Source: Candidatus Saccharimonadota bacterium
GTDB taxonomy: Bacteria > Patescibacteriota > Saccharimonadia > Saccharimonadales > SZUA-47
NCBI GenBank assembly: GCA_043727115.1
Contig: JAYSZA010000007.1
Coordinates: 1 to 41,796 of the forward strand
DNA: 41,796 nucleotides
Reading direction: 5' to 3'
The notes beneath the pieces are model-generated. The model did not search any database. It was given only the letters and a program-made list of their open reading frames with translations, and was not told the DNA's origin. Positions 1 through 41,796 of this stretch are shown one piece after another (the first letter of the stretch is position 1; each line of letters begins with the position of its first letter). A program made the translations under genes and the position numbers.

Positions 1-524
1 CCTATAATTACGAGGAGCGTGGGATGAGAGTTCTTCTGGTGAAAGCTAAAGTAGACAGCAAGGGCAGCAGCAAAATAGTTTCCAGATTAGGCGTCGAGAG
101 AAAAGCGGATTTTCTAGCTGATGAAAAGCTAAATTTATACGATGCGGTGTGTCAATGGAATAAAGATGTAGAAAAGATTTCTTGCGTACTTGTAGACGAG
201 TCGCAATTTCTAGACACAGTTCACGTAGAACAGCTATTCAACCTAACTGTCTACGATAACATACCTGTGATTTGTTACGGACTACGAACCGACTTTCAGA
301 CTAATCTATTCCCGGGCAGCAACCGATTATTTTCGCTAGCTCATTCAATTGAAGAACTCAAGACTATCTGTAGATGTGGCAGAAAGGCCCTTATGAATGG
401 CAGAAAAGCAAACGGAAAATTTATATTCGAGGGCTCACAAGTTGCAATAGACGGCGCACTTGATATCACATACGAAAGTCTGTGTGGTTCGTGCTATTTT
501 GAAGAACTTAGTAATTCTAAATAA
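1..524 (+). CDS. tdk: Thymidine kinase (5' end lies outside the window)
   Basis: The frame is open from the window edge (YNYEERGMRVLL). Motifs LVDESQF, YGLRTDF, ELKTICRCG and YESLC match type II thymidine kinases. The N-terminal P-loop is missing because of the truncation. Confidence 0.95.
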   Translation, partial: YNYEERGMRVLLVKAKVDSKGSSKIVSRLGVERKADFLADEKLNLYDAVCQWNKDVEKISCVLVDESQFLDTVHVEQLFNLTVYDNIPVICYGLRTDFQTNLFPGSNRLFSLAHSIEELKTICRCGRKALMNGRKANGKFIFEGSQVAIDGALDITYESLCGSCYFEELSNSK

Positions 525-566
525 CAACAGTTTATACGTAATTATTAAGCTATAATTAATAAAACT

Positions 567-2042
567 ATGGGGAAAGCACTATACCGGGAATACCGGCCGA
601 CTACGCTAGAGACTGTTGTTGGACAGGAACATATAACTAATACTCTGCGCAATGCTATCAACAAAGGTGCAATTAGCCACGCCTACCTACTGACGGGTCC
701 AAAAGGCGTAGGTAAGACGTCGGTAGCTAGAATACTAGCCCACGAGATTAATGGCATTCCATACAGCGATGAATCCGCTCACCTAGATATTATTGAAATT
801 GACGCAGCCAGCAATCGAAAAATCGATGAAATCAGAGACTTAAGAGATAAAGTACACATTGCACCAACAAGTTCAAAATATAAGGTCTATATAATCGACG
901 AAGTTCACATGCTTACACGTGAAGCGTTCAACGCACTTCTTAAAACTCTTGAAGAACCACCGGCACACGTTGTATTTATCCTAGCCACAACAGAATCGCA
1001 TAAAGTACCAGAAACTATCATAAGTCGTACGCAGAGATTTAGTTTCAAACCAATAGGTGCGGAAGCAGTAACGGCGCACCTAAAGACAATTGCCAAAAGT
1101 GAAAAAATTCAAATAGAAGACGAAGCGTTGAAACTTATTGCCGAACACGGTGGCGGAAGTTTCCGCGATAGCATCAGCATGCTCGATCAAATTGCTGGAT
1201 TTTCTCTCGACAAAATTTCTCCTTCCGATATTTCTGCGCTACTCGGGATACCGGACGATTCAGTTTTGGATAATATTATTTCTTCTATAGAAAATAATGA
1301 TACTGATGCGCTTTTCAAAGCCACTCAACAACTTCGAGAGAACGGGGCTAATCCAAGCAAAACTGCTCAGCAGCTAATTAAGGTCTTAAGAGTAGATTTT
1401 GTCGCAGGCAGAGGAGCTATGCCGAGAGATAAATCTGTTAAATTAATGAGAGGATTGTTACCGCTTACTGGAACGAGTGGAACTTTGCAGGCGTTAGAGA
1501 TTACACTACTTGATGCAATCGATTACGAAACTCCGACCATAATGCCAAAACTAACTATTACAAAAAATTCAGAGCTAAAGGCAGAAACATTACCTGAACA
1601 AGTAAAGCCAGCTGAACTTCGTGTAGATAATAAAGTCACTGAGCTAGTTATCGAAATTCCAAACGAAGAGCTAGAACAAGTCTCTGAGGTAGTAGAAACG
1701 AAACAAGAGCCAAATAGTTCGTGGAATGACGTGTTAAAAGTTCTAAAGACAAAACACAATACTTTATATGGTGTGCTTAGAATGGCAGAAACAAAAGTTG
1801 AGGCTGACAAGATTACACTTATTTTTCAGTTTGAATTCCACAAAAAGCAGCTGCACCAGGCAAAAAACTTGGCAACTTTGAGATCAATCGTCGATGAACA
1901 ACTTGGCAAAGGATACAAAATCGATTCAGAAGTTATAAAAAAACTCACAAAAATCCCGACCCCAAAACCTGTCGCATCCACTGATGACAGTTTATCTAGC
2001 GTAAGCAATATCTTTGGTGGTGCAGAGTTGCTAGAATCATAG
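567..2042 (+). CDS. dnaX: DNA polymerase III subunit gamma/tau
   Basis: ALYREYRP, Walker A GPKGVGKTS, EIDAAS, IIDEVHML, NALLKTLEEPP, TIISR. Confidence 0.97.
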   Translation: MGKALYREYRPTTLETVVGQEHITNTLRNAINKGAISHAYLLTGPKGVGKTSVARILAHEINGIPYSDESAHLDIIEIDAASNRKIDEIRDLRDKVHIAPTSSKYKVYIIDEVHMLTREAFNALLKTLEEPPAHVVFILATTESHKVPETIISRTQRFSFKPIGAEAVTAHLKTIAKSEKIQIEDEALKLIAEHGGGSFRDSISMLDQIAGFSLDKISPSDISALLGIPDDSVLDNIISSIENNDTDALFKATQQLRENGANPSKTAQQLIKVLRVDFVAGRGAMPRDKSVKLMRGLLPLTGTSGTLQALEITLLDAIDYETPTIMPKLTITKNSELKAETLPEQVKPAELRVDNKVTELVIEIPNEELEQVSEVVETKQEPNSSWNDVLKVLKTKHNTLYGVLRMAETKVEADKITLIFQFEFHKKQLHQAKNLATLRSIVDEQLGKGYKIDSEVIKKLTKIPTPKPVASTDDSLSSVSNIFGGAELLES

Positions 2043-2055
2043 CAAGGCAAATAAT

Positions 2056-3414
2056 ATGAATCCTCAGCAATACCAACCACCACAGAGCGTAGACGTAGAA
2101 GCCAGTTTACTCGGTGCTGTAATCATTGACCCTGATGCAATCGTAAAAGTTGCTGACATTGTTCGACCAATTGATTTCTATGATGAGCGTCACAGAATGA
2201 TTTACGAAGGTGCATTAAGACTTTACGAACAACAATCACCAATCGATGTGCTGACTCTCAGCGAAGAACTAAAAGCTGAAGGAGTATTAAAAGAAGTTGG
2301 TGGTAGTGGATATTTAACACAGCTTACGAACACAGTTCCGACAGCAACTAACGCCGAACAGTATGCCAGCATTGTTGCTACAAAATCAATCAGAAGACGT
2401 CTTATTAGTGCCAGCAACGAAATTGCACAGATTGGACATGATGAGAAACGCTCGATTGCTGAGCTAGTAGAAGAGGCTGAAGCAAAATTATTTGAAGTCA
2501 GTCAACGCCATGTGGGCAACGACATTGCTAGTATGGAATCTATACTGGCGGATAGTTTCGACAGGCTAGATAGTCTACACAAAGACAAGGGGACAATCAG
2601 AGGTGTCTCAACTGGCTACAAAGACCTGGACGGTAAGCTGGCTGGTTTTCAAAAAAGTGATTTGATTATTCTTGCGGCACGCCCTTCTATGGGTAAGACT
2701 GCAATGGCCTTGAACTTGGCCCAGAACGTAGCTATAAAAGCCGAAAAACCCGTTCTGCTATTTTCACTTGAAATGAGTAAAGAGCAGCTAGTTGATCGTA
2801 TGTTGGCATCAGAAGCGGGTGTAAACTCTTGGAACTTACGTACAGGAAATTTATCTGATAGTGACTTTGAAAAAATTGGTCACGCAATGGGCTCGTTGTC
2901 TGAGGCACAAATGTTTATAGACGATACTCCTGGACTAACAGTTAGTGATTTGCGTACAAAAGCCCGCCGCGAAGCACATAAAAGAGATTTAGGATTAATT
3001 ATTGTAGACTACTTGCAGTTAATGAGTGGTGGTTCGAAGTTTAAAACTGACGGAAACCGTGTTCAAGAAATTTCCGAAATTTCTCGTGGGCTAAAAAGCG
3101 TCGCTAGAGAATTAAATGTCCCAGTAATCGCCCTCAGCCAATTAAGCCGTTCTGTGGAAAGCCGTAGCCCACAAATACCTCAGCTATCTGATCTTCGTGA
3201 ATCAGGCTCAATTGAGCAAGATGCTGACGTTGTCATGTTCCTATACCGCGACGATTACTACAACCCAGACACCAGTGATAAGCCCAACATTCTGGATATT
3301 TTCATCAGTAAGCACCGTAATGGACCCACCGGAAGAGTTGAAATTTACTTTGACCGTGAACGTCAGAAAATGCTCAATTTAGACACAAAACACGCACCAC
3401 CTTTCGATAAATAA
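2056..3414 (+). CDS. dnaB: Replicative DNA helicase
   Basis: PPQS..E..LLG N-terminus, AARPSMGKT, FSLEMS, IVDYLQLM, LSQLSR, SDLRESGSIEQDAD, KHRNGPTG. Confidence 0.98.
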   Translation: MNPQQYQPPQSVDVEASLLGAVIIDPDAIVKVADIVRPIDFYDERHRMIYEGALRLYEQQSPIDVLTLSEELKAEGVLKEVGGSGYLTQLTNTVPTATNAEQYASIVATKSIRRRLISASNEIAQIGHDEKRSIAELVEEAEAKLFEVSQRHVGNDIASMESILADSFDRLDSLHKDKGTIRGVSTGYKDLDGKLAGFQKSDLIILAARPSMGKTAMALNLAQNVAIKAEKPVLLFSLEMSKEQLVDRMLASEAGVNSWNLRTGNLSDSDFEKIGHAMGSLSEAQMFIDDTPGLTVSDLRTKARREAHKRDLGLIIVDYLQLMSGGSKFKTDGNRVQEISEISRGLKSVARELNVPVIALSQLSRSVESRSPQIPQLSDLRESGSIEQDADVVMFLYRDDYYNPDTSDKPNILDIFISKHRNGPTGRVEIYFDRERQKMLNLDTKHAPPFDK

Positions 3415-3435
3415 TCTGTTATACTTGTATTCAAG

Positions 3436-4650
3436 GTGAAGATAAAACTACAAAAGTCTTTGGTTAGTTTTTGGGGATGGGCAAGAAATTTTTTCTGGCG
3501 CCGCTCTACAATTTACGGCATTATTCTACTGGCTTTGCTTGCAGCGATTGTATCGCAGTTATCTGTACTACCAAACAAATTCTCTAGTGCTGAAATAGAT
3601 TACGCTACACAGTCACGGAGCTACACATCAATAGGCCAAGATCCTCTCTCGCTTCCACACAAGCTTTCAACATACACGGTTACAAAATTTACCGATTCTG
3701 CTCGATGGGTAAGAGCAATTAGCATAGTTTTCTTTGGGTTCTGTGTCGTTGCATTATATAGAATTCTAAAGCGTTGGCACAGTGACCAAATTGCCTTGTT
3801 TAGCACGGCCCTCTTTGCTACTAACGCCACAGCTCTAGCGATAGGAAGGCTCGGAACTCCACTTGTGTTGCTATTTGGCTGGTCGATAATTATTTCGTTG
3901 TTGCTGTGGATACAGCATGGTTATTCCCGTAGAATTGCACCATTCTTCTTGGTTGTGTTTTCTGCGGCATTGTTGTATGTTCCTGGAGCACCGTATTTCT
4001 TCGTCTTGCTTGCTTTATTGTTTGGCAAAAAATTGCTAAAAACCGTATCGGAGCTTAAACGTTCAACTATTGTGGTTGCTATTCTTGCCGCTACGTTTGT
4101 CCTGTTGCCGCTTGTCCTGAGTTTCATTGGAAATATTTCAGTACTTAAGGTATGGTTGCTGCTCCCGGATACTATTGAAATTAAATCGATTTTAGTGAAC
4201 ATATTAAGGGTCCCTTCGGCATTTATTTATAGAAGCCCTGTTGACCCACTATTAAATGTTGGCAGGCTACCTATTCTTGATGTTGCATCTGGCGGATTTT
4301 TCTTGATAGGCGTATACGCATACCAACGCCACATCAAACTTGAGCGAACAAGAATAATGATTCTTACAGCCATTTTAAGTGTGATTATTGGTGCACTAGG
4401 ACAAGTTGCTATCGCTTCAGCAATTCTACTACCCTTTGTTTACAGCGTAGTCGGTGCGGGTATAAGTTTTGTGCTAGATGAGTGGTATTCCGTTTTCCCT
4501 AAAAATCCCTTTGCTCGTAGCTTTGGATTACTTTTAGTTACTCTAGTTGTATTAATGAGCGCATATTACCAGCTAACCAGGTTTTTGGTTGTTTGGCCGC
4601 AGACTCCGGAAACACGTGCCGTTTATACGCAGTCTAGTCTGATACAATAG
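3436..4650 (+). CDS. Multi-pass membrane protein, probably GT-C fold (PMT/ArnT-like) glycosyltransferase-related
   Basis: About 10 hydrophobic segments. The pattern of E after TM1, then P and 'RAISIVFFG..V.ALY', resembles PMT_2-type proteins. Family assigned by eye only. Confidence 0.55.
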   Translation: MKIKLQKSLVSFWGWARNFFWRRSTIYGIILLALLAAIVSQLSVLPNKFSSAEIDYATQSRSYTSIGQDPLSLPHKLSTYTVTKFTDSARWVRAISIVFFGFCVVALYRILKRWHSDQIALFSTALFATNATALAIGRLGTPLVLLFGWSIIISLLLWIQHGYSRRIAPFFLVVFSAALLYVPGAPYFFVLLALLFGKKLLKTVSELKRSTIVVAILAATFVLLPLVLSFIGNISVLKVWLLLPDTIEIKSILVNILRVPSAFIYRSPVDPLLNVGRLPILDVASGGFFLIGVYAYQRHIKLERTRIMILTAILSVIIGALGQVAIASAILLPFVYSVVGAGISFVLDEWYSVFPKNPFARSFGLLLVTLVVLMSAYYQLTRFLVVWPQTPETRAVYTQSSLIQ

Positions 4651-4672
4651 AGGCACATAGAAGGAGAGAAAA

Positions 4673-4966
4673 ATGAGTAAGTTTGACCAAGCAAAAATGT
4701 TAATGCAAATGCGTAAAGTTCAGAAGGAATTACAGAAAGAAATTGTTAGAGCAGAGGCCGGCGACGGGGCAGTTATAGTTGAAGTTAACGGTGAAATGAA
4801 AATCAAAAACATCACTATTGACCCTGAATCAGTAGATTTGGACGATATTGGACAGCTTGAAAACTGGCTTGAAGAAGCAGTGAAAGCTGCAATTGCACAA
4901 AGTCAAAAATTGGCTGCAGAAAAAATGCAACCCATGATGGGCGGCCTTGGTAGCCTAGGGCTATAG
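4673..4966 (+). CDS. ybaB: YbaB/EbfC nucleoid-associated protein
   Basis: 97 aa, AGDGAVIVEVNGE..I..I.ID, lies directly upstream of recR, AGGAG SD. Confidence 0.93.
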   Translation: MSKFDQAKMLMQMRKVQKELQKEIVRAEAGDGAVIVEVNGEMKIKNITIDPESVDLDDIGQLENWLEEAVKAAIAQSQKLAAEKMQPMMGGLGSLGL

Positions 4967-5017
4967 ACTTCAAATTAATTATTTATTGTTCATACTTTTA
5001 AATACAAATATTACTTT

Positions 5018-5623
5018 ATGAGAGCATTTCCAAAAGCACTAGAAGATTTGATTGAAGCGCTAGGACAACTTCCTGGCGTTGGGCCACGCACAGCCGAGCG
5101 TTACGCTTACTATTTGCTCAAGAACGATTCTAATAAAAGCAAAAAAATCGCTGATTCATTAGTGAACCTACACTCTGGCGTCAAACAATGTCCCGTAACC
5201 TACGCACTAATAGATTCAGACGAAGATGTTTCTCGGTTATATTCTGATGAAAAACGTGACAAGAAAATCGTTGCACTCGTCGCAGAGCCATTCGATATAA
5301 TTGCTCTAGAAAAAACTACTCTTTATAACGGAACCTATCATGTTCTTGGAGGTCTGATATCACCACTTGACGGGATAGGTCCAGAACAATTACACATACC
5401 CGAACTTATTAAAAGAATAGTTGAAGATGAAGTAACAGAGATCATACTTGCTACCAATGCTAGTGTAGAGGGTGAAACGACTGCACTGTACGTTCAGCAA
5501 CAGCTTAGTGAATATAAAGTTAATATTACTCGTCTGGCCAGAGGGCTACCTATTGGCGTTGATTTAGAATATGCCGACCAGATTACGCTCGGGAGAGCAC
5601 TTGAGGGCAGACAGAAGCTCTAA
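5018..5623 (+). CDS. recR: Recombination mediator RecR
   Basis: LPGVGPRTAER HhH, YHVLGGLISPLDGIGPE, EIILATNASVEGETTA, TRLARGLPIG..LEY.D..TL. Confidence 0.97.
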   Translation: MRAFPKALEDLIEALGQLPGVGPRTAERYAYYLLKNDSNKSKKIADSLVNLHSGVKQCPVTYALIDSDEDVSRLYSDEKRDKKIVALVAEPFDIIALEKTTLYNGTYHVLGGLISPLDGIGPEQLHIPELIKRIVEDEVTEIILATNASVEGETTALYVQQQLSEYKVNITRLARGLPIGVDLEYADQITLGRALEGRQKL

Positions 5624-5655
5624 GCCAGAACTTTTGATGTTATACTATCTTTAAG

Positions 5656-6660
5656 ATGAGCAAATATAAACAGGCCGGTGAAATTATCGAATCTGCGAAT
5701 CATATCGTAGTGCTACAAGCAGATAATCCAGACGGTGATTCACTTGGAAGCGCGCTTGCGCTGGAAGCTATACTGTCTGAAATGGGCAAAAAAGTAACTA
5801 TGGTGTGCGCAATAGATATGCCGGCTCATCTACGTTATCTATCTGGCTGGGATAGGATAGTTAAGCAAGTACCGCAATCATTTGATGCCAGCATAGTAGT
5901 TGATACAAGCACCGAAACTCTATTTGACACTGGTAAAACAAACCGTGGTTTTGAATGGATAAAAACCAAGCCCGTTGTCGTTATAGACCACCACGTTGAC
6001 AGTGGAGGCTTATCATTTGCAACAGTAAGTTTAGTTGAACCAGTTGTTGCTACCAGTGAACTTATACACACAATTGCTCTTGAACTAGGCTGGCCTCTAC
6101 CTGTAGATGCCTGCGAGATGCTTGCAACTTCAATAATGTCCGACAGTCTGGGACTTACCACCGCTTCAACAACTCCATCTAGTTTCCGTGTGATGGCAGA
6201 TCTAGTAGAGCGTGGTGTGGATTTAGCTAAATTAGATACAGCACGTAGAGAACTCATGAAAAAGGAGCCTAAGCTTATCCCTTACAAAGGACAACTTTTG
6301 CAAAGAGTTACATTTGAGGGTGACGGTAGAATCGCATCTATAGTAATACCTTGGAAAGAAATAGAAGAATTTAGCTCACTATATAATCCAACTATGCTTG
6401 TAATAGATGATATGCGCATGACCGTTGGCGTTGAGATTGCAATTGGCTACAAAGTATATTCGGATGGTAAAATTACAGGAAAAATCCGTTGCAACTACGG
6501 AAGCGCTATTGCTAACGACTTGGCTTCGCAGTTTGGTGGGGGCGGGCATCCATACGCGGCAGGCTTCAAGATTTTAGACAAAACCCCGCTAGAGCAGGTC
6601 AAAGCATCCGTCCAAAATGCTGCAATAAAACTGCTTGATGACTTAAAGGAAAATAGATGA
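5656..6660 (+). CDS. DHH/DHHA1 phosphoesterase (NrnA-like nanoRNase/pAp phosphatase)
   Basis: NPDGDSLGS, VVDT, IDHH, GGGGHPYAAG. Confidence 0.9.
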   Translation: MSKYKQAGEIIESANHIVVLQADNPDGDSLGSALALEAILSEMGKKVTMVCAIDMPAHLRYLSGWDRIVKQVPQSFDASIVVDTSTETLFDTGKTNRGFEWIKTKPVVVIDHHVDSGGLSFATVSLVEPVVATSELIHTIALELGWPLPVDACEMLATSIMSDSLGLTTASTTPSSFRVMADLVERGVDLAKLDTARRELMKKEPKLIPYKGQLLQRVTFEGDGRIASIVIPWKEIEEFSSLYNPTMLVIDDMRMTVGVEIAIGYKVYSDGKITGKIRCNYGSAIANDLASQFGGGGHPYAAGFKILDKTPLEQVKASVQNAAIKLLDDLKENR

Positions 6661-8042
6661 AACTTTTTAACTCAATAACAAAAAAACTAGAAGACTTTAC
6701 GGCAATTGACGATAGTGTTGTTGGGCTATATAGCTGTGGCCCAACTGTGTACAGCAATCTCCACATCGGAAACCTTTCTGCATTTATATATGCAGATGTT
6801 CTGCGTAGATCACTAACTGTAAATGGCTACAGAGTTAAGCACGTTATGAACGTAACTGATGTAGATGACAAAACAATTCGTGACAGCAAAGTTGAATTTC
6901 CTGACGAAGAACCAATCAAATCACTAAAGAATCTTACAGACAAATATAGCAAAGTATTCATTGATGACATGAAAGCTACAGGTGTCGACATTGATGCAAT
7001 TACTCTAATATCCGCAGTCGACACAATTCCAGAAATGATTTCACTAACCCAGATACTATTAGACAAAGATATTGCATATATAGCTGATGACGGCGTGTAT
7101 TTTTCTATCACTAAGTACTATCAGAAGGGCCATGCTTACGGCGTACTACAGAAAATAGCAACCCAGCAGTCTAAGGCTAGAGTTGCAAATGATGAATACG
7201 ACAAGGAGTCGGCGAGCGATTTTGCACTTTGGAAGAAAGCAATACCTGGTGAGCCATCTTGGCCAGCAGAGTTTAGCGAAGACAACATGGTTACAAATAT
7301 GCCTGGAAGGCCGGGATGGCATATTGAATGTTCTGCCATGAGCGAAAAATTGCTTGGCGTACCGTTCGATATTCATACCGGTGGTATAGATTTGAAATTC
7401 CCTCATCATGAAAATGAAATCGCACAAACTGTCGGTGCGGGAAACGACGGACTAGCTAATTACTTTGTACACAATAATCACATTTTAGTTGATGGCAAAA
7501 AAATGAGCAAAAGTCTTGGTAACGTATACACTCTGCGTGATGTAGAAGAAAAAGGGTTCAGCGCTTCGGCATTTAGACTTTTGGTTCTAGAGAGCCACTA
7601 CCACAGCGAAAGCAACTTCAGCTGGGAGATACTACAAGCCGCCAACAATCGTTACAAAAATTGGATGTCGATTACAGATACTATGTGGCAGCTACCAGAA
7701 TCTGATGACACTACGCTAATAACAGAGCTAAACGACGCTCTAGCAGACAACATCAATACGCCTCTAGCACTTAAACTGATCGATTCTTATCTTGAATCTG
7801 TTGTGGCCATGAACATGTCCCCAAATAATAAATCACTTGAACACATAGAGCTTGCACTTGGTATAAATCTTAAATCCAAAGACGTTTCGGATAAAATTAA
7901 GGACTTGCTTAAAAAACGCCAAACGGCGCGCTCAGAAAAAAACTGGGAAAAGTCTGATAGCTTAAGAGACGAATTAGTTAAATTGAACATTAATGTACGG
8001 GACGCTAGTACTGGACAAATCTGGTCCAGAATCAATAACTAA
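6657..8042 (+). CDS. cysS: Cysteine--tRNA ligase
   Basis: CGPTVY, HIGN, TDVDDK, DFALWK, GRPGWHIECSAM, FPHHENE, KMSKS. Confidence 0.98.
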   Translation: MKLFNSITKKLEDFTAIDDSVVGLYSCGPTVYSNLHIGNLSAFIYADVLRRSLTVNGYRVKHVMNVTDVDDKTIRDSKVEFPDEEPIKSLKNLTDKYSKVFIDDMKATGVDIDAITLISAVDTIPEMISLTQILLDKDIAYIADDGVYFSITKYYQKGHAYGVLQKIATQQSKARVANDEYDKESASDFALWKKAIPGEPSWPAEFSEDNMVTNMPGRPGWHIECSAMSEKLLGVPFDIHTGGIDLKFPHHENEIAQTVGAGNDGLANYFVHNNHILVDGKKMSKSLGNVYTLRDVEEKGFSASAFRLLVLESHYHSESNFSWEILQAANNRYKNWMSITDTMWQLPESDDTTLITELNDALADNINTPLALKLIDSYLESVVAMNMSPNNKSLEHIELALGINLKSKDVSDKIKDLLKKRQTARSEKNWEKSDSLRDELVKLNINVRDASTGQIWSRINN

Positions 8043-8047
8043 TCGGT

Positions 8048-9136
8048 TCATTTCTCGTCTTTCGTTAGCTCTTTGCGAGTGACGTAATCGTCAAATAGTA
8101 CTTTCAAACAACCTGCAACAGGGATAGCAACAATTGCTCCCATAATTCCACCAAATCCAATACCTAATATTGCCGACACGAAAACTATTAAAGGGGTTAA
8201 TTCGTTTGCCCTAGACTGAATATACGGCTGTACGGTTGCGTTTTCGATTTGCTGGTAAATCACAAAGTAAACGAGCATCGTTAGGGCAAGCGGCACGCTA
8301 GCAAACAAACTGAATAATACAATTATTGCAGAACTTATTATTACACCGATTGTCGGAATTAGACTAAACACAAATACAATTCCGCCGAATGCGATAGGAT
8401 TAATACCGCTAACATCAAACAAAGTAGTTGTTATGAACAGGGCAATTACAGCAAACAAAGCTCCGATGGCTGCGACGAGAACTTGACCGTTCACATAGCT
8501 CGTAACTACTCCGTACATCTTGTGTGCGATTTTTTTGCTGTGTTCTCGCTTTTCTTTTGGATATTGACTCCAGAAGACACCAAGCCATTTAGGGCCCTCA
8601 GCCAGCATCATGAATGTAAGAATCAAAACAGTCACAATAGATACTAAGTTAGAAACTACTCTACCGGCGGTCGTGACTGCTTGGTCAGTAACCTTTGAAG
8701 TGTCTTTGCTCCAGTCGTTTGCAAGTTCCAGAATTTGCTCTTCCAGATTATTGCTCCTGACAAAATTGCCAACAGCTCCTTCATCTTCTTTCAAATCTCT
8801 GAGTATTTGCGGAACTTCTTGCACAAAATCTGTTGTTTGTGTAACGAGAGGTGGCACGATTAATGAAAAGAATCCAATTAGTACCGTTATAACGCAAACG
8901 TACGCTATTGAAGTTGCTCTTGCACGGCTTCTGTTTTTTAATTTACTTGCAAGGTAGGCTACTGCAGGGTTTAGCGCCAAAGCCAAGAAAAAAGAAACGA
9001 ATATTAATGTTAGCGGATGTTGAATACTCTCAAAAAATCTGATGACTAAACCTGCACCAATCACAATCGCAATTATTCTAACAATCGTGCGATTTGAGAT
9101 CGTAATTTCTTGGGCTTGGTGATTTCTTCTAAACAT
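8048..9136 (-). CDS. AI-2E family (PerM-like) transporter
   Basis: LALALNP, IPTIG, YQQIEN..VQP, GIMGAIVAIP motifs; multi-pass membrane profile. Confidence 0.9.
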   Translation of the reverse strand: MFRRNHQAQEITISNRTIVRIIAIVIGAGLVIRFFESIQHPLTLIFVSFFLALALNPAVAYLASKLKNRSRARATSIAYVCVITVLIGFFSLIVPPLVTQTTDFVQEVPQILRDLKEDEGAVGNFVRSNNLEEQILELANDWSKDTSKVTDQAVTTAGRVVSNLVSIVTVLILTFMMLAEGPKWLGVFWSQYPKEKREHSKKIAHKMYGVVTSYVNGQVLVAAIGALFAVIALFITTTLFDVSGINPIAFGGIVFVFSLIPTIGVIISSAIIVLFSLFASVPLALTMLVYFVIYQQIENATVQPYIQSRANELTPLIVFVSAILGIGFGGIMGAIVAIPVAGCLKVLFDDYVTRKELTKDEK

Positions 9137-9180
9137 ACTAGTTATTATGTCGCTCTACACTCGTATGTGCAAGCCCTCTC

Positions 9181-10278
9181 TTAAGCCTTTGAGTAGTAAT
9201 CCTCCAGAATATCAACTATTACTTTGATATCGTACTGTTTGGATGCAGCGTGCTGTTTAGAGCCAATGTCACTACGTTGTTTATCATTAAGTAGAAATTC
9301 TTCTAGCTTGCGAGAGAATGAGTCCACATCAGATGGGTTAAACATAGATTTAGGCCAGGGAGCAAGCACTGACTTGTATCCAGGGTTATTACCACCAAGC
9401 GTCACACCACTTCCTGCCGACATTGCCTCTGTTAGTACTATCCCGAAGCTTTCGCCGCTTATAGACGGAAACACGGCAATATCTGCATCACTTAGATACT
9501 GAGCCTTCTCCAAGTCGCTAACAAATCCAGGAAAATTTATATCAACTTTGAGTTTATTAGCCAATATTTTCATTTCCTCAAGCATCGGGCCTTTTCCACA
9601 CATTGTAAGTTCACTAGTATCAATCAGCTCGGTTGGTAATTTGCTGTATGCTTCAACTAATTGTTTCACTCCTTTTCGTTGTTCAAAGCGTCCAACGAAA
9701 ACTATCTGCTTCTTGGAGTGTGTATTTCGGCTAAAACCATTATAAAAACTATAATCGACTGGATTAGCTAATACTGTACCCGAACTTATACCAAAACCAC
9801 TTTTCATAAATTGATTCGCTGGTTCAGAAACTGCAAAGGAGTGACTGAGTAGCTTCTTGTTTTTTGCGAGCGCAAAACCCAATAATTTTGTACCTAAACT
9901 TGCCATGATGCTGTATGGCAAAATATGGAATGTACCAATTTTTTTAACATTTTTGGGTGCCATACTTAATACTCTGGCAGCAAAAAGTGGGCTATATGGC
10001 ATCTGAACATGCAAAACATCAAAATTGACTTCAGAGAACAGGGCATTTACTTTTTTTCTAGAGACAAGCACGGGGGTACGTACAGAATTGCCGTTAAAAG
10101 CCACGCTCAGATATTTAGTTAAACTATGCACATTATTAATATCTATTCGATTTGTTTGCGTGACAATATAATGTACATTGTGACCTCTGCCAGATAGCTC
10201 TTTGCCTATAGCGATTACAGCTTGCTGGACTCCATCAGACCTGTCTAGTGTGTCATCGAGAAGTAATCCTATAGTCAT
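9181..10278 (-). CDS. GT4 glycosyltransferase, PimA-like
   Basis: DGVQ, HVQMP, GTFH, FVGRFEQRKG, GESFGIVLTEAM. Confidence 0.9.
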   Translation of the reverse strand: MTIGLLLDDTLDRSDGVQQAVIAIGKELSGRGHNVHYIVTQTNRIDINNVHSLTKYLSVAFNGNSVRTPVLVSRKKVNALFSEVNFDVLHVQMPYSPLFAARVLSMAPKNVKKIGTFHILPYSIMASLGTKLLGFALAKNKKLLSHSFAVSEPANQFMKSGFGISSGTVLANPVDYSFYNGFSRNTHSKKQIVFVGRFEQRKGVKQLVEAYSKLPTELIDTSELTMCGKGPMLEEMKILANKLKVDINFPGFVSDLEKAQYLSDADIAVFPSISGESFGIVLTEAMSAGSGVTLGGNNPGYKSVLAPWPKSMFNPSDVDSFSRKLEEFLLNDKQRSDIGSKQHAASKQYDIKVIVDILEDYYSKA

Positions 10279-10284
10279 TTTAGG

Positions 10285-11394
10285 CTACTGTAAATTATCT
10301 TTATAGAGTTTTTCGTACTTATCTACGACTTTTTCGTAATCGAATTGCTTAACATAGTCTTTGGCCCATTTTTGCCAGACTAGCCTCAGATCATCGTCTT
10401 CCATCATAAGTTGCATTCGGTCCGCATAGGCAGCGGGATCGTTACAGTCAACTAGCGACAATCTGCCTGTGTCTTTTAGTACCCATTTATAGCCATCATT
10501 TGGATGAGCAACTATGGGTGCTCCCGTTGCCATTGCTTCCGCTAGGACTATGCCGAAACTCTCTCCATACAATGCAGGGGAGGTGTAAATTCCGCAAGTG
10601 CTAAGTAGTTCAAGTTTAGTTTTGTCATCAATAAAACCGAGAAACTCAACATCCTGTATATCATGGTCATCGACATATTGCTGCAAACTCCTTCTAAGCG
10701 GACCGTCTCCTGCGATTTTGAGTTTTGCATCTGGTTTTGATTTTTTTAGTTCCTCAAATGCTTTTATAGTCTGCCGCGCGCCTTTGCGTTTTTCTAAACG
10801 GCCGAGAAACAGAATCATATTTTTATCACGAGGTTTTGCTGGCACTACGTAAGAAGATATATGTATGCCGTTTGGAATGTAATTTATAGGTAGTTCTGTA
10901 TATGCGTCTATATAGCCAATTGCGGCAGGCGAGACTGCGGTGATTACGTCTACGTGAGGCAACACAAGCCGCGCATAAGTCTTGTAAGTCCCTAGCAGTG
11001 ATTTACCGAGTGCATTACCGGGAAGCGCAGCATGAAAAGTACCGACACGCAGTGCTCGACCCTCGGCGTGCGTCAATAGTTGTCTTGCCGCGATTGGAAT
11101 TAGAGGTTCATGTACATGAATAACGTCGTAATTATTAGAGAGTGCCTTATCTATAATTTCGTTATCAATTGACACTGAAACGTCAGCGCTTGTTGCGCTG
11201 GGAGTTTTGATACGTCTGGAATCTCCTAAAAACTCGACCCCGTCAGGAATACTCTTTCCGACCGAACGCGGTTTTGGCGTGAATATTGTTACCTTATGAC
11301 CTCGTTCACGAAGAATTTTTGCCTGGTAAATAACGTGCTCTTGGACGCCTCCGGATTTGAATATGTTATATGGAGTAAATATTGCTATTTTCAT
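10285..11394 (-). CDS. GT4 glycosyltransferase, PimA-like (phosphatidylinositol mannosyltransferase-like)
   Basis: PY...GGVQEH, HVHEP, GTFH, FLGRLEKRKG, GESFGIVLAEAMA. Confidence 0.9.
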   Translation of the reverse strand: MKIAIFTPYNIFKSGGVQEHVIYQAKILRERGHKVTIFTPKPRSVGKSIPDGVEFLGDSRRIKTPSATSADVSVSIDNEIIDKALSNNYDVIHVHEPLIPIAARQLLTHAEGRALRVGTFHAALPGNALGKSLLGTYKTYARLVLPHVDVITAVSPAAIGYIDAYTELPINYIPNGIHISSYVVPAKPRDKNMILFLGRLEKRKGARQTIKAFEELKKSKPDAKLKIAGDGPLRRSLQQYVDDHDIQDVEFLGFIDDKTKLELLSTCGIYTSPALYGESFGIVLAEAMATGAPIVAHPNDGYKWVLKDTGRLSLVDCNDPAAYADRMQLMMEDDDLRLVWQKWAKDYVKQFDYEKVVDKYEKLYKDNLQ

Positions 11395-12341
11395 GCTAAG
11401 CTCATTAGTAATTTCTTAACGCTTTTAGGAATAAATGGGTCAGCCTCTTCCTTGGTTGCAAGAATAGTTGGCGCGTGGCTAGGAATTACTGCTTCGTGTT
11501 CAGTAAAATCAGAAAATATTACCCTCATATGCTGTTCAACTACACTGTGGTCAAAGTACTGGTCACCTGCAACAGAGATATGATGCACTGGCAGCGAAAC
11601 TTGCTGTTTACAGTTATCGATGTTTAGCATTTGAAGCCCCATCGCCATATACGTTCTAGTGTCGTCTTGTCGCCATAATTCAACTTCGAATTCGATTGCG
11701 GCTTTTTTATCTTCTGGCGTCATATTTGCCAGCTTCTTTTTTGCATTAAATGTTTTTGAGTATGCTGTGCGTATAACTGTTGGATGAAGCAAAACATTAT
11801 AGAAAAATGCTGCAGGTAATTTATGCATAAATACTGAGCTTAGAGTGCGGTAGAATAGCATGCGCGAACGGCTAAAGGCGTAGTCATAGCGGTGAGAGAA
11901 GCCCACAACGCTTATAAGTATTTCGACTTTGTCGCAGATCTCCGGATATCTCTGTAGCACGCGTGTTACAATTGCGAAACCAAGCGACATACCTACAATT
12001 GATATCTTTTTTCCTTTGTAGCGTAGTTTAATAAACGACGCCAGATAGTCAGCCATAGTATCTATATTAGGCTTCATATCAATCTTGTAAAAACTCTCCA
12101 TACCTCCGCAACCAGGTAGATCAGGCATGGTGACCGTCCCAAACATACTCAGTGCTTCTGCGATGCCGTACATTCGCTCTAGGCTGGAGTGATGTCCGTA
12201 TATTAGCAAGATTTCTTTTTTTTGCTCTCCAGGTCTGGATGACGTTGATGACAACCTCAGCATACGACCACTCAACCCATTCATATTAAGAGACTTAATA
12301 TGTTTTTGCATAGGTATCAACTGTTCTTGTAGATTTTTCAT
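11391..12341 (-). CDS. Alpha/beta-fold hydrolase (start uncertain, 12341-12383)
   Basis: Oxyanion region YGHHSS, PDLPGCG, nucleophile elbow GMSLG, D (GDQY) and H (SHAP) triad candidates; overlaps the GT4 start. Confidence 0.8.
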   Translation of the reverse strand: MKNLQEQLIPMQKHIKSLNMNGLSGRMLRLSSTSSRPGEQKKEILLIYGHHSSLERMYGIAEALSMFGTVTMPDLPGCGGMESFYKIDMKPNIDTMADYLASFIKLRYKGKKISIVGMSLGFAIVTRVLQRYPEICDKVEILISVVGFSHRYDYAFSRSRMLFYRTLSSVFMHKLPAAFFYNVLLHPTVIRTAYSKTFNAKKKLANMTPEDKKAAIEFEVELWRQDDTRTYMAMGLQMLNIDNCKQQVSLPVHHISVAGDQYFDHSVVEQHMRVIFSDFTEHEAVIPSHAPTILATKEEADPFIPKSVKKLLMSLA

Positions 12342-12416
12342 ATATTTAAATGTGGCTTTAGAACAACTGTACCTTAGTTCCACCTAGTCATCAACTACAA
12401 CTTCTAATCTCTCGGG

Positions 12417-13292
12417 TTAGTAATTAAGTAGCTCGATACCAACATATACATATTCCCAAGCCTCGGGGTCGGGTCCTTGCAAGTCCGCGTCAATTGGGTA
12501 ACTAGGGATAAAGCCGTATTTTTTTGCCTTTTCGTAGTTATTTTTCTCTAACCAATCGTTGCAATTAGAATCCTTGAAATTCTCAAATACCCAGCCAGCA
12601 CACAGTAGATCAAAAACGTAACCTGTATGGTGTTTGGAATAACCCGGGATAGAGGTAGTGACCAATAATTCATCTATCTCAGCGTCTGCTGTACCGGCCT
12701 CTACATCCGAGACTTTTACGCCCGTAGCATTCAATCTAGATACAAACAGTTCTCTCTGCTCATCCACGCCACGATAAGCTGAAACAATACTCATATTTAT
12801 ACCCTCTGCGGCTGCTTCGGATTTCAAGGCTTGCCATGATTTTGCAACGACATCATGAAGCGGGTAGCCATCAACATTAGAAAGAGCACCTTGCGGACTT
12901 CTACGTAACTTGTAACCCCTGGTTTCTGCAAACAGTCTAATTCTGGCATCCGCAACTTCATTTCCTGTTATTGACGGCGGCAGCTCAACCCTAACTGTGT
13001 TTGGCAATATCAGATTATCGAACAATAGCCTGAATTCATTGCCACTAAACTGCCTTAGGCCCGTTTTCTTTTCCTCTATCTCGTTTACGACCTGTTCATT
13101 GGGCGCAGTAACGGAAACTGTGACTTCTTCCTCAGGTTGTGTAGGGGTTTTCTCTTCACTTAGCACATATAGAGTAACGCCTGCAGATATTAGCAAAATT
13201 AGCAGAATAAGCTTCTTTCTTCTAAAAAATGCGCTTTTTGTAGGCTTTTTATCGTCTCTGCTAGAAAACTTACTTGGTTCAATAACTCTCAT
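12417..13292 (-). CDS. Membrane-anchored M15B/VanY-like D,D-carboxypeptidase
   Basis: N-terminal TM, SAYR...Q, PGYSKHHTG..FD, KYGFI..YP, EAWE in place of EPWH. Confidence 0.85.
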   Translation of the reverse strand: MRVIEPSKFSSRDDKKPTKSAFFRRKKLILLILLISAGVTLYVLSEEKTPTQPEEEVTVSVTAPNEQVVNEIEEKKTGLRQFSGNEFRLLFDNLILPNTVRVELPPSITGNEVADARIRLFAETRGYKLRRSPQGALSNVDGYPLHDVVAKSWQALKSEAAAEGINMSIVSAYRGVDEQRELFVSRLNATGVKVSDVEAGTADAEIDELLVTTSIPGYSKHHTGYVFDLLCAGWVFENFKDSNCNDWLEKNNYEKAKKYGFIPSYPIDADLQGPDPEAWEYVYVGIELLNY

Positions 13293-13378
13293 GTATAAAT
13301 ACTAGTATAACTTACGTAGTATTTGGTGACATCACTAAAGACGATGATTGCTCAGATGCAAGGTATACAATATATAGT

Positions 13379-13744
13379 ATGGATAAGAATTTTGATTTGC
13401 TTGTGGCCGAGGCCATAGATAATATACCTGCTCAGTACCAGGAGAAATTAAAAAATGTAGTCTTCAAAACAGAAGATGAGCCTTTGGAAGAACAAAGGAT
13501 GAAGTTAGGTTTGCGCAAATGTGACGCACTTTTTGGTCTCTACGAAGGAGTTCCCCTAACTAAGCGGGGCGGGGCTGTACATTCAATAGTACCAGATGTA
13601 ATAACTGTATTTAGAATTCCAATGATACACATCTATCAGAACCAACAAGAGCTCAAAAAACAAATTTTCGAAACTGTTTGGCATGAAGTGGCTCACTATT
13701 TTGGATTAAATCACAAAGATATTCACAGCGCTAAGAGTAAATAG
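13379..13744 (+). CDS. Minimal zincin-like metallopeptidase (Zincin_1/DUF1025 type)
   Basis: LFGLYEGVP, PD.ITVFR.P, HEVAHYFG. Confidence 0.88.
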   Translation: MDKNFDLLVAEAIDNIPAQYQEKLKNVVFKTEDEPLEEQRMKLGLRKCDALFGLYEGVPLTKRGGAVHSIVPDVITVFRIPMIHIYQNQQELKKQIFETVWHEVAHYFGLNHKDIHSAKSK

Positions 13745-13763
13745 TTTTTTAAATTTGGATTCA

Positions 13764-13796
13764 AAAAATACAGCCAGAAAATCTAGCTGTATTTTT
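13764..13796. terminator. Bidirectional intrinsic terminator
   Basis: AAAAATACAGC-CAGAAAATCTA-GCTGTATTTTT inverted repeat between convergent genes. Confidence 0.8.
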
Positions 13797-13815
13797 GGTG
13801 TCACTTTTTTACACT

Positions 13816-15045
13816 TTAGTGAGTAACAAAGGTTACTGCATGACCTTTGGTTCCGGCACGGCCAGTTCTACCAATACGGTGCGTGTAGTCGTCGTATGTC
13901 TGAGGAACATCGTAGTTTACGACGTGCGATATTCCGTCTACGTCGATTCCGCGAGCAGCAACATCAGTTGCAACTAAAATCTTTACTCGTCCTTCTTTGA
14001 AGTTCTTTAGAGCACGTTGTCTCTGACTCTGGCTCTTATTTCCGTGCATAGCATCGGACGTAAAACCGCGTATTACTAATTCTTTGGCTAACGCTTCTGT
14101 TGAGCGCTTGGTTTCACAGAAAATAAGTGTTCGTTCTACATCGTCATTGTTCAGCAAGTCGTGTAGTTTGTCTAGCTTATCGGTTTTTTCGAAGTAATGC
14201 ATGACTGACTGTTCGACGTTATCACTAGTCTCAGTAGTTCTTGCCATAACAGTAGTAGGAGAGGCAGTAAATGTACCGATTAGACTTTCGATAGTTGGGC
14301 TCATAGTTGCCGAGAAAAACAATGATTGACGGTTTTCTTTTGGCAAGTTGCTCAAAATTTCACGAATATCATTGATGAATCCCATGTCTAACATACGGTC
14401 AACTTCGTCTAGTACTATCGTAGAGACTTTAGACAGTTTCAATGTTCCGCGTTCCATGTGATCCTTAACTCGTCCTGGAGTACCGATAATAATCTCAGGA
14501 TTGCGTTGCAAGTCACGTAGTTGACGGTTCATTGGTGTTCCACCGATAAGTAGTACGTCAAATAGTCGTCCACCTTTGGCAAATATACGACCCTCTTCTT
14601 GAATTTGCAAAGCAAGTTCACGTGTTGGTGCAAGTATTAGTACTTTTTCACCACGGTTAGCCATCAGTTTATTTAGAGTCGGCAGTAAGAAAGCCGCTGT
14701 CTTACCAGTTCCAGTGTTTGCAATACCAATTACGTCACGGCCTTCAAGGGCGTGAGGGATGGCTTTGTCCTGCACCTGAGTAGGCACCGTATAGTTACGG
14801 CCCACTAGGTTTTGTTTGAGAGTATCATTAAGCGCAAAATCTGCGAATGTATTAACAGGAGAATAAACTTCCGCCTCAACCGGAGCTGCTGCTTTCACAA
14901 ATCGCTTAGGATCAATTGTTTGACCAAAACGTCGTTTGCCAGAGCTTCGGCCTCTACTACCAGAGCTTGATGAACTGTGATAACTTTTACGTCCACCAAA
15001 AGCAGACGGTCGGCTCGACTTGCGAGCCGGAGAATAATTCCCCAT
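13816..15045 (-). CDS. DEAD-box RNA helicase (likely start ATG 15045; ORF is open to 15168)
   Basis: Q motif PTQVQ, GTGKT, PTRELA, GTPGR, DEVD, SAT, ARGID, HRIGRTGR. Confidence 0.95.
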   Translation of the reverse strand: MGNYSPARKSSRPSAFGGRKSYHSSSSSGSRGRSSGKRRFGQTIDPKRFVKAAAPVEAEVYSPVNTFADFALNDTLKQNLVGRNYTVPTQVQDKAIPHALEGRDVIGIANTGTGKTAAFLLPTLNKLMANRGEKVLILAPTRELALQIQEEGRIFAKGGRLFDVLLIGGTPMNRQLRDLQRNPEIIIGTPGRVKDHMERGTLKLSKVSTIVLDEVDRMLDMGFINDIREILSNLPKENRQSLFFSATMSPTIESLIGTFTASPTTVMARTTETSDNVEQSVMHYFEKTDKLDKLHDLLNNDDVERTLIFCETKRSTEALAKELVIRGFTSDAMHGNKSQSQRQRALKNFKEGRVKILVATDVAARGIDVDGISHVVNYDVPQTYDDYTHRIGRTGRAGTKGHAVTFVTH

Positions 15046-15344
15046 ATTTATTTGCGCTTCGCTATTCGATGGACAACCTACGGTTTTCCTCGACGCGCGG
15101 GACAGGCGAATAAATCGTCTGTTCCGGCTGCTCTTTTCCCTTCGGCCGCAGAGCTGCGGGCGAAACATCCTTTCTATAGATTAGTTAGTTTTTTACTAGC
15201 GTATTTTGAGACTAGAGTTTTCAGCATTCTTATCTGAAATCAAACCCCAAAAAGGCTTGTTGCCCCTCTAAAACCGCTTGTGAACTAATCTAATAATTGA
15301 TCAATATTCGGGATTCAAGAAAAACAATTACTATTATTATAGCA
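15046..15344 (-). promoter_or_regulatory. Promoter and long structured 5' leader of the DEAD-box helicase gene
   Basis: TGC-TATAAT (-10 at 15341-15336); 10-bp inverted repeat at 15177-15186/15283-15292; SD AGAAAGGA at 15175-15168; structured block 15055-15167. Confidence 0.65.
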
Positions 15345-15367
15345 CAAGAATTATTTTTTGCCTAATT

Positions 15368-15661
15368 CTATAGTTCGAACGTATCGAATCTACTATCTTG
15401 GCTTTTTTCTAGAGAAAGGTTAGTTAGTCTGTTCCTAGAGAAATGAGTGACGATAGACGTAATAGTTATAAATACAAGTCCACTGATACAGGTGCGGAGT
15501 AGGCTTGCTTGAGCGCTAAATACTAGATACGTGCCACTGGCTAGTGTCGATCCTATTAGAACGTATGAAGCCTTTAGCTTTGCGTTTGAAGGGTTAACAA
15601 ATGAGAGCGCAGATACAATAATGCTAGATACGGCAATGATGACGTGAATAAGTATAATCAT
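15368..15661 (-). CDS. Small membrane protein (3 TM)
   Basis: Hydrophobic 97-aa ORF; TGA-TATTAT 6 nt upstream of the ATG. Confidence 0.75.
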   Translation of the reverse strand: MIILIHVIIAVSSIIVSALSFVNPSNAKLKASYVLIGSTLASGTYLVFSAQASLLRTCISGLVFITITSIVTHFSRNRLTNLSLEKSQDSRFDTFEL

Positions 15662-15700
15662 TATTCAATAATATCACTATTAACCGAGCTTTGGAATGGT

Positions 15701-16573
15701 TCATGGTAACCAAGAGTTGACTGAGATCATGACTGAAAAAACTATCAACACGAATAGAGAAGACTTGAATACGCTTCTTGCCCAGATATCACTATCTTTC
15801 AAATTAATTTTCAAGCCTTTGAGCCCAATTGAAAGCCACCAGAGACCGATTCCCAGAACTACTGCTGTGTAGGCCACCCCTGTGTAGCCGTAGACTGTTA
15901 ATAGCATTGAGGCAACTATGAAGAGAACTGTATAGATTATTATCTGATAAATCGTGGGCTTTTTGCCGCTGACTACGGGCAAAACAGGCAATGACGCATC
16001 TTTGTAATCTTTGGACCTGTACATCGCAATAGCGTAGAAGTGGGGCATTTGCCATGCGGCAAGAGCCACAAATAACAAAACAGCACCAGCGTCGATTCTG
16101 CCCGATACAGCTACGTAGCCGGCAACAGGAGGCAGAGAACCAGATATGCTCCCAACGAGTGTCCCGTGAACAGACTTGCGCTTAAAATAGCCATAGATCA
16201 ATACATAGAATATAAAGCCAGCTATACCAATGAGCATAGTTATATAGTTAACCAAAGCGCCTAATATTCCGAGGCCTACTATTCCCAAGACTGCACCGTA
16301 GACCAAGGCCGATCGTTTGGATATTTCACCTGTTACGAGCGCCCGTCTCTCCGTGCGTTTCATCTTGCGGTCTATATCTATATCTATGTAGTTATTGACA
16401 ACGCAGCCAGATGCTATGACGAGTGCGATTCCGGCAAGAGTGTAGAGCAGTTGCAAAATATCAATATTTCCATTAGATGCAAGCAGAAATCCAGCTGTGG
16501 CACTAAACAAATTTCCTTTTATGATTCCTGGTTTAGCTAGCAGGTAATAGGCTCTTATGGTTTTTTTGTTCAT
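15701..16573 (-). CDS. cyoE: Protoheme IX farnesyltransferase (heme O synthase); likely start MNKK at 16573
   Basis: LAKPGI, NNYIDIDIDRKMKRT.RR, G.ISGSLPP..GY, WQMPHFYAIA, DY..A.LP.LP. Confidence 0.95.
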   Translation of the reverse strand: MNKKTIRAYYLLAKPGIIKGNLFSATAGFLLASNGNIDILQLLYTLAGIALVIASGCVVNNYIDIDIDRKMKRTERRALVTGEISKRSALVYGAVLGIVGLGILGALVNYITMLIGIAGFIFYVLIYGYFKRKSVHGTLVGSISGSLPPVAGYVAVSGRIDAGAVLLFVALAAWQMPHFYAIAMYRSKDYKDASLPVLPVVSGKKPTIYQIIIYTVLFIVASMLLTVYGYTGVAYTAVVLGIGLWWLSIGLKGLKINLKDSDIWARSVFKSSLFVLIVFSVMISVNSWLP

Positions 16574-16673
16574 CAGTAAAAATAATACCATAATCAGTTA
16601 AAATGCTTTTTGGCTATGTTAAAGGCATACTATCTATAGTAAATACGGACTAGTTGTATTATTATTTTTGTAT

Positions 16674-17090
16674 ATGGATCAATTCGGAACATCACAAAAA
16701 ATAGTTATCGTAGAAGATAACGCATCGTTATCTGACATTTATAAGATACGGCTTGAGTTACTTGGCTATACATGTTTTATAGCAGGCGACGGCGAAGAAG
16801 CACTTGCGGTCATTGAGCGCGAAATTCCAGATTTAGTTTTGCTAGATATTATGATTCCGAAGATTTCAGGAGACCAAGTTCTCAAAACTATGCGTGAAAG
16901 TAGCTGGGGCAAATACATCAAAGTATTCATTATCTCAAACCTGAACGAAGCCGACGTACCATTAGACCTGAGAGAACAGGGAATTGAAGGATACGCAGTT
17001 AAGGCAAACTTAACAAATGACCAAATCGATAAACTAGTCGACGCGATTCTACTACCTCCTGACCAAACCGAAGCTTCAGTCCTAGAATAA
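16674..17090 (+). CDS. Stand-alone response regulator receiver (CheY-like)
   Basis: IVIVEDN, PDLVLLDIMIP..SG, IISN, YAVKA; no output domain. Confidence 0.9.
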   Translation: MDQFGTSQKIVIVEDNASLSDIYKIRLELLGYTCFIAGDGEEALAVIEREIPDLVLLDIMIPKISGDQVLKTMRESSWGKYIKVFIISNLNEADVPLDLREQGIEGYAVKANLTNDQIDKLVDAILLPPDQTEASVLE

Positions 17091-17160
17091 GTTTTGGTAT
17101 ATTCGTACTATTAATCTTTTTGTAATCTGTTTGGGATAGTCAAGGTGCTAAACTAACTAC

Positions 17161-18765
17161 ATGTACAGTGAAGCAGGCGGGGCTAGTCACAAAAGAGTAG
17201 GTGGGAAGAGACGCAAACTTCTAACTGCTGTCCTTTTTTTGATTCTTGTTGCCGCTGGCGCATACTATAAATTTTTCACTCCAACTCCAGTAGAAAAGGC
17301 AGTCGAACAACTTCATTTCAGCGCAAGCGTCAGCGAATCCGAGAAGCAGACTATCAAGCAAGCTATCCAGAAGCAGTCAAAAACCTACCAAGGAATAATT
17401 ACTGCGAGTGTCAAAACTACTTTGGAGCCGAGCGTTAGTTCACACATACTAGCTGCTTATGTCCCAGTCACTGACCTATACTCAACGCGTCAATCTATAA
17501 CTTTAGCTGAGTTTAAAAGTGTAAAAACATATGTGAGTCCAGAAATCGATGAAACTAGCCGAGCAGCAGTTGCCGCCGTGCTTGGTATAGACCAAACTAG
17601 CCTTACAAAACTAGGAAAAGAGCTGAAGGATATAGAAGAAACTGCCATTGTATTCATACCCGCAGACCAAATAAGCTCAGATATAAAGCTCCTTACATTT
17701 GACGGTAAATACTATCTAGATTCATTCCAGCAAGGTGCGATTTTCCGCCAAGCCGAGTTTACCGGTGACTCAGCGGCTAGCTTGCAAGACTTAGAAATTA
17801 GCACATTATTGTCCAAAGATAGCGTTCTGAAGGTAAATATGACCGGAGTAACTGCTCTAACTAGGGTCATGATGACTAAACTAGCGTCCGTCAAGGATCC
17901 TCTGTATTTCAGCAAGCTAATCGGTGAATATTTGGCAGACGCGGACATCACTCATGTGTCTAACGAGGTCTCCTTCAAGCCTGGTTGTGATATTAGCTAC
18001 ACCGTTTTTTGCTCACCTCCAGAAATGATTGAGGTGTTGAAGGCCAGCGGTGTCGATTTGGTAGAACTGACCGGTAATCACAATAACGACACTGGAAGTC
18101 AGTTCAATACAGAAACTATTAATTTGTATAAAACTCTTGGCTGGCAAACCATTGGTGGAGGACTGAATACGGAAGAGGCTGCGAAATTCTATACAGCCGA
18201 CCAAAAAGGCTCTAAAGTCTCCTTTCTGGCCTACAATTACCCAGATTCACCGAATGGTGGAGCTATTTCAGGCCAAGACAAAGCTGGCGCTAATAGTTTT
18301 GATTTTGACAAAATAAAACTGGATATTGAAAACGCCAAGAAAGTATCTGGTTTTGCCGTTGTAAACGTTCAGTTCTGGGAATGTTATGCATATCCTGATG
18401 GCTACGTGGAGTTTCCGCAGTGCGATGGACCAATTCCAAACCAAAAAGAAGTTTTCAGAAAGTTGGTTGATCTGGGTGCCGATATGGTTATAGGTAGTTC
18501 AGCCCACCAGCCACAGACATATGAACTCTACAACGGAAAACCAATATATTACGGCCTTGGTAATTTGTACTTTGACCAGACTCAGTGGCCAGGAACAGAG
18601 CGCGGGATTATCCTGACTCACTATTTTATGGGCGGGAAGCTTATGCAGACAAAACTTGCACCGACGGTATACGGCAAAGAATTGCAGACTCGTCTAATGA
18701 CAGATGAGGAGTCGCAATATCTGCTGGAGCGACTCAGAGTATCTAGGATAGAATCCGGCCTCTGA
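17161..18765 (+). CDS. Membrane-anchored CapA/PgsA-family metallophosphatase-fold protein
   Basis: N-terminal TM; SNE, LTGNHNND, GADMVIGSSAHQPQ, YGLGNLYFDQ. Confidence 0.85.
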   Translation: MYSEAGGASHKRVGGKRRKLLTAVLFLILVAAGAYYKFFTPTPVEKAVEQLHFSASVSESEKQTIKQAIQKQSKTYQGIITASVKTTLEPSVSSHILAAYVPVTDLYSTRQSITLAEFKSVKTYVSPEIDETSRAAVAAVLGIDQTSLTKLGKELKDIEETAIVFIPADQISSDIKLLTFDGKYYLDSFQQGAIFRQAEFTGDSAASLQDLEISTLLSKDSVLKVNMTGVTALTRVMMTKLASVKDPLYFSKLIGEYLADADITHVSNEVSFKPGCDISYTVFCSPPEMIEVLKASGVDLVELTGNHNNDTGSQFNTETINLYKTLGWQTIGGGLNTEEAAKFYTADQKGSKVSFLAYNYPDSPNGGAISGQDKAGANSFDFDKIKLDIENAKKVSGFAVVNVQFWECYAYPDGYVEFPQCDGPIPNQKEVFRKLVDLGADMVIGSSAHQPQTYELYNGKPIYYGLGNLYFDQTQWPGTERGIILTHYFMGGKLMQTKLAPTVYGKELQTRLMTDEESQYLLERLRVSRIESGL

Positions 18766-18818
18766 AGTTGGTCTGTCCTGAAAAAAAGCAGTAGCAATTT
18801 GCTACACTAGTAAGTCCG

Positions 18819-19814
18819 ATGGGCAAAAGAAATATATACAAATTAAACCGGCAATCTAAATCACGTAAATGGCGTAAAATTACTTTCGTATTGCCTGTCT
18901 TTGCGGCTTTATTTGTCGTAGGTTCCCATAGCTTTAAAGCAGACCTTGATTTAACGCCTCGAACTACTCAATCTACTGCGCAGCAGGTCTCTAGACCGAC
19001 TGAGCCACCATATGATTTATCGGCAGTCACATTCCCTAGTGAAGGACAATCTGCAATTGGCACGCTAGACTTTGGTGTTATCAGGACATCAACTCAGACA
19101 GAGCAGATTACTCCGATGGCAAGCATTACAAAAATCATCACAGCACTAGCAATACTAGAAAAAGCGCCACTGGACCCAGGTGAGAAGGGTGACACAATTA
19201 CACTAACCGCCCAGGATGAGCAGTATTATCATGAATATCTTGCCATGCAGGGAACAATAACTCCCGTTACTGCAGGGCTTACGATGACGCAATATGATGC
19301 ACTACAAGCGATACTGCTGCCATCGTCGAACAACATTGCCGACACATTAGTCGATAGATACTTCCGGACGCGAGAAGAGTATTTGAACTATGCGAACGAA
19401 ATGCTATCTAGATTTGGACTTCAGTACACACAAGTTGCAGATGCTAGTGGCTTCTCCCCTCAAAGTGTCAGCACACCTTCAGAAATGATAGTAATTGGCC
19501 AGAAGGCATTACAGAACCCAGTAATCGCAGAGATAGTTGCTCAAGCAAAAGCGACAATTGCGCTAGCGGGCGAGGTTCGAAACTATAACCCACTAATACT
19601 TGAGCCAGGCGTTAATGGAATAAAGCCAGGAACGACAGACGAAGCCGGATATTGCTTGCTATTTTCTGTTAATATTGCTGACAAATCAGGCAAAAACACT
19701 ACAGTTATTGGAGTTGTAATGGGGCTAAGGGCTAACCTTACATACTTAACTGAAATTGAAACAATGCTTACAAGTACCCGTAATACGATCGAAAATCAGG
19801 AAGCGAAGCCCTAG
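18819..19814 (+). CDS. Serine D-Ala-D-Ala carboxypeptidase (S11, DacA-like)
   Basis: PMASITK (SxxK), LLPSSNN (SxN), DASG, GIKPGTT.EAGYCL. Confidence 0.9.
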   Translation: MGKRNIYKLNRQSKSRKWRKITFVLPVFAALFVVGSHSFKADLDLTPRTTQSTAQQVSRPTEPPYDLSAVTFPSEGQSAIGTLDFGVIRTSTQTEQITPMASITKIITALAILEKAPLDPGEKGDTITLTAQDEQYYHEYLAMQGTITPVTAGLTMTQYDALQAILLPSSNNIADTLVDRYFRTREEYLNYANEMLSRFGLQYTQVADASGFSPQSVSTPSEMIVIGQKALQNPVIAEIVAQAKATIALAGEVRNYNPLILEPGVNGIKPGTTDEAGYCLLFSVNIADKSGKNTTVIGVVMGLRANLTYLTEIETMLTSTRNTIENQEAKP

Positions 19815-19879
19815 GCCGTAAATTACTAGTTTAGTTCTGCTCAACATAAATTGTGTTTACTGCAGATATTTTGATTATT

Positions 19880-21109
19880 CTAGATATTTTTGACTATAAT
19901 TTTAGATTTTTCAGCTCGATAGAAAGAAGCTAATCCTACTAAAAGAAGGCTTCCTGTGATGGTGTAAAAAATCGATGCAGAGCCTGTTGATATCATGTTC
20001 CCAAAAACTATGACAACAAGTACATAGGGAATCTGTACGATGAACGCTAGTGTAGAAATCGCCGTCGCCCTGTCTTTAGACAGAACGTGCTCATTCAATA
20101 TAACTGATGCCCATAAATTTGATAGTCCGCCTGTTACTGTCAGAGTTCCGAATACAATTGCACCCAGCAACAAAGAATTAGATAAAAGCCCTGTTGCTAG
20201 CCATGCTAAACCAGAAAAAACTAACAAAAGCCCGTAACCCTTTAAGTCACCCAGACGGGTCCTAATATTATAGAATTTATATGATGCAAAAAACCCTATA
20301 ATTAAGGTTGCGGAAATCAAATAGCCGAGTGTTTGGCCGTCATATCCAAAATCTCTACCCATCAGTATGCGCACAATACCTGTGCCCCACATGAGAAAAG
20401 AACCGGATAACATAGTGAAGGAAAAAGTATATTTACGGAAATCACTCTTGAATAAATAGTAAAATCCACTTCTATTCTGTCGGATGAAGTTTTTTAGTGT
20501 AAATACTTCCGAATCAATCTTAGGCTCAATGAACCCAAAGCTAACCACCAATGCAATCACGAAGGCTATGGCAGAGAGTACCCAAGGCGCATAAACACTG
20601 TAGGTCCAAGCAAATCCACCTACCGCTGCTGCTACGACCATACTGAGAGTTGTTAGGCTGTGTGCTTTACCGATTACATCATCGAAATGTTTTTCTTTTT
20701 TGTTGACTAATAATGAATCGTAAACTAGCGCTTCCAGCGATCCACTTCTAAAAGCGAAGGATACTATCATCAATAGATTTGCAATGAATATGACCCAAAG
20801 CCCCCTAGACGCGAATAGAAAACCGACGGTTCCGATTATCAATAGTATATTACCCATAATTAATGTTTTCTTCTTGCCCAGTAAGTCTGCGATAGCGCCA
20901 GAAGGTATTTCAAATAATATACCTGCGCCAAAAGCTATAGATTCATAAATGGCGAACTCCCGGGCACTCATAAAAAACAGGATAAACAGTAGCCAGTTCG
21001 CTACTATAAACATCGCGTTCCCAAATACGGAGACCACGTAGAATAACAGCACGTTGCGTTCACCGTATGTCGGGAATCTCGTATGAAGAAATTTCGTAAT
21101 ATAGTTCAT
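19880..21109 (-). CDS. MFS transporter
   Basis: FEIPSGAIADLLGKK (motif A), SGSLEALVYDSL, RATAIS; about 12 TM; ATG 9 nt after TGT-TATACT. Confidence 0.9.
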   Translation of the reverse strand: MNYITKFLHTRFPTYGERNVLLFYVVSVFGNAMFIVANWLLFILFFMSAREFAIYESIAFGAGILFEIPSGAIADLLGKKKTLIMGNILLIIGTVGFLFASRGLWVIFIANLLMIVSFAFRSGSLEALVYDSLLVNKKEKHFDDVIGKAHSLTTLSMVVAAAVGGFAWTYSVYAPWVLSAIAFVIALVVSFGFIEPKIDSEVFTLKNFIRQNRSGFYYLFKSDFRKYTFSFTMLSGSFLMWGTGIVRILMGRDFGYDGQTLGYLISATLIIGFFASYKFYNIRTRLGDLKGYGLLLVFSGLAWLATGLLSNSLLLGAIVFGTLTVTGGLSNLWASVILNEHVLSKDRATAISTLAFIVQIPYVLVVIVFGNMISTGSASIFYTITGSLLLVGLASFYRAEKSKIIVKNI

Positions 21110-21134
21110 ATTATTCAAAGTATAACAGTAGTAG

Positions 21135-21233
21135 TTATTTGGCTACCTCTACTGGTTCTCCAGAAAGCGGAAGCAACGCCATACTACCATCTTCGTGACG
21201 CGTAACCTGAACTCTATCATTATTACAATACAC
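21135..21233 (-). CDS. Possible unannotated 32-aa small protein or gene remnant
   Basis: GTG start 7 nt after TATATT; translation (M)YCNNDRVQVTRHEDGSMALLPLSGEPVEVAK*; fills an otherwise unexplained gap. Confidence 0.3.
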   Translation of the reverse strand: MYCNNDRVQVTRHEDGSMALLPLSGEPVEVAK

Positions 21234-21301
21234 TACATTTAATATAGTTATGCAAGTATTTGAATTTTTATATTTGGTAATAAACAACTACAATTCTACC
21301 A

Positions 21302-21739
21302 ATGCCAACCACTAAAAAACTATCTTCTAAAATCATGATTGAAGCAAATCCCGAAGAAGTGTTCCGGGCTGTGACAAACTGGGAGTCACAAGCAAGGTGG
21401 GTCTTGGCAACAAAAGTGAAGGGTGTAGGAGAAGATTCGCACAGATTAGGTGGCAAAATTGAGGCTTTCACAGGATTTGGTAGATTTGGTTTTCTTGACA
21501 CAATGACTATTACCAAATGGGACCCGCCATACATATGCGAAGTCACTCATACAGGTAAGACCGTGAAGGGTTCTGGCGTTTTTGAAGTAGCAAGCGTAGA
21601 CGGAGTGACCTACTTTACATGGATTGAATATACTGAAGTACCCTTTGGTATTATTGGGCAAATTGGATGGGTGTTTGTTGCTCCAATGGCAAAGTTGGGA
21701 TTAATGCTTTCACTCAAACGATTCAAAAAGATGTTATAG
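21302..21739 (+). CDS. SRPBCC/START-fold protein
   Basis: I.A.PE.VF..VT.W, D.M.IT.WDPP, H.G..V.G.G.F. Confidence 0.85.
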   Translation: MPTTKKLSSKIMIEANPEEVFRAVTNWESQARWVLATKVKGVGEDSHRLGGKIEAFTGFGRFGFLDTMTITKWDPPYICEVTHTGKTVKGSGVFEVASVDGVTYFTWIEYTEVPFGIIGQIGWVFVAPMAKLGLMLSLKRFKKML

Positions 21740-21768
21740 GTTTAGCATGGACGGTAGGACGGAAAACC

Positions 21769-22347
21769 CTAATTACTATCTTCGTGGTATCTGCTAGATT
21801 CGTCTTCTCGTCCGGCTTTTAGAACTTTCGTCATCCAGATCAGTTCTGTCCATGCGCCTTTTATATATTCTCTATAGGCTTCGTTCAGCAGGACACCATC
21901 GTCATCAAAAAGTTCTTGAACTCTAGGAAACTGCATATCGGTGAATGTTGATACTAACCCCATCTCACGGACTGTTCCCACGAGTTGTTCAATCGCCCTA
22001 ACTCCGCCCCAGCCCCCTGAGGACACTCCAGCAAAGGCTACGGGCTTATGTATGTAGTTGCTCAGCTCACTATCTAGCATGCGCTTCAAACTACCCGGAA
22101 AACTATGATTGTATTCTGGAGTTACTATGAAAAATCCTTGCGCTCGCTCGGTAACCGCTGTATAGCGAGCATCTTTGCCTTCAGTATCATTGCCATCACC
22201 CGGAAAATCAAAATCTTTGGGGTCTATCACCTCTGTCTCAACTTCTTCGAAGGTATTTCCCACCTCGGCAACAAGCCTGGCTGCAAAGATACTCCTTCGT
22301 TGTTCACGAGTGGTTCCCGCGAGTACTGGAATATATAGTTTGGTCAT
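21769..22347 (-). CDS. NADPH-dependent FMN reductase (flavodoxin-like)
   Basis: GTTR..R.S, VTPEYNHSFPGSLK..LD, KPVAF.GVS.G.WGG.RA. Confidence 0.92.
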   Translation of the reverse strand: MTKLYIPVLAGTTREQRRSIFAARLVAEVGNTFEEVETEVIDPKDFDFPGDGNDTEGKDARYTAVTERAQGFFIVTPEYNHSFPGSLKRMLDSELSNYIHKPVAFAGVSSGGWGGVRAIEQLVGTVREMGLVSTFTDMQFPRVQELFDDDGVLLNEAYREYIKGAWTELIWMTKVLKAGREDESSRYHEDSN

Positions 22348-22367
22348 ACGTTTATACTAGCATGTTC

Positions 22368-22490
22368 ATTTGGCTAGGACGGTAGGATTCGCCCACGTTC
22401 CGCGGGCCCAGAACTTTCAAGCTTTGAACAAGTTCAAAATCTGAAAGATTCTCTTGCAAACTGCCACTGGCAGTTTTCACCTACGAATGC
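22368..22490 (-). repeat. Duplicated 3' part of tRNA-Gln, interrupted in the T-loop by an 87-nt structured insert
   Basis: 22368-22391 is identical to 22557-22580 (24 bp); 22479-22490 (acctacgaatgc) is identical to 22582-22593; the intervening 22392-22478 forms three hairpins. Confidence 0.85.
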
Positions 22491-22519
22491 TTTTCACTCG
22501 TAGATTAGATTCTACGAAT

Positions 22520-22565
22520 TAGCCAAATAAAAACACCCCACTTCAGGGGTGATTTTATTTGGCTA
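22520..22565 (-). terminator. Intrinsic terminator of tRNA-Gln
   Basis: CACCCC/GGGGTG core followed by a U-tract on the minus strand, extended by a 13-bp inverted repeat (22520-22532/22553-22565) that includes the tRNA 3' end. Confidence 0.8.
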
Positions 22566-22634
22566 GGACGGTAGGATTCGAACCTACGAATGCCAGTACC
22601 AAAAACTGGTGCCTTACCACTTGGCGACGTCCTA
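22560..22634 (-). tRNA. tRNA-Gln (anticodon TTG)
   Basis: TAGGACGTCGCCAAGTGGTAAGGCACCAGTTTTTGGTACTGGCATTCGTAGGTTCGAATCCTACCGTCCTAGCCA: 75-nt cloverleaf with GGTTCGAATCC and encoded CCA. Confidence 0.97.
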
Positions 22635-22853
22635 TCGTCGGCGTGTGATGATGCTTTTGCCACATTGCCGACAAAATAAATTTGCTCGTCAATGTTGGCA
22701 ATCTCATCAAGTCGCCTCCTCCCAATTTTGTGAATCCTCTCACGAAATTGAAATGCTACACAGAAATACTAGATGGGAGCCGAAGCCTATTTTACATGTT
22801 TATCTGTTAAAATTCCAGTTTTAGAGTTATAATTCAATGTATACTAAACACTT

Positions 22854-23804
22854 ATGGTACCTACATGGAAGCACGGAGTTGGCCTAGGGTTGATTATCAG
22901 CACCATACTCCTAGTAATTATAATCGTACGTAGGGGTGAAACCACACCAGTTACGGTCGAGCCCCCAATCACACAGTCAGAACCAGCGCCTGAACCGCCC
23001 AAGATAGTGGAATTACCTTTTGGAGGCACAAACTTAATGCCAACATACAGATTTGTGGCACTATACGGCAACCCTTCTTTTCGCTCATTAGGTTCGCTTG
23101 GCGAACAAAACCTAGAACAATCGATCATAAGAGCCAAGGAGCTCGCTTCCCAGTATCAAACACTATCTAAAGAAACTGTTATCCCAACATTCGAAATTAT
23201 CACAACTATTGCATCTGCCGGGTTAACGGAGAACAACGACTACTCACAAGAATTAGACGCCAATACGATTAAACCTTGGATTGATAGAGCAAAACAAGAA
23301 GGCATTTATATATTGCTGGATCTACAGCCAGGCAGGACAAGCTTTTCTGTCCAGGCAAAACAATACGAGTCTCTACTCGTAGAACCTCATGTTGGGCTTG
23401 CAGTTGACCCAGAATGGCGTCTACGGACAGACAAAGACCGCCATTTGGTCAGAATTGGCTCGGTATCGGTTAGCGAACTTAACGAAACAAGTGCCTGGCT
23501 TGCTGACCTAGTTAAAAGCAACAATCTCCCTCAAAAGCTTTTTCTGATACATCAGTTCAAGCTATCTATGATCACGAATCGCGAAACACTAGACACTAGT
23601 AGAGAGGAGTTGGCATATTCAATACATGTTGACGGATTTGGCAGACTATCATCCAAAACAGATACTTGGAACATCATAAAAACCAACCTACCCACCAACG
23701 TGTATTTAAGCTGGAAGAACTTTTTTGATGAAGATTTGCCGACTCCAACTCCTCTAGAGACAATGTCACAAGACCCAAAACCTTGGTTTGTCTCCTACCA
23801 ATAG
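22854..23804 (+). CDS. Membrane-anchored extracellular protein, possibly TIM-barrel glycoside-hydrolase-like
   Basis: N-terminal TM, Pro-rich linker, VALYG.P....LG.LGEQ, LLDLQPGR, VGLAVDPEW, HQF, HVDGFG, KNFFDED; resembles conserved actinobacterial lipoproteins (recognition by eye). Confidence 0.6.
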   Translation: MVPTWKHGVGLGLIISTILLVIIIVRRGETTPVTVEPPITQSEPAPEPPKIVELPFGGTNLMPTYRFVALYGNPSFRSLGSLGEQNLEQSIIRAKELASQYQTLSKETVIPTFEIITTIASAGLTENNDYSQELDANTIKPWIDRAKQEGIYILLDLQPGRTSFSVQAKQYESLLVEPHVGLAVDPEWRLRTDKDRHLVRIGSVSVSELNETSAWLADLVKSNNLPQKLFLIHQFKLSMITNRETLDTSREELAYSIHVDGFGRLSSKTDTWNIIKTNLPTNVYLSWKNFFDEDLPTPTPLETMSQDPKPWFVSYQ

Positions 23805-23898
23805 ACCAGTAGCGTGTGATAAATATCATATTTGTTTAGCACAAGCTGTTTGCTATAACTAAAACATAGTAGAGAACTAAAAGAAAAACGAGGGTAAA

Positions 23899-24894
23899 AT
23901 GGCAGAGCAGGATTCTTTGCAGTTTAGTAATCTATTTGCCGACGGGGGTGAACTACTGCGTAGAGTAGCTCAAGAAGAACCGGGTGTAGAAGTACGAACC
24001 ATGGCCATGGATAGTGAACTTGTTCGTGTCAGGGAAGACAGCTTTCAAATTAAGGGCCTAAAGGGAGGCAAATTCGAAATTCATGGTGTGTTTGTAGACG
24101 GCGCACAAATATGGAATCACCCAGACGCACTTGCCGAAGCTGAGGCGAATATTTTCTCTGTATATAATAACGAACCTGGTCCTACGCGACTTCTGAGACC
24201 TCTATTTGACAGAGCTCTAGCTGTTCGTTACGGTCTTCGGAAAGATATTGTAAACCACGGTATTCGTACACGCGTAAGTACTGACTCCGACGGTTCTATA
24301 CTAGACTACCAAACCGATGTCGTAGGTGTTCGAATAGACCCCATGACGCACAGACAATGTGGTGAGTTAATTGTGTCAAGTGCACACGGGCAAGTAGTCA
24401 GAGAAGCTAGCGCTGCTGTTATGCAGCATTTCGGATTCGAACAGGAGAATCTACTACAACTTCAAGACGACGAAGAACCAGGACAAGCATACGAACGAAT
24501 ATCTATCTTGTCACAGAATGCTTTTGCCAACTTAATAAATGCCACGTTTGCCGATAATGCTAATGGCCTAAAACAACCATGGATATATAAAGCGACAAGT
24601 CTACAGCGTAGCGGGTCGACTGTTGGCACCACAGCAGGTAGAACATTCTACACAGACCAACCACTTAATCATTTTCACATTCAAGGGCTTTATTGCAAAA
24701 TAAGCCCAGCGTTCAGAGAATTTGTTGCCTTGGCTACCCAGTCATTAGCTAGATATTATATGGCTGGGGGTTCTCCTGATGATGTGAATCAGGATGTCCT
24801 ACACAATCTTATAGCAAAAATAAACGATGGCTATAGAAACGAATCACTAATACAGGCCGAGTTGCAAGAGCAACGACTCCTTCAGGTTGCCTAG
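23899..24894 (+). CDS. Hypothetical protein with a possible HIT/GalT-like motif (HFHIQ)
   Basis: 331-aa ORF with TGC-TATAAC promoter-like site and GAGGG SD. Confidence 0.7.
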   Translation: MAEQDSLQFSNLFADGGELLRRVAQEEPGVEVRTMAMDSELVRVREDSFQIKGLKGGKFEIHGVFVDGAQIWNHPDALAEAEANIFSVYNNEPGPTRLLRPLFDRALAVRYGLRKDIVNHGIRTRVSTDSDGSILDYQTDVVGVRIDPMTHRQCGELIVSSAHGQVVREASAAVMQHFGFEQENLLQLQDDEEPGQAYERISILSQNAFANLINATFADNANGLKQPWIYKATSLQRSGSTVGTTAGRTFYTDQPLNHFHIQGLYCKISPAFREFVALATQSLARYYMAGGSPDDVNQDVLHNLIAKINDGYRNESLIQAELQEQRLLQVA

Positions 24895-25862
24895 ATTATC
24901 AGCATTGCATCGCCGAATGAATAGAAGCGGTATTTTTCAGCGATGGCGTGGTCATAAATTCTCTGTGATTCTGCTTCGCTTCCAATAAACGCTTCAATCA
25001 TTAGCAGTAGGCTCGTGCCAGGTAGATGAAAATTGGTGATCATACTATCGACTTTTTGGAATTCATATCCCGGCTGAATAAATATGTCTGTAGAACCACT
25101 CGTTTTGCCTGATACACTCCAGGATTCTAATGTACGCGTAGTTGTCGTTCCAACTGATGTGATGTGGGTAGCTTTTTCTAATTTCTTTTCAGTCTCTGGA
25201 TTGATTTCATAAGACTCGGCGTGCAGCTTTCCGGTTTCATAGTTTTCAGGCTGCAAACTAGCAAAAGTCCCTAAACCAACGTGTAATGTAACCTCCGAAA
25301 TATCATTTTTCTGATTAATTCTACTCATTAAATCATCGGTGAAGTGCAGTCCAGCAGTCGGAGCAGCCTTAGACCCAAGAGGCTTTGCATAAATCGTCTG
25401 GTATTCAGCTGCGAGTGTATCGTTTTGCGCTATATATGGTGGCAGCGGCACATGCTCTACTGCATGAAGTCTTTCGTCGTCGTGCTGGATGTTCAGTTTA
25501 ATTGTTCTTATGCCGTCCTTGTCTACAGATGTCGTCTCGACATTCAACCAATCGGTCAGCTGAGTTGACGCCCCGACCCTAAATTTCTTGCCAGGCCTAA
25601 CAAGCGCTCTGATAGTGTGCTGATCTAGCTTCTCAACTACAAACAACTCTGTTTTACCGTCGTCAAACAGCCACCGACAGTTTTCAACTTTAGAATTATT
25701 GACAACCAGAGTCGTATCGCTTCGTAGATAACTGGGTAAATCTCTGAATACTGTGTCGATAATTTGCTTTGTTTCGCGGTCGTATACTAATAGACGTGCA
25801 GAATCACGGGGATGAGCGGGCTCTTGGGCTATCAGCTCTTTAGGTAAATCAAAATTTATCAT
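24891..25862 (-). CDS. queA: S-adenosylmethionine:tRNA ribosyltransferase-isomerase
   Basis: FDLPKELIAQ.P..PRD.ARLL, VPLPPYI, YQT.YA, AAPTAGLHF, TLHVGLGTF, TNFHLP, YRFYSFGDAM; start set at MINFDLP. Confidence 0.97.
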   Translation of the reverse strand: MINFDLPKELIAQEPAHPRDSARLLVYDRETKQIIDTVFRDLPSYLRSDTTLVVNNSKVENCRWLFDDGKTELFVVEKLDQHTIRALVRPGKKFRVGASTQLTDWLNVETTSVDKDGIRTIKLNIQHDDERLHAVEHVPLPPYIAQNDTLAAEYQTIYAKPLGSKAAPTAGLHFTDDLMSRINQKNDISEVTLHVGLGTFASLQPENYETGKLHAESYEINPETEKKLEKATHITSVGTTTTRTLESWSVSGKTSGSTDIFIQPGYEFQKVDSMITNFHLPGTSLLLMIEAFIGSEAESQRIYDHAIAEKYRFYSFGDAMLII

Positions 25863-25899
25863 TCGTCTCTTTATAACAGATAGGGAGTATAATTGCATA

Positions 25900-25928
25900 T
25901 TGACTTATCTATGTATATGTGTTATCAT
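25900..25928 (+). promoter_or_regulatory. Sigma70 promoter of the 25935 ORF (leaderless-type)
   Basis: TTGACT-17 nt-TATCAT with TG extension; ATG 6 nt downstream. Confidence 0.7.
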
Positions 25929-25934
25929 TAATTA

Positions 25935-26237
25935 ATGAGCTTTAGTTTTCCAGGTGTTGAAACCACTAAGCAGATAATCGGTGAATACCCGTTGCGTAGA
26001 GTCGGCGATCAAGCTGGACTTTTCGACAAGTCTGATGCCACATATGGCAACCGGGCAGCGACGAATTTAGAAGTGCTTGAAGTTCTTGCGAAATTAGCAG
26101 GCGGGGATGTCTATATTACGAACCCAGTTAGCCAAGAAGGTCATGATTATAATTCAGCATTAAACAGAAACTACCACGGCCAGAAATGGGCTACTGATTT
26201 ATTCCTTCAAGCAGTTGTACTTGAACAACCTATCTAA
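25935..26237 (+). CDS. Hypothetical protein
   Basis: 100-aa ORF directly behind a consensus promoter. Confidence 0.65.
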   Translation: MSFSFPGVETTKQIIGEYPLRRVGDQAGLFDKSDATYGNRAATNLEVLEVLAKLAGGDVYITNPVSQEGHDYNSALNRNYHGQKWATDLFLQAVVLEQPI

Positions 26238-26251
26238 GCTATACTGGAGTT

Positions 26252-26758
26252 ATGAAATCAATAGTTCTTGGTGGTGGGTGTTTCTGGTGTATCGAAGCAA
26301 TATATCAGCAGGTTAGAGGTGTAGAAGAAGTTGTTTCAGGATATGCAGGTGGAAGCCTAGACAACCCTACATACGAGAATCACGGTAATCATGCAGAGGT
26401 CGTACAGCTTAGTTATGATGAAAATAAGATTACTCTAGATACAATTCTAGAAATATTTTTTTATGTTCATGACCCTACGACTTTGAACAGGCAAGGAAAT
26501 GATGTAGGAACTCAATACCGATCAATAATCCTGTGCGACGAATCTGAGGTTGAACTTGCAGAAAAGGCCAGGGAACGGGCAGGTGAACTTTGGGACGACC
26601 CAATCGTGACCGAGATTCAAGTGCTAGATAAATTTTTCGTTGCAGAGGATTATCATCAAGATTACTTCAATCAGAACCAGAACTCCGGCTACTGCCAAGT
26701 TATAATAAATCCAAAAATCGCAAAATTCCAATCCAAGTTTTCAGAATACCTCGTCTAA
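26252..26758 (+). CDS. msrA: Peptide-methionine (S)-S-oxide reductase
   Basis: GGGCFWC, SGYAGG, HAEVV, HDPTTLNRQGND.GTQYRS, AEDYHQDY, YC. Confidence 0.97.
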   Translation: MKSIVLGGGCFWCIEAIYQQVRGVEEVVSGYAGGSLDNPTYENHGNHAEVVQLSYDENKITLDTILEIFFYVHDPTTLNRQGNDVGTQYRSIILCDESEVELAEKARERAGELWDDPIVTEIQVLDKFFVAEDYHQDYFNQNQNSGYCQVIINPKIAKFQSKFSEYLV

Positions 26759-26788
26759 CTTCTATAATCCGTGAGATAATAGTCTGTA

Positions 26789-28072
26789 ATGGCACAGACG
26801 ATTTATGATTTAGTTGTAGTTGGTGGCGGTGCGTCCGGTATGATGACTGCTATTGTTTCAGCGCGTAATGGTGCAACCGTTGCTTTGATCGAGAAAAATA
26901 ACCAGTTAGGAGAAAAACTCCGTATCACAGGCGGTGGGCGTTGCAATATCACAAACGCCGAGTTTGATTTACGCACATTACTCAAGAACTACGGAAAAGC
27001 AGAGCAGTTTTTATACTCCGCTTTTACTGAGTATGGGGTGCAAGATACGATAGATTTTTTCAAACAACTTGGGCTTCCTGTCAAAATAGAAGCACATAAA
27101 CGAGCTTTCCCGGTTAGCGAAAAAGCTGAAGATGTCGTAAATGCCCTAATCCATGAACTGCACAAAAACAACGTAGATATTATAACCTCAAGTCCCGTGA
27201 CCAAAATAAACCACAGTAAAAATACTATATTTTCAATCACTTGCGGCAACAGAACAATCAAAGGCCGTAACTATGTCTTGGCAACCGGAGGAACATCGCG
27301 TCCAGAAACTGGTGCAACCGGCGACGGGTTTGGCTGGCTAGAATCACTCGGCCATTCTGTCAAAGCACCAACACCTAGTATTACTCCACTGAAATCAAAA
27401 GAGACGTGGGTCAAAAAGGTATCAGGCAATAGTGTCAAAGGAGCGCGTGTCACATTTTACTGCGACGGAATCAAGGCTTTCAGAATAGATGGCGATATAT
27501 TATTCACACATTTTGGAATATCTGGACCGATTATTCTGAGCAACGCCTACCGTGTCGCAGAACTATTAGAACAGGGAAATGTGACTGCCAAAATTGATTG
27601 TTTACCTGAAGTGGATTCTAAGCAGTTTGATGCTAGCGTCGTAGAGTTACTACACCAAAACGGCAGTAAACAAGTCAAAAACGTCTTGCGACTTATAGCA
27701 CCTGCTGGACTGGCTCATATGTTGACAGAGCTTTTGAACCTTAAGATAAATTTAGATACAAAATCAGGCGAGCTTAGCAAAAATGATAGAAAAATCCTGA
27801 TAGATTCAATAAAAGATTTGCCGTTGACGATTGACAGTTTAATGGGCGTAGAAAAAGCCGTGGTTGCCGACGGCGGAGTTAGTTTGAAGGAAATCGATAC
27901 CCGGACATTCAAATCAAACATCATTGATAATCTGTACGTTACCGGAGATTTATTAGACATAACTAGACCATCCGGCGGATATTCTTTGCAACTATGCTGG
28001 ACTAGTGGTTATATCGCCGGAAACTCAGCGAAGCTCTATAGCTCTCCAAATGACACCACACAAATACAATAA
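26789..28072 (+). CDS. HI0933/YhiN/BaiN-family flavoprotein
   Basis: GGGASG, G.KL.ITGGGRCN.TN, LATGG.S.P.TG.TGDG, LFTHFG.SGP, GGYSLQ..W.SG. Confidence 0.93.
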   Translation: MAQTIYDLVVVGGGASGMMTAIVSARNGATVALIEKNNQLGEKLRITGGGRCNITNAEFDLRTLLKNYGKAEQFLYSAFTEYGVQDTIDFFKQLGLPVKIEAHKRAFPVSEKAEDVVNALIHELHKNNVDIITSSPVTKINHSKNTIFSITCGNRTIKGRNYVLATGGTSRPETGATGDGFGWLESLGHSVKAPTPSITPLKSKETWVKKVSGNSVKGARVTFYCDGIKAFRIDGDILFTHFGISGPIILSNAYRVAELLEQGNVTAKIDCLPEVDSKQFDASVVELLHQNGSKQVKNVLRLIAPAGLAHMLTELLNLKINLDTKSGELSKNDRKILIDSIKDLPLTIDSLMGVEKAVVADGGVSLKEIDTRTFKSNIIDNLYVTGDLLDITRPSGGYSLQLCWTSGYIAGNSAKLYSSPNDTTQIQ

Positions 28073-28130
28073 CCCTTTTAAGTGAGCCGGCGATGCAAAG
28101 GATTCACCGATCACTTGCTACAATAAAGTT

Positions 28131-28637
28131 ATGAACAATTACTGTTATGTGGACGGACAGAATCTACATCTTGGTACAGCAAGTGCTGATCCGGGATGGC
28201 ATGTTGATTTACTTAGATTCCGCATATACTTAAAGGAGAAATATCACGTTGAAAAAGCATTCTATTACTTAGGATTCGTTCAAGAGGGTTCAGAAATTGA
28301 ATATCTTTATGAGACTATACAGGCTGCGGGTTTCATTCTGGTTTTCAGACAACACAACTCCGCAATGATCGGTAAGAAAAAAGGCAATGTAGATTCGGAT
28401 ATAATTTTCTCTGTAATGAAACGACTTCATAAAAAAGAAAAATTTGATAAAGTCGTTCTTGTTTCTGGGGATGGTGATTACAAAATGCTTGTTGACTATC
28501 TCATAGAAGAAAAACGACTAGCTAAAATCCTTTTTCCTAACAAAAAATTTCGTTCTTCATTGTACAAACAAATTGGCGCACAGTACTTTGCGTACCTTGA
28601 CGACGTGGATGTAAAGAAGAAGATAAAAAGGCAATGA
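28131..28637 (+). CDS. NYN-domain (LabA/DUF88, PIN-like) putative ribonuclease
   Basis: YVDGQNL, KGNVDSD, LVSGDGDY catalytic acidic motifs intact; TGC-TACAAT 6 nt before the ATG. Confidence 0.9.
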   Translation: MNNYCYVDGQNLHLGTASADPGWHVDLLRFRIYLKEKYHVEKAFYYLGFVQEGSEIEYLYETIQAAGFILVFRQHNSAMIGKKKGNVDSDIIFSVMKRLHKKEKFDKVVLVSGDGDYKMLVDYLIEEKRLAKILFPNKKFRSSLYKQIGAQYFAYLDDVDVKKKIKRQ

Positions 28638-28640
28638 AAT

Positions 28641-28690
28641 GAAAAGAGCTCCTTAGGTAATGAGCCGTTCGGAACTCTGATCGTCTTGAT
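28641..28690 (-). ncRNA. Candidate ~50-nt small RNA convergent with the NYN gene
   Basis: Lies downstream of a consensus promoter; AGAGUUCC/GGAGCUCU stem followed by a U-tract; no start codon in the predicted transcript. Confidence 0.55.
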
Positions 28691-28696
28691 GACAGT

Positions 28697-28725
28697 ATAG
28701 TATCACGTAAACGTTTATTTTTCAA
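28697..28725 (-). promoter_or_regulatory. Sigma70 promoter on the minus strand
   Basis: TTGAAA (28725-28720)-17 nt-TACTAT (28702-28697) with TGn extension. Confidence 0.65.
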
Positions 28726-28738
28726 TAAGGAGACTCTA

Positions 28739-31700
28739 GTGCAAATAAAGCTTAACGCTGCTCAGTCTAAGGCCGTTGATTATATTTACGGACCTTTATT
28801 GGTTCTGGCAGGGCCAGGAACGGGCAAGACTCAGCTGTTAAGTGCGCGTATTGCGAATATTTTGACCAAAACTGATGCTAATCCACAGAATATTTTGTGT
28901 CTGACGTTTACAGAAAACGCTGCGCAGAATATGCGCGAGCGTTTGACTAGTATTATTGGCGACGGCGCCTACGATGTGCATATCAACACTTATCATGGCT
29001 TTGGTAGTGACATAATTCGCCAATACCCGCAGTTTTTTGAGACAATCGATTTAGAGACCGGCGAAGATTCACGGTTAGAACGGCCAATTGATGATTTACG
29101 GCGCATACAAATAGTAGAAGAAATCGTCGCAAAATTACCGTACAGCAGTGCTATGATAGGCGCCCGTCACTACATCAAGAACGTCGTTTCGACTATTAGC
29201 GAGCTCAAACGGGCGCTTGTTACTCCAGATTCTTTGCGCAAATTAGCAGCCAATAATCTAAAACAAGTTAGGGAATTGTCACCAAAAATTGCAGAACATT
29301 TGACTGATGTTACCCGGTTTCCTTCAAGCGCTGATAAAGCCCTAGGGTTGTTCAATGGTATAGAAGAAGTTTTGGCGGGGCAGTATGGTTTGGCGCAAAT
29401 CGCTCATGATGAAATCGAACATGCAATGGCGGAGGCCAGTGACATTGGCAAATCATCACCGTTAACGGCATGGAAAAACAAATGGCTCACCAAAGACTCA
29501 GAAGACGGCTACAGATTTACAGACGAAGACCAACATTTGCGAATGAGCGAGCTAGCCAATGTATTCGAAAAATACGACCGAGCATTAAGCGACAATCAAC
29601 TCTACGATTTTGATGATATGATTTTGCGCGTTATTGATGCTTTACAAAACCAAGATGAACTACGATTCAATCTGCAAGAAAAATACCAGTTCATATTGCT
29701 TGATGAGTTCCAAGACACAAACGCTGCTCAGTTTGAACTAGTGAAGCAACTCGCTAATAACCCTGTTCATGAAGGCCGACCAAATGTCTTTGCCGTTGGT
29801 GATGACGACCAAGCAATTTATGCTTTCCAAGGCGCTAGAGTCAGCAACATGCTTGGATTTATTAATACTTTCCGAAATGTCGAGGTTATAAATCTAACAG
29901 AAAACTATCGTTCCCACCCGGATATCATCCACGTCGCACACAACATTGCGCGTCAAATAGAATCTCGTTTACACACACAAATTGAAGGTGTAGAAAAAAC
30001 TCTAAGCGCCAGTTCAAATAACTTACCGAAGAATTCTGATATTGAGCGACACGAATTCGACGGAGAAGCTAATGAATATTCTTGGGTCGCATCCAAAATC
30101 AAAGAGTTAGTAAACAATGGCACCAGCCCTGAAGAAATTGCAGTCCTTGCACCAAAACACAGATATCTAGAAAACATAGTACCGTTTTTGGCCAAAAATA
30201 GCGTACCTGTAACATACGAAAAGCGTGAAGATATTCTGAAAACACCGATGCTGCAAGCGTTCCGTCTAATGAGTCGACTTATTATTGCCTGTAAAAACCA
30301 GGATGAATATTTGATGAGCGAACTGTTTCCGCAAGTTCTAAGTTTAGAATTCTTCAATATTCCGGTCAAAGAAATATGGACAGTGAACTGGAAACATAGA
30401 ACTTCAGAAGCGGAAGGTAGAACTTGGGCAGAACTAGCACTTGATAGTCCCGTGCTAGAATCACATGTTTTGTTCTTTTTGGGGCTTGGCCTCAGGGCAG
30501 AGAATGAACCACTTGAATATATGCTAGATTTACTTACTGGTAGCACGCATTTAGACATTGGTAGCGACGCAGTTTATGCATCTCCGCTCAAGTCATACTA
30601 CTTTACAGACAGTTCAAAAAACACACTTCGTTATTACGAACTTTTGACCAATCTCAGTGCAATTCGTGAACATCTACGCAATCACCAATCAGCTGAGGAG
30701 AATCTACTGTCATTACAAGATTTTGTAGATTTTATACAGGCATATGAAACCGCAGAACAGCCACTGATTAATACTCACCCGATTGCGCAAAGCGCTGATT
30801 CTGTACAGATTATGACAACCTACAAAGCAAAGGGCCTCGAGTTTGAGCACGTGTTTTTACTGTCTGTTCATGACGATGTTTGGGGCAAAAAAGCTAGGAG
30901 TAATTCTAGTAAACTTAGTCTCCCGGCAAACTTGCAACATGTGCGTTACCAGGGAAGTGACGAAGATGAACTACGTAGATTGCTGTTTGTAGCAATTACA
31001 CGTGCTAAGCATGGTCTATACCTAACTTCTCACGCCAACAAAGATAGCGGCAAATCTACAGAACCGGTTAAATATTTGCTGGAATATAGTGATGGAGACT
31101 ACAGAAAAAGTACGGTTCTTCCAGAGTCAAAACAAACTGTGCAAGAAACGCACTTTAGCCCAGAGGAAACCATGCAGGCCATCGATACGTTATGGGACAG
31201 TAGACACCTAGAACTAACCTCAGACTTGAAAAGCTTGCTTCAGGAGCGACTGACCAGATATGTAATGAGCCCAACGCACTTAAACACATTCATAGATACA
31301 GAGCATGGCGGTCCAGAAGTATTCTTACTGCAGACATTGTTACGCTTCCCACAAGCACCAGGCGAGGATGGTGAATTCGGTAGTGCAATACACGGCGCAT
31401 TAGACAAATTACAAAATCGTATCAATACTGGTGCTAAGCCAACACTTAGCCTACTTCTTTCAGATTTCGACAAGCAACTCGCCAAACGCTATATAGCAAA
31501 AGACCGCATGGACGATTTCCGTAACCGCGGACATAACGCGCTGAAGAGTTACTTTTCTATAAGTGAAAATATGTTTACCAAAACAGCCAGAAGTGAAGTC
31601 GATTTTCGAAACGAGGGAGTCGTTTTGGGTGATGCCCGATTAACAGGTAAAATCGACCGACTAGAAACTGATGAGGCAAGCAAAACTGTAGATATCGTTG

Positions 31701-31972
31701 ACTACAAAACTGGTAAACCACTGACAAAATGGGATAGTTCCATTAAAGCGCAGAAATACAAACAACAGCTGTATTTCTACAAGCTTTTGATTGAAGGCTC
31801 GCACACATGGGCCGGCTACAAAGTAAATTCCGCCCGGCTAGAGTTCGTAGAACCAGACACTCAGAGCAGAGCAGTTGCTCCACTGCAAGTAATTTTTGAA
31901 GAAAAATCTGAGAACGATATCAAGAGCTTGATAGCAGAGATCTGGACCAAAATTCAAAACCTAGATTTCTAA
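28739..31972 (+). CDS. UvrD/PcrA-type SF1 helicase fused to a C-terminal PD-(D/E)xK (RecB/AddA-like) nuclease
   Basis: LAGPGTGKT, LTFT, LDEFQD, VGDDDQAIYAFQGA, LTENYRS, KAKGLEF, RRLLFVAITRA; C-terminal G..IH, GKIDRL, IVDYKTG, QL.FY; TAAGGAG SD. Confidence 0.93.
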   Translation: MQIKLNAAQSKAVDYIYGPLLVLAGPGTGKTQLLSARIANILTKTDANPQNILCLTFTENAAQNMRERLTSIIGDGAYDVHINTYHGFGSDIIRQYPQFFETIDLETGEDSRLERPIDDLRRIQIVEEIVAKLPYSSAMIGARHYIKNVVSTISELKRALVTPDSLRKLAANNLKQVRELSPKIAEHLTDVTRFPSSADKALGLFNGIEEVLAGQYGLAQIAHDEIEHAMAEASDIGKSSPLTAWKNKWLTKDSEDGYRFTDEDQHLRMSELANVFEKYDRALSDNQLYDFDDMILRVIDALQNQDELRFNLQEKYQFILLDEFQDTNAAQFELVKQLANNPVHEGRPNVFAVGDDDQAIYAFQGARVSNMLGFINTFRNVEVINLTENYRSHPDIIHVAHNIARQIESRLHTQIEGVEKTLSASSNNLPKNSDIERHEFDGEANEYSWVASKIKELVNNGTSPEEIAVLAPKHRYLENIVPFLAKNSVPVTYEKREDILKTPMLQAFRLMSRLIIACKNQDEYLMSELFPQVLSLEFFNIPVKEIWTVNWKHRTSEAEGRTWAELALDSPVLESHVLFFLGLGLRAENEPLEYMLDLLTGSTHLDIGSDAVYASPLKSYYFTDSSKNTLRYYELLTNLSAIREHLRNHQSAEENLLSLQDFVDFIQAYETAEQPLINTHPIAQSADSVQIMTTYKAKGLEFEHVFLLSVHDDVWGKKARSNSSKLSLPANLQHVRYQGSDEDELRRLLFVAITRAKHGLYLTSHANKDSGKSTEPVKYLLEYSDGDYRKSTVLPESKQTVQETHFSPEETMQAIDTLWDSRHLELTSDLKSLLQERLTRYVMSPTHLNTFIDTEHGGPEVFLLQTLLRFPQAPGEDGEFGSAIHGALDKLQNRINTGAKPTLSLLLSDFDKQLAKRYIAKDRMDDFRNRGHNALKSYFSISENMFTKTARSEVDFRNEGVVLGDARLTGKIDRLETDEASKTVDIVDYKTGKPLTKWDSSIKAQKYKQQLYFYKLLIEGSHTWAGYKVNSARLEFVEPDTQSRAVAPLQVIFEEKSENDIKSLIAEIWTKIQNLDF

Positions 31973-31991
31973 ACTCTGATACAGTTATGTG

Positions 31992-32570
31992 ATGGAAATG
32001 AAGACTTTTTTGGGACTGTTGCCTGTCGTATTAGCGATACCTTCGTATTGGCTTTACATTAGGAGCATCTACAAGGGCGCTACTGTTCCGCATATGTATT
32101 CCTGGCTGATTTGGAGCTTGCTGGCTGGCATCGGTTTTGCGGGTCAGATAAGCGGTAATGCGGGGCCTGGTGCTTGGAACACTGGCATCACGGCGGTGGT
32201 CTGTTTCATAATCTTTGTAGTTGCAACTAAAAAGGGTGATAGGAAGCTAACCGCTCTCGACAAATACCTACTGGCTGTAGCTTTTGGAGCAGTAGTTCTG
32301 CGTATCTTAACTAAAAGTGCTGAGACTGCGACCTTACTTGCAACACTCGCTGCTCTGGTTGCGTTTGTCCTGACATTCAAGAAAGCATATCGACACCCCG
32401 AGCAAGAAAATCCTGCAACATTTTTCATGAACTCACTACGTAACTTCATATCTTTGTTTGCTCTTAACTCGATAACCTTCCTAACATTCTTCTACCCATT
32501 CTGTATGATGCTAGCAAACCTCTCCATCCTAGGAGTAATCGTCTGGAAACGAAAAACTGATGTCGAATAG
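31992..32570 (+). CDS. Integral membrane protein (about 6-7 TM)
   Basis: Hydrophobic; Y.RSI.KG.T.PH..SW and K.Y..P..E repeats (PQ-loop-like duplication). Confidence 0.75.
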   Translation: MEMKTFLGLLPVVLAIPSYWLYIRSIYKGATVPHMYSWLIWSLLAGIGFAGQISGNAGPGAWNTGITAVVCFIIFVVATKKGDRKLTALDKYLLAVAFGAVVLRILTKSAETATLLATLAALVAFVLTFKKAYRHPEQENPATFFMNSLRNFISLFALNSITFLTFFYPFCMMLANLSILGVIVWKRKTDVE

Positions 32571-32955
32571 CAAGCTTATACGGCTGATAAGCTCTAAAGA
32601 CCACGATATTTCCCGAGATGAACTAGTAGAGATGATAAACGGCACCGGTACAGATATATATGACCCTGAGCGAAAGCATATCTTTCACGACTTCTACGGC
32701 AAGCATGATTTTGATTTCTTTGCAGGCAAATCTAGCATTGAAACACTAGAGTCTGACATTGAAGAAGCCGTAAGATTGTTGCCCAGTAGAACGAAGGGAG
32801 ATAGAGGATACGAGGTTAAACCCGACATAGTTATTATTTATGATGGAGATAAGTGCACAGAATTAGACGGGATATATGATTATAAAAGTGGAAGTGATTG
32901 TTTTAAATGCAAAATAAGCCCACTTGATGCTCTCCTAGAAGTCCGCATAATTTGA
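32560..32955 (+). CDS. Hypothetical protein
   Basis: 131-aa ORF overlapping the upstream gene end. Confidence 0.65.
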   Translation: MSNSKLIRLISSKDHDISRDELVEMINGTGTDIYDPERKHIFHDFYGKHDFDFFAGKSSIETLESDIEEAVRLLPSRTKGDRGYEVKPDIVIIYDGDKCTELDGIYDYKSGSDCFKCKISPLDALLEVRII

Positions 32956-33035
32956 TTGAAGCTACATAGGTAAAAGTATGAATTGCAAGTTGCTTATACT
33001 TGCAAAAATCACACATTAGAAGTTAAATCACTACA

Positions 33036-33596
33036 ATGAATGATTGGAATTTATTCCCATTTTGGGAACCACGTCCTGACGTGCCGAAATTTGCCGTGGC
33101 AGAAAGATCGGTGTTAGAAGATTTAGTTGCAAGGCAAGTTGCAGATTTATTAGCGCTATACGCTACTATTGACGATGTAGAATTAGACCAATCTGCATGC
33201 GCTATAGCTGATGAAGCGAAGACATATCGCGTGCTAGACCTAGATCCATTACTACTTGAAGATGACGGTGAACTACAGGTACACCAAATGCCGTTACTTA
33301 ACGGAGAATATGTCGTGACCGCAGGATGCCATGGAGTATCCAAAGAGGACCAGGACGGACTGGCAGAGTTTGAAGCAGTCATATGGGACCCTGCGCTAAA
33401 TATAAGCCCAAATGTGATTACGCCGGCTGGCGAGCCAATTGGCATTTCAATATTGCAAGAACTATATGAAGGTTTAATTGTTGCTAGTGGAATAACCGCA
33501 GAGCTAAGAACCATACAAACTCCCCCTAACGACACTGCCGCATTCCCGATGAGCGCTACAGAACTCGATTTTGAAGCAATTATAAGTAGTTTTTAG
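33036..33596 (+). CDS. Hypothetical acidic protein
   Basis: 186-aa ORF flanked by AT-rich spacers. Confidence 0.65.
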   Translation: MNDWNLFPFWEPRPDVPKFAVAERSVLEDLVARQVADLLALYATIDDVELDQSACAIADEAKTYRVLDLDPLLLEDDGELQVHQMPLLNGEYVVTAGCHGVSKEDQDGLAEFEAVIWDPALNISPNVITPAGEPIGISILQELYEGLIVASGITAELRTIQTPPNDTAAFPMSATELDFEAIISSF

Positions 33597-33649
33597 GAAT
33601 CATGACAACTAATGGTAATACAATAAATTATATGCTATAATATTATTAA

Positions 33650-34111
33650 ATGAGTGCAAAACTTTCATTAAACCATGGTTATTTTTATGATGCTTTGAGT
33701 GGTAAATTCAAGCCGCCGAGCGACCCGAAAGGCCGTAAGCACACTCTTGCTAGATTGCTGAACGCAACAATGGAAAGAGGAGAGGTGACCAACCCTAACT
33801 CTCACCGAGAAAAGCGAGTTATTGTGCCATCATGGGCACCAATTGAATGTGAGGTACTTATTAGCCACTGGGATATTCGTTCTTTGACTTTGACTGGTGA
33901 CGAAAGACAAGTCAAATTTGTTCATACATTACAAGATGGACGACCTAGAGGTTTGCAAGTATTCGATACGGATTATAGTGACTTACTAGTATTTGAGGCA
34001 CACGTAGGTGCTGATTCGGACTATGACCATACTCAACGAAAAGTCAGAAACATTGCTCAAAATTTCTTCGAAGCATTCCCAGCCCCACAAATCATCCCAG
34101 TCTGCGAATAA
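33650..34111 (+). CDS. Hypothetical protein
   Basis: 153 aa; TGC-TATAAT 8 nt before the ATG. Confidence 0.7.
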   Translation: MSAKLSLNHGYFYDALSGKFKPPSDPKGRKHTLARLLNATMERGEVTNPNSHREKRVIVPSWAPIECEVLISHWDIRSLTLTGDERQVKFVHTLQDGRPRGLQVFDTDYSDLLVFEAHVGADSDYDHTQRKVRNIAQNFFEAFPAPQIIPVCE

Positions 34112-34157
34112 ACAGTCAAAGAGCGTTTTTACACTTGAAATTATTTACATAATTTTA

Positions 34158-34889
34158 TTAATTACTACTTGGTAACCAAGAAATTGGAAGTATTTTGGCC
34201 GTAGGTAGTTGAGCGACTACTCTTGCTACAGTCAAACGGCTTATCGCACGCAGGTTACGCTGACCGGCAACTATATCAAACTCCACCTCCGAACCATCTC
34301 TTGCGATGAATGTTGGAGCAGGCATAATATATGTCTCCAGAAATCCAGTAGTTCTCCTGCAGTGGTCTTCTATCGTTTCCGCGATAGGCTGACCTAATTC
34401 GTAGGCTTCTCTAAGTAATAGTACAAAATTACGCAAGAATTCTTCCTCATCTGCAAAAACATTTCCAACATCTGCTAGTCGTACCGCTTTTTCTGTATTG
34501 GTCTTTGGTTCGGCGCTTACATGTGTGGCCAGAATTGCGTCGTGGACTACTTCTATTGCATCATCTCTGATACGCAAGGATTCTAAATCGTTTACTGCGA
34601 TACCGGCAGAGTACGCCTCCTTTGTTGGGAGCCCGTGCTCTGAAATGGGAACGTAGAATCCTGCGTCGTGATAGTCTAGGCCGACAATTCCAGCAAGAAT
34701 ATCTACGTCTACGTCTTTTTCTCTAAGACGCTCTACTATTTGGTTAAAGTAGCCTTTGGCTCTTACAACATGGTCATCGTAGTTATGATAGGGTAGTGGA
34801 TTTTCTGGTCTATAGTGAGCTCTAGCCATTCCAGAAATTTGCTCAAGCATATCAAGAGAAAGTGGCCTGGAAGCTGGAGAAGTTGACAT
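34158..34889 (-). CDS. HD-domain metal-dependent phosphohydrolase
   Basis: PYHN..H, YHDAG, E..SA..A, AILAT, RLADV: H...HD...D arrangement. Confidence 0.8.
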   Translation of the reverse strand: MSTSPASRPLSLDMLEQISGMARAHYRPENPLPYHNYDDHVVRAKGYFNQIVERLREKDVDVDILAGIVGLDYHDAGFYVPISEHGLPTKEAYSAGIAVNDLESLRIRDDAIEVVHDAILATHVSAEPKTNTEKAVRLADVGNVFADEEEFLRNFVLLLREAYELGQPIAETIEDHCRRTTGFLETYIMPAPTFIARDGSEVEFDIVAGQRNLRAISRLTVARVVAQLPTAKILPISWLPSSN

Positions 34890-34910
34890 AGTCGTATTAT
34901 TATATCACGG

Positions 34911-35666
34911 CTAGTAAATATAGCTAAAGTTACTCGCTGAAACAGTCCTGCTCGACACTACGTTCCAGCCCTCGAAGTTCATCTCACTTATAGTCACCGT
35001 ACCGTCACCATTAACGCTCTCTACAAACACAACATGGTTTCCTTGCTGTCCAACAGCGCCATCTGTTGGCGTCGAGCCGGTAGAAAGCCCTTGTGCGGCG
35101 GCACGCGATACCCAAGTAATTGCATTACCGAGATTATTTGGTAAATCCGAACGCCTGTTTTTGACATACCACGTGCAATAACCAGCGACATACTTGTTAC
35201 CCTCGGAACTGGCCGGTCCTGACACGGTCGATACCGCGGTGGTCTTTGAAGTGCTAGTTAAGACCTTCTTCTGTACAACGACCGGCTCAGGCAGAGGCCT
35301 AGCTACTAATTCCTCTTCCGTCGTCGGTATCACTATAATCTCACCAGGATTAATTACGTCTGGGTTAACTAATGATTCATTTTTGTCGTACAAACGCTTC
35401 CAAGTTGTTTCATATTGCTTTGCAATATCACTTAGAGTTTCGTTCTCTAGTACGACATGTTCGTTAACTATAGGCCCGAGCACAGGTTCTGCTGTCGTAA
35501 CTTCTGTTTGCGTTTGCGGTGTATCTGCTACTGCCAGTAACTGTTCCATGACAGGCTCTGTAGTGTTAATTGTTAATAAATCGATTGATGCAGCTTCTGC
35601 CTTAGCAGAAGAGCCTAAGAATATTAGTGCGCATGCTAATATACCCGCTAATACGGATGTACGCAT
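34911..35666 (-). CDS. Secreted LysM + CHAP peptidoglycan hydrolase
   Basis: Signal peptide; LysM (HVV..NETLSDIAK.Y......L...N......D.I.PG); CHAP (Y..GYCTWYV, GNA..W, NHVVFVE, ISEMN); AAGGAG SD. Confidence 0.92.
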   Translation of the reverse strand: MRTSVLAGILACALIFLGSSAKAEAASIDLLTINTTEPVMEQLLAVADTPQTQTEVTTAEPVLGPIVNEHVVLENETLSDIAKQYETTWKRLYDKNESLVNPDVINPGEIIVIPTTEEELVARPLPEPVVVQKKVLTSTSKTTAVSTVSGPASSEGNKYVAGYCTWYVKNRRSDLPNNLGNAITWVSRAAAQGLSTGSTPTDGAVGQQGNHVVFVESVNGDGTVTISEMNFEGWNVVSSRTVSASNFSYIY

Positions 35667-35683
35667 ATATGTAGTATCTCCTT

Positions 35684-35807
35684 TTACGTTTTGCAGTCCA
35701 ACGCGAGCGGCAAATAAAGTATGCCCGCATATGGTTCCTGAATCATTTCACTCACACATGAATTGACACGGAATTTCATCCTAACTAGTAGACCCTCTAT
35801 GTGTCAA
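35684..35807 (-). promoter_or_regulatory. Promoter and structured 5' leader of the LysM-CHAP gene (candidate lysM-TM7-type cis-regulatory RNA)
   Basis: TTGACA (35807-35802)-18 nt-TAGGAT (35783-35778); leader stems CAUGUG/CAUAUG enclosing UGAGU/AUUCA, then GCGGGCA/UGCCGC and GCGUU/AACGU next to the SD. Confidence 0.55.
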
Positions 35808-35916
35808 CCCCCGAAAATGGTTATGTCAATATAACAGATACAAAAACGCAAAAATATTTCGTTGTAAAATTGTACTAGCCCTAACCAGCTATATAGCGCC
35901 GCGGTTAAAAATCTGA

Positions 35917-36312
35917 CTATAGATACACGCCGGGGTAGGGTCGCGTGTCCATTGCATCTCTAACAGCTGATGCTATCAGTCTAGGCATTACGGCTAACAA
36001 TTCAGGCGGTATAAGATGCATGTTTTCGTCAGGAATATCAAAAGACAGCTCTACTTCGCCTTTTTGTGATAAAAATCTCGATATTAGCTCTCCAGCTCCC
36101 GCGACGTCTACAAGTTGTGCAACAATACCGTCTAACAAAACCGCTTTGCCGAAAGGCGTATACTGTAGGACTTTATTTTCTGGTACGGCAGATTTATTCA
36201 CGAAACTAATAACAGTTACGGCATCGTGAGTGGTGAGGCTAGGTGAGCTAGGTGAGAGAGCATGAATTCCCATCTGATTTCCGCGTTCTGTTACGAGTAG
36301 TTCTCCTGCCAT
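35917..36312 (-). CDS. Hypothetical protein
   Basis: 131 aa; TGA-GACTAT 6 nt before the ATG. Confidence 0.65.
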   Translation of the reverse strand: MAGELLVTERGNQMGIHALSPSSPSLTTHDAVTVISFVNKSAVPENKVLQYTPFGKAVLLDGIVAQLVDVAGAGELISRFLSQKGEVELSFDIPDENMHLIPPELLAVMPRLIASAVRDAMDTRPYPGVYL

Positions 36313-36434
36313 AGCGTTATAGTCTCAAGAATTATATGATTATGCAAACACTTCGTTAACTAGACACATATCTGTTAAAGCGGTTATGTTTAAGGTGTTC
36401 TACACCCGGAGGATTTAATGCTAAAGTAAACAGC

Positions 36435-36755
36435 ATGACTACATTACCTGAAAACCCCACATTAAACCAGATGCAAGAACATCTAGGTGAATTCTGCCGC
36501 CAAAAGGGCTGGGACAAAATTTCTGTCACTGAAGTGTTTTTGCTCTTTTCGGAAGAGATCGGTGAACTTGCCAAAGAAATTCGTAAACAGACAGGATTCA
36601 AAGGAGAAAAAGTTCCAGAAAATAAAGACAATATGACTGAAGAATTCGCTGATGTTTTAAATTATCTTATGGAACTAGCAAATAGGTTTGGTATAGACCT
36701 AGAGCAAGCATACAAGAAAAAACATCTCAAAAACTCAACTCGAACTTGGAAATAG
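36435..36755 (+). CDS. MazG-like nucleotide pyrophosphohydrolase
   Basis: EEIGELAKEIRK, EEFADVLNYL..LAN..GIDLE.A...K...N..R.W. Confidence 0.9.
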   Translation: MTTLPENPTLNQMQEHLGEFCRQKGWDKISVTEVFLLFSEEIGELAKEIRKQTGFKGEKVPENKDNMTEEFADVLNYLMELANRFGIDLEQAYKKKHLKNSTRTWK

Positions 36756-37424
36756 CTAGTCTACTGACGTTACGTAATCTTCTTGTATTAGTACAATAGC
36801 GTGACGTGCTTCGTCAAGCACCGTAACCTGATGCGCTACTGGTTGCCTCCAGCAAACTACATCGCCAGGCTCAAGAAAACCTTCCAAAATTGTTGCGTGT
36901 CCTATATCTTCCAGGGTTGCTTCGGATTCGAGCATATTAAGTTGATATTTGGACAGAGTTCTTCCTGGAACTATTATCTGTGAGCGTTCTTCTACGACGC
37001 TAAATATTGCCTGACCAGCTAAATTTAACGAGAAAGCTAGACCGTAGGGAAGATACAGTTCATTGTCGTTATCGGTGCCTACGACATCTGTATGCCACCC
37101 TATCCCACGGCCCGTTTCTACTAGTTCAATGGACGTATGTTGTACGGTGTTCGATGGCCACAACTCAGTGTCAAGTGGTTGCCTAGAAAAGTGTCCCAAG
37201 TCAAAACCAAGGCCCTGCAAAGTTCTGGTGACACCACCAGGATATGCGTGCTTATTTATAGCTCCTTCGACAAAACTTGCATCGTATAGTTCTCTGAGCT
37301 GACCTTGAACTCCGGCCACCATACCCCGAAAAACAAGAGCATTAATGTCATACTCGTGGATTAGACTCATCGCTTCAGGCATTCTCTCTGGAGAGAACCC
37401 AACTATTGAAATCATTTCGGGCAT
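36756..37424 (-). CDS. Hypothetical protein with a probable 2OG-Fe(II) oxygenase/cupin fold
   Basis: IGWHTD (HxD), SLNL.G.A.F, LEPGDVV, AHQV......R. Confidence 0.6.
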   Translation of the reverse strand: MPEMISIVGFSPERMPEAMSLIHEYDINALVFRGMVAGVQGQLRELYDASFVEGAINKHAYPGGVTRTLQGLGFDLGHFSRQPLDTELWPSNTVQHTSIELVETGRGIGWHTDVVGTDNDNELYLPYGLAFSLNLAGQAIFSVVEERSQIIVPGRTLSKYQLNMLESEATLEDIGHATILEGFLEPGDVVCWRQPVAHQVTVLDEARHAIVLIQEDYVTSVD

Positions 37425-37552
37425 TTAGTCTGTACTGTATAGTGTTTTTTGCTTATATGTCAATTTTGTAACTTTGTAATATGTTGATTATCCCCGTTAC
37501 GGCACTTTTTTGCGTTTGATAGATAACTAAAGCATAATAACAATTAAACAAT

Positions 37553-38719
37553 ATGCCACTCTACAGAAAAATAATCATCATAATAGTAAATAGCCTGTTT
37601 CGACTGTTGTTGTTTTTCACAGTCAGCATTATTGCCTCGGTCTGGCTGTATGCCGACAGAGACTATGTTCCGACTGTACTTTCGCGTAATAATGTCTACG
37701 AGAAGATTGTGCCTTCTCTTGTAGAAACGAATAAGGAACAGTCTCTTACGGCAGGCGGCGATATAAAGCTGAGCGATCCCGATATTCAGAAAATAATATC
37801 CGATTCGTTCCCCGCAAATGAACTGGAGCAACACACTAACACAATAATCAATGCTGCCTACGACTGGCTCGAGCAAGAAAAGTCTGTTTTCACATTCCGT
37901 ATAGATTTGTCCGAGAACAAGCAAAGACTCGCTGAGGGTTTTAGCGACTACGCAATAAATAGACTGAAAAGCCTGCCTGAATGTCCAGATTTTTCCCTAG
38001 AAATAGACCCATTTAGTACTTCATGCCAACCGTCATTTATAAACTACGAGGTAGAGCGAGTAGTTTTAGTAGAACAGTTTGTTAATGAAGCCGAATTCCT
38101 AGAAGAAACTGTAATAACTGAGAAATCCATTTTCAAAGACCCAAACGAGAGCTTAGAAACAAAATACAGTGATGCTCCGATATTTTATAGCCTAGCTACT
38201 GTCTCACCACTCTACGCATCACTAATTTTAATACTACTTGCATTGGTAGTAATATTTGCAAGTTCTAGCAAAAAGATAGGATTCCGGAAAATTGGTAAGG
38301 GGCTAGTGGGCACGGGGGCTAGTTTGATTTTCTTCACAGTTATATTCAGCTTCATTGTGCCGAGAATAACTGGTTCGATAGCGGTCCTACAAACATCAGG
38401 AGAGGGCATTGACTCGCTTTTTAATAAAGTGGCTCTGGACTTTAGCCGTGACTATGCTTGGATGACAATAAAAATATGTGTCCCACTGATAGTTTTGGGT
38501 GCTGTCATGATTTTCTACGCTCATATGGGGCTTAAGAAAAAAGACTACAAAGCGGCAAAGTTAAAATCCGGAGTTGTCAGTAGCAACGAGCAGAAGAAAA
38601 AAGCAAATACCGTCAAAAAAGCAAAACCACCGGTGCAATCAAGTGAAAGTAGCGAAACAAAACCAAAAAGAAGTCGAAAAAACGCAAAGTATCGTAAAAT
38701 ACCAAAGAAGGAATTATAA
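37553..38719 (+). CDS. Membrane protein with a large extracellular loop and basic C-terminal tail
   Basis: N-terminal TM, ~180-aa loop with two Cys, 3 further TMs, Lys-rich tail. Confidence 0.75.
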   Translation: MPLYRKIIIIIVNSLFRLLLFFTVSIIASVWLYADRDYVPTVLSRNNVYEKIVPSLVETNKEQSLTAGGDIKLSDPDIQKIISDSFPANELEQHTNTIINAAYDWLEQEKSVFTFRIDLSENKQRLAEGFSDYAINRLKSLPECPDFSLEIDPFSTSCQPSFINYEVERVVLVEQFVNEAEFLEETVITEKSIFKDPNESLETKYSDAPIFYSLATVSPLYASLILILLALVVIFASSSKKIGFRKIGKGLVGTGASLIFFTVIFSFIVPRITGSIAVLQTSGEGIDSLFNKVALDFSRDYAWMTIKICVPLIVLGAVMIFYAHMGLKKKDYKAAKLKSGVVSSNEQKKKANTVKKAKPPVQSSESSETKPKRSRKNAKYRKIPKKEL

Positions 38720-38827
38720 AAATGAATCCCGTAAGAGTCCCTTTAAGAATTCTACGTTTTGGTTCATCAACATATTTTTTACAATCACAGATAATCATGT
38801 TACTTAAACTGAAAGGACTCTAACGGG

Positions 38828-39472
38828 ATGAAAATTGGAGTTATTGGATCTGGGGATGTTGGTAGAGCTATTGCTGATGGTTTAGTTGCCTCCGGCCACG
38901 AAGTTATGATTGGTACTCGAGACACTAATAGATCTGAACTAAAATCCTGGCGTAAAAAGCACGATAAACATAAATCGCTAGGTTCTACCACACAGGCGGC
39001 TAGCTACGGTGAAGTAGCGGTACTAGCTGTAGCGTGGCATGCCACAGAGGACGTTTTGTCGCAGATTAGACCAGAGCTTGCTGGCAAAGTAGTCATAGAT
39101 GTGACGAACCCGCTAATCTTCAAAGACGACGAGGCGCCTGAACTATCAATCGGCCATTCTATGAGTGGCGGCGAGATAGTCCAACAGAGCTTGCCCGACA
39201 GTCATGTCGTGAAGACTCTGAATATTATTAATCATGCAAATATAGTTAAACCTAAATACAAACAGGGCACCCCGACCATGTTTGTCTGCGGCAATAATCA
39301 GTCTGCCAAAGCCCACACCGTAGAAATGCTGATAGATTTAGGCTGGGAAGACATCGTAGACATAGGTCCAATTGAAAAAAGCCGACTACTTGAACCTCTG
39401 TGTTTGCTTTGGATTGAATACGGAGTATCGCGCGGTACCTGGGACCATGCGATTAGCATGCTAACTAACTAA
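38828..39472 (+). CDS. NADP oxidoreductase, F420-dependent family (F420_oxidored/NpdG-like)
   Basis: IGSGDVG, IG.R, VLAV, KVVIDVTNP, SGGE..Q, VVK.LN, D.G.....R.LE; GAAAGGA SD. Confidence 0.85.
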   Translation: MKIGVIGSGDVGRAIADGLVASGHEVMIGTRDTNRSELKSWRKKHDKHKSLGSTTQAASYGEVAVLAVAWHATEDVLSQIRPELAGKVVIDVTNPLIFKDDEAPELSIGHSMSGGEIVQQSLPDSHVVKTLNIINHANIVKPKYKQGTPTMFVCGNNQSAKAHTVEMLIDLGWEDIVDIGPIEKSRLLEPLCLLWIEYGVSRGTWDHAISMLTN

Positions 39473-39748
39473 ATGGGAGACAGCGACAGGACTTTTGTAG
39501 ATAAGTGTATCAGAAACGACAAGGGTTCAGTCACCATATTTCAACGACCGAATCTTACGATCCTTGTTTGGGCTATTGCGACACTACTTACAAAAATCAC
39601 TTCTGGAACTATAAACAGCTTCCTTGGATTAGTAGCATTCGGAGCGTTATTTACTTGGGCTTGGCTAGAGCTTTTCCATGGCGCAAATTACCTCCGCCGA
39701 CTACTTGGTTTTGTGGTTATCGCTGTGTCCATCTATGGTAAACTCTAG
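39473..39748 (+). CDS. Small membrane protein
   Basis: Q.PN....W and WA.LEL..G.N..RR.LG pattern; 3 TM. Confidence 0.75.
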   Translation: MGDSDRTFVDKCIRNDKGSVTIFQRPNLTILVWAIATLLTKITSGTINSFLGLVAFGALFTWAWLELFHGANYLRRLLGFVVIAVSIYGKL

Positions 39749-39804
39749 CACTAGGAATTTACTGTTTAGAGCGATATAATAGACGTATCCGAGGGGGTAA
39801 TTTT

Positions 39805-41256
39805 ATGGATAATAACCGAGTTCCTACTGAGAATATAGATATGAGTACTGAATCACAGCCAAAACGAAAACTTCCGAAATTTCGCATACCTAAAATTTCT
39901 TTAAAAAACATAAACAAAAACACAGTCCTTGCATTTATACTTGCTGTAATACTCCTACTTGTCGGGGTGACAACATTTTTGCTTACCAGAAATAAAGGCG
40001 AAGACATTGAATCGCAAGAGATTGTGAATAGTCAGCCAACAACAGAAGAAAAATCACTGACAGCAACAATCAAATTGCAAGAGGGAAGTTTCCAGGTTAA
40101 AAGCGCTGAGGATGATTGGCGGGAGGGCAACAAGGCAGACATCCTAGAAGAAGGATACTCGGTGCGCACTGTCGGCGTAGCATCTAGAGTAGTTATCGCA
40201 TTCACGGATGGCAGCGAACTACGCATAGACGCTAACAGCGAAGTATCGCTTGAAAGCGTTCGGGCCGATAGGATAGTCATCAAACACTTGGCGGGCTATA
40301 CATACAACAGGGTAATGCCAGCGGAAGGTCGTACGTACATCGTGGCAAGTAATGATGCAAAATACGAGGCTAAGGGTACTGCATTCAAAACAGCAACTAC
40401 GGGAGACGAGCAGGCCGTAGAGGTATACCATAATTCAGTCATAGAGACTAACTCCAACAAATCACCGAAATCGGGGCAGAAATTGATAGTTAAAAGCAAA
40501 GTCGCGCCGACTACAAGTGGGAAAATTGAGTCACTTGATATAGAAAAGGTCAAAGCAGACGACTTCGTAGAATGGAACCGAGGAATTGACTCAAAAGACG
40601 ACAGATTTAAAAATGACCTAGGTTTCCTACAAGACGTAACACCACCTGAGGTAACTCTTAAGATTTCTGATGGTGAGGTTATCTTTTTGGACTCAAGTGC
40701 AACTGAGGGAACTATAGAAATTAGCGGAAATACAGAGGCTAATGCAAAAGTAGCTGCACTTTCTAAATCACAATCCGGTGCTCAGCCTGTAGAGGTAACC
40801 GTTGGAACAGATGGAAGTTTCACTACACCGGTCATGTCAGCCCCTCTTGGCAGTTCCGTATTTGAATTCGTCGTCAAAGACAGAACAGGTAACACCACCA
40901 CTAAAACACTTCGTCTAACCTTCCAGCGCAAAAGCCAACCGATTGCGGTAGACACTTCTGGAGTAACACTTAGCGGTGAAGGTGATGACTCGCTTCAAAA
41001 AGTTTTACTTAGCTGGGTATACAAAGGCTCAACCAAGGCACCTGACGGTGTCAAATTGCTCTACAGCACACAAACAGATCCTGTGTATGGAGACGAAGAT
41101 ACAGAGGCACAGTTTGTCGAGTCCGGGACAGATGCAAAGGTCAAATACAATAACCTTACATCTGGTGAGACCTACTATTTCAAAGTCTGCATTCTAAATA
41201 GCTCCGCGAGCACTTGCACGCCATACAGTAACGAAATAACTGTCACCATCCCATAA
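39805..41256 (+). CDS. Membrane-anchored surface protein: FecR-like domain, Ig-like domain and FN3-like domain
   Basis: Single TM; VRT...SR..I.F.DGS.LRID.NSEV and A.GT.F (FecR); DVTPP, ISG.TE..A.V, D..GN (Ig); W, L.SG.TYYF.V, YSNE (FN3). Confidence 0.8.
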   Translation: MDNNRVPTENIDMSTESQPKRKLPKFRIPKISLKNINKNTVLAFILAVILLLVGVTTFLLTRNKGEDIESQEIVNSQPTTEEKSLTATIKLQEGSFQVKSAEDDWREGNKADILEEGYSVRTVGVASRVVIAFTDGSELRIDANSEVSLESVRADRIVIKHLAGYTYNRVMPAEGRTYIVASNDAKYEAKGTAFKTATTGDEQAVEVYHNSVIETNSNKSPKSGQKLIVKSKVAPTTSGKIESLDIEKVKADDFVEWNRGIDSKDDRFKNDLGFLQDVTPPEVTLKISDGEVIFLDSSATEGTIEISGNTEANAKVAALSKSQSGAQPVEVTVGTDGSFTTPVMSAPLGSSVFEFVVKDRTGNTTTKTLRLTFQRKSQPIAVDTSGVTLSGEGDDSLQKVLLSWVYKGSTKAPDGVKLLYSTQTDPVYGDEDTEAQFVESGTDAKVKYNNLTSGETYYFKVCILNSSASTCTPYSNEITVTIP

Positions 41257-41281
41257 GAGAAAAATTTGCTTCGGTTTCGAC

Positions 41282-41790
41282 GGCCCTTTCAGGGCCTGTT
41301 CGACATGCTTTTGTCTACAGTCACAAAAGTATGCAAAAAGTCCGCTCCCAATCAAAAACAGTCCTAGAAAAAGTCTTTCCGGAAAATATATCTACCCTGT
41401 GGGACTCCCTTTGGTCGGTCACACCGACGTCACACATACTTGCGGGTGTCGTCGGCTTTGACAGTCCTCGTCTAGATCTCTTTCCATAAATACTTTTCCT
41501 AAAGAGTTTTTAATCGATGGAGGTGGAGCTACAGTAGCTACTGAGCTTTGAAGCTAAACCAGCATAAAGCGAAAAAACCGAATTGGTGGGATCATTTTGT
41601 AGTGAGTCATTGCCGAGGACCAGTCAAAAGTACTTAAAATACGTAACCACTTTTGACCGTTTACGTCCCGCAGGCACGCTGCAAAATCATTTCATCAATA
41701 TCGTGTTCTTTTTGCCAGCTGTCGCTTCTTTGCATACTTTCTTGTCGACACAAGAAAGTATGTCATGGGTGTGGGGTGAAACCGCCCACA
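41282..41790. repeat. Composite palindromic non-coding element (REP/MITE-like), possibly truncated by the window end
   Basis: Related 36-nt hairpin modules in inverted orientation (41302-41337 and 41729-41764), two long internal stem-loops, terminal GC hairpins, no ORF of 60 aa or more. Confidence 0.7.
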
Positions 41791-41796
41791 AAAAAA

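Follow-up and report, generated by a model that had tools for sequence, protein, structure and literature searches.

The window, a stretch of 41,796 nucleotides of DNA from a Candidatus Saccharimonadota bacterium, contains a gene for a NYN nuclease and, facing it from the opposite strand, a predicted promoter-driven hairpin RNA. The two-part module proposed in the preliminary description proves to be conserved: a NYN coding sequence faces 55 of the 62 RNA copies collected, and a strict detector of the facing RNA layout downstream accepts 21 of 29 NYN loci and none of the 29 in any of three control placements. The comparison of genome sequences shows the layout, the strand of the putative RNA, its conservation and its linkage to NYN. 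The same gene pair recurs throughout a phylum of ultra-small bacteria, pointing to an unnamed RNA-controlled nuclease system. As the mechanism we favour, with a confidence somewhat short of even, an antisense, antitoxin-like RNA that would restrain the leaderless mRNA of the NYN RNase; in this account we infer transcription, base pairing, repression and NYN toxicity.

Genes and signals at the window locus

The features of the locus are as follows.

28116..28124, plus strand: putative NYN gene promoter, extended -10 box TGcTACAAT, 6 nt 5' of the ATG
28131..28637, plus strand: intact gene for a NYN-domain (LabA-like, PIN-fold) nuclease, 168 aa, TGA stop at 28635-28637
28640..28690, minus strand: predicted small RNA of about 51 nt, 5' A at 28690, 3' end in the U tract at about 28637-28642
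28645..28678, minus strand: hairpin, 8-bp stem AGAGUUCC/GGAGCUCU including one U-G pair, with an 18-nt interior
28653..28670, minus strand: hairpin interior, consisting of GAAC, a GG/CC mini-stem with the 7-nt loop CUCAUUA (YUNR-type start), and UAA
28679..28690, minus strand: predicted single-stranded 5' tail AUCAAGACGAUC, consensus AUYAMGACGA, with AUCAC in the wider family
28697..28705, minus strand: -10 box TACTAT (28702-28697) with TG extension (28705-28704)
28725-28720, minus strand: -35 box TTGAAA, 17-nt spacer to the -10 box
28739..31972, plus strand: UvrD-type helicase with a PD-(D/E)XK nuclease domain (Pfam), a neighbour outside the module

The gap between the NYN stop codon and the GTG of the helicase gene (28739) is 101 nt. 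This gap holds the minus-strand promoter, TTGAAA-17-TGaTACTAT at 28725..28697, and, at 28645-28678, the hairpin; both stand where the earlier description placed them. The transcript start near 28690 and the order of the parts are also the same in the transcript predicted here, which reads from A 28690 as AUCAAGACGAUC-AGAGUUCC-18 nt-GGAGCUCU-UUUC. The start was placed by the position of the -10 box and by the conserved A-U at alignment column 71, and the predicted 3' end is located at the NYN stop codon or a few nucleotides short of it. The covariance model (CM) match at the locus covers 28633-28693(-) with 73.8 bits. On the plus strand, the hairpin arms are AGAGCTCC (28645-28652) and GGAACTCT (28671-28678). 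The middle stem pair is U-G on the minus strand and C-A on the plus strand. The stem reaches 12 bp in most relatives, and the window copy has two mismatched outer pairs. The U tract is absent from the plus strand at this locus, so the NYN transcript may run through into the helicase gene here.

The minus-strand fold (71 nt) has an energy of -16.2 kcal/mol (z = -2.3), and 4 of 200 shuffled sequences were equally stable; the plus strand gave z = -0.6. Nine promoter-like sites, including the RNA promoter, were found in 2 kb, and shuffled sequences gave 4.9 +/- 1.8. Taken alone, the window site is weak evidence for an RNA gene. The comparison with other genomes is strong evidence, far beyond chance.

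No credible minus-strand gene was found behind the promoter, in agreement with the earlier claim. The only minus-strand ORF (62 aa, 28725..28537) begins within the -35 box, and AUG, GUG and UUG are absent from columns 4-40 in 41 of the 62 related RNAs. Most comparable promoters of the window were also said to be followed closely by a start codon, and this holds: a TAnnnT box ends 5-11 nt before the start codon in 21 of the 40 window ORFs of at least 100 aa, and a Shine-Dalgarno-like motif is present at 6 of these 40. A peptide gene within the RNA was considered and rejected: the AUC/AUU frame of the three closest RNAs (G000, G002 and G395) ends at different points, the changes among them are not synonymous-like, and there is no conserved start codon. 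Pairing of the plus-strand AGAGCUCCUUA (28645-28655) with the helicase Shine-Dalgarno region UAAGGAGACUCU was rejected because G002 lacks such a Shine-Dalgarno region and the helicase is missing from most loci. Ribosome mimicry (UAAGGAG in the RNA, CUCCUUA opposite; SD/anti-SD-like) is confined to the type-A subfamily and was discarded, and a candidate second RNA copy in G000 (weak CM match, C32:349-398) is a plain terminator. The sequencing runs listed as containing positions 27600-29600 of the window are DNA sediment metagenomes, with no RNA run among them.

The extended -10 box of the NYN gene lies only 6 nt upstream of the ATG, and the NYN mRNA is therefore predicted to be leaderless. A TGnTAnnAT box is located 5-9 nt 5' of the start codon in most of 41 NYN loci. 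The NYN protein matches Pfam PF01936 over residues 6-144 with 54 bits (cut-off 24.2; E 3.5e-14) and the PADLOC NYN profile weakly (E 1.8e-5), and has no match among the NCBIfam profiles. According to the alignment of 72 homologues, the acidic active-site set is almost completely kept: D8 and N11 in 71 of them, and D88, D114 and D116 in all 72. The product is predicted to be a catalytically intact PIN-fold ribonuclease. We know of no NYN protein for which toxicity is known. Close relatives of the protein were not found in IMG/VR (searched by peptide words), among PLSDB plasmids or among GenBank phages.

Where the module is missing in relatives, the gap between the end of msrA and the helicase gene is 27-29 nt, and the helicase starts from a different box. 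Empty sites are present in relatives. The flanking genes vary over 58 other loci, most of which have no helicase, and Pfam scans of 105 flanking ORFs found no conserved third gene. No repeat array bracketing the NYN gene was found at the locus, nor any duplication on either side of the module. When the gap was compared with its own genome by BLAST for possible trans targets, only short matches of 14-23 nt were detected. One of them is the tuf terminator, an ordinary terminator with the same stem sequence as the RNA hairpin.

Conservation of the RNA and of its promoter

An exact search for the hairpin core yielded 55 stretches of Patescibacteria (CPR) genomes, and 62 copies were aligned. Earlier patterns had fixed stem letters, which covary; they matched in 2 of 31 and 3 of 401 genomes and underestimated the spread. 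In the alignment, 96.3% of the stem cells are paired, and the pairs 17-48 and 18-47 alternate between G-C and A-U. At the free stem positions, 35 cells are G-U and one is A-C. This bias establishes the minus strand of the window as the RNA strand, and together with the stem covariation it bears out the strand given in the preliminary description. At four loci, the CM scored 64-76 bits on the RNA strand and 12-16 bits on its complement.

Of the 62 copies, 56 have the end of the -10 box at column 63-64, and 46 have the TG extension. The -35 box is TTGACA or TTGACT in 28 copies, and on average the two hexamers agree with their consensus at 9.4 of 12 positions. The conserved antisense promoter and the stem covariation proposed as a check are both found, the former at a fixed distance and the latter at two pairs. 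The promoter is that of the RNA, not of the helicase: its distance is also kept in loci without the helicase (G395, for example).

Pairwise identity between copies averages 89% over columns 4-13 (the 5' tail) and 31% over the promoter spacer, which serves as a neutral proxy. The search pattern left U31 and U35 free, and yet neither varies. The loop starts with YUNR in 61 of 62 type-A copies and in 25 of 35 diverse copies (shuffled loops, 12.6). A proposed third inner pair, 30-36, is not kept, being unpaired in 24 of 62. Across 13 divergent RNAs, eight positions are invariant (A4, U5, A10, G12, G28, G29, U31 and U35), and most of the 35 diverse RNAs have AUCAC-like 5' starts. The RNAs differ in sequence. 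Common to them are AUCAC in the 5' tail, an irregular hairpin with a U-rich loop at its apex, and a U tract over the NYN 3' end.

Tandem RNA copies are present at three loci. The copies are identical over exactly the predicted transcript (54/54), and their flanks match at 22-23 of 64 positions. The tandem-copy RNAs differ from genome to genome among the three loci. The three genomes are related, and gene conversion could account for the identity.

Linkage to NYN and distribution

Among the RNA-pattern copies, seven are without NYN and about 11 face remnant or interrupted NYN genes. An even sample of the phylum comprised 150 genomes, 40 of which have a NYN homologue, and the 29 NYN loci tested were taken from it. 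Visual reading of the sequences found the layout at 28 of the 29 loci. Six of the seven new CM matches in an even sample of the phylum adjoin a full NYN gene, and the seventh is cut by the contig end. Intact NYN relatives from a metagenome protein search show the layout in 11 of 11 cases by visual reading, and of the seven divergent ones among these 11, five pass the strict detector. Measured at all 29 loci, L151 without an RNA layout among them, the NYN stop codon is 1-58 nt away from the RNA start and hence inside the stretch complementary to the predicted RNA.

The 5' tail and the U-rich apical loop are kept with NYN proteins that are only 33-45% identical to the window NYN. According to a quick tree, the RNA subtypes follow the NYN clades. 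Five genomes have two or three modules, and four of these combine RNAs whose subtypes differ clearly. In the commonest NYN clade of the window's own order, the RNA is present at 1 of 27 loci, so NYN proteins do not all need the RNA. Orphan RNAs were found in two of five tested genomes without any NYN domain, and the module is patchy even within one genus. One phage-like contig lineage carries an orphan RNA copy in which the loops are kept and the stem changes are compensated. This lineage is the sole hint towards a conflict with phages.

Proposed mechanism and alternative explanations

The proposed module would be self-contained, with two genes in about 650 bp. The first gene would produce the leaderless NYN RNase mRNA, driven solely by the extended -10 box. 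The second, opposed gene would produce an RNA of about 50 nt from a near-consensus promoter. This RNA is predicted to have a single-stranded 5' tail of 8-12 nt, one long irregular hairpin with an apical loop of the U-turn type, and a U tract, and its hairpin may also act as a bidirectional terminator. As the two genes converge and share the hairpin terminator, the whole RNA would be complementary to the NYN mRNA at its 3' end; the complementary stretch takes in the stop codon in most family members. A leaderless mRNA offers no 5' UTR as a target. The abundant RNA would pair loop-to-loop with the 3' hairpin of the NYN mRNA. The duplex may then be cut by RNase III, or termination of translation may be blocked, and tmRNA would then act on the resulting non-stop mRNA. 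The window genome encodes RNase III as well as tmRNA. By either route NYN synthesis would be held low, as by an antitoxin.

The identity of the tandem copies over the exact transcript and the YUNR loops are consistent with such pairing. The NYN-less RNAs, NYN remnants, variable flanks, empty sites and multiple modules together resemble the population pattern of toxin-antitoxin systems and also argue for it. Against the antisense reading we count that the window RNA ends at or short of the stop codon and has two outer-stem mismatches. The orphan RNAs in NYN-less genomes and the RNA-less NYN clade also speak against it, as do the missing plus-strand U tract with its possible read-through and the option of gene conversion behind the tandem identity. 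In addition, cis-antisense pairing needs no sequence conservation. The 5' tail and the apical loop are kept despite divergent NYN proteins, which points to recognition by a conserved protein.

The main rival explanation is possible, and less probable than the antisense reading. The RNA may act on the NYN protein itself, as a pseudo-substrate or inhibitor of the type III kind or as a stable RNA-protein partner, and such action is compatible with antisense action. The AUCAC tail would be placed in the active site or close to it, with specificity coming from the internal loops. Protein-bound RNAs typically combine conserved unpaired nucleotides with covarying stems. The identity of the 5' tail above the neutral proxy, the eight invariant positions and the AUCAC-like starts agree with this explanation; so do the subtypes that follow NYN clades and stand side by side in one genome, and the loops kept by the orphan on the phage-like contig despite its compensated stem changes. 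However, the layout is unlike that of type III systems, in which repeats stand upstream on the same strand, and no processing sites or repeats are apparent. Neither a constant overlap with the NYN 3' end nor exact tandem identity, including variable loop letters, is required for protein binding.

An improbable alternative is a positive role, in which the RNA is a cofactor, processed product or specific substrate of NYN in housekeeping RNA processing of reduced genomes. The pair is indeed present in about a quarter of the sampled phylum genomes (most of the NYN genomes of the even sample have the layout). In the passages concerned, bacterial NYN genes are tied by their gene neighbourhoods to tRNA or rRNA processing (PMC5499597), and a CRISPR-associated NYN trims crRNA (bioRxiv 10.1101/2024.04.08.588522). 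A housekeeping role is opposed by the patchiness within a genus, the frequent NYN remnants, the variable flanks and the several divergent modules per genome. Within the RNA, the variable part is hidden inside the stem and so cannot serve as a guide.

Control at the level of DNA or transcription only is very improbable. Here, polymerase collision or occlusion would limit NYN expression or read-through, with the RNA as a by-product; two promoters do converge within about 600 bp on a common bidirectional terminator. A by-product, however, would not keep the 5' tail, the loop letters and a G-U-biased covarying stem, and would not last as orphan, tandem or phage-borne copies.

A plain NYN terminator beside the AT-rich promoter region of the helicase gene can practically be dismissed: a plus-strand TATAGT box overlaps the -10 box, the tuf terminator has the same stem and the single-site statistics are weak, but promoter and hairpin are kept where the helicase is absent, module-less relatives start the helicase from a different box, the plus strand shows a C-A mismatch and lacks a U tract, and all comparative data are opposed. 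Identity as a plain intrinsic terminator was likewise rejected: a stem and a U tract are present, but so are an 18-nt interior with invariant letters, an own promoter and a conserved 5' tail. The consensus terminator scan did not list the hairpin.

To our knowledge, almost nothing is known about small RNAs and toxin-antitoxin biology in CPR/Patescibacteria. The promoter, transcript ends and fold of the module can all be read from sequence, and about a quarter of the sampled phylum genomes carry it. It may thus give a handle on NYN function, on RNA control of leaderless mRNAs without a 5' UTR and on CPR-phage conflict. The RNA is a candidate new family with several subtypes for Rfam-type annotation, and at about 650 bp the whole module is testable in E. 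coli. A bolder view, which we consider rather doubtful, is that AUCAC-tailed RNA and NYN constitute an unnamed phylum-wide class of RNA antitoxin and nuclease toxin that would combine the layout of type I with RNA-protein recognition of a type III-like kind. This class would be a main addiction or abortive-infection system of CPR bacteria, whose phages would counter it with decoy copies of the RNA.

Comparison with known systems

The preliminary description knew of no named system with this layout, and we likewise encountered none. The only window match above the gathering score in Rfam 15 is a tRNA elsewhere; at E up to 10, the RNA region gave only matches of 10-13.5 bits against gathering scores of 36-229. 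A literature search found no description of NYN with a facing RNA. The candidate RNA-antitoxin/nuclease system that had been proposed is supported in part: the conserved module stands, and neutralisation, guidance or binding of the nuclease by the RNA and defence against phages are possible functions. The arrangement is not that of ToxIN, the RNA being downstream and convergent, and the protein of 168 aa is not a small peptide of the classic type I kind.

The window protein shares its Pfam family and acidic residues with the LabA-like group NYN.COG1432 of the PIN-like superfamily (structure 2qip), for which the passages on this group give the function as unknown and, unlike the module here, nowhere mention an RNA partner (PMC5499597). 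The CRISPR-associated NYN of Bacteroides fragilis is described, in the parts of the preprint on this enzyme, as a Mn-dependent, sequence-nonspecific ssRNA RNase (bioRxiv 10.1101/2024.04.08.588522). It resembles the module as a bacterial NYN enzyme acting on a small structured RNA, and differs in that, as portrayed there, it sits in a type III CRISPR locus without a convergent RNA gene.

In the type III systems ToxIN, CptIN and TenpIN, the antitoxin is encoded upstream of the toxin, on its strand and set off from it by a terminator, as tandem direct repeats that the toxin processes, and phages can escape via mimic RNAs. The module resembles them in combining a predicted endoribonuclease with a small structured RNA, and the orphan RNA on a phage-like contig may be compared with the phage mimics. 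In place of an upstream same-strand repeat array, a single convergent unit is found downstream on the opposite strand, and the NYN fold differs from that of the type III toxin.

SymE/SymR and RalR/RalA of E. coli are nuclease-like toxins under antisense or small RNA control, and RNA antitoxins are therefore not confined to membrane peptides. Their RNAs act at the 5' end or coding region of leadered mRNAs, unlike the RNA proposed here; the protein folds are different, and there is no common terminator.

The type I pairs par (Fst RNA I/RNA II, Enterococcus plasmid pAD1), txpA/RatA and bsrG/SR4 (Bacillus subtilis) have convergent RNAs that overlap at their 3' ends, and in par both RNAs use one bidirectional terminator. 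PMC12390103 gives Proteobacteria, Firmicutes and Tenericutes as the only groups in which type I systems are known so far; the module here has CPR hosts. In place of a small hydrophobic peptide of <60 aa, it encodes a soluble NYN enzyme of 168 aa, and its RNA has conserved primary sequence in the 5' AUCAC and the apical loop. The genomic layout gives predicted complementarity of the RNA to the NYN mRNA 3' end. The likeness to the type I pairs would lie in a short, predicted antisense RNA that has its own stronger promoter, converges on the putative toxin gene and overlaps its mRNA at the 3' end, in the U-turn (YUNR) loop, and in small, patchy and often multi-copy modules.

NYN gene and small RNA gene in the window

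The features of the locus are as follows.

28131-28637, plus strand: NYN gene (LabA-like, PIN-fold nuclease; Pfam NYN 54 bits, E 3.5e-14)
Ending 6 nt before the NYN ATG, plus strand: TGcTACAAT box of the NYN gene, read from the sequence
28725-28720, minus strand: -35 box TTGAAA, followed by a 17-nt spacer
28702-28697, minus strand: -10 box TACTAT with TG extension, a promoter match
Near A 28690, minus strand: predicted RNA start, followed by a 12-nt tail
28645-28678, minus strand: hairpin with an 8-bp stem and an 18-nt interior, from sequence and fold
From the hairpin to the NYN stop codon, minus strand: UUUC AUUU tract
28739-31972, plus strand: UvrD/PD-(D/E)XK helicase gene, its start separated from the NYN gene by a 101-nt gap

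The promoter, start, hairpin and U tract claimed in the preliminary description are all present on the minus strand in the 101-nt gap. Promoters are treated throughout as consensus matches only. The promoter scan gave nine promoter-like sites in 2 kb, where 4.9 are expected, and the hairpin region has a fold z-score of -2.3. The window site by itself is not compelling. No family for the small RNA was found in Rfam. The tuf terminator of G000, the genome of the window (G000:C32:349-398, locus L111; AAAAAAGAGCTCC-A7-GGAGCTCTTTTT), has the stem letters of the small RNA and a plain loop. Thus, the stem of the small RNA resembles a standard terminator stem of G000. Read on the plus strand, the hairpin's 5' arm (28645-28655) can pair with the helicase Shine-Dalgarno region (28726-28737; AGAGCUCCUUA with UAAGGAGACUCU). 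The fold of the whole gap gives z = -2.1. The pairing is not kept in the related genome G002.

The NYN protein keeps all the family-typical acidic residues in the homologue alignment. As its TGcTACAAT box lies only 6 nt upstream of the ATG, the NYN mRNA is predicted to be leaderless. A -10-like TAnnnT box, often TG-extended, ends 5-11 nt before the start codon in 21 of the 40 window ORFs of at least 100 aa, and a Shine-Dalgarno-like motif is found in only six of the 40. Judged from these motifs, about half of the window genes look leaderless (for example, those at 3436, 5656, 17161 and 33650). G000 has a second NYN paralogue (C47:5912-6349, L180), of the RNA-less kind common in its order; the loci L007, L014, L015, L018, L025, L026 and L028 are of the same kind. 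In several relatives, a small same-strand gene follows the NYN gene of this clade, and its product starts with M(D/E)V..(I/V)N and is membrane-protein-like.

Insertion of the module

Some kind of NYN homologue is present in 36 of 41 related genomes, and a close relative only in G002 (78% identity). The G002 hairpin is nearly identical to that of the window, and a minus-strand promoter (TTGATT-17-TGcTAATAT) occupies the same position with a fully diverged spacer. A third carrier, the genome G395, keeps the NYN gene, the hairpin and the promoter (TTGCTT-17-TGcTACTAT); the next gene downstream is convergent and unrelated, not the helicase. The promoter thus travels with the NYN gene, which argues against the alternative raised in the preliminary description that it is the helicase's own. 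In relatives lacking the NYN gene and the facing RNA gene (hereafter the module), msrA ends 27-29 nt before the helicase gene. These results indicated that the pair is an inserted segment of about 650 bp, and no duplication was found flanking the window module. In the window, the helicase gene starts with GTG behind a Shine-Dalgarno sequence; in the module-free relatives, it is leaderless. The unpublished genomes G007 and G019 enter only the related-genome tallies (NYN, pattern and covariance model) and the rows L021 and L022 of the RNA-less clade, and no conclusion rests on them.

Conservation of the type-A RNA

The exact pattern CTCCTTAGG-N7-CCGTTCGGAAC was scanned over one genome per species, giving 58 matches in 55 stretches. 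According to the labels of the source records, all are from MAGs of Patescibacteria lineages or unclassified bacteria, except for one 1.6-kb contig from a bin labelled Pseudomonadota. The matches, the window and three metagenome loci gave a gap-free alignment of 62 distinct sequences (type A), in which columns 19-29 and 37-45 are imposed by the search pattern and hence uninformative. Of the cells of the outer 12-bp stem, 98.7% are paired. Pair 17-48 is G-C in 34 copies, A-U in 26 and G-U in two, and pair 18-47 is G-C in 35, A-U in 25 and G-U in two. Among the 434 cells of the seven pattern-free pairs, 425 pair when read as the minus strand and 391 when read as the other strand, with 35 G-U cells and one A-C cell.

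The column at which the -10 box ends is identical in 56 of the 62 copies. The match to TTGACA/TATAAT averages 9.4 of 12, and 46 copies have the TG extension. Compared pairwise, the copies are on average 89% identical in the 5' tail and 65% identical in the apical loop; the values for the promoter spacer and the sequence further upstream are 31% and 26%. The type-A NYN proteins average 66% (minimum 47.5%). Across these copies, the promoter keeps a fixed position, and two stem pairs covary by switching between G-C and A-U.

Directly behind the hairpin, an NYN coding sequence lies on the other strand in 55 of the 62 copies, three of these being distal members of tandem RNA pairs; seven copies have no NYN match. 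Five copies face NYN remnants below 100 aa despite available sequence (L042, L070, L076, L078, L091), about six more face truncated or interrupted NYN genes (L059, L063, L064, L068, L072, L096), and three are cut by contig ends (L040, L045, L097). The NYN genes of L063, L064 and L096 have an early stop or break (TGA at codon 5 in L063) and otherwise share more than 80% identity with intact genes. The type-A RNA genes L061 and L062 lie 2 kb apart on one contig, one facing an intact NYN gene and the other only a few remaining C-terminal codons; L064 and L090 are from the same MAG. The position of the NYN stop codon, often TAG within CCTTAGG, ranges from 21 nt ahead of the pattern start to 16 nt beyond it, so that NYN coding does not account for the RNA conservation.

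A Pfam scan of 105 flanking ORFs found no constant third gene. Housekeeping genes (including RuvB, DnaB, CysRS, GrpE, FtsK, Pol III alpha, ArgRS, sigma-70 and MiaA) and mobile or conflict genes (rve integrase, Fic, AbiEii-like ATPase, SocA/Panacea and MmeI) were detected. A NUDIX hydrolase gene lies on either side of the module in seven of 58 loci (L044, L052, L060, L073, L087, L088, L091), which may be chance since NUDIX genes could be common in these genomes. In L079, from a Kaiserbacteria-labelled MAG, a UvrD-type helicase lies beyond the RNA promoter as in the window, with an rve integrase on the opposite side.

Spread over the phylum

The type-A set was collected by the RNA pattern and is blind to NYN genes without the RNA. 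In an even sample of 150 genomes from the phylum, a covariance model built from the 62 sequences (E up to 1e-4, E-values rough) matched in seven; six matches adjoin a complete NYN gene, and the remaining one is cut off by the end of its contig. These matches carry compensating changes that break the pattern-fixed columns. The NYN protein search found homologues in 40 of the 150 genomes, and the sample gathered by protein comprised about 40 loci. We applied a model-free detector (promoter score of at least 9, start motif AU[CU]A[CA], fold of -12 kcal/mol or better, U tract). On the opposite strand downstream of NYN, 21 of 29 loci pass, versus 0 of 29 in each control (same strand downstream, upstream forward, upstream reversed). 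Seven of the eight failures lack only the start motif; in L151, no RNA layout was found behind NYN. Together with the 55 NYN-facing copies, these counts support the proposed two-part module of NYN and a promoter-driven hairpin RNA. Read from the sequences, the layout is also present at seven metagenome NYN genes of 36-42% identity, five of which pass the detector.

The RNAs form several sequence subtypes. All have a promoter close to consensus, a 5' end of AUCAC and a few further nucleotides, and a U tract. Their hairpin is irregular; its 5' arm is A-rich, its 3' arm is U-rich, and its apical loop is, for example, UUUCGU or UUUUGU. In the 29 loci, the RNA start and the NYN stop codon are 1-58 nt apart, so that the stop is inside the RNA-complementary stretch. 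In the NYN clade common in the window's order, the RNA is found in only one of 27 testable loci. In a quick tree, the RNA-less clade (24 rows, 99% support) and the type-A NYNs (37 rows, 100% support) are separate.

Tandem, multiple and orphan copies

Tandem duplicates of the RNA gene occur in three related loci. The two copies agree at 54 of 54 positions, a stretch that coincides exactly with the predicted transcript; in the promoters and flanks, only 22-23 of 64 positions agree. Each of the three genomes has a different RNA. The confinement of the identity to the transcript marks the ends of the functional unit, and suggests, at the level of sequence, that the RNA must match something in the same cell. 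The end of the NYN mRNA is the obvious candidate for the partner; gene conversion is a candidate alternative reading of the identity. YUNR opens the apical loop in 61 of the 62 type-A RNAs; among 35 diverse RNAs it does so in 25, against 12.6 expected from shuffled loops. These are counts from related, not independent, sequences.

Two or three NYN modules are present in five genomes, with clearly different RNA subtypes in four; the extra loci of the fifth, G507, read less clearly. Of five genomes with orphan RNA genes whose promoters are intact, three have other NYN genes and two have none. Two near-identical, phage-like IMG/VR contigs (L172:1-3027 and L171; CheckV completeness estimates of 63% and 87%) carry an orphan copy with an extended -10 box and a compensated stem, located in the replication region between genes for a DnaD-like loader and a metallophosphoesterase. 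No NYN domain was found on these two records. This copy, from a single lineage, may be a decoy RNA. A third IMG/VR contig (L173:1-3027) has a degenerate hairpin copy beside a serine recombinase, a CdiA_C-like ORF, a Doc/Fic ORF and a 95-aa NYN fragment, and looks like a small island of toxin-type genes.

Possible mechanism and known systems

A conserved RNA gene, with its promoter, strand-specific fold and defined ends, is coupled physically and evolutionarily to NYN across the phylum. We infer that the small RNA restrains NYN. Antisense pairing with the leaderless NYN mRNA at its 3' end is favoured, because the overlap is constant, the tandem copies are identical, the loops are of the U-turn type and there is no 5' UTR that could be targeted. 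Genes for RNase III and tmRNA are present in G000. Direct binding of the RNA by the NYN protein is a strong rival to antisense action, or may add a second layer of control: the AUCAC tail and apical loop are conserved among highly divergent NYNs, and recognition of the RNA by a protein accounts for this better. The function of LabA-like NYN proteins is listed as unknown where the PIN-superfamily classification treats them (PMC5499597). A CRISPR-associated bacterial NYN ribonuclease is reported to trim crRNA (bioRxiv 10.1101/2024.04.08.588522). Our full-text literature search, which covered journals outside subscription, found no description of an RNA partner of a bacterial NYN gene.

We compared the module with par/Fst, RatA, SR4, ToxIN and SymR. 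Classic type I systems are defined by a small peptide toxin and type III systems by upstream same-strand repeats, whereas the module has neither. It is best described, by analogy, as probably working like an RNA-antitoxin pair while being a member of neither the type I nor the type III class.
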